Shown: piece by piece, positions 1 to 64,000 of the stretch
Layout: every line of letters starts with the position of its first letter
Numbering within the stretch: position 1 is the stretch's first letter
Assembly (NCBI RefSeq): GCF_006345805.1
Contig: NC_043011.1
Coordinates: 42,110,464-42,174,463 of the forward strand
DNA from: Octopus sinensis
Taxonomy: Eukaryota
Direction: 5' to 3'
DNA: 64,000 bases
Position numbers and translations under genes: made by a program
The notes under the pieces: model-generated
The model's database searches: none
What the model was told of the DNA's origin: nothing
The model's input: only the letters and a program-made list of their open reading frames with translations

Positions 1-686
1 TATGTGTGTGTGTGTGTGTGTGTGTTTGTATTTTCTTCACGTTTATGTGCAGGTTGTAAACAGTGACCTTGCTGATGGCATCATTTACCTGCCGTCCACC
101 AGAAGAACTTGTCCAAGCTGTTTGTTGTTCGGTAGAACTGGGAGATTATTATCACATCTGGAAACAGACAGGGGTTGGCACCAAGAAAGGCTTCTTACCA
201 TGGCAAACTCTATCCCTATGTAATCTCATCTGACTGATGCAAACATGGAAACGTAGATGTTGAAACAATGATGGTGGTGGTGGTGGTGATGATGATGATG
301 ATGATGTTATGAGAAACTGAGAACAGAGTCTAAAATTAAAACAGTTTTCATATAATTTTAAAATTTCATGTGAGGAATTGTTCAGACTTTTTCAGAAATT
401 TAATCACAATGACATGCTTAATTTTCCCCATATCTGGACTTGTAATTAATTTAAGAATTAAAAAAAAAAACCCTCATACACTAAACATACAACATTCCAC
501 CGCCACCTCCGCTTGCCATCTGATTTTCATTCATTCATTTAATGCTAAAAAAAAAAAAAGGTCCTACTGTCTGCAGGTTTTAACCAAACTGTTTGAAATA
601 CGATACCTCATACGACACAAGTAGTTTTATATTCAAATACTTCTGAATAACTTGAAGGTTATTAAATGGAGATTTTATTTGTGTAT

Positions 687-726
<40 letters not shown>

Positions 727-1789
727 GGGAATTATCTGACTGGAAAAAATAAAGCAGCAGCAACAAAATAAAAGAGTCTATCAATTTTAACCAATAATCT
801 GTCAGTCACCATGAAAATAAGATAAGTTTTTGGTGACAGAAAATATACATAATATACCCATTCGCTCATAGTCACTTCCTAACTTCCTAAAAGACAGGAC
901 TTTCTCTTTCTCTCTTACCCTATCTTCCTCCTTCCCCCTCTCTCTTTCTTCTTCTCTCCCTCCCTCTGTGTGTGTGTAATCTTCTTCCGATCTAAATTCC
1001 AGAAACCCAATATGAGAAAATTTTATCAGATGTCTGGCTTTACAGCAGCTAAACACTTTAATACGCCATGCACCTAATATTATTATAACTGTTGTTATTG
1101 TTTTTGTTATTATTGACATCATCAACTCCATCACTACAACCACTATCATCATCATCATCATCATTCATGTGAATATATTTCCGCCTCCAATGTCATACTA
1201 TGCTGGAAGTGATGGCCAGGAAAGGAAGGGGTTGTTTGTCAACTCCAGTTTTCAGTTTTCTTGTTTTATGGGAAATTGGTTGAGGTGCCTGCTATCACTG
1301 TTTAACCCCAGGTTGGCTGTGACAGAGTACATCTTCGATTGAAGGCATTCTTGTCTTCTCTAGAGTATTTCCAATCTAAGAATACATTATCCCATGTCTT
1401 TCTGTTTTCAAGAAAGCAGGGAGTAATTTGAGGTTTGATTTGGTAGCTGTGTCTAGCAGATCGAGTTTCAGCACATAGACTTGTTTGGTGAACTACAGCT
1501 GGCCTTCTTAACAGAGTGTAGTTTAACAAATTAAATATATAGGACCTCTATGTTAATTGTATCAACACAGATACTTAGAAAGAAGATGTGCAACCAATAT
1601 ATTACTGGTATTTTATTGACATACAGATAAAATTTAAAAAAACAATCCTGATCTAATGAACTTTTAACCTAAAACATAAAGGAATGCAGCTAAATACTCT
1701 AGCAATGGTATTACTTCAATGCCATATACACTCCTCAATGCTTTACACCATCCTCATGTGTGTTTACATCTATTAAAATAGGATTTAAA

Positions 1790-2022
1790 GGAAGCAATTT
1801 AAACCAGCCGTGTCTCTTTTATGTTCAAACTGGCCAGATCTTGTCTCTCACACCCACCTTACAATGTCATTCTAAAAATAAACAATCTCATCATCAAAAT
1901 CTCAAAGCTATGAAATAATAGAGGTAATCCTCTATTATTTCATAGCTTTGATATTTTAATGATTCAGAGCAATGTGAATAAATAAGGATTACACTTGACA
2001 GTGTAAATGCAGAAAGGGTTAA
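1790..2022. mobile_element. Non-autonomous DNA element, TTAA/piggyBac-like right end
   Basis: Ends in AAAGGG-TTAA. The interior (ctacaatgtcattctaaaa...aatgtgaataaataag) is homologous to 11700-11910. The left terminus is not recognisable. Confidence 0.4.
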
Positions 2023-2117
2023 ACAATAAAATAACTTATGACAAGTTTAAGAAGTTGAACTTTCAATGTCTTCACACACACTCAGGTGGTGTGTGTGTTT
2101 GTGTGTGTGCACACATG

Positions 2118-2195
<78 letters not shown>

Positions 2196-2444
2196 CGTTT
2201 TAATGTCCACTTTCCTATGTTTGCATGGGTTGAAGGGAGTTTGAGGCAGATTTTCTCTTGCTGGATGCCCTTCTTGTCACCAGCCCATTTCCAAGTAGGG
2301 GAATATTTCTCCATGGCCAGAGATGTTCTTGCAGAATATTGAAAATGAATGACACTGCTTGTATGACAGTGACAATCATTTACAATTATCACATTTTATA
2401 ACACACACACACACACACACACATGACAGGCTTCTTTCAGTTTG

Positions 2445-3621
2445 AAGTGATAGCATGTTGTCAAATTAATGTGACAGTCCCATGAAAGGGAAGAATGCTA
2501 CTGTTATTTAGCCCTAGGAAACACCATTTCCTGTTGGACTTGACACATTTCCTGTGACCTTATGTTTTCAAAGTGAAGCTAAGCACCTCCACCTGGCAAA
2601 GCCAGCCTTCAGAGTCGAGTTTCAGAGTCATTGCTCATCATCAGTCTGGAGTAGCATGGCTTGCTAGCTGTTGATGCCTATCTGTCTTTGTAAACATATA
2701 TTTCAAGTGAAATGCATTCACTGATTTTTGAAAATAGAAATATAAGGACATAGGAAATGTGTAATGTCCAACAGTAGCATGTGGTGAGAATGGATGAGGA
2801 TAGCTGTGTGAAAAAGTGTCTCACCCTAGCAGTTGAGAGAACCTGTGGAAGAGGTAGACCCAGAAATACCTGGGATGAGGTGGTGAAACACGACCTTCAA
2901 ATATTAGGCCTCACCAAGGCAATAACTAGTGACCAAGACCTTTGGAAATATGCTGTTCTTGAGAAGACCCGACAAGTCAAGTGAGACCATAAACCATGGC
3001 CTATGCCAGTGGGTGTAACCAGCCCACTTATGTGTACCTTTCTTTCATTGGACACTAAACTCTGCTTGCGAAGACCTGTTGAGGCAAGTGAAATCAAAAT
3101 CAAATTCACTGATGTGGCCAATGACAGCACCGCATGACTTGCATCCATGCTAGTGGAACACTAAGAGCACCATCCGAGCATGATCGTTGCCTGTGGCACG
3201 TAAAAAGCACCATTCGTGTGTGATTGTTATCAGCGTCACCTTACTGGCACTTGTGCTGGTGACACGTGAAAAACAACATTCAAACGAGGTTGTTGCCAGT
3301 ACTGCTAGACTGGCCCTTGTGCTGGTGGTGTGTAAAAGCATCCTCTACACTCTCAGAGTGGTTGGTGTTAGGAAGAGTATCCAGCTGTAGAAACTCTGCC
3401 AGATCAGATTGGAGCCTGGTGCAGCCATCTGACTCGCCAGTCCTCAGTCAAACTGTCCAACCCATGCCAGCATGGAAAGCGGACGTTAAATAATAATGAT
3501 GAAGATGATGATGATTCTTCCTTTTCATGGGACTGTCACATTAAGTTGACAACATACTATCACTTTATCATGCTGCTACTGCATAAATCTCCCTGAGAGA
3601 TTTAGAAATGTATTACTTCTG
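2445..3621 (-). mobile_element. Penelope-like pLTR-derived element with a nested RTE insertion
   Basis: A 13-bp direct repeat TTCTTTCAGTTTG (2432-2444 and 3622-3634) interrupts a SINE fragment. There is a 52-bp inverted repeat (2445-2496 vs 3514-3565) and a decayed hammerhead-like motif at 2608-2650 on the minus strand. The interior is homologous to 9470-9750. Confidence 0.55.
2770..3513 (+). mobile_element. 5'-truncated RTE-clade LINE (ORF2 C-terminus, 3' UTR, (GAT)n tail)
   Basis: Peptide ...CGRGRPRNTWDEVVKHDLQILGLTKAITSDQDLWKYAV is typical of the RTE ORF2 end. The 3' UTR has internal repeats and ends in catggaaagcggacgttaaa(taa/gat)n. Confidence 0.85.
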
Positions 3622-3669
3622 TTCTTTCAGTTTGTCTAACAAATCCACCCACAAGGCTTTCTTTGGTTG

Positions 3670-4240
3670 ATCCAGCCAGGAAGCTGTCCAAACTCCAAAT
3701 GTCTGTTGTGGCATGGTTTCTATGACTGGATGCCCTTCACAATGTCAACCACTTTACAGAGGCACTGGGTGCTTCTTGTGTGCCACTGGCATGGGTGCGT
3801 TTACTCAGCACTAGCACAAATGCATTTTATGTGGCACTAGCACCTGTAAAGAATAAGCCTTGATGCCATAATTTTACTTTCGGGAGAATTTTAAATAATT
3901 CTTGTTTTTTGGTATAGCATATCTTGAAACACACACATAAGCTATAAACAATAGCATGCTATTCTTTGTCTTTGTGTGTGCCTTGAGATATATTTTATTT
4001 CAATGGCATGTAAAAAGCACCATTCATGCCAGTGCCACCTGACTGGCTCCCATGCTGGTGGCACATTAAAAGCACCCACTACATTCTTAGAGTGGTTAGC
4101 ATTAGGAAGGGCATCCAGCTATAGAAACCTTGCCAGATCAGATTGGAGTCTGGTGTAGCCTCCCGGCTTGCCAATCCTCAGTCAAACTGTCCAACCATGC
4201 CAGCATGGAAATCAGACGTTAAACGATGATGATGATGAAT
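3670..4240. mobile_element. RTE 3'-UTR/tail fragments (one minus at about 3670-3850, one plus at about 4005-4240)
   Basis: Both share the ggcattaggaagggcatccagc...ccatgccagcatgg motif with 2770-3513. The plus copy ends in (GAT)n. Confidence 0.7.
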
Positions 4241-4569
4241 GATTCATTGGCTCAGGAGAGGCTCTTGATGGGCCTCAAAGATGATGATAACAAACCACAC
4301 AACTCTGGGAAAACTTGGATGGTCGTTATAAGTTTCTTCCTAGTTGGTTCCCTCTTGATCCAAAAGCTTTGCTGATTATAGTGATAAAATCTATATGATT
4401 GATTTGGAAGTTTCTACAGCTACCTGGAAGATACACTGGTGCCCGAATTGTATCTGTTCAGAGACTGGTCCTGTGACCATTGACAGCTTCCCAAAGACTA
4501 GAAGCTAAGGGGACAATGTATAAAAGCAAAAACACTGCAATTTCCTTTTGTGTGCATGTGTTGATGCTG

Positions 4570-4750
4570 GTGCCATGTAAAAAGCACCGAGTACAGTCTG
4601 TAAAGTGGTTGGCATTAGGAAGGGCATCCAGTCATAGAAACCATGCCAGGACAGACAACGGACCCTGGTGCAGCCGCCAGCCTTACCAGCTCCTGTCAAA
4701 CCATCCATCCCATGCCAGCATGGTAAACAGACATTAACTGATGGTGTGTG
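4570..4750 (+). mobile_element. RTE 3'-tail fragment
   Basis: Contains ggttggcattaggaagggcatccag...ccatgccagcatgg...gacattaactgatg. Confidence 0.7.
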
Positions 4751-5160
4751 TGCAGATGTAGATGTGTGGTAAGAAGTTTGCTTCTCAGCCACATAGTTTT
4801 GTGTTCAACTCCACTGCATGACACCCTGGGCAAATGTCTACTACTATAATTCAGACCAGCCGAGGCCTTGTGAATGGATTTAGTAGATGGAAACTGAAAG
4901 AAGCCTGTTGTGTGAATATGTATCTGTGTTTGTGTTTCTTTGTCTTCACATCATGTGATAGTTGTTAACGAGTATCACCATCACACAAGCAGAGCCCTTC
5001 ATTTTCTCATCTTCTGTGAAAACATGTGACCATGGGCAAAAGTTACCTTACGTGGAAACAGGTGAGGGTTGGCAACAGAACAAGCATTAGACCATAGAAA
5101 ATCTACTTCAACAAATTCTGTCTGACCCATAGAAAAACAGACATTAATGTGATGATCACA

Positions 5161-5197
<37 letters not shown>

Positions 5198-6574
5198 TTC
5201 ATAAATAAACTGGAAAAATAATACATGATATATGTGGTTTATATATGTTTCTCACCCATTTTGTTCCCTATGGAACCCTTTGATTCCTATTTCACTCAAA
5301 TGGCCCTTCCTAGCCATTCCATGTTTACAAAAATTCCTGTTATACTTTTATTATTAAATATTATTAGAAATTGTATAAAAAAAATTAAAACATTTCGTGT
5401 ATTACACAAGTATAACCAATTTATTGCAGATAAATTTCAACAACAAAATCTTATCTAGACCCTCCTAAGGGCCATGGGGACTCCAGCTGAGAACCACTAG
5501 CTTATATGATGGTATGTTTATATTTCCAAATGAAAGAAAATGCCCTCAGTACATGATGTAAATATTTATTGAGAGTGAGGTAATTCTGTGCATTTGCACG
5601 CATGTGTGTGTGTGTGTGTGTGTGCATAGCTCAGTTGCCATGGTATTCCTGCTGACACGATCAAGAATAATTGAATAAAAACCCTTATCAAGATAAATTA
5701 AATGTATCCAAATTACTGACCTGGTTTCTTACATTAACTTGATGTTGCATTAGCATAAAGTTGTTACTTTGAGGCTTTTGCTCTTTTGCCCGGGGTATCT
5801 TTTCTTTTATCTGTGAACCTTGTATAAATGCCCATTGTTCACCAGTTAGTGTATTGCAGTTGGAACATAGCAGTGGGGAGGGAAGGGACCAAGGTGTGAT
5901 AAAGGGAAGTGGGACCCCAAATAGGTTTCCACTCGGTGGGGGATCCAAGAAGCAGGATTACAGACTCATTAGATCAGTTAAATATTTACTGTCTGCTGTA
6001 ACTCAATGTTGTTACCTACCACAAGTTAACAACTATACCACCTAGATAAACGTTTCAGACATTTCTAAATAACAGTTGTTAGGTTCCAACTGAGAAAACA
6101 GAATTGTAGGCTTTGCTAAATAAATTTAAACTGAAATCACTATAGGATGTACAGATATACACACACACAGATTTACATACATGTATATCCAAACGTACAG
6201 AGAGAGAGAGAGAGAGAGGGGGAGGGAGATTTGGTAGACCTAGATACAAATAGCTCAAATCTCTGACAGAATCCTGGAGATATTTTTCAATCTATTTTAT
6301 AATGCTTCTACCATTTCTTGTAGACTTTGGTGAATGCTGTGCTGAAAGAGATTTAGTACTTCATCTTTGGTACTGCTTTGCCAATAATTATCTTATGTAA
6401 GTCTTCCAATTGTTGATAGTAAAAACATCAGCTGAGAAAATTTTAAGTTGGAGCTACTGCAATAGCTACCAAATTTGTTTACATTATAAGCATGCATGTA
6501 TACACACACACACACACAGATGTATGTATAGATATATACACATCCTCATATGTGTGTGTCTGTCTATATGTGTG

Positions 6575-6811
6575 TATGTGTATATATATATATATGTATG
6601 TCTATATATATATATAATATATATATAGATATATGTATATATATATTATATATATATATTATATATATATATATTATATATATATGTATATATATATGTA
6701 TATATATATATATATAGTGTATATATATATGTAATATATATATATATATATGTATATATAATATATATATATGTATATATGTATATATATATTATATATA
6801 TATATATATAG

Positions 6812-6845
<34 letters not shown>

Positions 6846-6854
6846 ATATATATG

Positions 6855-6887
<33 letters not shown>

Positions 6888-6922
6888 GTATATATATATA
6901 TAGTATATATATATATAATATG

Positions 6923-6962
<40 letters not shown>

Positions 6963-6965
6963 TAG

Positions 6966-7005
<40 letters not shown>

Positions 7006-7017
7006 TATGTATATATA

Positions 7018-7050
<33 letters not shown>

Positions 7051-7108
7051 TATGTATATTATATATATATATATATATGTATATATTATATATATATATG
7101 TATATATG

Positions 7109-7144
<36 letters not shown>

Positions 7145-7245
7145 CATATATGTATATATATTATATATATATATGTATATGTATATATACATATATATAT
7201 ATGCATATATACATATATATATATGTATATATATATATATACATA
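6575..7245. repeat. Long interrupted (TA)n microsatellite; a second tract lies at 7510-7636
   Basis: Seen directly. It accounts for the spurious YI-repeat ORFs in the track. Confidence 0.95.
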
Positions 7246-7319
7246 TGTTAATAAAATAGAACATATGCATATATATAAACATATATGTACGTACCTACCT
7301 CTACATGTACATATACACG

Positions 7320-7510
7320 CATATATGTGTACAGGACACCAAAAAGACGTCGAACACATAGAGAGACGAAACACATAGACACAAACCAAGGAACAAGACA
7401 AGCAAAAAAAAGAGAGATACAGGACAATAAGCACAACGAAAAATCCCCTTCTTCAGTCGCTAAGGTTTCATCTACTAAACGTTTCGAAGGATAAAAGCGA
7501 GACGTATACT
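7320..7510. mobile_element. Penelope-like pLTR remnant embedded in (TA)n
   Basis: A-rich tract followed by cccttcttcag...cgtttcgaagg. Similar architecture at 40880-41100. Confidence 0.35.
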
Positions 7511-7608
<98 letters not shown>

Positions 7609-7789
7609 CATATATATATATATACATATATATATTGTGGTTTCAAATCCTGGATTGGATGATGTGTTATGTTGTTGAGCAAAACACTTCAATTTACATT
7701 ACCGTGTTATCACCTTGACATCTGACGTGTGGCACACTTGTGCACCTGTACAGGTAATGTTTATTTGATGGAAGTAATTTTCATCATCA

Positions 7790-7990
7790 TCATCATCATT
7801 ATCCACCAATATCCATTGTCCATACTGGTATGGGTTGGACAGTTTGAGTAGAACTGGCGAGCAGGAGAGTTGCACCAAGTTCCAGTTTGATTTGGCTTGG
7901 ATTCTACAGCTGGGTGCCCATCCTAATGCCAACCACTTTACAGTGTGTGCTGAGTGCTTTTATCATTCCACTGACACAATAAAAGCACCC
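7790..7990 (-). mobile_element. RTE 3'-tail fragment
   Basis: (CAT)n followed by the reverse complement of the RTE tail (acagctgggtgcccatcctaatgccaaccacttt). Confidence 0.7.
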
Positions 7991-8221
7991 AGCACATGGG
8001 GAACAAGCACAAATATTTGGTCACTATAAACTAATTATCTGTGCAAGTTGTTCTGCATAAAATTGCAGAACTGTCACCTGTCATTTACGACAGGGGAGAA
8101 CACAATGAATGATGTATGTATATAAATAAAGACATCCGTAATTGGTAAAGGTCACTGTTTTGGTTGTAGGCTTTTGCAGACAATTGTGAGAAAGAAGATG
8201 GGCCGGCAGTAAATGGCATTT

Positions 8222-8625
8222 TATTTTATTTTTATTTATCTTTTTTTATTTTATCTTATTTAGTTTCAGCTCACGGGTTGTGGCCATGCTGGGGCACCAC
8301 CATTTGGTGTTGCTACATGATTTTACTTCACGAATGCTTTTTAGCAATTGCCATTTGGTGCATGAGAGAGTTCGATGCAGCTGCCCTCATCTGCACCTTC
8401 TGCCGTGAAGTTGGTTCATCTGGGACACCTGACAGGAAGAGATCCAGTTTTATTTTAAAGACATCTGCATCCACCCCATGCAGGTCTCTCAGGTCCTTCG
8501 GGAGGATATTGAAGAGCTGTGGGCCTCTGAAGCCCAGGCTATCACAGTATCTTGTCCTACATCTTGATGGCAAATTTGGAGTCCTTGGCACTATGCAGTG
8601 GCGCCCAGTTCTTGGCATTTATAAA
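8222..8625 (-). mobile_element. CR1/L2-like LINE 3' end
   Basis: Peptide ...RGPQLFNILPKDLRDLHGVDADVFKIKLDLFLSGVPDEP is homologous to the C-terminus of the LINE at 42362-42952 (GPALFNIVPKEI...FKRSLDRFLQGIPDKP). It ends in an (AATAA)n-like tail. Confidence 0.85.
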
Positions 8626-8831
8626 ATAATTATACAGAAGTGAGAATAAATATGATTTAACAGAGAAAACAGAAAAACAGAAGTCCATAATAGTTCTTAG
8701 AAAGGTAGATATGCTATGGTAACAGAAAGAGAGGAGAGAATCTGAACAATTCTTTACCGATGTTTCTGTGGTTGGTTATCAGTAAGTGCAGCAAAGGGCA
8801 ATAAGTGCAGTAATGTGCATTATGTGTAAAT

Positions 8832-9180
8832 TCTTTTACTTGTTTCTGTCATTTGACTGCAGCCATGCTGGAGCATCGCCTTTAGTCGAACAAATTGACC
8901 ACAGGACTTATTCTTTGTAAGCCTAGTACATATTCTATCGGTCTCTTTTGCTAAACTACTAAGTTACGGGGACATAAACACAACAACATCAGTTGTCAAG
9001 CAATGATAGGAGGGACAAACACAGACACACAAGCATATATACACACACATATATATGACAGGCTTCTTTCAGTTTCCATCAACCAGATCCACTCACAAGG
9101 CTTTGGTTGGCCCATGTGCTACACAGTGGGACTGAACTTAGTTGGGAAGCAAGCTTCTTACCACACAGCCACGCCTGCAC
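8832..9180 (-). mobile_element. tRNA-derived CORE-like SINE family A, older CpG-decayed copy
   Basis: Aligns to the young copies (e.g. 30391-30796) with many CpG to TpG/CpA changes. Confidence 0.85.
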
Positions 9181-9452
9181 CTATATATATATATAAAGTA
9201 AACAATTGAATTATAGGTGAATTATAGTTAATATAGTTTCATTTTATAATGCTAATACGCTCATGCATTTTAGAACAACAGTAATTGTGACCACTCCCCT
9301 TGACATTTCCTCTATCCTCATACTAAACATTTTTTGTGCAATGAGACATGAACCTCAATTAAATAAATAGTTTGGAATTGTTATGAAATACTAAGAATTT
9401 AGAAAATTTCTATTTGTAAATCTCACAACGAGAGATACTCAGCAACAGTACT

Positions 9453-9752
9453 TTGGAGTAAAGGTTGTTTGCCAACATAACATGGCAGTCCTGGTTTAGG
9501 ACGAATGTTGCTGTAATTTAGCCCCAGGAGACATCGTCTCCAGCTGGCTATACGACATGATCTGTGTCCTTACATTTTTCAAACAAGGGAATCTAGCACC
9601 CCACTCAGCTCAAAACAATATCTGTGTATCACGATTTCCGGGTTAATTTCTCTTCATCAGCACAGAGTAATTGTTCAGCTAGTGGTGGCGTTGCCAAATT
9701 CCTGTTTGAAATATATAGTTTTCAAAATGACAACTAGTCACTGATCTATAAA
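9453..9752 (-). mobile_element. Penelope-like pLTR-derived insert flanked by 54-bp direct repeats
   Basis: Direct repeats at 9399-9452 and 9753-9806 (2 mismatches). The interior is homologous to 2445-2760 and contains a hammerhead-like motif. Confidence 0.55.
9621..9666 (-). ncRNA. Minimal type I hammerhead ribozyme motif with an imperfect stem II
   Basis: Minus strand reads TCTGTG-CTGATGA-AGAGAAATTAACCCG-GAAA-TCGTGAT-A-CACAGA: a 6-bp stem I, both conserved core strings, and a near-palindromic short stem III with AUA cleavage triplet. Confidence 0.55.
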
Positions 9753-11304
9753 TTAGAAAATTACTATTTGTAAATCTCACAACGAGAGATATTCAGCAAC
9801 AGTACTAACAATTTCTCGATTAGGAACAGAGAAAAGGAGAACAGTGACTGCACTAGGCACTCAATAACTGTGCTAATGATATCTGCAGCTAAAATATAGT
9901 TTTAGTTTTATCCTTTCATGAAGAAATATTGTTTTGTTGTTTAGTTTTCAAACTATTAAGTCATGCTTTTATTCTGTTTGAAACCAATGGGGTTAGTTGC
10001 ATCAATAAAGACCATTGGAAAATAGTTTATTATTCTTCTCACTGTTATATTTACTGTTAAAATACTTGTGTGTTGACTGATTATTCCCAGAACACCTTGG
10101 AGTAGCAGGGTGTTGCTTGTTTGGTATAAACCATTCACAATAATAATAACAATCCCCGTATCTTACCTCTCCTGCTTCAGTATACTATCACTGCAGGCTA
10201 CAAAAACAACACAGTGGTAATACAATGCTCCCACCGTCATCTATTTACAACAGTGAACTATCAACTTTAGAGATTACCAATCCTTCCTTCTGAATTGCAA
10301 TCTCCTGGAATCTCCTTAATTTCCCACATTTACTCTCAGCTTTACACTTTCGGGAACAACTCCTGAAGGTAATGGAAACTGTCCCTCTTCCTTGGACAAA
10401 TCATTTTAAAAAGATGGAATGAGGATCACTCTGAAGCAGAATGAATTATGTTTACTGAAGAGAGAGAGAGATGTGTATCAAATGGAAATTTAATACATAG
10501 TATTTTAAAGGTGGTGCTCCTGCTTAGCCTTGGCTGTGATGATTGAAACAAAATAAACACATACACACCATAGTTCTTTAGGTGAAGTCAACATGGGAAT
10601 AAGAGATTCCTTTACAGCTTATAATCACAGGAATTGAGTTCTGTACTCATAAGAATTCTCTGGTCTTTGTACTTGTTAGCTGAATATTTTTGACCCTTGA
10701 CCAAGGGTTAAGCAACAACAATCAAATAGTAATGTACCATATATGATGTAGAAAATATAAGGGATAAAGATCCCCTTTGGTCATGAATAACCATATGATG
10801 CACCTAGAAATTTCCCCTCTGAGAGTCCCAGAGAAACATATCAGATTTGATGCATCAGCTTAATTATGATTGTAAAGGGATTTAAGAAAATGAAAACAGC
10901 AGGAGAGTTAGAGACAACATGGATATGAGTAATGTAAACCTTGGCTTGTAGATCAAATTTAAGGGAAGTTTAGTTGTCGAAACATGTTTACACAGATGGG
11001 ACAAATATTTAAAGTTTTTCAGAGGGGAAGAGTTAATTTTTGTTTATTTGTTATTATAATGTATTTGATGTATTTTGTGGTTTAACCTCAAATTAGCCCT
11101 GATTAAAGAGATTTATGATCAAAGGCATTCCAGCCATGACAATCCCATCTTCTTTTCAGACATAGTACATCTATAACTACAATATCTCTCTATATATTTT
11201 ACCTTCCTTCAAAGATGGCTAGATGTGATTTTAAGGAAATTTGTGTGCTCTTTCTAGTAGGTTAGTTGACCACATAGTGGCTCCATCATATGCTCATTTA
11301 CATC

Positions 11305-11336
<32 letters not shown>

Positions 11337-11699
11337 TGCCAATAACCATTTCCTGGAATCAGAAATGGTAAAGATACAAATAACTGAAGGAATGGGGGTA
11401 GGGGTGGGGGCAGTCGAGTGCAGATGTTTCTCTGCAGCACCAAAATTTCCTTCAACAAACCCACTCTTCTCCCTAAATCTTAGGATATTGGAATGTTCCA
11501 AATTTAGAACAGCATACCTTGTTTTGTTTTTTTACTGGTCTCAGTCACTGGATTGCAGTCATGCTGAAGCATCCCATTTATGGTTATACATAATAATATT
11601 CACCTCAGTACTTATACATTAATACTTAGTCAAGACAGTAAACTGGCAAATCATTAGCATTTCGGACAAAATGCTTCACTCCATTTTTTCAGGCCTTTT

Positions 11700-11910
11700 A
11701 CCATTTAAACCGACCATATCTGGCCAAAATATTTGACCTGTTTTAGGGTCAAACTGACTAGATCCAGCCTTTCTAACCTACCCTACAATGTCATTCTAAA
11801 ATTAAAACAAATGACATCACTGAAATCTTGAAGCTATGAGATAAGCCATGATTAATTCAAAACAATGTGAATAAATAAGTATTAAACTGGATAAAGTAAT
11901 CTGAATGCTA
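11700..11910. mobile_element. Non-autonomous DNA element, sibling of 1790-2022
   Basis: Shares tttaaacc...caaactg...ctacaatgtcattctaaaa...aatgtgaataaataag...gaatgctaaa. Confidence 0.45.
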
Positions 11911-13126
11911 AATATCACTGAGGTTGACTTAGCTTTTCATCTTTTTAGGATCAATAAAATAAAGTACTGGTCAAGTACTGGAATCAATATAATCAACTAC
12001 CCCCTCCCCAATTGCTAGCTTTGTACCAAAATTTGGAAAAATATTTATTTTATTGACCTCAAAAGGATAAAAGGCAGAGTTGATTGAAGTGGGATTTGAA
12101 CTCAGAATGTAAAGTGATGTAAGCTATTTTGTTGGATGTTCTACCATTCTGTCACTCAGCACCTTTTATCTCCATTAAAACTCAAATAACCATGAAACAA
12201 CAGCAATTAGGAGTAGGTATGGTTGTGTAGTTTAGAACTCTTTCACAATCATACAGTTTCCGGTTCAATACCGCTGTGAAGTATCCTTAGCAAGTGTGTC
12301 TTCTACATAGTCTTCAGTCAACTAATGTCTTACAAATAGAATTTGATAGATGGAAACTGTATAGAAGCCCTGTGTATGTATGTGTGTTTGTATCTTTTGC
12401 CACTTTTTATCAATGAATGAAATAACTGAGCAAGAAAGACAAAAAAAAAACAGTGTTTTATGTACAATCAATCCTTTTTCACCACCCACTATTTCTAGGG
12501 GGCACCTACTCTTTAGGGTCTAATCAGAGGCAACCATTATTACACCTTCTGGCAGGATTCCCAAGCATGATCATGTGACACTATGGATATTAATCCAATC
12601 ACTTAATTTTTGGTCTACCCCCTAGCTTTCCTGCTGGTTGGATTGGCTTGAAGAATCCATTTTGCCATACTTTTTTTTTGCAACATTCTAATCACATCTG
12701 TTGTACAAGAGCTGTGACCTCTCAATGCAGAGAATTAGCAGCTCAACCTGAAGAGACTCCCTGATCTCTCAGCTACACTACCTGTTGAGTTAGATTACTC
12801 CATAGATTCTTTGGAGAAGCTCCATGCAATCCACTTGTATTTGCAATCATATTCTTTTGGTCATTCCCTGACATTCATGACCATGGGTGAGGATAGGCAT
12901 GAAAACTAAATTCAAGATAATAAATTTGGCCTTTTTTACCAAAGTTCCTTATGATATTTGTTCTGCACTGAGTTGGATACATTCCCTTGTCACTTTCCCC
13001 ATCAAGGTTGTACTTGATCAGTGATTAGACCATTGGAATGCCAGAACCAGTGACTATTTTATTCAAAAATTAAATAAAAAAAAATATTTCTGGAGCAGAA
13101 CTGATCTGGATGCTGCAAGCATTCAA

Positions 13127-13388
13127 GCAAATGCTTCTCAACTGGGGTCCATACGGCTCTTGGGAGCTATATGACCCTTAGGGGTCCACATAAGATTTCG
13201 TGGTTAAACTGGTTATACTTCTACAATCCACAAAATATTTTAACAATTTTTATTAATTACAGTTCCTAATAAAAAAACAATTCTAAAAATATAATAGGAT
13301 TTTTAAAAAATCAAATGTGCATGAGGGTCCATCTGAGTAAAACAGAAATGAAAGGGGTCCATAAGTTAAAAATGGTTGAGAACCACAT
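13127..13388. mobile_element. hAT-type non-autonomous element
   Basis: Degenerate TIRs (gcttctcaactgggg ... ggttgagaaccac) resemble the CAGTGGTTCTCAAC consensus, and there are internal ggggtcc repeats. No clean TSD. Confidence 0.5.
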
Positions 13389-13514
13389 TTGAAACCATTC
13401 TTGACAAATGTTCAGGTTGAATGATGGCAGCATTAATCTCACCAGTCTTGGAGCAGAGCCTGCAATGGTCATGACATTGTCCTTTCCCTTTCACAATTAA
13501 TTTATGTTACCTTT

Positions 13515-13840
13515 TTTTTTTTTTTGCTTGCTTCAGTCACTGGATTGCAGCCATGCTGGACCACTGACCTGAAAGGTTTAGTCAATTAAAAATCAACCTT
13601 AGTGCTTGTTTTAAGTGTTCTTTTACTCTATTGATATCTTTTTGCTAGGCTGCTAGGTTACAAGAGTGTAAAAACACACACACACTCAAATGGTCTTCCT
13701 TGTACCAAATTCATTCACCAAGGCATTGGTCAGTCTGAGGCCGTAGTGGAAGACATATCCAAGTCGCTACACAATGGGACTGAAGCCAAATCTGATGGTT
13801 GCCAAGCAAAATTTGTTAACCACATAGCTATGCTTGCACC
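13515..13840 (-). mobile_element. SINE family A, degenerate copy
   Basis: The tail (cttcagtcactggattgcagccatgctgg) and head (ccacatagctatgcttgcacc) are recognisable. Confidence 0.65.
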
Positions 13841-14311
13841 TCCATGTTCTGATAGCCATTTTAGAAAGTGAGTGGTGGAACAATAAATTGGTTTCTCCAT
13901 GAACAAAACAAATCCGTTAACCCTTTTGTTATCAGATTTCTATAGAAATACACATCCTTTGTTTCAATTGTTTTTGAAAATAATCAAGAATTTAGTAAAA
14001 TAATTTCGTCATTATTAATCTGGCGTTTAGACCATAAAATTACAATAAGATTCTGATGGAAGGTTTTAATTCAGATTACTTTAAAACAAGAGGTTTGTAT
14101 CATAAAATGACAGGAGGTCATGAGTGGGTTGGTATTAGAATGAACAATACTAAATGCCAGAATAATGACTTCGACTTTCATTATCTCTTTGTTGCAAGCA
14201 ACACTGAAGGCTTAAATAGATAAGTCGGTAGTGTGTATATGGAAATGGGGAAACAAACCGTTTTTTTTATAAAAATAAATATGTTTCACTGACCTTCCTG
14301 CGCTCCACAAA

Positions 14312-14357
<46 letters not shown>

Positions 14358-14532
14358 ACTACTACTTATCTGTTAAAGCCTTCCTTGTGTTTGTAACAAT
14401 AAGACAGAAACCAATGTCACAAACGAAACTGTAAAAACAATTCTCTGTTATGAAATCCTGTGATGTATGTATGTGTGTGTTTGTATCTGCATGTGTGTTT
14501 ATTCATTCTCTTCCCATATAGTGTGTATGTAT

Positions 14533-14567
<35 letters not shown>

Positions 14568-14781
14568 CATGCACAATAATGCTGCAATACATATTTTGTC
14601 CAATCCATGCTAGCATGGAAAATAAACATAAAACAATTGAATCTGCAATGAGACTGAACCCAAAACCATGTGGTTGGGAAGTAAACATTCTTGACCACAC
14701 AGCCAAATTGGCATCATGTGCATGAGGTTTACATTTATACAGACATACATAGCCACACTGATTTGAAACTGAATATCCATT

Positions 14782-15325
14782 GATGCAGGAGTGGCTGTGT
14801 GGTAAGAAGTTAACTTCTTGACCACATGATTCCAGGTGACACCTTGGACAAATATCTTCTTTTAAAGCCTTGTAAGTGGATTTGCTTTTTTTCAAAGACA
14901 ATTGTATGTATACTCTTTTACTCTTTCACATGTTGCAGTCATTTGGCTGCGGCCATGCTGGAGTACCACCTTTAATTGAAGAAATCAACCCCAGGAATTA
15001 TTCTTTGTAAGCCTAGTACTTATTTTATCAGTCTCTTTTGCCAAATTGCTAAGTTTTGGGGACATATAACACACCAACATTGGTTGTCAAGAGATGATGG
15101 GGTGGGGACAAGCACAAAGTTGTGGCAGATACTGGTGTCATGCACCTATGCCACATGCCAACGGCAAGTAAAAGCACCCATTACCCTCTCGGAGTGGTTG
15201 GCATTAGGAAGGGCATCCAGCCGTAGTAAACCATGCCAAATCAGACTGGATCCTGGTGCAGCCTTCCAATATGCCAACCCATGTCAGCATGGACAACTGA
15301 CATTAAATAATGATGATGATGATGA
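14782..15325. mobile_element. Cluster: SINE A 5' part (+), SINE A 3' part (-, about 14913-15110), RTE tail (+, about 15150-15325)
   Basis: Motif matches to the SINE A and RTE tail sequences found elsewhere in the window. Confidence 0.7.
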
Positions 15326-15687
15326 TGAGTAACAATAGAGGTACAGGTGTCAATCCATTACGGCCGTTTCTAACGACTTCTTTAATTGATTAATGAACTT
15401 CAGAATAAAGGACATTCAAAATGATTTAACATAGTTTAAAATCCACAGAGCAAAAGCATTTAGGTGATTTCTGTCAACTGAGATAGTAGCAGAATCGCTC
15501 TAAATGATTTTGCTCTGTGAATTTTAAACTATGTTAAATCATTTTGAATATCCCTAATTTTGAAGTTCATGAATTCACCTGATGAAAATGGTTTCTTTAC
15601 AATGATGTAATGTTTTCATTAATCAAGTAAAGGAGTCGTTAGAAACAGCCATAATGGATTGACACCTGTACCTCTATTGTTACTCAT
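15325..15687. mobile_element. Fold-back element (near-complete imperfect palindrome)
   Basis: Arms atgagtaacaatagaggtacaggtgtcaatccatta... and ...taatggattgacacctgtacctctattgttactcat pair almost to the centre. About 40 bp extra sit in the right arm. Confidence 0.75.
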
Positions 15688-16406
15688 TTATAATTTATAT
15701 ATGTGTGTGTGTGCTTGCACGCGTATCTTTGTGTCTGTGCTTGTCCCCCACTGACATTGTTAGTTGTTACAGGAAGTCTGTAACTTGGCAAAAGAGACTG
15801 ATAGAATAATAGGGCTTTAAAAAGATGAAGCGTTGGTGTCTGCTTGTTTGACTAAACCCTTAGGTGGTACCCCAGCATGGCCACACTCCTATGACTGAAA
15901 CAAGTAAAAGTATGCCATACACACGCAGACAACACACACATGCATGTACGCACACATGCACATACGCGTGCGTATGAAATATTTGTTTCCCTAAGCTGAG
16001 TGTGTAGAATCCTGCGTGCAGTCGGTAGGAGTGGCAGAGGAAGCTATGGAGTTAGCTATCCTCTGTAAACAGAAAACAGTAGGGACCAAAACGTATAAGG
16101 AGTGGACACTGGATAAGTGGTGATGGTGGTGAAAGGGGAGTAGGTAAATATTCCGGAAAAGTCTTGTAGAAATATTTAAAACCAGAGTCATTTGGCAGGG
16201 AACAGTGATAGAGAGAGTCATATATAAACATCATTGGTGGCGGTTGTTGTAGGGAATTGTCACCGAGCAAATCCTTAGCTATTTCCTAACGTTTAGTCAT
16301 GTTTTCTTTATACAAACGCCAACCCCCAGCTCACACACGCTCACATCTAGAGGAGATATATACATACTATGTGTGTGTGTGTGTGTATATATACATACAT
16401 ATATAT

Positions 16407-16740
16407 ATAAAATATTATTTGAGACAAAACCACTATTTTGCAAAACAAACAAGGAAAGACTTAATCAATACATAAAATTTAATAAATTTGTAACTTCATA
16501 ATTTGTAACTGAATTATTGGAAGTCCACCTGAAGATTGTCGATCAAGACAAGAAACGATTGTAGTGGCGGTTTTTTTGACTATTTATTAATTTTATGTAT
16601 TGATTAAGTCTTTCCTTGTTTTTTTTGCAAAATAGTGGGTTTGTCTCAATAATATTTTATAATATTTACTATAAAATTGGATTTAATCCTAAATCTGATT
16701 TTTTTTCCCTGTAAATTTGGATATTCCTAATATTTATTAT
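16407..16740 (+). mobile_element. Fold-back mini-element in (TA)n: about 80-bp inverted arms, hammerhead in the loop, about 80-bp 3' extension
   Basis: Arms 16407-16488 and 16582-16659 are reverse complements with few mismatches. The loop contains a hammerhead core. Confidence 0.75.
16525..16567 (+). ncRNA. Minimal type I hammerhead ribozyme
   Basis: CCAC-CTGAAGA-TTGTC-gatcaa-GACAA-GAAA-C-gatt-GT-A-GTGG gives stem I of 4 bp, the conserved CUGANGA, stem II of 5 bp, GAAA, stem III of 2 bp and a GUA cleavage site after 16563. Confidence 0.7.
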
Positions 16741-16798
<58 letters not shown>

Positions 16799-17039
16799 CA
16801 CACATATAATACACATGCACGCACGCACGCACACACACACACACACAAGTTATATATATGTATAAATGTACATATATGCGTACTCTGTTTTCATTGTGTA
16901 TACACACAGCAACCCATGTAGATACTGAAAGCAAGAAGGTAAAGTAATATGTAGTGTGGCTGTGGTATGGTTGTTATTGCAGTTGTTCTTTGGTGATGAC
17001 AAGGATGGCATGTGTGATAATGATGATGGAAATAATATA

Positions 17040-17070
<31 letters not shown>

Positions 17071-17261
17071 GGTAGTGGTGGTGGTGGTGATTATGGTGAT
17101 GGGGGAGAAGAAGTAGGATTTAAAAAGAAAGCAGAGACATGTGTATTGCTGTTGTTTTACTGCTTAAGTTTAAGGAAGTGGAAGGTTTGTAGTCTTACAA
17201 AAGAAAAGATTCTTTTATTATCTGCCCCCCTCCCCAAAAAAAAGATGCTTTTTATCTTTTA

Positions 17262-17657
17262 TTCTTTTACTTGTTTCAATCGTTTGGATTTGGCCATGCT
17301 GGGGCACCGCCTTGAATGGTTTTTGGTCAAACAAATCAACCCCAGGACTTATTTTGTTTTAAGCCTAGTACTTATTCTAATGGTCACTTTTGCTGAATCA
17401 CTAAGTTACAGGAACGTAAACAAACCAACAGCGGTTGTCAAATGGTTGTGGGGAACAAACACACATATAAAGACACGTGCATACACACACACATACACAC
17501 AATGAGCTTTTTTCAGTTTCTGTCAACCAAATCGATTCACAAGGCTTTGGTTGACCCAGGGCTATAATAGAAGATGCTTGCTCCAGGTGCTATGCAGAGA
17601 CTGAACCCAGAACCATATGGTTGGGAAACAAACTACTTACTACACAGCCATGCCTGC
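17262..17657 (-). mobile_element. SINE family A, older copy
   Basis: Full head-to-tail match to SINE A with CpG decay. Confidence 0.85.
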
Positions 17658-17918
17658 ACATAATGAAATAATGATACAAAAAAAATGTGGCAAAGGAAAT
17701 AACTGATGGCATGAATTTAAATAAGCAGTGATGGATTGAATGATGTATGTAAACAATTTGTCAATAAATCTAAATTTACCTTTTAGTTGGAGAAAGACAA
17801 CAATACCTGGTGGTATTGGAGAAAGACAACAATACTGAGTTGTTTGAAGCTTGTGTTGGACATTTCGAATTTTTTCTTTTTTTTTTTATATAAAACCAAA
17901 GAAAAATATTGTTTTAAC

Positions 17919-20446
17919 ATGGAGAACTTGTTGGCCTCTGTGGTGCAGTTGTAACAACAACAACAAAATCAACAGTTGCTGGAATTAAAGTTGAAGAAGT
18001 CGGAAAATACTGCAGGTTCTTACTTGCTAGACAGCATAGCAAATCCAATTGAAGAATTCTGTTATAAATCAGAGGAAGGGATCACCTTCTCTGCATATTT
18101 TCAAAGATACAGAGAAATCTTCAAAAAAGAATGTAAAAATTGGATGGACAAGAAAAAAAAAAAGATGTAAAGTGGAATTGGTCTGAAAATTGTCAGAAGG
18201 CATTTGATGAAATTGAAAAAATATTAACATCTGATTTGGCCTTAGCACACTTTGATCCTGTAGCAGAGATTGTTGTAACTTCAGATGTCTCTGAGTATGG
18301 TATCAGAGCAGTAATGGTGCGTAAATATAAAGATGGTAACATGAAGGCAGTGGTTCATGCTTCACACTCTCTGATATCAGCAGAGAAAAATTATAGTCAA
18401 ATCAAAAAAGAAGCTTTGACAGTTATTTTGGCTGTGAGAAAATTTCACAGATTTTTACACAGTAGAAGCTTTTGACTACAGACTGATCATCATCCATTAT
18501 TATCAATATTTGGGTCAAAGAAAGGAATCCCTACCCATACTGCTAATAGGTTGCAATGCTAGGGTATGATATTATTAAACTATGATTTCAAGATGGAGTA
18601 TATACCCTCCAAGAAATTGGGTCACGCTGATTGTCTGTGAAGACTAATTTTAAAAAATATGGAATCATTTGAAGATACTGTGATTGCTGCTTTGCAAGTG
18701 GAAAATGAAATGCAAAATATTTTGTGTAATGTCATTCGTGAACTGCCAGTTAGTTTACAAGGTATAAAATTGAAATCCAAAAACGATAATGAAAGAAATG
18801 TTGACGGCTAAAAGAAATAAAAATATGTGCAACACAAATGCAAACCCATTCTCAGTGTGTGGCAATGCGTTGGTGTATGCACAGAGTCATAGTGCCAGCC
18901 ACACTACAGAATCGATTACTAAAGGAATTTCACATTGGTCACCCAGGGATTTCTAGAATGAAATGATTAATGAGAAGTTATGTATATTGGCAACAATGGA
19001 GTGTGACATTGAAGAAATGGTGAAAGCATGCAGAGGGTGTGCCCTAGCTGCAAAAATATGTACCACTAAAAGGCAACTGTGGCCAAAAATAGATATTCCA
19101 TGGTCCAGACTGCATGTTGATTATGCGGATCCTCTTAAGGGTTCATATTACCTTGTTGTGGTGGACAGTTTTTCAAAGTGGCCCAAAGTGCATAATTGTA
19201 TAAAGCTGACATCTGCAGTTACAGTTTTTTACACAAATTGTTTGCGAGATATGGTATTCCTGATACCATTGTGTCTGATAATGGAACTCAGTTTACTTCA
19301 GATGAGTTCAGAAAATTTTGTAAAATGTTTGTTATCAAACATGTCACCACTCTGTCCTATCATCCTAGCTCAAATGGACACACATAAATAATTTTGTTGA
19401 TACTTTCAAGAGAGCATTGTAAAAGGCAAACAATGAGTAATGGATGACCTTGCACTTCAAAAATTTCTAAGAGTGTATCAAGTAACACTTAATCCAATAC
19501 CCCATCTGGAATGTCACCCACAGAATTGATGTTTGCTAGAAAGATCAGATCCACTTTTGATAAAATGATATCAAGTAAAAAAGCAAACAACAAAAATACT
19601 TCAAAATTCTTCAAGTTAGGTGACAAAATTTTTTTTAAACCTATAGATATGGAAAAGAAAGGTGGGAGTGTTATTCCTGGTAAAAGGAAAAAATGTTGAA
19701 CATAAAAAGACATATTAACCAACTTAAAAAAAGATTCACGGAAAAAAGAGTGATGAGAAATGAAATCCCCATGGAAGTATTTGTATGACACATTTGAGGT
19801 ACCAACACCCAAACAACACCAGAAAATTGAAAAGAACAGAAACACTGGAATTGAACCCTAAGTGTAAGAGATATTAAAACTCTGAGCGGGGTTTAATTTT
19901 CAAAAGAGAGAAGTTAGGAGAGACTAATTCTAAAAAGAGATGTTGTGGAAGAATTCCAACCACCCTCATGTGACTAGAAGTGGACTGACACATCTCTATT
20001 AAACTGACCTTCCCCACTGCTTCCTTAAATTATTTATCCAACTCCTGGATATAAAAAATATATTCAATGAAAGCAGCATTGAAAAGCTAAGATTCACGGA
20101 AAAAAGAGTGATGAGAAATGAAATCCCCATGGAAGTATTTGTATGACACATTTGAGGTACCAACACCCAAACAACACCAGAAAATTGAAAAGAACAGAAA
20201 CACTGGAATTGAACCCTAAGTGTAAGAGATATTAAAACTCTGAGCGGAGTTTAATTTTCAAAAGAGAGAAGTTAGGAGAGACTAATTCTAAAAAGAGATG
20301 TTGTGGAAGAATTCCAACCACCCTCATGTGACTAGAAGTGGACTGACACATCTCTATTAAACTGACCTTCCCCACTGCTTCCTTAAATTATTTATCCAAC
20401 TCCTGGATATAAAAAATATATTCAATGAAAGCAGCATTGAAAAGCT
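17919..20446 (+). mobile_element. Degenerate, internally deleted Ty3/Gypsy retrotransposon (gag start, RNase H, integrase)
   Basis: Gag-like NPIEEFCYKSEEGITFSAYFQRY; RNase H LAHFDPVAEIVVTSDVSEYGI...EKNYSQIKKEAL; integrase HHCC (HIGHPG...C..C) and core WSRLHVDYA...VVVDSFSKWP, FARYGIPDTIVSDNGTQFTS...YHPSSNG. There are many stops and frameshifts, and RT is missing. Confidence 0.92.
19731..20446 (+). repeat. 358-bp tandem duplication at the 3' end of the Gypsy element
   Basis: 19731-20088 and 20089-20446 are identical except for one substitution that I could see. Confidence 0.92.
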
Positions 20447-20577
20447 ATTTAGAAATAATTCTCTTGGACTTACTAAATAATAGAGTAACCGATAAATAAG
20501 ACTTCTTTATTCATTGTATGATTATATCTGGTTATCATTTTAATGTTAGTTACATGAAATATGTTAACTTTAAATTA

Positions 20578-20631
<54 letters not shown>

Positions 20632-22464
20632 GCATGGCTGTGTGGTAAGAAACTTGCTTCCCAACATGGTTCAGTTCCACAGTGTGACACCTTGTGAGTA
20701 GATTTGGTAGACAGAAACTGAAACAAGCCAGTAAAAGATAAAGGATTATTATCTATTTTCAAATGCAGCCTCCATGTCTTCTGACCATTCACCATAATAG
20801 GAATCTAAGAAGCTGATCAACCAGAACTCCAGTCTACACCCATTTTGAAAGTCTTGCAAAAGGTCATTGTTGGCACTGGCACCAGCTGTCCAGTCTCATG
20901 TGTACTGAGAGAGGTCACTAAGTAAGGATGGCCATTCTGGTGGCATTCATTTTTATTGGTTAAATACACAAAAAAAGACCAAAAAATGTAGATGTCAATT
21001 TGAATGAAACTCATAGAAATGAAGGTGGGGGGAGAGTGACCTGTAAAAATAATTATCTCTCCAGATGGTGGAAAGGAAATTCTTAGTGGTGGTGGTAGTG
21101 GTGGCAGTGGTAGTTGTTCTTGTTTCCTATTTTTAAAAGGAACATTAAGGAATTTACCCATCCCTAATTTCTCAGAAATCTCAAATCTGTGGTCAAACTG
21201 CCTTCTATGATATTTTTAGGTTGGGTTTTTATATTTATACTTATTCTTTATATTTTTAGTTCAAGAAAGAACAAGGAGTTGCAAAATTCTATCACACACC
21301 AGATTCATTAATTCTACATTCTTTGTGCAGGGAATGCCATCAAGGCATGGTTTTGAATTTCCAAGAGATAGGCATGAATGTCATACAATCTCATTTTCTT
21401 GCTCTTCTGAATCTGGGAAGGATACACAGACACACACACACACACATGCCTACACTCATACATACCAATGCAAGAAGTCAATTTGAATTAGTCATTCTAG
21501 AATTACAGAATTGAAAATAAAAGTAGGAAGTGAGTTAGCAAGAACAGTACCAAGTATGAGGGGGCTTCTATGTTGATCTGCTAAAAGTACCAGCCAAGTT
21601 TACCTCAAATCATACCTTACCATCCTTAAAAAACACATTGGATAATGTAGTCCTGTACACATTATGACTGACAAAAAAAACAGGATGGCCATGACTGGAT
21701 GCCTTTCATCATAAGCTTGCTGAATCAAGTCTCATTTATAGTAACTGATGAAACATCATCAACTACAACACTGCTACATCTGCCTTTTTGTGGTCGATCA
21801 AGATGCTAAAAATAGCAACCAAATCTCACTTAGATCCTACCATTAAAAAATGATTAGGATAATGTAATCCTAGACACATTTAGACATATATTTACACTGA
21901 CACACATAAACAGATTCTATATGGTCACTCAAAACACATTTGCTTTAAAACAGGAAGGACATATTGAATAATATAATCCTAGATGCACTACACCTGGATA
22001 ATGTGATTATAGTTTTACAACCGTATGAACATGAGAACATGAACTGTGTGAGTTCCGAATTTTTTTTCTTTTTTCTATAGACTGGATCACACCAATATTA
22101 AAGCTGTTGCTGTACAGACCCTAATTGGCTTGGTTCACATAGACCAGTATTATAGGGGTGACCAATCAAAAGATCTGAGCAGACCACTATTTAGATCCAC
22201 TGCACCAGATATGTCATGGTTTAATCTTTTATGAGAATACACTGCACATGGTAAAATACAATGTCATGATCAGTATTAATTCTTAAATTTCCAAGTTGGA
22301 TAATAAAATATATCCTGAAATGGATTTCAGTAGATGTGAATTAGTATCTACTCAAATGAATCAGCACTAGTCAAGAACAGAAAGAACTTCCCAGATTAGG
22401 ATTGTCCCGTAAAGGGTCCTTTACATCTCCAGTGATGCCATAGCAACTTAAAAAATGGTGTATA

Positions 22465-22856
22465 GGCGCAGGAGTGGCTGTGTGGTAAGTAGTTTGCTAA
22501 CCAACCACATGGTTCCGGGTTCAGTTCCACTGCGTGGCATCTTGGGCAAGTGTCTTCTGCTATAGCCCCGGGTCGACCAATGCCTTGTGAGTGGATTTGG
22601 TAGACAGAAACTGAAAGAAGCCTGTCGTATATATGTATATGTGTGTGTATGTGTTTGTGTGTCTGTGTTTGTCCCCCTAGCATTGCTTGACAACCGATGC
22701 TGGTGTGTTTACGTCCCCGTAACCTAGTGGTTCGGCAATAGAGACCGATAGAATAAGTACTGGGCTTACAAAGAATAAATCCCGGGGTCAATTTGCTCGA
22801 CTAAAGGCGGTGCTCCAGCATGGCCGCAGTCAAATGATTGAAACAAGTAAAAGAGT
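22465..22856 (+). mobile_element. SINE family A, young full-length copy
   Basis: tRNA-like head with A box (gtggctgtgtgg) and B box (gggttcagtcc), a CORE-like ttgggcaagtg segment, an internal (TA)/(TG) microsatellite, and tail ggtgctccagcatggccgcagtcaaatga.tgaaacaagtaaaaga. Confidence 0.92.
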
Positions 22857-23041
22857 ATTTCATGGAGTAATAAAATCAAATTTAAAGTCAGTCTGCTTCA
22901 GAATGCTTTGTGTTGGCATTTATATATATATATATATTTAAATAATGAGGGAGATAAATTGAATATTAATTTAATTACTATCAATTTAAAACCAGTAGCC
23001 TAGCATCTAAAAAATCTAAAAAGTCAGAAAAAATTTCAATA

Positions 23042-23227
23042 CATGTGTATATTTAGTGCTAAAAAACCACTAGGTGGATAGCCATATGCTATCTGTCTTG
23101 GCCGCCTATGTTCTGGTGTTCGCTGACTTTTCTCTGGAGAACATTCTTCCTTTGTAGTTAGATCGTATGTGATCTTCTAGCATATGGCTATCCACCTAGA
23201 GGCTTTTTAGCCCTAAATATACACATG
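23042..23227. mobile_element. 186-bp fold-back/MITE-like element, about 50-bp arms
   Basis: catgtgtatatttagtgctaaaaaaccactaggtggatagccatatgcta ... tagcatatggctatccacctagaggctttttagccctaaatatacacatg, flanked by TA on both sides. Confidence 0.7.
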
Positions 23228-23249
23228 TATATATATATAAGCACCAACC

Positions 23250-23585
23250 ATTCATGGCCGTTGCCAACCTTCCCTGGCACCTAAAAAGCACCATCCGTAC
23301 GTGGCCGATGCCAGCGCCGCCTTGACTGGCTACCGTGTAGGTGGCACGTAAAAACCACCAACCGATCGTGGCCGTTGCCAGCCTCCTCTGGCACTTGTGC
23401 CGGTGGCATGTAAAAAGCACCCACTACACTCACGGAGTAGTTGGCATTAGGAAAGGCATCCAGCTGTAGAAACACTGCCAGATCAGACTGGAGCCTGGTG
23501 CAGCCACCTGGCTTCCCAGACCCCGGTCGAACCATCCAACCCATGCTAGCATGGAAAACAGACATTAAACGATGATGATGATGAT
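23250..23585 (+). mobile_element. RTE 3'-UTR/tail, young copy
   Basis: Has the internal ggcacgtaaaaagcacc repeats, the tail motif and a (GAT)n end. Confidence 0.8.
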
Positions 23586-24659
23586 ATATATATATATACA
23601 TATATTTTTAAATATTCATTTCAATTTTTTTATAGACGTTTTATCATTTGAAGAAACGGCAGTTTGAAACAGTGGACTGATATGATCTTATTGAAGATTA
23701 GGCACAAACAATGAACACAGACAACATAGAGAGAATTTTTTAGTCTTTCAAGGAACAATGTAACCTCTCTAATGCTGGTTCCACTATAAAATGCTCTGAG
23801 TACATTCTGTAAATTGGTTGGCATCAGGAAAGGTATTCAGCCACAGAAACCTTGTCAAAATAGAACATATGAAAGGGCAGGCAATGTGGGATTTGACTGG
23901 ACCCTGAAGTTCTGGCTGGAAACCTCTTCCAGGTTAACTTCAACTTTCATTTTCTTGAGTTCGAAACCAATTATATCCTCAAAGGCTATGCTCCAGTATG
24001 GCCTCAATTCAATGACTGAAACCAGGGGAGTGTGTGTGTGAGCAAACTAGCAACTTTTTGATGATGGAAGAACATCTTGCTGAAATTTTTGATCAAACAT
24101 GAGAAGTATTTTAATGTTTATATTTAATGAGAACACCATCTCTCTCTCTCTTTCTCACATACACACGCACCCCTCTCCCCAGTGGGCAATAGGAATATTA
24201 GCCAGCTGCAACCACAGGCCACCATCACCCTCTCTCAAGAAACATCTGATCATAAATAGATTAAAGTAGATAAAGACTGCAATGATGAATGAATGTTTAA
24301 TGTGCTTGTCATATGTGAATCCACACCACTCTCACCACCATCATTGCCACCACCACCACCACTGTCGCTGCCGCCACCACAGTAATGCTGTACCTTCACA
24401 TTTCCTGTAATGCTATTTTCAGTTTTGCGTATTTTCCTTTTTTAAAAAATTTATTTTTATTCTGTGGTCACTGGTGGCCAAAAGTTATTTGAGATAATCA
24501 ATCATGAAGACATACTCGGTCAGTGAATTAGCAACTTGGGGATTTGGTTTAAACCTTTTACCACTATTCCATGTTTCTCTGTAGAGAACCTAAATTCTTC
24601 ACCTTTCACTTCCCTTGGTTTTTTGGAACAGATAACATTGTATGTGTATGTGTGTGTGT

Positions 24660-25135
24660 GTGTGGATAAGAAGCTTGCTTCCCAACCTCATGGTCTTGGG
24701 TTCAGTCCCACTGTGTCAGACCTTGGGCAAATGCCTGACAACCAGCTTTGATTTATTTACATCCCCATAACTTAGCAGCTCGGCAAAAATGGACTGATAG
24801 AGTAAGCATCAAGCTTTAAAAAAAAGTTCTGTAGTCAATTTGTTTAACTAGATCCTTCTAGGTTGTGCTCCAGCATGGCTGCAGTCAATTGACTGAAACA
24901 GGTAAAAGATAAATATTTGCAAGAGTTCTGTGCTGATGCCATGCAAAAACACTGTTCGCTGGTTCCATGTAAAAGGCATCCAGCACATTCAGTAAAGTGG
25001 TTGGCATTAGGAAGGGCATCCAGCTGTAGAAACCATGCCAAATCAGACAACTGGAGCCTGGTACAGCTCTCCAGCTTGCCAGCTCTGGTCAAACTGTTCA
25101 ATCCCATGCCAGCACGGACAATGATGATGATGATA
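24660..25135 (+). mobile_element. Degenerate SINE A (to about 24910) followed by an RTE tail
   Basis: Motif matches as above. Confidence 0.7.
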
Positions 25136-25221
25136 TATACATCCTGCTGCATAAACCACTTGATTCACTGCCTTAGTTTTATCAGCCACACACACACACA
25201 CACACTGGTGGTGAGCAACTA

Positions 25222-25294
25222 AATCTCACAATATTAGTTATCTGATAATTCTCACAATATTAGTTATCTGATAATATTAGTTATCTGATAATTC
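25222..25294. repeat. Short minisatellite (tctcacaatattagttatctgataat, about 26-bp unit)
   Basis: Seen directly: two full units plus partial units. Confidence 0.8.
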
Positions 25295-27685
25295 TTGAAA
25301 TTTTGCGAAAAGTGGGTAGTCGATTATATCAACCCCAAAAGGATGAAAAGCAGAGATGACCGTGGTGCCATTGGAATTCAGAATGCAAAGATGGACAAAA
25401 TGCCGCTAAGTATTTTGGCCTCGTGTGCTAATGATTTTGCAAGCTGATCGCTTTATTATCAATTATATAATAATTAGAGTTTGTTTAAACTGTTAAACAG
25501 AGAGGTTGGCATCAAAAGGGTTAAGTATTATATATTTTATTTCAATTAAAAGCAACAATATTCATTGTGTGTGTTGCTCTTAAAAGGAGATTAGAATTCC
25601 TAGAACCAACTAATTTACCAAACAAAGTGTGTGCTCATTTAGTTTTTGTACAGTCACAATGACATGTACTTTTCTAGCCAAATTCTACAAGTTTATATAG
25701 ATTACTGGAATTAATTATCCTCTGGTCTAAGCAATAGACAAAGAAATACATTATTAAAAAATATGGTTTTAAATATCTAAAAATAATTTGAGGTTTAAAA
25801 ACCTTGAAAGAGATCATACACATCTAGCCTGATGGTGCAGTTTTAGGGGTTTAGACATAACTAGTTTTAATTACCGTAAAAGAAGCCACTATTCTCCTTT
25901 GTTACAAAAAACTAATTACAACTTAGATACAAAGGTAAATGAGATGCTTGTTCAAAGAAACGTGATGCTCCACCCATACATATCATGATAGCTAACTTTT
26001 AAGTGCCAACTATTGGCCATTAACTGATATTTTATACTTTGTAAATTTCACAGACAATTTACTATATATTCTGATTCCACCGGGACCTTCATTCAATTCT
26101 AGTTGGAAAGTCTAGATTGTTATCAACACCAAATCTGTAGACGTTAGTCTCGAAAAGGGCCCCATATTATAGGTGTCTTGTTATATATGAGAAACTACAC
26201 AACTAGTGACTCCCAAAATATAGAGCTTTTTGGCTCTCACAGTCAAGGCCAGGCTGGAGCACTACTGATGAATCATGTTGTTGTTTAGTGCTAGGTTGGT
26301 CCTGATTCATCTGACCTCTGGTCAAAGGTGGTCATCCTGTCTTTTAATCAGTATGTCTAGGACCATATCATCCTTCCTTTTCTAAGGCAGTTGGTTGGGA
26401 TTCGAAAGAGATTCAGTTATCTCTAACACACACACACACACAGGCAGCCACACACACACAGAGGCAGACACAGACACACACACATATGAAGAAAGATTTT
26501 CATGAATTAAAAAAAATTAATTACATAAAAATCCTTAAAAAGAGACAAAAACGCAACCTTATGGAAACATTCACCACCACTGCAAGAAAAAACAACCTCT
26601 ACATTACAACACGTGTGCTTGAAAAGCTGAAATCAGTGAAAAGCACTGAACACAACACACTTCCTTCCCTAAGGTCTTTGTCTAATTGGTTTTTTTTAAT
26701 ATAATTAATTTGCAGCTGTATCAAATTTTGCTTATAAAAATTAATATATACATATTTATACATACATATATTTGATGGTCTCTTAGCAAGAAAAGTCCAC
26801 TTGTCTTAAGGACATGATGTAATACTTTTGAAAAGGATAGTGAAGGCTGTTGACATATTCAGATAGATTTGTGTGGAGAGTTTCATTAAACGAGTTCTCA
26901 CTTGACATCTACTCAAGATTGTAGATAACAAAGGTGGATGGAACTCTACTTGGACCACATTGCATTAAAGCCTGAGCTACTCCTAGAACACTGTGTCATC
27001 ACACACACATGCACACACACAGAGGCACAATGGAGGGTGGGCTTCTATGTAGTTGATGAACATGCTGAAAATAGCAACAAGATCACTTTGAAATCACACC
27101 CTGCAGTCTTTAAAAAAGAAAGCATACAATTAATGATGTAGTCCTAGATACACTGGGTTTGAATAAAAGAGGAGATAATCACGACTGAAGCATTTGATCA
27201 TGTCTGAATAACCACCCCCCCACACACACACACACACATGCGGCTGTATGGTTAAGAGGTTCACTTCCCAACCACATGGTTTTAGGTTCTGTCTCATTGT
27301 GCGACATCTTGACCAAAGTCGACCTCAGAACAGAGAGCTGCAATGGTTGCCCAAAAACAATTTAACCAAAGGCTCCAACGATTCTGCCAATTGTCCACAT
27401 TATATTGATTATAAATTGTAAATTTGCTTTATACCCTAAAAAAAAACAAAAGGTTATCTTGACGTTTTGTGGCTGTGTGACGACTCTTCAGAAAGTGTGT
27501 ACCATTAGTTTCCCTGCCCACTCAGCTTCATAATACTCTCTCAAGTGTTATCATCTTTGCTTGCGTGTTCTGACCAACGGTTACAGGAGACGTGACATCC
27601 GTAAACCGCTGGCAATGTGGCAACACTTATTGGGGGTGGGGTGGGGGGAATGTGTGCGTATATACTCATGCTCTCACACAAGAAG

Positions 27686-27730
<45 letters not shown>

Positions 27731-27731
27731 C

Positions 27732-28084
27732 GCGCAGGAGTGACTGTGTAAGTAGCTTTCTTACCAACCACATGGTTCCGGGTTCAGTCCCACTGCGTGG
27801 CACCTTGGGCAAGTGTCTTCTACCATAGTCTCTGGCCGACCAAAGCCTTGTGAGTGGATTTGGTAGACGGAAACTGATAGAAGCTCGTCGTGTGGGTGGG
27901 TGTTTTCCCTCCCACCATCGCTTCACAACCGATGTTGGTGTGTTTTTATGTTCCCGTATCTTATCGGTCCGGCAAAAGAAACCAATAAAATAAGTACTAG
28001 GCTTACAAAGAATAAGTCCTGGGGTCGATTTGTTCGACTAAAGGCTATGCTCCGGCATGACCGTAGACTGAAACAAATAAAAGA
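27732..28084 (+). mobile_element. SINE family A copy
   Basis: Head-to-tail match. Confidence 0.88.
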
Positions 28085-28221
28085 ATATATATAATATGCA
28101 TTTATGTATATCTGACTCGTCGAAATGATGTGCTGGACCAGTGTTATCGACCAGGCATGACCAAATACATTCCAACCGTTTCTGCTTTTTTTTTTTTAAC
28201 TCTTAGACATTTCCCCGTCCC

Positions 28222-28530
28222 ATCATCATCATCATCATTGTTCGACCGTGGTCGAGACAATGGAATTTACCATGCTACGCCAGACTTCACGGTCCATCAT
28301 GGCATGACGGAGGTCCTGTTGCTGGATGCCTGTATCCCTGGAGATTACATCAGGGTGGGAGAGTGTGCGCCCTCTGGTATTGCGAGTAGATGGCTTCCAG
28401 GGGAGAAGAGTAGAAATTACCTCTTTTTCAGCTCCCCGTCCCAAGATGTTAAGGTGTGTGTTCGAATGCGATGTGAAAGGTGATTCGACCGCTGTATCTA
28501 ATAGGTCGAGCGACTGCGTGGAAGACTCCT
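28222..28530 (-). mobile_element. 3' end of a second RTE-clade LINE family
   Basis: Peptide LLPWKPSTRNTRGRTLSHPDVISRDTG...DLRHAMMDREVWR runs directly into a (TGA)n tail. Confidence 0.8.
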
Positions 28531-28657
28531 CTTAACGATACATAAACCAGCAGGTTTTCTGTTAGGAGTCATAAAATCAGAATCATTTTAGATCCAGAAA
28601 TCTATATCCTTATAAGAGGGCATTTATACGCTGTGTGGTGTTACAACATAACCCCCA

Positions 28658-28708
<51 letters not shown>

Positions 28709-29197
28709 TACTTGCACATTCACGCGCTCAAAAACACACACACACAGACGCAAGAGGTAGACTATACGTACACATTCATACGGAAGTATGAATGTATTTC
28801 TGTGTGTGTGTGTGTGTGTGTGTGTAAGTAAGTTCAGTTACTCCCGAACATTAATAAGTGAAATGTTATCCATTCACACACCATAAAGATAGTGCCGTGT
28901 AATAGGATAGATCCAGTTCCCATCACCGCTGCCCTCCGCACCACTTCCAACGCCGACGCTACCCTCTTGACTATCACCGCTGCCACCACCACCACCACCA
29001 CCAAATTCCATACCAATTTCACTGCCGCCATCGTTGCCAATAACAACAACAACAACAACAACAACAACGAAAGCATAAGCAGGAAATCTATCCTACGTAC
29101 AAACTAAGTACAGAAAGTGGGAGTAAAACATCCCTGAAATTGAAGGGCTAAGTAGAGGTATGGTGGTGGTGGGGGTGGATATCTACTGTCTATTCCA

Positions 29198-29231
<34 letters not shown>

Positions 29232-29490
29232 TGAGAGAGAGAGAGAAAGAGAAGGGAGAGCGGATTGGTGGTATTTTGTAAAAAAAGTTATCGAGACAAC
29301 CATAGGGAGCGACTAAGAGAGCCGATAATTGAAGTTAACTGACAGTGTGTGGGGGGGGGAGTAGGGTGTGACCTTGGTTCCGTTTAGAAACAAACGTTTA
29401 GACACACACACACACACATATGACATCCAGCGGCTCCCATGGGTTTGAACAGACGGACGGACGGGAGAGTTGGGGGAAGCTGGAAAGCTA

Positions 29491-29528
<38 letters not shown>

Positions 29529-29795
29529 AGATGGCCTCGGTAATCTTGATTAGTGGGTAGAAAGAAAACCCAAGATGTGTTATAAACAAACATACATACA
29601 CTCTTCCAACCACCATCACCGTCGTCGTCGCCGTCGCCGCCGCCGTTGGCACCCTCTCATCCTCACCCCGACCCCCCACCTACCTACGTCTACCTCTTTA
29701 CTGAAATCTATAGACGAACCCTTATTAAACAGCTGGCTCAAAGCTGATAATGGTGTATGTGTATGTGTGCGTATCTATTGATGTATGTGTATGTG

Positions 29796-29830
<35 letters not shown>

Positions 29831-30390
29831 ATGCATACCTGCTTGCTATATACACACACATTATTTATGTATAAGCAGGTAGACTAGTTCTAATTGGTTA
29901 ATTGGCTTGTAGGTATTTATATAAATAGATCGTAGGTTTAACAAGGAAATGCGCGCGCATATATGTGTGTGTGCGTGCGCGTGCATTAAAGGTGTATGAT
30001 GAATGAACTAATAAAAAGATACCGGAAACTAAGGGACAAAATATGCTGGTGGCTGAGTTAGGGCTCAATTGTTAATTAGGCTAAATATATATGTGTTGCG
30101 TGTCTTAGTTATAAAACCCATTTTCTTCATATGTGGCTATACGTATATGTAGATGGGCGTGTGTGGGTGTGTGTGAACATTTAAGTACTTATGCGTATGC
30201 AGATAACTGTGTGTGTATGTGCACGTATTGCAGTTGCCGAACTGAGATGAAAGTACTAACTTTTCTATCAAAGTTCTTTGTTAGAGAGTAGATAGTCTCG
30301 TCTCCTACCACAGCTTCCTATACAAACTAGTGACTATTTGGTGGGTGTTTGTTTCATATTGTTTCATATATGTTGTATGTCGACTAATAT

Positions 30391-30796
30391 ACTCTTTTAC
30401 TTGTTTCAGTCATTTGACTGCGGCCATGCTGGAGCACCACCTTTAGTCGAGCAAATCGACCCCGGGACTTATTCTTTGTAAGCCCAGTACTTATTCTATC
30501 GGTCTCTTTTGCCGAACCGCTAAGTGACGGGGACGTAAACACACCAACATCGGTTGTCAAGCAATGCTAGGGGGACAAACACAGACACACAAACATATAC
30601 ACACACACTTATATATATATATATACATATATACGACAGGCTTCTTTCAGTTTCCGTCTACCAAATCCACTCACAAGGCATTGGTCCGCCCGGGGCTATA
30701 GTAGAAGACACTTACCCAAGATGCCACGCAGTGGGACTGAACCCGGTACCATGTGGTTGGTTAGCAAGCTACTTACCACACAGCCACTCCTGCGCC
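30391..30796 (-). mobile_element. SINE family A, young full-length copy
   Basis: Head-to-tail match with CpGs retained. Confidence 0.92.
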
Positions 30797-30847
30797 TAAT
30801 ATACAGTCAAGAAATAAATAACTCGGTGTGCAACGCGGTTAAAATTT

Positions 30848-30993
30848 ATTTCTTTATTGCCCACAGGGGGCTAAACATAGAGAGGACAAACAAAGACAGA
30901 CAAAGGGATTAAGTCCATTACATCGATTCCAGTGCGTAACTGGTACTTATTTAATCAACTCCGAAAGGATGAAAGGCAAAGTTGACCTCGGCG
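30848..30993 (-). mobile_element. SINE family B, 3' half
   Basis: Matches 44361-44588. Confidence 0.8.
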
Positions 30994-33900
30994 TGGTTAA
31001 TATTCTAGATCCTATGTATTCGGTCAAACAGAAGTGCTGGTTAGATAAAGATACGTTGTAAAATTCTTTTGGCAGACTAGAAATTGAGACTCGGGGACAC
31101 TCACTTACCCGCAAACCTCCCCGGCCACCTCTGTGCACAAAAAATGTCTCTCAAATCACCCGTGTCTTCACTTCACGTTATTTGCTCTTTCACTTCTGGG
31201 GCATCGCCTACGATGCCATATATATGTTCGATCAACTACTAATGTACCAGTAGATCGATAACTAACCGAAGGTCCATAAATCGATTATGACGACATTTAG
31301 AAATGGTAGAAGATAGAATGACAGAGAGTTAACAGCATCAGAAACGAAGGTATAAATTGGAATGAATCAATTACAGGTAGTGTGTGCAACCGAATGGCTT
31401 AAGGTATCAGACGTGAAGTCGCTTCCTGTCAGTCTTTGTTTAATATTCATTTTTTTTTTTGTAATAACAGTCGATTTGGCTGTAATTAGGTACCACGGAG
31501 TGATGTAACAAATTACAGTTTGAATCTAATACCGTTTTTCTTTTATTAAAGCATACAGTTGTGTTGTTGTTGTTATTTAAATAGCGGGGTAAAAAAAAGG
31601 GCACATCCCATGACCTTTGTAGATCTTCCTAAACTAGTGAAATGCCATGACCTTTGTAGACGTTCCCAAACCAGTGTCATTGATACTTGTGTGGATTTGC
31701 TGTTTGGGGTCGGGTGACGCAGGCAGAAATGAGAAAAAGGTTTGGCTAAGTGTCTTTCGTTGGATCTGCAGAATGAGATTCCGTAGCGATAACAAAAGAC
31801 TCCACCCCACCACCACCACCACCACCAACCAAATCTATCCTGATTGAGCTAAAACCATGATCGTAAGCGTTCCAGTCGTGATCGTCATGTCTTATTTTGA
31901 TATAATTACTTTATCCAATCTGTTCTTTAAGACTCTGGTATGTGATTCGGAGAACATTTAGCTATTATATCTAGCAGATCGCTAGGATTTAAAAAATTTG
32001 GCTACTACTACTAGAGGCCCCTTCGTTGTTTTGACTGAACTCGGGTGGTAGACTGGTTATGTTGTCTACAGGAGCATCGACCGTAACAGTTGCAATGGAA
32101 GTGTCAAAGACAGAAAACAGTTCGTCAATGTTCCAGTGATTGCGGTGTATGATCTGTCTAGTATTCCAACCAGGCAACCAGGCAACTAAATGGACAGGGG
32201 TTAAAGTAGATTAAATTATACAACTGTTCAGAAACGCAACAAAATGTCTGCCCGAGAATTTGAATTCCTGCCATCTTGAATAGAATACGTTAAACAGAAT
32301 ATTTCTTCATATCGGCTAGAATCGTAAGATCTTGAAGAATATAGGAATGGTACATATATCCTGTGTTAACGAGATCAAAACTAATGGATGATGACGGTGG
32401 TGGTGGTGGTGGTGGTGGTGGTGGTGGTAATAATGATGATGATGATGGTAGTGGTGATGCGAAGAAAACTCGTGTTTTTGTTGCTTTTGCACAGTGGTTC
32501 GATCGATCGAATCTATTTTTCTTCGCAATTCTCCGATTCCAAGATTTTGTGACCTTTGTTCAATTTGCTCAGACTATTTAGAGATCGTATGTATGTATCA
32601 TCTGCCGTGGAATAACATTCCGCAATTATAACGGGAAGTCTTTATATAGATGTAATTTATTTCTGTGAACGTGTGAAAGGATAAGACAAGAGATGAATAA
32701 AGAGATGCCCCACCCCCTCATATATGTGTGTGTGTGTGTGTGTGTGTGAATGAGAGAGGAAGAAGTTGATGGGTGTGAGAGAACTGATGGGGGTAGTGGA
32801 TGTAGGGGTAGGTTAACAAGCGGATGGAAAGTGAATCAAGCCAAGCCAAACCAAGCCAACTTTCTTGTGCTAGAATTCCTCCTATTTCCCGTCCAATTCA
32901 TCACAGCTTCCTAAAAGTATGAGCTAACTGGTGTACGTACTTCTGCAACATGTAACGCACCTTATACAGTATACTTCCGTAATAAAATGCTATCAGTGTC
33001 TTTGAAATGTCATCGCTAGGATTCAAAAAAATTTGGCTACTACTACTACTACTACTACTGCTGCTGCTGCTACTGTTGCTGCTACTGCTACTACAAGATG
33101 TTTACGCCAAGATACAGCAAATGAAGGCTGTAGGTGAAGTTACCGAATTAGTACCCCCATACCTGACCAGTCTACAATAATAATGATTTCTGGTTGAGAC
33201 ACAGGATCAGCATATTTGAGAGTACATGACTGGTACTTTACTTTATCGACCCGGGACGAATGAAAGGCAAAGTTGATTTCAGCGAGATTTGAACTCACGG
33301 ATCTTTTCTGTTTGACTGCCAATGTTCAATCTCTTCAATTTCTGTTCGTAGTGATTTCATATTCGGTGTAATGATATAGTTTTTTTTTGTTTTTTTTTTA
33401 ATGCTAATCAATGCCTTGAAATTCATTTTCGCCATAAATCAATAAATAAAGAGTTAATAGATTTTAAAATTTGCAAATTTTGTGAAATTCTAGTCAATCG
33501 TAATCTACGGACACATTCATGCTTGTTTTCATAGTAACAAGTCAAGCACGAGAACTCTGCGAGGAAGCACGTGTTGACAAATATATTCTATTCATTGAGC
33601 TTGTGTTGAGAAGTGCTAAGAATAACAGCTAAATAGGCTTTGAATAGACACTCACTTTTTTTTTTTTTGCATAATCGTATGAATTCTCGTGTATAGAATA
33701 CAAATTTGCAAGAAGTTTCTGAAAACTCTAAAAAATAAAAAAGTTATGAGGAGTTATATGGCGTGCGTAAAAGCAGAACTTCGCCTGTATTTCATTTGTT
33801 TACAGTTAATAACACGTGCTGTCACGAACAGCTTTCAAATCCTGTTTTCTGATTGGGTGAAAATGATCAAACTTTAAACCTCTATAATTTTTTTTTAAAT

Positions 33901-35024
33901 GGTGGGGGTGGGGAATATCTCCTGAGATTCAGTTGGGAAAGCTACATTAGTGTACTAAATTTTAAAATTTTCAATAAACTTTGAATTTTCGAAACTTGGC
34001 AGCGAAACTGAAAGGATCCGAACTCAGAATGTAAATCGGAAGAAACATTGTAAAGCTTTTTTCCCCCGACGCTCTAACTATTCTACCAACTCGCCACAAC
34101 AGTAAATTTATTTTGCCATAAGGGTGACGGATGAGGAGACAAATTAAAAGGGCAAATTACAAATCGGTATGGAAGGGGTTTACGCAGAATCTATTCTGTT
34201 AGCGGCGATTGTGTATGTGTTGGGTGGTAAGCAATAAATACGAGTAACAATGATTCCTGAGATAAGCACAAAGTTAAGATTATCTTAATCCAGTACGTGA
34301 CTGGTTTTTTTGTCAATCTGGAAAGGATAAAATAACAAAGACTTCGACAGGATTTAAATTCAGACTATAAAGGAACCTGACTAAACAGCCCCTTTTCGTT
34401 TCAGCACTCCTCCGATCCGTTCATTCTTGGTCAACCCCCAACTCCCCCCCTCCCCACGCGTAATAAGCGTTTTTAACGAGCTTTGGGTGAATGGGGAGAA
34501 CATGCGATTATATCGACACTCGTATGTAAATGGCGTTTATTTTATTGACTAGAAAGATAGAGAGCTTGAGAGACAAGCTCTTATTGTCGAGATTCAAACT
34601 CAGAGCATAGAGAGGCGGAATTAAATACTGCGCTATAAACGTATACATTAGTTAGATTAGTTTGGTGTGTGTGTGTATGTGTACCTGTTTGTCGTTTGTC
34701 TGATGTACGTATGCGTGTCGTCAGATAGTCCCGAGTCTGGTCGAAAGGCAGAATGGAGACGTTTGAATGGTTTCAGTTTGTGGCTAAGTATTGGTGTTGC
34801 TGCTTCAGATATATGAGAGTTGAATTCAATGCTCCAAGCTAACAAACCATTCCTATTGTACCGTAACGAGGGTTATTAGTGGCGAGTTGTTCCTACATTA
34901 TAGTATCTGCTTGAGGCTAGATGGACTGGGCCATTTCAGAGCAGGTGGCAGTGATTAGAGCCGTCGATGTGTCCACGGGTCGTTTACTGTCGCGTCCTCC
35001 ATCTTTCTCCGATGTACGGCTGCG

Positions 35025-35335
35025 TGAAGGCACGTGGCTCAGTGGTTAGTGCATTCGGCTCACGATCGTAAATACGTGAGTTCGATACTGGCGACGCGTT
35101 GTCTCCTTGAGCAAAACACTTTCTTTCATGTTGCTCCACTCCACTCAGCTGGTAAAAATGAGTTGTACCTGTAATTCAAATGTCCAGCCTTATCACATCC
35201 TGTGTCACACTGAATCTCCCTGGTAACTATCTATGTTAAGGGTACGTTTATCTGTGGAGTGCTCAGCCACTTGCACGTTAATTGTTTCCTTTGATGGAAG
35301 TAACTGGAACACTCGTCGTAAACGACGGAGAACCA
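35025..35335 (+). mobile_element. tRNA-derived SINE family C
   Basis: A box (tggctcagtgg) and B box (gagttcgatac), followed by a CORE/V-like gtctccttgagcaaaacacttt segment. Confidence 0.7.
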
Positions 35336-35779
35336 ATAAAATAAATACCTGTGTATGCATATAGTTAGGTGGTTAGATAGCTATGAATGAAGCTGTAACC
35401 GTTTCTCCTCTACATGAGTGACAAATCGTCATCACTTGCCTCTTTTTAAATGTACACCCAGAACCACGCTAATAGCTTAGGAGTGAAATTAAGGATTTCT
35501 TGGTTTTCTCTGAATCGATTTTGATAAAAACTTTTCCCAGCTGGTTTGCACACTATGGCAACACCATTGTTATGTTTTCATTATTCTGTGTAACGTTCTT
35601 CCTTTTTTATTTCAGATTCTTCGGTTTTGGGGTGAAATATGTTAATAGCTTTTGAATGAAAATAGCCAATCTAGACATTTTTTTATTGAGAAAATGAAGG
35701 GTAATGATAGATATTAAGCATACGTTGAGAATATATTGAACAGAAACCCATAATAATATAATATTTATTGACATAATGA

Positions 35780-36640
35780 ATTATTTAGCCACATGAGCGC
35801 CAAGGAAGAAACGATCCGATTGTGGGACCTCCAAGACTGTGACAGCTAGGGATTTAAGGAATATTGGCAGCAAGTTACGTGGGAAACATGGACAAACATG
35901 CAAAACCATTTTCACCGCCTACGGATTTCTTCATGTGCCGAAAACCATCAGAAACCGCATCCTCGGAACCATGGCTTCCGTGCGTGAACCTCTGATACTG
36001 TCTCTCCACAGGAGTTTGAGGCTTCAATGGGCCCAAAAGTACATAACGTTAGACATGGGCTGTGTTCTGTTCACTGACGAAACCAGGGTGACTCTTGACG
36101 TTTGGGCAAATGGTTCGGTCTGTCTTGGAGATGAGCGTCACCAACATTTACGACGTCAACAACAGGGTGGAGGAGTTATGTTGTGATATCAGCTCAAATG
36201 TATCATTGGGGACATACTTGTTGACCCAGTCACGGTGTCTGTCTAGTTGGCCCAGTCACGGTGTCACAGCTGCCTACCGCAATCTCCTAGATGACATACT
36301 GCTGTCACTTCTGAGGAATCTCGTATTCATGCATGAGAACACTCCCTCCCACACTGCTAGGACCACCCAAACATTCTACAAGGTGAAAAGTTGATGGTAT
36401 GGCCGCAGGCATCTTCAGATCTCAATCCTATTGAAGATCTTTGATCCATCATTAAACAAGATGTTTATGCCCAATGACGCCAATTTACGTCGAAAGATGT
36501 CTTATGGGCGACCATAAAAACTGCAGCAGATGCAGTCCACCCTGGTACTATTAAGAAATTGACAGATTCCATGACTAATAGGGTTTTTGAAGTTATCTGT
36601 CGAAATGGCGTTCATGTGACTAAATAATTCATTATGTCAG
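35780..36640 (+). mobile_element. Degenerate Tc1-family transposase
   Basis: LQWAQKY...VLFTDETRVTL...GGGVML, then FMHENTPSHTA, then WPQASSDLNPIEDL: Tc1 DDE motifs spread over frameshifts and stops. Confidence 0.88.
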
Positions 36641-37049
36641 TAAATGTTATATTATGGTTTTCTGTTAAAAACATATCTCGACTGCGAGATGCCGGGTTCA
36701 ACCCCACGGCGTGAAATCTTAGACAAGCGTTATTTTCCAGAACCTGGGGGCGGTCCACACCTTGTGAGTGAAATTGGGTTGATGGAAACTGCATTGAAGC
36801 CTAGTAGGTGGATTGTATTCGTAATTCAAAAGACATAATCTTTTCATACATTCTGTCGCATAGAATTAGGTTTTGTGGGGTTTCCACAAGAAATCTTTGA
36901 AGGTTTCCACTCTTTTCGAGAATTTTTCTCTACATTTTTAAATATGTGTTTCGATTTTATCATTTCTAAATTATTTTGCACGTTTTTTTTATGTAATCCC
37001 GTGATATAATTCTTTATCATCCTAAGAAAGCATTATTATTTCTTTCGGC

Positions 37050-37345
37050 TCTTCATATTCTGAATTCAAATTCCACTGACTTTGCCTATCATCCTTTCAG
37101 GGTCTATAAATTAAGTACCAGTCAAACACTGGGGTCGACGTGATCGACTAGTGCCCTTCCCCAAAATTTCAGGCCTTGTGCCTACAGTAGAAAGGGTTAT
37201 TATTATTATTATTGCTCATTGCTCCGAGCTCGACTTTGCCTTTCATCCTTTCGTAGTCGATAAATTAAGTACCTGTAGCGTACTGGGCCGATCTAATCGA
37301 CTGCCCCTCCCCCCAAATTTCAGGCCTTGTGCCTTTACTAGAAAG
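37050..37345 (+). mobile_element. Tandem partial copies of SINE family B variants
   Basis: Repeated gagttcaaattcc/gactttgcctttcatcctttcg...gataaattaagtacc and caggccttgtgcct...agaaagg(att)n tails. Similar clusters lie at 56960-57340 and 59170-59580. Confidence 0.75.
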
Positions 37346-37692
37346 GATTATTATTGTTCTTACTGCTGCTGTTGTGCTTCTGGTTCCTTCACGTAGCTTC
37401 AATGTTACTCTGACGTCATCACAATTATTACTTTACCCCACCATCACCACCACTTCCCGCTTTCATCGCATTCTCACTCTGGCAGAACGGTTATCATTAT
37501 CACATATACGTCACACCCACGAAATCCACCCAGTCAATAACCCAACTGCGTACCCGCGTGGTTTTTTCCCTAACCATCCTGAAAAAATACTAGGTTGATT
37601 AGCACGGCAGGTAAAGGTGTTGATGGTAGTGATGATAATGAGGTGGAGGAGGAGGACGAAAGGGAGAGAGAAACAGAAAGATAATGATAATA

Positions 37693-37766
<74 letters not shown>

Positions 37767-38139
37767 AATAAGATTTGTGTGTGTAAATAGTCTTCTTAAA
37801 GCAGAACCATGTGGTGTATTTCTGAAATCTGTAATTGTAGGTTTTGGAAATACTTTTTATGGCTTCAGTTCGGTTGTTTTTGTTGTTGGTAGCTGAAGAA
37901 TTTAGTAACATTCATTGACGGCTGTGCCTTGTGGCTGTACATGTATGAATGAATATGTGTTGCATGAGGAAGAAAAAAGAAAACTTGAAACAACAAACTC
38001 TGGGACGCGACGACTAATTGAAATTTAGAAATCTGAAGGAACGACGCGTGAATGTACACGCGCGCACACACACATGTTTGTGCGTACATCAGCAGTTCTC
38101 AACCGGAGTCGACAGAATATTTTGTTAAAATTTATCTTT

Positions 38140-38318
38140 TATCTTTTATTTGATTCAGGCATTTGACTGGGGCCATGCTGGGGCGCCGCCCTGAAGAAGA
38201 GTTTTAGTTTAACAAATCGACCCCAGGACTTTTTTTATTTTTGCCTAATACTTATTCTATCGGTGTCTTGCCGAGCTGTTAAGTTACGGGGACGTAAACA
38301 CACCAGCACCAGTTGTCA

Positions 38319-38375
<57 letters not shown>

Positions 38376-38470
38376 CAGGCTTCTTTCAGTTTCCGTCGCC
38401 ATAATCTACTTACAAGGCTTTGGTAGAAGACACTTGCCCAAGATGCCACGAGTTACTTAACCACACAGCT
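38140..38470 (-). mobile_element. SINE family A, internally deleted copy
   Basis: Tail and head motifs present, with an internal (CA)n. Confidence 0.8.
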
Positions 38471-38692
38471 ATACTTTCACTTATAATTCTTTATTAGACC
38501 ATAAAGCTCTCGGCAGTTTGGTTTTCTTAGGAGTCATCAGAGACCACGTACATCTATCTTCCAAATTGTCGAAAATCGAGAAGAGCTACTTACCCCCCCC
38601 CCCCTCCTAAAAAAGCAACGCACATGGATTTACATAATGGCCCAACATTGACTAACAGCCTCGGTCCAGCATTAAATATGTCTAATAACTAA

Positions 38693-38724
<32 letters not shown>

Positions 38725-38917
38725 AAGCATTTTTTAGTACATTGCAAATAGCTTACATGCACCGTTGAACACAGAGAGATAGAGAGAACAGTGTTGCTAT
38801 CCTCGTTCAGTTAACACGACCTAGCTGTGAAACAAACATTTTTTACTCCGCAACGAATTCGCTGTGAGATTTCAACCCTAAACTTCTAACTCCAGCTATT
38901 CTTGTTGGTGTTGTTAC

Positions 38918-39062
38918 CACTAGCGTAGCTGGTGGGGGGAGGGGGGTCCTCCCCGGGCGGCACTTTTCATCCTGTTGTAGGCTAAATACATGTTTTTTGT
39001 AGGGTCCGGGGCGGCAAACGGAAGGGTCGCCCCGGGCGGCATACACTCTAGCTACGCTAGTG
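38918..39062. mobile_element. 145-bp hAT-type MITE
   Basis: 13-bp TIR CACTAGCGTAGCT / AGCTACGCTAGTG and a perfect 8-bp TSD GTTGTTAC (38910-38917, 39063-39070). Confidence 0.85.
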
Positions 39063-39156
39063 GTTGTTACTGTTGATGCTCACCCTTATTGAACAGGTTT
39101 ATGATCAAAGATATTCCACCCGTGGTATCTATTCCCCACCAGCGAGATTTTTAGAC

Positions 39157-39603
39157 CAGTGCTATTCGATGTGACCGGTCCGCGAGCCATCAGCTGCCGG
39201 TACGTGGCGAGTTTCCAGAAAACAAAGAAACAATAGCATAATTCCAGTAATTTTGCCTTATACACTACAGTAAACAACTTATCAGCTTATGAAATATTGT
39301 ATTATTTGTTTACAAAATAAATATACGATACAAAAAATTGTCAACTTTTATTATATTCATGTATATAAGGACACAGGGGAAAATATGTCAAAGCCATCAG
39401 GAGGCGTTCGATGCTTCCTAGGGCTATACAGCGGTGGTGTACCCCCTACTGTCACGTTCTTGTTAGATTGACAGTATACAACCATTCTATAACATATATT
39501 GTTTTCTGTATAAATTGATATTGCTAAGAAATATTACCGGTCCCTGGCACATTGGAAAAGAAAAACTGCCGGTACCCCACACCAGAAAGTTTGAGATGCA
39601 CTG
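39157..39603. mobile_element. hAT/Charlie-like non-autonomous element
   Basis: Ends cagtgctattcgatgtg...ccggtccgcg and gtttgagatgcactg resemble Charlie-type TIRs. The TSD is not conserved. Confidence 0.5.
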
Positions 39604-39720
39604 TTAAAATACATTATTTATCTGTTCTCTTTTCCTTTTATTTATTTTTATTTAGAACGGTAGTGTGGTGAGGATGACTTGGTTGATATATTTAGCTTGT
39701 CGAGCGATCACATATATATT

Positions 39721-39948
39721 TCTTTACTACCCACAAGGGGCTAAACACAGAGGAGACAAACAAGGACAGACAAAGGGATTAAGTCGATTACATCAACCCC
39801 AGTGCGTAACTGGTACTTAATTTATCGACCCCGGAAGGATGAAAGGCAAAGTCGACCTCGGCGGAATTTGAACTCGGAACGTAACGGCAGACGAAATACG
39901 GCAACGCATTTCGCCCGGCGTGCTAACGTTTCTGCCAGCTCGCCGCCT
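39721..39948 (-). mobile_element. SINE family B, full-length young copy
   Basis: tRNA-like head (ggcggcgagctggcagaaacgttagc...gagttcaaattcc), central gcctttcatccttccggggtcgataaattaagtacc domain, and AATAAA/AGTAAA-type tail. Confidence 0.9.
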
Positions 39949-40425
39949 TATATATATATATATAGGCTGCGTATATCCCTATACACACACCAGGCTGCAT
40001 GCAAACTCTTTGTGATGCGTATGAGTAACAAACGCCAACATTCGTTTCTGTTGCAAACCCACCAACAAATGACGACCATCTATCTCAGTAAACGAGGAGG
40101 GGAAAGCACCGCTCTCGTTCTTTTTTAAAAACCATTTCAGTAGATTTTAAACAAACTTACAAGAAGATTTTATCTACTCACTGTATAAATAATCTCAGTT
40201 TTTCGACGCCCTGTATTGTGAGGTTTTCAACACGCCATATTAATTATATATTTATGTTTGTGAGACCCTAATGTAATGGTGTCATACAAATTTGGTCATT
40301 TCAGATTAGAGGTAATTAAATTTGCAATAAGTGTGTCAGACCACTTGCAGTCTTAAGTGTGCGGAACATACAATTACTGAGATATATATATATTATATAT
40401 ATATATATATTATATATATATATAT

Positions 40426-40469
<44 letters not shown>

Positions 40470-40649
40470 GGGGGCTGATGCGAGGCGGTGGGGTGGAAAA
40501 CAGGGGGTACATCGTAGCCAAGCCCGGGATATTCTTAGGATCACATATTTACAAATATTGAAATCTAGCATTGATATTTTAGGAAAGGGATCCGAAATAA
40601 ACTTTGTGCTCTTCTCTAGAATTCCTCTCAAGAGACTTCAATGAATATA

Positions 40650-40798
40650 TTTGCTTCCCAACCACATGGTTCCGGGTTCGGTCCCACTGCGTGGCACTTT
40701 GGGCGAGTGCTTTCTACTGCAACCTCGAGCCAACCAATGCCTTGTGAGTAGATTTGGTAGTCGGAAACTGAAAGAAGCCAGTCATGTATGTATGTATG

Positions 40799-40834
<36 letters not shown>

Positions 40835-41735
40835 TATATATATGAATATATACAACAGACGTATATGTACTTACATATGCATATGTGGGCAGAGGACGTC
40901 ACAGAATGTAAACATAAAACACGAAAACATGAAATACGAATACATCGAATATGAACTTTTTTTGCGAACAACAAAAGAAACAAATGGAAAAGAAGACAAG
41001 CAACATAAAGAACGACCCTTCATCAGTTGGCTGTTTTTCTTATTCGTATTTCGAGCAATTCACGACAAGATACGACTTCGATAAATCAGTTGCGCCCGCA
41101 AAGCAAATTAAATAAAATTTGGGATTTTGCGGAAGGTCAGAATTGGTGTGTGTGTGTGTCCTTGTATCTGTGTCCCCATCACTATCGCTTAACAACCGAT
41201 GTTAGTGTGTTTACGTCCCGTAACTGTTCGACAAAAGCACCTAGACTAAATACTAGGCTTTCAAAGAAAAAGTCCTGGGGTCGATTTCTTCGACTAAAAC
41301 CCTTTAAGGCGGTGCTCCAGCATGGCCACAGTGTAATTATTGAAACAAGTAAAAGAATAAAAGATTATAAATACGTGTGTGGGGTGGTGTAGTAAGAAGC
41401 TTGCTTCCCAACCATACGGTTCTGGGTTTAATCCCATTGCGTGATACCTTGGGCAAGTGTCTTCCACCACTTCCACCATAGTCTCGGACCGACCAAAACC
41501 TTGTGGGTCTATTTGGTAGACGAAAACTTAAAGAAGCCCATCATATATGTATGTGTGTGTCCCCCCCCACCCACCACCACTTGACTGGTAGTGCTGGAGT
41601 GTTTACACTCGACAAAAGAGACCGATAGAATAAATGCTAGGCTTACTCCTGGGCTTGATTCATTCAATTAAAACCCTTCAAAGCAGTGCCCTAGCATGGC
41701 CGCAGTCAAATGACTGAAACAAGTAAAGATAAAAG
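40650..41735 (+). mobile_element. Cluster of SINE A pieces (40650-40785, 41150-41360, 41376-41735) with a pLTR-like remnant at 40880-41100
   Basis: Motif matches. Confidence 0.75.
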
Positions 41736-41757
41736 ATGAAGATATATATATATATAT

Positions 41758-43128
41758 AGGGTGGCCAAAAGTAGGTTTACAGTTATTCAACAGTCTCTTT
41801 CGCTTTCATATATTAACAGTTTAGATCTTAATTATAAAAAGCATATGAAACCATTATTCAATGCTAATTTAGTTAATTTTGTCAAATCCCTTTTCAGGAT
41901 TAAGTATCTCCTGGCGAATAGAACACAACATGTTGTAGTCGATGAAGTCCACACAAGCCCAACAAAAGTCACCAGTGGTGTCCCTTAGGGGACTGTCTTG
42001 GGCCCGCTCCTCTTTATAATTTACATAAATAACCTTCCCAGCGTCGTAAATCACTGCAAAGTGAAAATATTTGCTGATGACACTAAGCTCCAGAAAATCA
42101 TCAATGAAGAAGACCGAACTCAACTCTAGTCTGATCTATATGCTGTGAGTCAATGGGCAGACAAAAACAAAATGCAACTGAACGAGGGAAAATTTGAGCT
42201 GATGCATTTTGGAAGAAAGACTATACTAAAACAGCCATTCTCTCTTCCTTCTGGGGGAACCGCTCACAGCATCTTATAATATCAGAGACCTGGGTGTAAT
42301 TGTTGATAACAATTTCAGTTGGAGTGCCCACACCAACAATAAGGTCGATATAGCTCGTAGGATGAGCTCCTGGATCTTAAGAACCTTCCGGTCCAGTGAA
42401 CAAGGTATCATCATTCCACTTTTCTCCTCCTTTGTATGGCCACACCTGGAATACTGCTGCCCCTTGTGGTTTTCCCATACAAAACAAAACATCTCGAGGA
42501 TTGAATCACCCCAGAGGGCACTCACTAAACGAATTGAAGGCATCGCTGATCTCGATTATTGGGACCGCCTTAAAGCTTTGAAACTCTACTCTCTCCAGCG
42601 CCGTCGCGAGCGGTACATCATTTGTACGATGTGGAGAATATACCGCCAGCATTGCCCAAACGACCTGAACATTAGTTTCAAGGTTCATCCAAGGCTGGGA
42701 CCACGGGCCATACGTCCCCTGTCCAATTCAGGATCACAGCATATAGGTACACTGCGACATAATTTCTTTTCCTCAACAGGCCCTGCCCTGTTTAACATTG
42801 TCCCGAAAGAGATCAAAGAGGAAAAGGATCCCATCATCTTTAAACGGAGTCTGGACAGATTTCTTCAAGGAATACCGGATAAGCCACCTATACCTGGATA
42901 CAACTCACTCAACAACAACTCACTACTTGAATGGACCATAAACAAAACTTGACTTAAACAGGATTTAGATAATCCTATCAGGTGGTGCTATTGAGTTAGA
43001 CATGGCCTGGACCAATCTTTGATCGAAACATATCTAAGTTTGTAAGATAGAAATTTAAATGTAATAAAATGTTTTAAAGAAGTTTAAAGTGCCTACGTGA
43101 TAAACTAAACCTACTTTTGGGCCACCCT
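41758..43128. mobile_element. Tc1/mariner-type MITE split by a LINE insertion
   Basis: TIRs agggtggccaaaagtaggttt (41758-41778) and aaacctacttttgggccaccct (43107-43128). About 140 bp and about 80 bp of element sequence flank the LINE. Confidence 0.75.
41898..43046 (+). mobile_element. 5'-truncated CR1/L2-like LINE (RT C-terminal half and 3' UTR)
   Basis: SGVP*GTVLGPLLFIIYIN...KIFADDTKL...W...NKMQLNEGKF, then FSSFVWPHLEYCCPLW...YWDRLKALKLYSLQRRRERY. There are in-frame stops, so the copy is inactive. Confidence 0.93.
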
Positions 43129-43176
43129 CCAGCATGGCCGCAGTCAAATGACTGAAACCAGGAAAATAATAAAAGA

Positions 43177-43560
43177 CAGGAGTGACTGTGTGGTAAGTAG
43201 CTTGCTTACCAATCACATAACCCTAACCCTCAGTCCCACTGCGTGGCAGCTTGGGCAAGTATCTTCTACTATAGCTTCGGGCCGACCAAAGCCGTATGAG
43301 TGGATTTGGTAGACGGAAACTGAAAGAAGCCTGTCGTGTATACATATGCATGTGTATGTGTGTGTGCGTCTATATTTGTTCCTCCACCATCGCTTGACAA
43401 CCGATGCTGGTGTGTTTACGTCCCCGTAACTTAGCAGTTCGGCAAAAGAGACCGATAGAATAAGTACTAGGCTTACAAAGAATAAGTCCTGGAGTCGATT
43501 TGTTCGACTAAGGCAGTGCTCCAGCATGGCCGCAGTCAATGACTGAAACAAATAAAAGAG
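43177..43560 (+). mobile_element. SINE family A copy
   Basis: Head-to-tail match. Confidence 0.9.
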
Positions 43561-43580
43561 TATATATATATTATATATAT

Positions 43581-43616
<36 letters not shown>

Positions 43617-43685
43617 GTGTCTATAAATAGATGTATATGCTGCATACCTCTAATAAACATTGTTTAGCGTCGCGTGCAAATAGAC

Positions 43686-43727
<42 letters not shown>

Positions 43728-44360
43728 CACTCACTCACTCTCTACTGTGTTCATGTCATTTGTAGAAAGAGAAAGGGAAAGATCGTTGGTTTACAGCTAC
43801 CTTTTTTTTTTAAATGCTTAGAACAGCTGGAATGGCCTTCGCTTTTTGCTCGTTTTAATATTTGTAGATGGGATCAAGAAAAACAGTTCTGATGAACTGG
43901 TAATGATCGGTGAAACTAATCGCGTCTCATTCCATTCTGCATGCAGTCAGACGGAGGGGGAAAAAAGGAGCCGATAGTTTACTCGGTACACACAGATACA
44001 CAGCTGAAGTGTCATTGATGAATAAGATTTTGGTATTGTCTTAACCTTGCCGACCGTCGGTGGTTCCCAAAGTGGGCGACAGAAAGATCAAGAGAGGCAT
44101 TGAAGAAATGTGGGGGCAATAATAGGGTGGGTAAAAAGGGGGCGATGGATCTATCACCCTCCTCCACCCACCCAAATAATGGGTTAATTAGGTTAAGTTT
44201 TATTTGTGAAATAGTGTTGTTTTGAATTTGCTGGTCTACGTTTGTGGTGCTGATGGGAGTGGCCGACAATATAGTACGTTTAACATAGTATATAGACATA
44301 GAGTGTACACGCACACAGATGATGTCGGTTTGTGTAAGTATACCACACAGTATATATATC

Positions 44361-44588
44361 TCTTTACTGCCCACAAGGGGCTAAACACAGAGGGGACAAA
44401 CAAGGACAGACAAACGGATTAAGTCGATTACATCGACCCCAGTGCGTAACTGGTACTTAATTTATCGACCCCGAAAGGATGAAAGGCAAAGTCGACCTCG
44501 GCGGAATTTGAACTCAGAACGTAACGGCAGACGAAATACGGCTACGCATTTCGCCCGGCGTGTTAACGTTTCTGCCAGCTCGTCGCCC
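44361..44588 (-). mobile_element. SINE family B, full-length young copy
   Basis: Nearly identical to 39721-39948. Confidence 0.9.
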
Positions 44589-44720
44589 TTAACATTTGTA
44601 TCCAACAGATACCTACATACACAAGTACTAACTACATATTGTTATACACACCTTTGACACGTCTATATATTCATGCAGGCATACAAACATCACACACACA
44701 CACACACACCAACACACACA

Positions 44721-44774
<54 letters not shown>

Positions 44775-44954
44775 TAACTGTCGGATGTTAATTAAGATAA
44801 CATTGTCTCCTTTGTAACCGGTTTTCATTAAGAACTTCAAAAAGGTTCTCTCTCACGCACGTGCACATGTATATACAGGTACACAACATATACAAACGCG
44901 CGTATAAACTACACGCGCGCATGCATGCATGCATACATAGATGCGAAATAAAAA

Positions 44955-45480
44955 TGCAGCTCAAAAGTTGCCGTTTTAACACCGTTGTCTAGATCCAGAG
45001 CGAATCGCAGAAGGTCCTCGACTCTCTCACGGAAAACGACCTCCGGGCCGCATTCCAAAAGTGACACGAACACTGGAACCAGTGTATTGTCGTGCAAGGT
45101 GATTATTTCGAAGGCGATGGTGTTAAAACTTGTGTAAATGAATTTTTTTTTTTTTTGAGGCATTCTTTCGATATAACTCGACAAAATCAAAACATTTCAC
45201 TTCGGGTATTTCCGTGGAAGCAAATGACAGTTCGATTCTGTTTTCTGCTTGGAAATTTGCGGATTTTTACCTACATACATGAAACAGGTAAGAACAAATA
45301 TGCAAGGCTTTTTTTCTTCGAGTTTAAAATGAGACATTGCTGGCATAATTTCGTTATATCTATACCCGCAACCCATGGAAATACCCGAAGCGAAATGTTC
45401 TGATTTTGTCGAGTTATATCGAAGGAATGCCATTTTTTATATTAAACATAACTAGTCCGGGAACTTTTTGATATCATCTC
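44955..45480 (+). mobile_element. 3' fragment of a mariner transposon
   Basis: Translates to LKSCRFNTVV*IQSESQKVLDSLTENDLRAAFQK...WNQCIVVQGDYFEGD, a mariner C-terminus. It ends in the TIR-like ccgggaactttttgatatcatctc. Confidence 0.8.
45159..45431. mobile_element. 273-bp MITE nested in the mariner fragment
   Basis: About 55-bp TIRs ggcattctttcgatataactcgacaaaatc...cttcgggtatttcc / ggaaatacccgaag...gtcgagttatatcgaaggaatgcc. The TSD is unclear because the site is poly-T. Confidence 0.75.
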
Positions 45481-46681
45481 AAGTTTTTAGACGGTCGGTC
45501 ACTCGACCTGCCTGAAATCGCATCCGAATATTCTTTAAATCACTTTCTATTATCTCAAAAACGAAAAGAACGCATGAAACAATGCAGTAATATTGAATAG
45601 TCCTAAAATGACAGGATGGTCATGGCTGGATAGCTCCTTAGCATTAATGTAATTAATGGCACCAAACCCAGAGAAGAGCTAAGTACAGACCGATGTTTTA
45701 GATAACTAAATTAAATATTACGGATCATTTACACATCGTAGACTGTGCGTGACACAGCACAGCAAGTAATGAATGATGATTAATAAATGACTTTTTAAAG
45801 AGAATAAGATTAAATGAAGAGGGTATAAAGCGAGAAAAGATGATCTTATGAAGCTGTCCATATATTCTTCTATTTTTCCACATAATTTTAAAAAGTTATT
45901 TGTTATTTCATCATCGAGATAATTGGGGCCCACAACAAAATCTATTTGAATTTTGTATTGTTTTCAATTTTCTTTCGTTTAAACCAACAGAGTGTGACGA
46001 ATATGTTATTCAGTTGTGACCTTGATTAGATCTTTTCACGTTCTACACAAACTGATGCCTCCCGCGTTGTTGAGATAATACGCTTACACCACCTGGCGAA
46101 TAATAGGCTTACAACACCCATCGCCACTTAGAGAGGTATTTGGTTAACCACTGCTTCGCAGACAACTACAAGTAAAGCAAAATCATTCCTGGGTCCTTTC
46201 TAAAGAGCTTTTTTTTTATTAACTTTGTAGAACCCTAGTGCTTGTTCTTCTTCATCGAAGAGAGAGCACTTGAAGTGGTATTCCTGCAGATAAAGGAATT
46301 TCGTGACTGTTAGAAATAGCAACCGAATCTCTCTTTCTCCGCTCCGACTGTCTCCATATAGAAAATAAACTTGGAATAACGCAGTCACTGGTATGACTGA
46401 ATAAAATGTGATGGCCACGACGGGAACGTCTTCGATTATAGATCTGTTCGGTCAGGGATCACCTGAAGCTAAACCACGATATTTGCTGTGTTGTTTCCAA
46501 GTGCATACAACCCAAACTCCTCCTAAAATCCTTTTCTCAATTTCACATTTCATAGAAGCGAGTAAACCTCGTCCGGCATTCCGCTCCACTAAAGTGTGTG
46601 GCCAATCACGACGATGTCGCTTCCAGGATTTTCAAACAAGTCCGCTTCAGAGCTAACTCATGTTATTTACTAAGCTATTTA

Positions 46682-46738
<57 letters not shown>

Positions 46739-47085
46739 CACCCATCACAACATTTCAAACATGATGGAAATAAGCACCTCGTTCACCACCTTCATTATTT
46801 CTCTCTTCTCAGTGGACACTCCTTATCAACTGAACCGATCGGTGACCTTCTTTTACCTATACTAAGAAAACTTCGGCGAAAGCAATGGTTTAGTTCTTGA
46901 TGCGACTGGGTTTTTTTCTTACTCGGTGCTGAACAAAAGAGAACTTCATTCAAACAGCGTTGGCTTTTCTTTGATGTTTACGGCTTTGGCCGATATACCT
47001 GTGAAAGTGAAAGACACGCACACACACACACACACAACACACACACACAGAGTTTCAGTCAAATTCCACTCACAAGGTATTGCTC

Positions 47086-47393
47086 GGTACTAGTAGCGTA
47101 GACTGGACCCGGTTTGCGCAAACGCGCGTCCGCGCTAGCCAGACGTAGGCAGTCGATCCTACGAGCTGACTGGCGCATGCACGATATATACTTGTATACG
47201 ATATATACTTGTATCGCACGTCCCCGATTCGCGCGATACAAGTATATATCGTATATATACAAGTATATATCGTATATATCGATACAAGTATATATCGTAC
47301 ATGCGCCAGTCAGCTCGTAGGATCGACTGCCTACGTCTAGCTAGCACGGACGCGCGTCTGCGCAAACCGGGTCCAGTCTACGCTACTAGTACC
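47086..47393. mobile_element. 308-bp fold-back MITE with 9-bp TSD (Merlin- or Mutator-like)
   Basis: Almost entirely palindromic, with termini GGTAC...GTACC and TSD GTATTGCTC (47077-47085, 47394-47402). It is inserted in a SINE A fragment. Confidence 0.92.
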
Positions 47394-47898
47394 GTATTGC
47401 TCCACCTGAGGCTACGGTAGAAGATACTTGCCCAAGATGCCACGTGATAGGACAGAATCTGGAACCACGTGGTTGCAAAACGTTCTTCTTTATGACGCCT
47501 GTATGTTTGCACGATGCGTTTCGTATCAGCATAGCAGCATGCTTCGGCCAGGCCCTCGCCGGCACACTTCCTTTCGATTCTGTTGTACTCGAAAGTGCGG
47601 GCATGTACATTATGACGTGTTTGTTGTAATTTCTAATCACACACACACACACACACACGGCACAACCATCTTAGCATGCGTGCTCCACAGGTAACTCTAG
47701 ACACCTCACTCATCAGACATGTAAAGTTTCAACGTCAGCGATCTTGTAAACCCTGCTCAGTAGGGTATGACATCCAAGCCCCCTTTCATGAGCACACGGG
47801 TTTCAATTACTTTACAGGCAATCACTCTATTCACAAACACCGGCTAAAAACTATCGAATTCTGTACAAGCATTTCCAGTCTGGAAAGATCTTTTATTG

Positions 47899-48206
47899 GG
47901 TACTACTTGAGAACAGTGGTCCCGGTGCGCGCACTCGCGTAGTCGCGCATCCGCGCTAGCTAGTCGTGACTAATCGATCCTACAACGACTACCTAGCAAA
48001 GTAAATAAAACACAAAATAAATAATTTTTACACAAAGTAAATAATTTTTGTTAAACAAAGTAAATAAAATACAAAAACACAAAGTAAATAATTTTTTAAA
48101 CAAAGTAAATAACACACAAAACACAAAGTAAGGATCGACTAGTCACGACTAGCTAGCGCGGATGTGCGAGTGCGCGCACCGGGACCACTGTTCTCTATGT
48201 GGTACC
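47899..48206. mobile_element. 308-bp MITE with about 78-bp TIRs and 9-bp TSD (same superfamily as 47086-47393)
   Basis: Termini GGTAC...GTACC and TSD CTTTTATTG (47890-47898, 48207-48215). The interior holds acaaagtaaataa tandem repeats. Confidence 0.9.
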
Positions 48207-48487
48207 CTTTTATTGTAGTCACGCATCAGTTATCAAAGTCATAGCCCAATGTATAGGCTTCCTTTTTCAGTACCACCACAATGGCACTAGCTCGGATCAG
48301 CTGTTGACCATTTAAACGTGGTCCGAAAGGTTTTGTAGAAAATACGAAAGATTTCATGGAACAAGTGGTCCAATACGTTTTATGAAAACTGAGTTTAATT
48401 ATCAATATTTGATTGTTTTATATTTAAAGAAACCTGTTACACAAACAAAATACGATGATTACACAATAGGGATTATTTCAAATGATA

Positions 48488-48894
48488 GGCGCAGGAGTGG
48501 CTGTGTGGTAAGTAGCTTGTTTACCAACCACATGGTTCCGGGTTCAATCCCACTGCGCGGCACCTTGGGCAAGTGTCTTCTACTATAGCCTCGGGCCGAC
48601 CAGAGCCTTGTGAGTGGATTTGGTAGACGGAAACTGAGGGAAGCCCGTCGTATATATGTATATATATATATATATATATGTATGTATGCGTGTGTGTGTG
48701 TTTGTGTGTCCCCCTAGCATTGCTTGACAACCGATGCTGGTGTGTTTATGTCCCCGTTACTTAGCGGTTCGGCAAAAGAGACCGATAGAATAAGTACTAG
48801 GCTTACAAAAAGAATAAGTCCCAGGGTCGAGTTGCTCGACTAAAGGCGGTGCTCCAGCATGGCCGCAGTCAAATGACTGAAACAAGTAAAAGAG
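48488..48894 (+). mobile_element. SINE family A, young full-length copy
   Basis: Head-to-tail match. Confidence 0.92.
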
Positions 48895-50088
48895 AAGAAA
48901 AACAGACAGACAGACATCCGACCCTCCCCACCGCATACAAAAATTACTAATTTTTACAAAGAAACTTTTTTTATATACGATGGGAACTTGTCTGAGATGT
49001 GTTTCATATATTGTCACGTAGTGCGTCTTTGGGAAAGTGATTCTGTTTTATGTCCGAACCGTTCTCTCCCCCGCGGGTCTACAAATTTACGTTGATATGC
49101 GATAACAGCATTATAGAGTTTACTCTTTCTCTCTTTTTTTCTCTTTTTACTTGTTTCAGTCATTCGACTGCGGCCATGCTGGAGCACCGCCTTTAGTCGA
49201 GCAAATCGACCCCTGGGACTTATTCTTTGTAAGCCCAGTACTTATTCTATCGGTCTCTTTTGCCGAACCGCTAAGTGGCGGGGACATAAACACACCAGCA
49301 TCGGTTGTCAAGCAATGCTAGGGGGACAAACACAGACACACAAACATATACACACACATACATACATATATATATATATATAATATATATATATATGTAT
49401 GTATGCGTGTGTGTGTGTTTGTGTGTCCCCCTAGCATTGCTTGACAACCGATGCTGGTGTGTTTATGTCCCCGTTACTTAGCGGTTCGGCAAAAGAGACC
49501 GATAGAATAAGTACTAGGCTTACAAAAAGAATAAGTCCCAGGGTCGAGTTGCTCGACTAAAGGCGGTGCTCCAGCATGGCCGCAGTCAAATGACTGAAAC
49601 AAGTAAAAGAGAAGAAAAACAGACAGACAGACATCCGACCCTCCCCACCGCATACAAAAATTACTAATTTTTACAAAGAAACTTTTTTATATACGATGGG
49701 AACTTGTCTGAGATGTGTTCATATATTGTCACGTAGTGCGTCTTTGGGAAGTGATTCTGTTTTATGTCCGAACCGTTCTCTCCCCCGCGGGTCTACAAAT
49801 TTACGTTGATATGCGATAACAGCATTATAGAGTGTACTCTTTCTCTCTTTTTACTCTTTTTACTTGTTTCAGTCATTTGACTGCGGCCATGCTGGAGCAC
49901 CGCCTTTAGTCGAGCAAATCGACCCCGGGACTTATTCTTTGTAAGCCCAGTACTTATTCTATCGGTCTCTTTTGCCGAACCGCTAAGTGGCGGGGACATA
50001 AACACACCAGCATCGGTTGTCAAGCAATGCTAGGGGGATAAACACTGACACACAAACATATACACACACATACATACATATATATATA

Positions 50089-50090
<2 letters not shown>
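48662..50090. repeat. About 717-bp tandem duplication spanning two inverted SINE A 3' halves
   Basis: About 48662-49380 and about 49381-50090 are near-identical, with breakpoints in (TA)n. Confidence 0.9.
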
Positions 50091-50132
<42 letters not shown>

Positions 50133-50293
50133 GACAGGCTTCTTTCAGTTTCCGTCTACCAAATCCACTCACAAGGCATTGGTCGGCCCGAGGCTATAGT
50201 AGAAGACACTTGCCCAAGGTGCCACGCAGTAGGACTGAACCCGGAACTATGTGGTTGGTAAGCAAGCTACTTACCACACAGTCACTCCTGCGC
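49853..50293 (-). mobile_element. SINE family A, young full-length copy
   Basis: Head-to-tail match. Confidence 0.92.
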
Positions 50294-50521
50294 TTAACAG
50301 TTTCTAAACTGTTCATATACACACAAAACGTTTCCTGATCCTGTCCCTTCTCAGCATGGAGAAGAAAAAAACAAAATCAAAAAACTGCTCGTATACCATA
50401 CGAAATCACCCCACCACACCTTGCCTCACAATCCTAGGTTTCATTTAAACGAAAGCCATTTAGCTGATTAGCAAGGACCCATTCACCAATTTAGTACTAC
50501 CTCTTGTCCACAATTGTACCC

Positions 50522-50555
<34 letters not shown>

Positions 50556-51820
50556 GCACCAGACCTATACCCTTCCAGATTAACCATATATCTGCTACAT
50601 ACAAGAGTGGATCCTGGGTTAAGATTGCTGAGTGGTAGGGGTGCGCAATTTGAAGGTAAACATGGGAAAATCTTTTTTGAAATCTGCCTGGAAGTTGCTT
50701 GGTCCCTTCACCACAGACACATTACATACAGACATTAATTGTTGTTTAACCCCAGGTCATTGGCCACCGGCCGCGAAACGAGATAATACTGGCTGTAATT
50801 TTACAAAGTGAAAGCAAACCCCTTTATTCAAAGATCACCAATAAAGCTATCTGTGTTGTTTATCCTCAGATCAATTCTGATCGAACAAACTTAAGATCAA
50901 AAGCTTTCCAGCCATGACCATACCGTCTTTTTTCATCTCAGTGTACCCATAACCACAGTTACGTTATATAATTATATAATACATGAAGTAACTACACAGA
51001 AAACTTGTGGGGGATTGCCAAAACTTTAGTAGGGACCACTGATGGATCCAGTGAAAGAAACTGGTTATTAGAAACAAGGAAGACATTAAGGTCCGAGAGG
51101 CTATGGCTGGGAAAATGGGACAAGACGTTGTCAATCACTCCAATCGGCAGCTGAAAAGTAGAGGAAAACCGAGCCTTTTTTTAAGCATCTCCTTCCTGTC
51201 ATTGGATGGGTCCACCTGGATGACGTTGAGTCATAGAAGTCTTTTTGTTGGTTTGATGATAACATGTGGGTTGGACCGGTACATTCAATTCACTCCTCTG
51301 TCCCATTATCTAACATGTTCATAGTCAAACACAGCGAGTTGACAACCCATACATCTCGTTAATAACATCAACACACACAACCTTACACATAAATATAATT
51401 TGCATTTTGCCGGGTTTAAGTGGGAATAAAATAATGGCTTGTTATGTTATAAGTGGTCCGCATGAAATATAATTTTATTGTTTGGACAGTGAAGCAGGAA
51501 ATAGGATAGATTTTTAATGATTAAAGAATAAAGAGTAAATTGCTTTACAACTTTACTCGACAAGGCCATCGAGTGTTCAGCTGGAGGATATATTTAAAGC
51601 CGGTTTAAGTCGACATTCGTGCTTACATGACTGGAGGTCTTATTTATTTCCTTGTCTTGATCGCAGAAGAATAAAACAAGGTTGACCTCGGGAAATTTGA
51701 ACTCAGAAAAATTAACTTAGAAGGTTTATTTAATTATATTGACCACGTAGGAGTAAAACATAGGGCTGACATTGACGGTATTTGAACTCAGAACCACAGA
51801 GGTTGGCATTCTACTGACCT

Positions 51821-51852
<32 letters not shown>

Positions 51853-51949
51853 ATTTAAGATTGATAGGTAAGTGATGAGAGATTATCAAGGGATAAGAGG
51901 GGGTGGATAGATAAATGGACGTGGATTATCAGTTTGATGATGACTGCAA

Positions 51950-52066
51950 GGATGAATGGACAGATGGGTGGCTAAGATAGACTGGACGAGTGGAGTAACA
52001 GATAGATAGATGGAAGGACAGAGAGACGGGTGGGTAGATGGAGGGATGGCTGGCTGGATAGATAGG

Positions 52067-52098
<32 letters not shown>

Positions 52099-52368
52099 AG
52101 AGAGATAGATAGATAGGTAGGTAGGTAGATAGATAGATAGATAAGTTTCTTTATTGGCCACACAGGGCTGCACACAGATGGGACAAGTTACAAGGTAGAG
52201 CTTTTCTTTTGGGGGATGAAAAAAACAAAAAACAAAAGAAACACAAAAAAAAGGTGGCGTAGGTTTTCGATCAAAAGGGATCGTAAAAGGAAAAAAGAAG
52301 AACAAAAAAAAAGATAGATAGATGATAGATAGATAGACAGGTAGGTAGAAAGATAGACGACAGATAGA

Positions 52369-52452
<84 letters not shown>

Positions 52453-52640
52453 CGGATGAAGAGAGGGACAGGTGGATAGATGGAGGGACGGTTGACTGGC
52501 TGGATATGGCTGTATTGATGATAGAGAGATAAACAGATATTGACTGAGAGATTGCTGGTACGACAGACAGGTGGAGAGAAGGATAAGATGGATTGGATGT
52601 AGGTGGATGGATTGACAGGTGGATCGGATGGATGGATAGG
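51950..52640. repeat. (GATA)n/(GACA)n/(GATG)n compound microsatellite with an embedded retroelement-like 3' end (52140-52310, minus)
   Basis: Seen directly. The minus strand reads T-rich UTR, AATAAA, then (TATC)n. Confidence 0.8.
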
Positions 52641-52725
52641 TAGGGAAATTTAAAGAAGCAAAGATACGTAATACAAAAAGAAAATTAAAGAAGATCAAAG
52701 AAACATTACAAAAAAAACGTGAACA

Positions 52726-53115
52726 GGCGCAGGAGTGGCTGTGTGGTAAGTAGCTTGTCTACCAACCACATGGTTGCGGGTTCAGTCACACTGCGTGGCA
52801 TCTTGGGCAAGTGTCTTCTGCTATAGCCCCGGGTCGACCAATGCCTTGTGAGTGGATTTGGTAGATGGAAACTGAAAGAAGCCTGTAGTATATATGTATA
52901 TATATATATGTGTGTATGTGTGTGTGTTTGTCCCCCTAGCATTGCTTTACAACCGATGCTGGTGTGTTTATGTCCCCGTTACTTAGCGGTTCGGCAAAAG
53001 AGACCGATAGAATAAGTACTGGGCTTACAAAGAATAAGTCTTAGGGATCGATTTGTTCGACTAAAGGCGGTGCTCCAGCATGGCCGCAGTCAAATGACTG
53101 AAACAAGTAAAAGAG
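52726..53115 (+). mobile_element. SINE family A, young copy about 170 bp inside integrin intron 1
   Basis: Head-to-tail match. Confidence 0.92.
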
Positions 53116-53288
53116 TATAGGGTGATAAAAGGAAAGAGAGGAGTGAAAGAAACAGAGACGGATAATAGAGAAAGTAGAAGAGAAAGAAAGACAAGCTGAG
53201 AGAGAGAGAGAGAGAAAGTGAAGCAGCGAAAGAGAGAAAGTGAAGCAGAGAGAGAGTGAAGTTGAGAACGAGAAAGTGAATTACTTAC

Positions 53289-53482
53289 TTGGGATTTTCT
53301 TGTTGCTGTGGATGTTGGTAAAAAGCCAAAGAATATCCGAAATAAGATCCGTTGGGCCCCGATACGATAAAAACATTTCTTGTGTCGATGTTGAACGTGA
53401 AAGCCGACGGCACAAACATTGACAACAGCAACAACGGAATAACTAAAGCTGTAGACCGGCAAGAAGCCCCCTCTGCAACCAT
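53289..53482 (-). CDS. ITGA: Integrin alpha chain, first coding exon (signal peptide plus start of beta-propeller FG-GAP repeat 1)
   Basis: The ORF MVAEGASCRSTALVIPLLLLSMFVPSAFT-FNIDTRNVFIVSGPNGSYFGYSLAFYQ has a hydrophobic signal peptide followed by the integrin-alpha mature N-terminus FN[LI]D...GP.GSYFGYS. The ATG context is acaATGG. A consensus donor AA|GTAAGT lies at 53288-53283 (phase 2). The specific paralog cannot be determined. Confidence 0.9.
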
Positions 53483-55573
53483 TGTTGCTAGTTTCGTTTC
53501 AAAGAAAGAATGGTAAGGATGTGGCGGGGGAAAGGATGGATGGCGAAGGAGGAGAGATTGACGCGGTTAGTGGGGTTTTTTTTTTCTCTCTGGGGAGGAA
53601 GAGGTGTGTTTTTTGTTTGTTTGTTTGTTTTTATAAGGGATCGGTGAAAAGGGGCTGCTAGGGTGTGTTAGATGGTTGTAGTGTTGTTGTTGCTGTTGTT
53701 GTTTTTTGTCTCATGAAGGTGGAGTGTTGTTGCTGTTGTGATTGCTGTCTTCGAGGATCGCCTGTACTGATATATAAATGCTGGGGGGAAGGTCGGCAAC
53801 CAAGATTTCATACATGTGTTGGGTTGTGTGTGTGTATATATATACATATATAACATATAGTTTTATATGTTGGGATATCCTACATTTTTGTGTGCAAATA
53901 TGTGTTAATTCTGGGGTATCCTATATATATTTATACATACATACATTTGTGCGTGTATGTTGAGGTAGCCTACTTTTGTGAGTGTTTATAATATGGGTAG
54001 ATAAACGTGCGTATGTTGGGCTATGCTGCGTATATTTCTTAAGAATATTCTGTTTTATTGTTTGCTTGTAGACATTAGACATAACATCCTAAATCTACCA
54101 ATATATTTTCTCTTAACTTGTGGACACACTGATGTGTGTATTTGTGTGTGTACTATATAGTTGATATGTGTACTACTTTAGCACGTGTTTGTTGTATACC
54201 GCAAGAATTCGTCTTCTTCTTACACGCATGCAAGTGTGCGCGTGTATGTCTGTATATAGCGTTGAACGTAGATGTGAATACTACTGACTCGTCTGAACGA
54301 ATATATATCCGTATATAACTAACAATGATTGCTCTTGAAATATATACAGATGTATAGATATGCTTGTGTATATATATACATATAATTTGATGTATATATA
54401 TATGTTTGTTTATGAGTGGGATTCAAGTAGAGTCAAGCTGGAAATCCATCACGTTTACTCAGCATCTATTCTTTCGGACGTTCACTTTGAGGAGACACAA
54501 AACTTTTTTTTTTCACTTCTTCGATATGGTAAAACTCCATACAGAATGGATTAACAGGGCGGACAGGGTGCGGCCGGTGAGCGCGTGGGGATTGTTATTG
54601 CTTTAGCGAGTGTGTGTGTGTGTGTGTGTGCAGTAATTTTTCTCTTCTGTTTATTACTCTGATGCTGTTTCAATATTTTTTTCAAATATTCGTTATAAAT
54701 ATAGTATTTACTTGTTTTTGTAACTGGTTTGCAAACAAAAACAACAACAGTAGGATATTTAATGAATGAGTGTAATTAAGCCAGTGTATGTGTTGATTAT
54801 ATTGACGTAATTAATGACTGTCTGTAGATAATACTTCCTTTTTTTTTTTCTTTTTATGGTTAATAGTTACTAGTGTTTAACCCCTAGGCGGCTAGGATCA
54901 ATTCAGAGGGTACCATCCAGGCATTTCCCTGCCATATTCAATGTATTTAGCATCACTTTATCCAATGCGAAGTATATTTTCTTTTATAAATTTTAAATTT
55001 TTAGTTGGTGGAGCGTGATTTAAAGAAGATTTGACTGCTATTTTTTTTAGCAGGCCAACAAGTAAACCACGTAAAATCTCCCTTGTTGACACGATTTGTG
55101 CAATTCGCTGCTGTTGTATATTTTGTGATTGTTCTGCTAGTTTTCAGGTACTCCTGGATTCTTGCATTTATAATACAAAGATATGTAAGTTACTCCGTTT
55201 GGTTGGTTGTTCTTTTATTTTCCTGTGGATTGTTGTTGTTGTTGTAGTTGTTGTTTGCTGCTGTGCTTGAGACACGAAGGAATATCAAACATCAATAACA
55301 ATAAATATTAATTACAATATCGATGGCATTTCTAACGACGATGCCGGGTAAATTAGTCATGCACATATATATACATGCACTTACACACACAATCAAACAA
55401 ACTCAAGCACACCACACACTCAAACATATACATACATGCATATACGTCTACTTTCACGCTCGATGTTGTTGTTGTTGTTGTTGATCATCAGCAGGCCACA
55501 GTTGTTTCGCTCTCGACTCTGCCTGACTGAATGTCTGACATCTCAGAGCGGCCGGTTTAAACATGACGGTAGC

Positions 55574-55609
<36 letters not shown>

Positions 55610-55667
55610 GGTGGTGGTGGTAGTGTAGGTGGTGGTGGTGGTGGTAGTAGAGATGATGGTGCTGTTG

Positions 55668-55865
55668 AAATGCTTAGCGGTATTTCGTCGTCTGCCGTTA
55701 CGTTGTGAGTTCAAATTCCGCCGAGGTCGACTTTACCTTTCATCCTTTCGGGGGTCGATAAATTAAGTACCAGTTACGCATTGAGGTCGATGTAATCGAC
55801 TTAATACCTATGTCTGTCCTTGTTTGTCCCCTCTGTGTTTAGCCCCTTGTGGGTAATAAAGAAAT
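55668..55865 (+). mobile_element. SINE family B, slightly 5'-truncated
   Basis: Matches the reverse complement of 44361-44588. Confidence 0.88.
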
Positions 55866-57419
55866 AGGTTGTAGTAGTAGTAGTGGTGATGGTGGTGGTG
55901 GTGGTGGTGGTGGATATGATGAAGATGACGGTGGTGGTAGTAGAGATGGTGGTGCTGTTGTCGCTGGTGGTGGTGGCGGTGGTTGAGATGCCGGTACTTG
56001 TGACAGTGATGGAAGGTGGTAGTGGTGGCGGTAGAGACGACGATGGAGATGGTGGAAATGGTGGGGGTAATAGAGATGGAATATAGTGTAGTGTTAGTGG
56101 TAGTGGCGATGGTGATGATGATGGTGGTGGTGGTAGTGATGGTGGTGATGGAAAATAAACGGGAGGAGAAGAGATGAGTGAATGAAAGAAGATGAATGTG
56201 CGAAAGTAAAAGTCACATTCTTAGTTTCAATCTCGAGTCTGTGTGCATGTTTTAGTACGTGTATGTTAGTGTGTGTGTGTGTGTATGTGTTACAGGGTGC
56301 GCCTTATAGTGTTATAGTATATGTGTGTGTACCTCATAGTATCTGTATGTCTGTGTGCCTTATAGTATGTATGTGTTTGTTACAGTGTGTGTTACAGTGT
56401 GTGTTACAGTATGTGTTCGGTGTGTGTTTCTCTGAATGACTGATTCATGTACATGCAAGAGCTGTGAGTGAGTGAGTGTGTGGGTTTGAGTTAATTAAAT
56501 CCAAGGTGCATTCTCGTTGTGCATAAAATAGTGAAGCTGAGGAAAATGACGACAGTGGTGGTGGTGGTGGTGGTGGTGGTGGTGGTGGTGGTGGTGGTGG
56601 TGGTGGTGGTGATGGTGGTGGTGGTGAGCGAAGAACGAGATGCAACTTTTCCAGAAAGCCGACTCACCTGTAAATTGCTCTTACAGCCCTTCATTGAATC
56701 TCTCCTTTCCCCCTCCGTCACCCCCACTGATATTTTTGACAACGGCATGAATGCCACAACATATCATACCTGTTACCCCCCCCCCCCCCAAAAGATTTAA
56801 AGATATGCTCAAACCTCTCAAAGAAACCAGGGTTATTCCGAAACCACTTGTCAAAGTGCTAAATTCGATGTTACAGTCAGCTGTTCTCCTCGCCGCAAAT
56901 TTCAAGCCTTGTTCCCTGCTTATGTTAGAAAGTATTATTAAGGGAGCGAGCCAGCAGAATCCTCAGCACGCCGGAGAAAGTGATTTGCGGCATTTCTTCC
57001 GGCTTTACGTTCTGAGTTCAAATTCCACCGAAGTCGACTTTGCCTTTCATCCTCTCAGGTCGATAAAATCAATACCAAGTTGAAATTGCTGGCCTTGTGC
57101 CAAAATTTGAAACCATTATTATCATTATCATTGATAAGGTGACAGATTGGCAGAATCGTTAGAGCACCGGGAAACTATAAAAATGCTTCACAGTATTTCT
57201 TCTAACTCTTTACGTTCTGAGTTCAAATTCCGCCGAAGCCGACTTAGCCTTTTATCGTTTGGAGGTCGGTAAAATAAAGTACCAGTCAAGTACCACTATC
57301 AAAGTAATCGACTAACCACTTCCCCTTAGGATTGCTGGCATTCTGCCAGAATTGAAACTCATTAGAATTGGTAATATCGTCTCACCAAAAACTGACATTG
57401 GGTTTCGATTGTGCTACTT

Positions 57420-58830
57420 CGTCATCATATCGTCGTCGTCGTTGTCATCACCAATATCTATGAATTACAAATTTCACTTAGTTCGAGCACAATGGCAGGT
57501 TTACTCCTTGTCCCTTTCCATCATCAGTTTCCCTATTTAATCAGTCACAGTACTACTGAAACTTCATGATTAGGAAGGACGGCGTCCACGGTTCATTTTC
57601 TCGTAGGTCGGCTTCCAGATTATGATTTGGCTGGGGAACTTCTTGCTCTGTTGTTATCTACGATATAGCTGATCATTAAGCTTCTGAAAACTGTTGAAGG
57701 TGCCCTGCTCAAGCGGGTCTCTTACTTAAAGTACCTCAGATCATTTGTAGTGGGTTCAGAGACAGAGACAATATCTTGGCGAGCGTAACCCTGGAGTGGC
57801 AACCACACAATGAGATGAAAAATATCTAAACCTGCCATTGTGCTCGAACTAAGTGCAATTTGTAATTCATAGATATTGGTGATGACAACGACGACGACGA
57901 TATGATGACGAAGTAGCACAATCGAAACCCAATGTCAGTTTTTGGTGAGACGATATTACCAATTCTAATGAGTTTCATTATGGGGGAGGTCACTATAAAG
58001 TTGTTCAATGCTTACAGTCTGTATCTAACTGCAGTAAAAGAAAAAAAGCAAATGACGAAGGCCTTCTGGAGCATCCAAGTGTAGCAATCGCTGTCGAACT
58101 TGGCCACAGACTTTTTATGAAGATCCAAATTTCACATCCAAAAGAAGGATTTTAATTAACGTTTTGAAGATTCTTTTGAATTGACTCGAAAGGCTGAAGG
58201 TTTAGATATTTTTCATCTCATTGTGTGGTTGCCACTCCAGGGTTACGCTCGCCAAGATAGTCTCTGTCTCTGAACCCACTACAAATGATCTGAGGTACTT
58301 TAAGTAACAAACCCGCTTGAGCAGGGCACCTTCAACAGTTTACAGAAGCTTAATGGTCAGCTATATCGTAGGTATTGTATTTCGTCTTCTTAGCATCGAA
58401 GTATAATTCTACTTTGTTATATTCGGTTTCTATTCTGGACTGAAAAGAATGAACGTTTAAGATTTTGTCCGAAAACAAAGTAATGTCTTTGATAAAGTTC
58501 AGGTTACATTTCACTGAACTCACCCATCTTGGTTTCCTTTGTGTAATAACGAAGTCCAGTTCCTCATTAACTGCTCCCCAGAGGACGTAGTCTACAACCT
58601 TGATGAAGATGGCTGGCACCAACGCGTCACCTTGCAGCACCCCTGCCCAGGGCTCAAACTTTTCCGTTTCATCATTCAATGTAATCGTCCGCGCTATGGT
58701 GGTGTTGTGCGTGGCCCCCAAAGAACGGAGGTCACGAGGTAGGGTTCCGTACGTTTTACAGATCTTGATCTCTCCCCAACCCAATAAAATCAAAGGTTTC
58801 TTTGCAAACGATAAACATTAAGAGAACTGC
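57420..58830 (-). mobile_element. Rearranged RTE-clade LINE (RT domain to 3' tail)
   Basis: GVLQGDALVPAIFIKVVDYVL...LNFIKDITLF (RT); then GCEIW...DCYTWMLQKAF; then IWKPTYEKMNRGRRP...LMMERDK; then a (GAC/GAT)n tail. Confidence 0.85.
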
Positions 58831-59553
58831 TAAGTTGTTTTTCTTGACCTCTTCATAACACTTGCTGACAATACCAGGTAAATCCCCCTCTCCTAATACT
58901 GATGTTTGTTGTTGTTTAGCCTCTGGTCAGTACTGATCGAGCAAATATCTATTATCGAAAGACATTCCAGTCGTGGCCATCCAATCATTTTCTTCCAAGT
59001 ACTTTTGGGGCCACATTGTCCACTGTAAATGTGATTTCAACGATATTTGCCTGCTTTATCTAGCAGAATAAGCGACCAGATTGAGGCACTTTCGCTGGCC
59101 CGTTTTCATTATTTTCAAGTTGATCAGGTTTGAAAACAGACGAGCTGAAAAAATGATTTGTAGTTCTTGTCCCGAATCTTTACATTCTGAGTTCAAATCC
59201 CACCAAAGTTGACTTTGCCTTTCATCCTTTCAGGGTCGATAAAATAAGTACCAGTTTAATACTGAGGTCGACGTAATCGACTTACCCCCTCCCCTGAAAT
59301 TGCTGGCCTTGTGCCAAAATTTGAAAGCATTATTATTAAGGCGGTAAACTGGCAGAATCGTTAGCCCGCCGGACAAAATGCTTAGTGACATTTCGTCCGT
59401 TTTCACGTTCTGAGTTCAAATTCCGTCGATGTCGACTTTGCCTATCATCCTTTCGGGATCGATAAAATAAATACCAGTTGATTATTGGGGTCACTATCAT
59501 CGAATAGCCTTCTCCCCATAAAATTTCAGTCGTTGTGCCTATAGCAGAAAGGG

Positions 59554-59585
<32 letters not shown>

Positions 59586-59793
59586 TAGTTTTATTTTTAT
59601 AGCGTGCTTTCACTTCACTACCGAGCGCAGCTCTGTGTGCCTTGGGTATGTGCTGTGATTTGTTGTGATGCTCTGATGGTTATTGTATGGAAAGTGTTCT
59701 GCGTAGGATGTGTGCAGTGCCCAGTAGTGCAATTTTCTGTATGTTATATGTGTTTGTAAGTCCTGGTGTTTTTGTTATGTATTTGTCTGAATA

Positions 59794-59845
<52 letters not shown>

Positions 59846-59859
59846 GGTTCCGATACTGG

Positions 59860-60480
59860 TGCAGGGCGTCAAGTTCAAGGAATGGTTAAAATTGTGACGT
59901 CACAGAAAAGAATTGGGGCTTTTGATTTGTGTTACGTTTCTGGCACATAAACCAATCTTCAAGAGGTCCCTAATTGCAGGTTAGGTAGTGTATGGTGGAG
60001 TGGGGGTAGAGACAGAACAGCTTCATTTTCTTGAAGAATATGAAGATGGTGCGAGTGAGAGGCATCGACTGTGTCAACGGGACCAGAACATAAAACAATA
60101 ATAGCATGGAGAAAATAACAAACAACAAAAAAAAACAAACCAGACGGGTGGTGGGATGAAGGGGGGGAGTATGAACGGTAAATGATGTGGGAAGGAACGA
60201 GTTGGATGGATGAGAAGAGGAAGATAGACAGAGCTGAAGGGGATTGCAAGAAGGAGACGTAGGGGGGTGGAGGAAGTGGAGGGATAGGAAGAATGAGATA
60301 AAATTAAGCGAACAGATAAAAAAAAATGAACGATAAAATAAATCAGAGAGATAAAGATGGGGTGTGTGGGGCTGGAACCATTTATGTGGAAATGATGTGG
60401 GGAGGTATGAGGCTGGGGGGTGTAGGTTAATGGTAGAGAAAGGGCGAACCCCCTTTCGCTCAGTCAATCATGAAAAGAAA
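59860..60480 (-). mobile_element. Probable Penelope-like element 3' end/pLTR remnant
   Basis: Pyrimidine-rich tract on the minus strand followed by cttgaagattgg...ccagaaacgt, which resembles PLE pLTR ends. No clear ORF motif. Confidence 0.35.
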
Positions 60481-60646
60481 AATAGTGTGAAATGCAACAG
60501 AGGAAGGGTACACACAAACTCAGACATCACACACACACACACACACCTAACACAAACATTACACAGACATCACACAGATACATACACACACAGACGCACA
60601 CAAATTCATTCACACTCACACACAGGGGCACATATAGATAGAGGGA

Positions 60647-60687
<41 letters not shown>

Positions 60688-60944
60688 GCACAAAGTAGAT
60701 TAGATAATTAGGTTTGTACGTTCATGTGTGCGTGTATGTGTGTGTGTGTGTGTTCGTACAAGAGAGGAAAAGACAGACGGGGTAGATATAGGGTAGTTTA
60801 GACAGCGAGAGAAGAAAAGAAAGGCTTGTTAGATAAATTGAAAACTCGAGAAAAAAAAAGGTTCAAAGAATGAGCGAGCGAGAGAGAGAGAGAGAGAGAG
60901 AGAGAGTAACAGTATATAGATCGACAGAGTTGGAGAAGGGACAC

Positions 60945-60996
<52 letters not shown>

Positions 60997-61516
60997 AGCA
61001 CGGAAAGAAGGCGATAACGGATGGTTGAGATCGACGCAAAATAAAATACGGAAAGAAAGAAAAATATCGAGTTAGCGTGGAGAGAGAAGAAAAGAGATAG
61101 AGAAGATGTAGAGGTGGTGGTGGTGGTGGTGGTGGTGGTGGTGGTGGCGGTGGAGTCGCTGGAGTCAAATTGACGATGACGGAAAGGCAACAGGAAAAGA
61201 ATTAACTTATCTCACAATTTACGTTTTTTCTTCTTCTTCCTTCGACCCTTCAATTACATCTTTCGTTCCCCCCACCCACCCACCCACCCATTCTTTTTCT
61301 CTTTTTCTTTTTCCTTATTTCACCCACCCCCTCTCCCTTTCACACACACCTTTCTTTTCGTCTATTTTTCTATTTCATTGTTATATTTTCCTCTTTCACA
61401 AAAAACTCGACAACACTGGATGGATGCTGGGCTGAATTTTTTTTTTTTTTAGTTCTGTATTTTGAATGGTACGCAGAGATGTTTACATTTACATTTATAT
61501 ACACTTGTGCCCGCGT

Positions 61517-61567
<51 letters not shown>

Positions 61568-61678
61568 CACACACACACACACACGCACGTACACACACCC
61601 CACACATGATTGCTCACATTCCCACTTACACGCACACATGCATTCAAATACTGACACCTTCGAAATGAACACATCAAT

Positions 61679-61719
<41 letters not shown>

Positions 61720-61759
61720 CCGAGTCATCGTAGAAAATTATGCTCATTTTCTTTATACA

Positions 61760-62490
61760 GCATGGCCAGATGTTGCGACTCTCGTCTCCTCAGAGAAAAC
61801 TGCTATATGGAAACTAGGTCTATTATATTACAGTTATCGTTAGTGTTACTCCCATTTCATGCCATGGCTATTGAAATCACGATCTTCGGCTTCGTAGATG
61901 ATGGTGTTTCAGGCATTTCTAGGTGCATAGATGTTGGTTTATAACCTGGATTGATGGTAAACCTTCAGAGTTCAACGGTTAAGACTTAATTGGTTTTCTC
62001 CTTCTTTGGTGCTAATTCGGTGATTGTCCCAGTTTTCGCTAGAATGATGTTTCTGTATTTCTGGTGTGGTCTTTCTATGAGAGTTGTAATACATTTCACA
62101 ATAGAGCGAGGGTTGTTTGGTCCACGGTGGGGTTTCTTGTAGGCAGAGGATATCACAATGATAATCTGTACAGTGCAAACAACTCTTCAGTCGGTGTTTA
62201 AATAAATTTGTAAATGTTTATTCTTTATCTAACATTTCCTGTAAGACACAGTTGGTCTCTCCTTTCTCTCTTGATTTCCAAATCTGTTTTGAAAGTAGTG
62301 TTCTTTTTCTTTTTCCTTTTTTCTTCTTTTCAAGAAGCGATGACGACGGAAGGAGTTGATGTATTGCTGTGAAGGCGCCCCACGTGGAGACAATTTGATA
62401 GATTTGTTTTTCTCCGAGTATTTGGGTTCTTAGTAAATTTTCAAGTATTTTAATATCAGGATGTCCAGCCTTAAAATGACGGATGTTGAG
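61760..62490 (-). mobile_element. Degenerate LINE apurinic-endonuclease region
   Basis: CDILCLQET (ORF 61972-62178), then TNIYAPRN and DRDFNSH in downstream frames: APE motifs. Confidence 0.7.
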
Positions 62491-62606
62491 CAAACAGCGA
62501 TAACTTGTTTCTGCTCTTTCTTGCTGCTCTTGGGTTACTGTGACAAGCGAGGTGACTGCAGCAATGATATTAATGGAAACGTTACAATGTATTCTCTATT
62601 CATTGC

Positions 62607-62638
<32 letters not shown>

Positions 62639-63127
62639 CATACATAGAAGTGTGTATGTGTCAATGCACACACACATACATATATTTATATATATATATA
62701 TGTATATGTTGGGGTGTGTCTATTTTAGTATCGACAGTCATTGCTAGTTGTCTTCTGTACTCCAAGCATTTTGCTATTTGGTAGTTTTATATTATTGTTT
62801 TGTTAGATCGTGCGTTTGTGAAATAATATTTTATTTCCGATTAATGTTGCATAATTGACCTACTGCAAAGTGCGCTGCTAGCATGACCTATGTAACAAAT
62901 ATTTCCAACAACTTCACGTCTTCCATATTTATACTGATGGCCGTATACCACATAGGTGGCTGGTTTCAGCTATGTTTCTAGCTGGGTTTATTCGCTAGAG
63001 GTTGTTTGTTTTTTATTGTAATGATATTGTTATCATACTATATAATATGAAGAGATTTTATTTTCATTACAAAACCTTGCTTTTTAAGTGTGACGTAGAA
63101 TTTTGCCTTTCATAATGTCTTTTTGTC

Positions 63128-63163
63128 ATCTATATGTATACAACTGAGAATGTGTGTTTGTGT

Positions 63164-63210
<47 letters not shown>

Positions 63211-63440
63211 TATCTGTCTGTCTGCATTCATCACTAAAACGAAAGAACTACTCAACAGATTTCATTCAAATTTTACACATGCCTTAATTAGGGTCCATGC
63301 AGTGTCATGGGCCAAAAGAATTTTCAGATCCTTGCCTAATGCAAGCCTGGAGCAATATCTTATCTCTCACTCTAGTTCAGTAATACGTGTCAAAAGTGAA
63401 ACAAAGACCTATATTGTAATGTGAGATAATACTTTCAGTT
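63128..63440 (+). mobile_element. Helitron/HINE-like non-autonomous element 5' part
   Basis: Begins tctatatgtatacaactgagaatgtg, then a (TG)n/(TCTG)n microsatellite, then gaactactcaacagatttcattcaaattt. This layout resembles non-autonomous Helitron-type elements. Confidence 0.35.
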
Positions 63441-63571
63441 TTAATTGTGAAAATATTAATACTTTCACTATGTATATATATATATTTCATTTCTATTACT
63501 TTCACTATGATATATTTATGTATGTATATGTATGCATACATATATATGTAATGTATATGTATGTATATACA

Positions 63572-63622
<51 letters not shown>

Positions 63623-64000
63623 TATATATATGTATGTATGTATGTATATATATATCTTCATGTGTGTACTGGAATTGATTGTGGCAACATTTGAAATTTT
63701 GTCTAGGTAAATGCAGCTGATGAAGACTTGCTTCACCCGAGTGTAGACGGCATTTTCTGTGGCTCCTTTGCCGTTCTCAAAAATAGCGTTCGTATATTTT
63801 TCTCGTTTGGCTTAACAACCCTTCTTTTCTGTGTTACTGTTATTCTCCTTGTCCTGTCTTTTACTGTTTATATTTTGTACTGTCGTTACTGTCCTGTTTT
63901 TGTTATCATTTTTACCCCTCCGCAAAAAAATCTCAAATTTTATTTAATTTGCTTTTCGCGGGAAGGAATGTTTCAGCTGAAGTTGCGTCTCGCCTTCACC

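What the first reader, a model, noticed from the sequence alone, without database searches (positions are those of the whole stretch)
47086..48206. Twin 308-bp fold-back elements: same length and collinear TIRs, unrelated internal tandem repeats
Two elements about 500 bp apart both start GGTAC, end GTACC, have perfect but different 9-bp TSDs, and by my count are both exactly 308 bp. Their roughly 78-bp TIRs align almost without gaps but only partly in sequence: GGTAC..TGG.CCCGGT..GCGCA..CGC...TCCG.GCTAGCTAG.CGT....AGTCGATCCT. The interiors differ completely (gatacaagtatatatcgt units vs acaaagtaaataa units). GGNRM termini with 8-9-bp TSDs are the established signature of Merlin (IS1016-related) transposons, and Mutator also makes 9-bp TSDs. 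Inference: these are two diverged MITE lineages served by one transposase, with a length constraint, swappable spacer arrays and a local insertion preference.
Basis: partly seen in the sequence, partly recalled or inferred. Interest (0 to 1): 0.8.

Follow-up and report, generated by a model that had tools for sequence, protein, structure and literature searches.

The report
Two related MITEs in an octopus genome
These are two small, non-coding, hairpin-shaped "jumping gene" relics (MITEs) of two related subfamilies lying 505 bp apart in an octopus genome; they are ordinary mobile-DNA debris, and their identical 308-bp length is a coincidence.

Summary
Element A (47086-47393) and element B (47899-48206) are each exactly 308 bp, start GGTAC and end GTACC. 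Each is flanked by a perfect 9-bp duplication. Their roughly 76-bp terminal inverted repeats are about 73% identical, and their interiors are unrelated.

A is a proven insertion. Nineteen paralogous SINE copies span its empty site, and the second duplication copy appears as a 9-nt insertion against seven of them.

The window is octopus DNA. It shares SINE-like repeats at 85-95% identity with Octopus sinensis and O. vulgaris loci.

Two more B-type copies exist in O. sinensis. They are 251 and 260 bp long and 89-91% identical to B. Lengths differ through tandem-unit number and indels in the terminal repeats, so no 308-bp constraint exists.

The Merlin assignment is not confirmed. I reconstructed two genuine octopus Merlin families, one of 1,620 bp and one of 8.7 kb. 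Both have unrelated terminal repeats and make 8-bp duplications at all seven insertions. One of them is merely nested inside a B-type MITE.

A and B are non-autonomous cut-and-paste elements. They are moved in trans by an unsampled DDE transposase that makes 9-bp staggered cuts. Merlin and Mutator-like origins are about equally likely.

This is a new member of a known kind, of low interest.

The parts
47077..47085 (.). Left 9-bp target-site duplication of element A (GTATTGCTC)
   Evidence: Read directly. Seven paralogous SINE copies carry a single copy of this site.
47086..47393 (.). Element A: a 308-bp fold-back MITE, GGTAC...GTACC
   Evidence: The DNA hairpin folds at -165 kcal/mol, z = -28. 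It has no coding capacity: the longest ORF is 68 aa and has no homologue in 5.8 billion proteins.
47086..47197 (+). Left arm of A. The first roughly 76 nt are homologous to the B-type terminal repeat.
   Evidence: Inverted repeat I1 is 96% complementary.
47181..47214 (+). A interior: 17-bp unit ACGATATATACTTGTAT x 2, the inverse of the right-hand units
   Evidence: Tandem Repeats Finder; inverted pairs I13, I14 and I20.
47234..47299 (+). A interior: units of 21-25 bp containing ATACAAGTATATATCGT, x 2.8
   Evidence: Tandem Repeats Finder; repeat family D7.
47282..47393 (-). Right arm of A
   Evidence: Inverted repeat I1; alignment.
47394..47402 (.). Right 9-bp target-site duplication of A (GTATTGCTC)
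   Evidence: It appears as a 9-nt insertion relative to 7 paralogous SINE copies.
47010..47490 (-). Host SINE-like repeat fragment, roughly 47010-47085 plus 47403-47490, interrupted by A
   Evidence: The joined flanks align across the junction with 10 copies in the window and 9 in O. sinensis and O. vulgaris loci.
47890..47898 (.). Left 9-bp target-site duplication of element B (CTTTTATTG)
   Evidence: Read directly.
47899..48206 (+). Element B: a 308-bp MITE, GGTAC...GTACC, B lineage
   Evidence: It is 89-91% identical to two O. sinensis copies of 260 and 251 bp. Its DNA fold is -87 kcal/mol, z = -17.6.
47899..47982 (+). Left terminal inverted repeat of B, 84 nt, carrying an 8-nt insertion TCGCGTAG relative to the right arm
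47998..48131 (+). B interior: an A-rich tandem array of about 21-23-bp units, each containing AAAGTAAATAA. It also reads as 45 bp x 2.2.
   Evidence: Tandem Repeats Finder and repeat families D1, D3 and D9. The same array is shorter in the O. sinensis copies.
48131..48206 (-). Right terminal inverted repeat of B, 76 nt
   Evidence: (I4, I6).
48207..48215 (.). Right 9-bp target-site duplication of B (CTTTTATTG)
   Evidence: Read directly.

Best explanation
A and B are two miniature inverted-repeat transposable elements (MITEs). They belong to two related subfamilies of one class II (cut-and-paste) transposon family in an Octopus genome. Neither encodes anything.

**Proposed mechanism.**
- Each element was moved in trans by a DDE-type transposase encoded elsewhere.
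- That enzyme would recognise the conserved blocks of the roughly 76-bp terminal inverted repeat. These blocks are GGTAC, TGGNCCCGGT, GCGCA, GCTAGCYAG, CGT and TCGATCCT.
- It would cut the element out and reinsert it across a 9-bp staggered break. Repair of that break leaves the 9-bp duplications.

**The individual elements.**
- A landed inside a SINE copy. B landed in unique DNA 505 bp away.
- The interiors are lineage-specific tandem repeats that expand and contract. This, together with indels in the terminal repeats, sets the length.
- The shared 308 bp is therefore a coincidence.

**Shown versus inferred.**
- Shown: the structure, the homology of the terminal repeats, the 9-bp duplications, the insertion of A, further B-type copies in O. 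sinensis, and variable length.
- Inferred: the transposase. Its superfamily is unresolved. I put Merlin at about 0.4, a Mutator-like or Foldback-type element at about 0.4, and anything else at about 0.2.
For: - The structure and perfect 9-bp duplications are confirmed.
- The A and B terminal repeats are homologous, about 10 sd above shuffles. Blocks are conserved across 8 arms.
- A's empty site is spanned by 19 SINE paralogues. The second duplication copy shows as a 9-nt insertion.
- There are no homologues and no real coding capacity.
- B-type copies occur in O. sinensis. L007 11632-11882 is 251 bp with flanks TGAAATTTT / CGAAATTTT. The L006 copy is 260 bp once the nested Merlin is removed.
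- The window is octopus DNA.
- A 5'-GG terminus with an 8-9-bp duplication defines Merlin (PMC8101967). An 8-11-bp duplication, mostly 9 bp, with long terminal repeats typifies Mutator-like elements (PMC6446971).
Against: - No autonomous copy carrying these terminal repeats was found, so the trans-mobilisation step and the superfamily are inferred.
- Only one A-type copy is known, so its status as a repeated family is not shown.
- The L006 B-type copy has no preserved duplication, and its right end is degraded.
- Only about 240 kb of octopus DNA could be searched.
Confidence: 0.85

Rival explanations
1. They are Merlin MITEs. A Merlin transposase (IS1595-like, DDE_Tnp_IS1595) of a lineage that makes 9-bp duplications mobilises both subfamilies.
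For: - The 5'-GG terminus and a 9-bp duplication lie within the Merlin definition (PMC8101967).
- GGTAC fits the GGNRM terminal consensus. I recall this from Yuan & Wessler 2011 and could not verify it here.
- Merlin is unusually abundant in Octopus, with 191 hits in O. bimaculoides.
- Several Merlin families carry internal tandem repeats.
- Active-looking Merlins exist in O. sinensis and O. vulgaris.
Against: - Both octopus Merlin families I reconstructed make 8-bp duplications at 7 of 7 insertions.
- Both start GGC[A/G]NTGT, and their terminal repeats show no similarity to A or B.
- The apparent Merlin with B-type ends in L006 is a Merlin nested in a B-type MITE. It has its own 8-bp duplication, AAACAAAG.
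- The recent O. vulgaris annotation lists only 2 Merlin families with recent insertions, against 21 Mutator families (PMC13282606).
Confidence: 0.4
2. They are MITEs of the Mutator-like (MULE), Foldback or Rehavkus type, mobilised by a MULE transposase.
For: - A 9-bp duplication is the commonest length for Mutator-like elements, and their terminal repeats are typically long (PMC6446971).
- Rehavkus-type elements combine 9-bp duplications, 26-400-bp terminal repeats and a minisatellite.
- A's fold-back architecture, with tandem units inside the arms, recalls Drosophila Foldback elements. Those also make 9-bp duplications (my own knowledge).
- O. vulgaris has 21 Mutator families with recent insertions.
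Against: - No octopus MULE could be retrieved or compared.
- I had no MULE query sequence and no protein searches left.
- Nothing in the sequence is specific to Mutator-like elements.
Confidence: 0.4
3. One transposase serves both lineages, a length constraint near 308 bp applies, spacer arrays are freely swappable, and there is a true local insertion preference.
For: - Both elements are exactly 308 bp, and their terminal repeats are collinear.
- The two elements lie 505 bp apart. Two random placements in 64 kb have about a 2.5% chance of that.
- The other two B-type copies also sit in or beside other DNA transposons.
Against: - B-lineage lengths are 308, 260 and 251 bp.
- B's two arms differ by 8-nt and 1-nt indels, and B carries a copy-specific 45-bp expansion.
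- The B interior is inherited within the lineage, not swapped.
- The clustering evidence is post hoc. The loci were ascertained through Merlin genes.
Confidence: 0.05
4. They are not mobile elements at all. They would be chance or structural palindromes, such as hairpin-RNA genes or local duplicates.
For: The hairpins are extremely stable.
Against: - Both elements have perfect 9-bp duplications.
- A interrupts a SINE whose 19 paralogues are uninterrupted.
- B-type copies sit at unrelated loci in another assembly with different flanks.
- There is no Rfam match in the window.
Confidence: 0.01

Closest known systems
Merlin superfamily MITEs (Feschotte 2004; survey in PMC8101967)
   Same: They share 5'-GG termini, an 8-9-bp target-site duplication, terminal repeats within the 24-462-bp range, internal tandem repeats in several families, and abundance in Octopus.
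   Different: No DDE_Tnp_IS1595-encoding copy with these terminal repeats was found. The two octopus Merlin families examined use 8-bp duplications and have unrelated terminal repeats.
Mutator-like elements, including Rehavkus and Drosophila Foldback elements
   Same: They share a 9-bp duplication, long terminal repeats, and tandem repeats or minisatellites inside or next to the repeats. Element A also has a fold-back shape.
   Different: There is no transposase link. Foldback arms consist almost wholly of tandem repeats, whereas here the outer roughly 95 nt of the arms are unique sequence.
Tandem-repeat-containing MITEs of molluscs and insects, such as pearl in bivalves, DTC84 in Donax and Tetris in Drosophila virilis (from my own knowledge)
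   Same: They are short elements bounded by terminal inverted repeats, with a core tandem array of variable copy number. Subfamilies share ends but differ in their cores.
   Different: Those families belong to other or unknown superfamilies. No sequence relationship was tested.
Octopus Merlin-1 (L012 9557-11176, 1,620 bp) and Merlin-2 (L002 4265-12996, 8.7 kb), reconstructed here
   Same: They come from the same host genus, have GG termini, are class II elements, and co-occur in the same transposon clusters.
   Different: Their duplications are 8 bp, not 9 bp. Their terminal repeats start GGCACTGTCATGCC and GGCGATGTTTCG and show no similarity to A or B.

Membership tests
MITE (non-autonomous class II element with terminal inverted repeats) | Terminal inverted repeats | tested here: met
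   A has arms of 113 nt, 96% complementary. B has arms of 84 and 76 nt.
MITE (non-autonomous class II element with terminal inverted repeats) | Target-site duplication of fixed length | tested here: met
   The duplication is 9 bp: A 9/9, B 9/9, and the L007 copy 8/9. The L006 copy has lost its duplication.
MITE (non-autonomous class II element with terminal inverted repeats) | Small size and no coding capacity | tested here: met
   Sizes are 251-308 bp. The longest ORF is 68 aa and has no homologue.
MITE (non-autonomous class II element with terminal inverted repeats) | Evidence of insertion (an empty site) | tested here: met
   For A, 19 paralogous SINE copies span the junction, and the second duplication copy is a 9-nt insertion. 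This could not be tested for B, which sits in unique flanks.
MITE (non-autonomous class II element with terminal inverted repeats) | Multiple dispersed copies | tested here: inconclusive
   The B lineage has 3 copies at unrelated loci in about 240 kb sampled. The A lineage has a single copy. No genome-wide search was possible.
Merlin superfamily | Conserved terminal 5'-GG | tested here: met
   The termini are GGTAC...GTACC. The definition is from PMC8101967.
Merlin superfamily | 8- or 9-bp target-site duplication | tested here: met
   The duplication is 9 bp.
Merlin superfamily | An autonomous relative with the same terminal repeats encoding a DDE_Tnp_IS1595 transposase | tested here: inconclusive
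   Nine octopus Merlin loci covering two families were fetched. Neither family has A/B-type terminal repeats. In L006 the Merlin is nested inside a B-type MITE. Other octopus Merlin families could not be reached.
Mutator-like elements (MULE / Foldback / Rehavkus) | 8-11-bp duplication, mostly 9 bp | tested here: met
   The duplication is 9 bp. The definition is from PMC6446971.
Mutator-like elements (MULE / Foldback / Rehavkus) | Long terminal inverted repeats | tested here: met
   The repeats are 76-113+ nt.
Mutator-like elements (MULE / Foldback / Rehavkus) | An autonomous relative with the same terminal repeats encoding a MULE transposase | not tested
   I had no octopus MULE query and no DNA search of eukaryotic genomes. 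The supplement of PMC6446971 holds no octopus sequence.

The most novel reading that the evidence does not exclude
The A/B family could represent an undescribed octopus transposon lineage, either a Merlin that makes 9-bp duplications or a Mutator-like element. Its transposase would tolerate about 27% divergence in the terminal repeats as long as a few collinear blocks are kept, so one enzyme would drive several MITE subfamilies. These elements, together with the octopus Merlins, might also insert preferentially into or next to other elements with hairpin-forming terminal repeats. Three arrangements point that way. A and B lie 505 bp apart. In L006 a Merlin-2 MITE sits inside a Merlin-1 inside a B-type MITE. 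In L007 a Merlin relic, a Merlin-2 MITE and a B-type MITE lie within 2.4 kb.
Probability: 0.12. Interest if true: 0.4.

Novelty: new member of a known kind. Interest (0 to 1): 0.15.

Why it matters
The finding matters little beyond repeat annotation.

- It adds two related MITE subfamilies with 9-bp duplications to the octopus repeat catalogue, with one cleanly proven insertion.
- It is a caution for annotators. A transposase gene bracketed by MITE-type terminal repeats can be a nested insertion rather than the MITE's parent.
- If the clustering of DNA transposons seen in these few loci held genome-wide, it would bear on how cephalopod genomes accumulate transposon nests. Nested MITE insertion is already well known in other organisms.

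Tried and rejected
1. **DNA pattern scans.** I scanned the JGI metagenome and IMG/VR viral collections with a 26-nt terminal-repeat pattern. The result was one chance hit with no GGTAC or CCCGGT context, and nothing else.

2. **Protein search with A's ORF.** I searched the 68-aa ORF of A against 5.8 billion proteins, hoping that spurious ORF calls in octopus assemblies would reveal other copies. Nothing was found.

3. **My own first reading of L006, now rejected.** I read L006 as an autonomous Merlin carrying B-type terminal repeats, and so as the parent of B.
   - The intact sister copy in L012 lacks the B-type ends. It has its own repeats starting GGCACTGTCATGCC and an 8-bp duplication.
   - In L006 the same Merlin is flanked by AAACAAAG on both sides, inside the B-type array.

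4. **A shared motif.** I looked for a link through the GTAAATAA motif, present in B's units and in Merlin-1 subterminal repeats. Merlin-1 has only two occurrences, both at one end, and A has none. I judged this a coincidence.

5. **A's interior against the TA-rich region at 6.6-7.6 kb.** That region is a plain (TA)n microsatellite, so the match is only low complexity.

6. **Loci that were not octopus.** The ENA loci L008-L011, L015 and L016 share no repeats with the window and hold no A/B terminal repeats.

7. **Records and papers not held.**
   - P0010, an O. bimaculoides protein, is not on record.
   - Yuan & Wessler 2011 is not held, so the GGNRM consensus stays unverified.
   - No TE library is attached to the O. 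vulgaris repeat paper.

8. **No structured RNA.** There is no Rfam or tRNA hit in the window.

Full report
**Observation.**

- Element A occupies 47086-47393 and element B occupies 47899-48206.
- Each is exactly 308 bp, begins GGTAC and ends GTACC.
- A is flanked by GTATTGCTC on both sides and B by CTTTTATTG on both sides. Both duplications match 9 of 9.

A is an almost complete palindrome.
- Its gapless arms are 113 nt and 96% complementary.
- The pairing continues through two 17-bp units on the left and about three inverse units of 21-25 bp on the right.
- As single-stranded DNA it folds at -165 kcal/mol, z = -28.

B has terminal inverted repeats of 84 and 76 nt.
- They differ by an 8-nt insertion (TCGCGTAG) and a 1-nt indel.
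- They surround an A-rich, one-directional tandem array of AAAGTAAATAA-containing units.
- B folds at -87 kcal/mol, z = -17.6.

The A and B terminal repeats are clearly homologous.
- 56 of 81 aligned columns are identical, with a single 1-nt gap.
- The alignment score is 60. One thousand shuffles gave mean -18.6 and sd 7.8.
- The interiors share nothing.
- No further copy lies in the window.

**A is a real insertion.**

- The flanks of A belong to a SINE-like repeat.
- I joined the flanks, keeping one copy of the 9-mer. The joined sequence aligns straight across the junction with 10 other copies in the window and 9 in octopus loci.
- In a MAFFT alignment that keeps both 9-mers, the second copy stands out as a 9-nt insertion against 7 paralogues. 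Each paralogue carries one GCATTGGTC-like site.
- This proves both the insertion and the 9-bp duplication.
- B sits in unique DNA, so it cannot be tested this way.

**Source organism.**

- The window has 38.8% G+C and many microsatellites. It has no tRNA or Rfam hit and only a weak reverse-transcriptase fragment.
- It shares roughly 400-bp SINE-like repeats at 85-95% identity with loci fetched from O. sinensis and O. vulgaris. It shares none with loci fetched from unrelated ENA assemblies.
- The window is therefore Octopus DNA, close to the vulgaris/sinensis group.

**Looking for relatives and the transposase.**

DNA pattern scans of the metagenome and viral collections gave only a chance hit. 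A protein search with A's 68-aa ORF gave nothing.

The Merlin survey (PMC8101967) gave me both a definition and a query.
- It defines Merlin by 5'-GG termini, terminal repeats of 24-462 bp and 8-9-bp duplications.
- It reports 191 Merlin hits in O. bimaculoides.
- Its supplement gave a transposase sequence, KOF79200.1, which I used as a query.
- From the hits I fetched nine octopus Merlin loci.

B-type terminal repeats turned up in two of these loci.
- In L007 there is a complete B-type MITE at 11632-11882. It is 251 bp, runs GGTAC...GTACC, and has flanks TGAAATTTT / CGAAATTTT, a 9-bp duplication with one mismatch.
- In L006 B-type ends bracket a Merlin gene. I first took this for the autonomous parent of B.

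**Correction: L006 is a nest, not a parent.**

- P0227 is a 301-aa protein in the same 90% cluster as the L006 protein. It led to L012, which holds the intact element at 9557-11176.
- That element is 1,620 bp, has terminal repeats starting GGCACTGTCATGCCTTTGGTTG, and an 8-bp duplication AAATTCAC. It has no B-type sequence.
- In L006 the same Merlin occupies 9577-11645. It lies between two copies of AAACAAAG, inside the tandem array of a B-type MITE.
- Removing the Merlin and one duplication copy leaves a 260-bp B-type element.

A second octopus Merlin, the P0077 family, is 8.7 kb long.
- Its terminal repeats are about 354 bp and start GGCGATGTTTCG.
- Its 8-bp duplications are GCAAATCT, GAAACTTT and CAAGGCTT.
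- Copies are 99.6% identical.
- Its MITE derivatives interrupt the L006 transposase gene and lie beside the L007 B-type MITE. Both again have 8-bp duplications.
- L005 provides the empty site for the L006 interruption.

So both verifiable octopus Merlins make 8-bp duplications, at 7 of 7 insertions. Neither is related to A or B in its terminal repeats.

**Length.**

- The three B-lineage copies are 308, 260 and 251 bp and 89-91% identical where aligned.
- They differ by the number of interior units. The window copy has an extra block of about 45 bp, matching the 45-bp x 2.2 repeat found.
- They also differ by 8-16-nt indels in a variable zone of the terminal repeat.
- The match with A's 308 bp is therefore coincidental.
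- The interior array is inherited within the B lineage, not swapped. It differs only between lineages.

**Mechanism.**

The anatomy is that of cut-and-paste MITEs moved in trans. A transposase would bind the conserved blocks of the terminal repeats, excise the element, and integrate it across a 9-bp stagger.

The insertion and the duplication are shown. The enzyme is inferred.
- A 9-bp duplication with GG termini fits Merlin (PMC8101967).
- A 9-bp duplication with long terminal repeats, with or without tandem repeats, fits Mutator-like, Rehavkus and Foldback elements equally well (PMC6446971).
- The recent O. vulgaris annotation lists 21 Mutator families and 2 Merlin families with recent insertions (PMC13282606).
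- I rate the two superfamilies about even.

**Clustering.**

- A and B are 505 bp apart. Two random placements in 64 kb have about a 2.5% chance of that.
- The other two B-type copies sit in dense nests of DNA transposons.
- Those loci were chosen because they hold Merlin genes, and nested MITE insertion is a familiar phenomenon. I treat this as a weak lead only.

**Verdict.**

The two related MITE lineages and the 9-bp duplications hold. The length constraint is refuted. Merlin is unconfirmed.
- These are ordinary MITEs, at most an uncatalogued family, and of low interest.

Noticed in passing
L006 9415-11751 (O. sinensis VCDQ01004827.1): This is a triple nest. A B-type MITE (9415-9576 plus 11654-11751) hosts a Merlin-1 element (9577-11645, 8-bp duplication AAACAAAG). 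The transposase ORF of that Merlin is in turn interrupted by a roughly 470-bp Merlin-2-type MITE at about 10779-11250. The homologous gene in L005 is uninterrupted.
   Followed up: yes
L012 9557-11176 (O. sinensis VCDQ01006077.1): An apparently intact 1,620-bp Merlin. Its terminal repeats start GGCACTGTCATGCCTTTGGTTG, its 8-bp duplication AAATTCAC is perfect, and it has an uninterrupted 301-aa DDE_Tnp_IS1595 ORF. It is possibly still mobile.
   Followed up: partly
L002 4265-12996, L004 4252-12997 (O. sinensis), L003 about 3888-12940 (O. vulgaris): An 8.7-kb Merlin with roughly 354-bp terminal repeats (GGCGATGTTTCG...) and an inner inverted pair. Each site has a different 8-bp duplication. The copies on two O. 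sinensis chromosomes are 99.6% identical, and the O. vulgaris copy is 98-99% identical, which suggests very recent activity. Short MITE derivatives of it occur in L006 and L007.
   Followed up: partly
L007 9525-11095 (O. sinensis CM016877.1): A Merlin-1-like gene with an intact 289-aa ORF but no recognisable terminal repeats on either side. It could be a relic or a domesticated copy. Two different MITEs follow it immediately, at 11190-11605 and 11632-11882.
   Followed up: no
window 22461-22857, 30390-30803, 43176-43571, 48485-48904, 49850-50296, 52725-53127 and others: At least ten copies of a roughly 400-bp SINE-like repeat with a TA/TG microsatellite tail, 85-95% identical to copies in O. 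sinensis and O. vulgaris. One of them is the target of element A.
   Followed up: partly
window 58350-58793 (-), with neighbouring ORFs up to about 61.7 kb: A weak reverse-transcriptase match (RVT_1, E = 1.7e-4, below the gathering score). It is probably a decayed LINE.
   Followed up: no
window 6581-7246 and 7511-7635: A long (TA)n microsatellite of about 337 and 62 repeats. It produces spurious long ORFs and low-complexity matches to A's interior.
   Followed up: yes
window 47077-47085 and 47890-47898: Both 9-bp target sites contain TATTG, at different offsets. With only three target sites known, no target preference can be judged.
   Followed up: no
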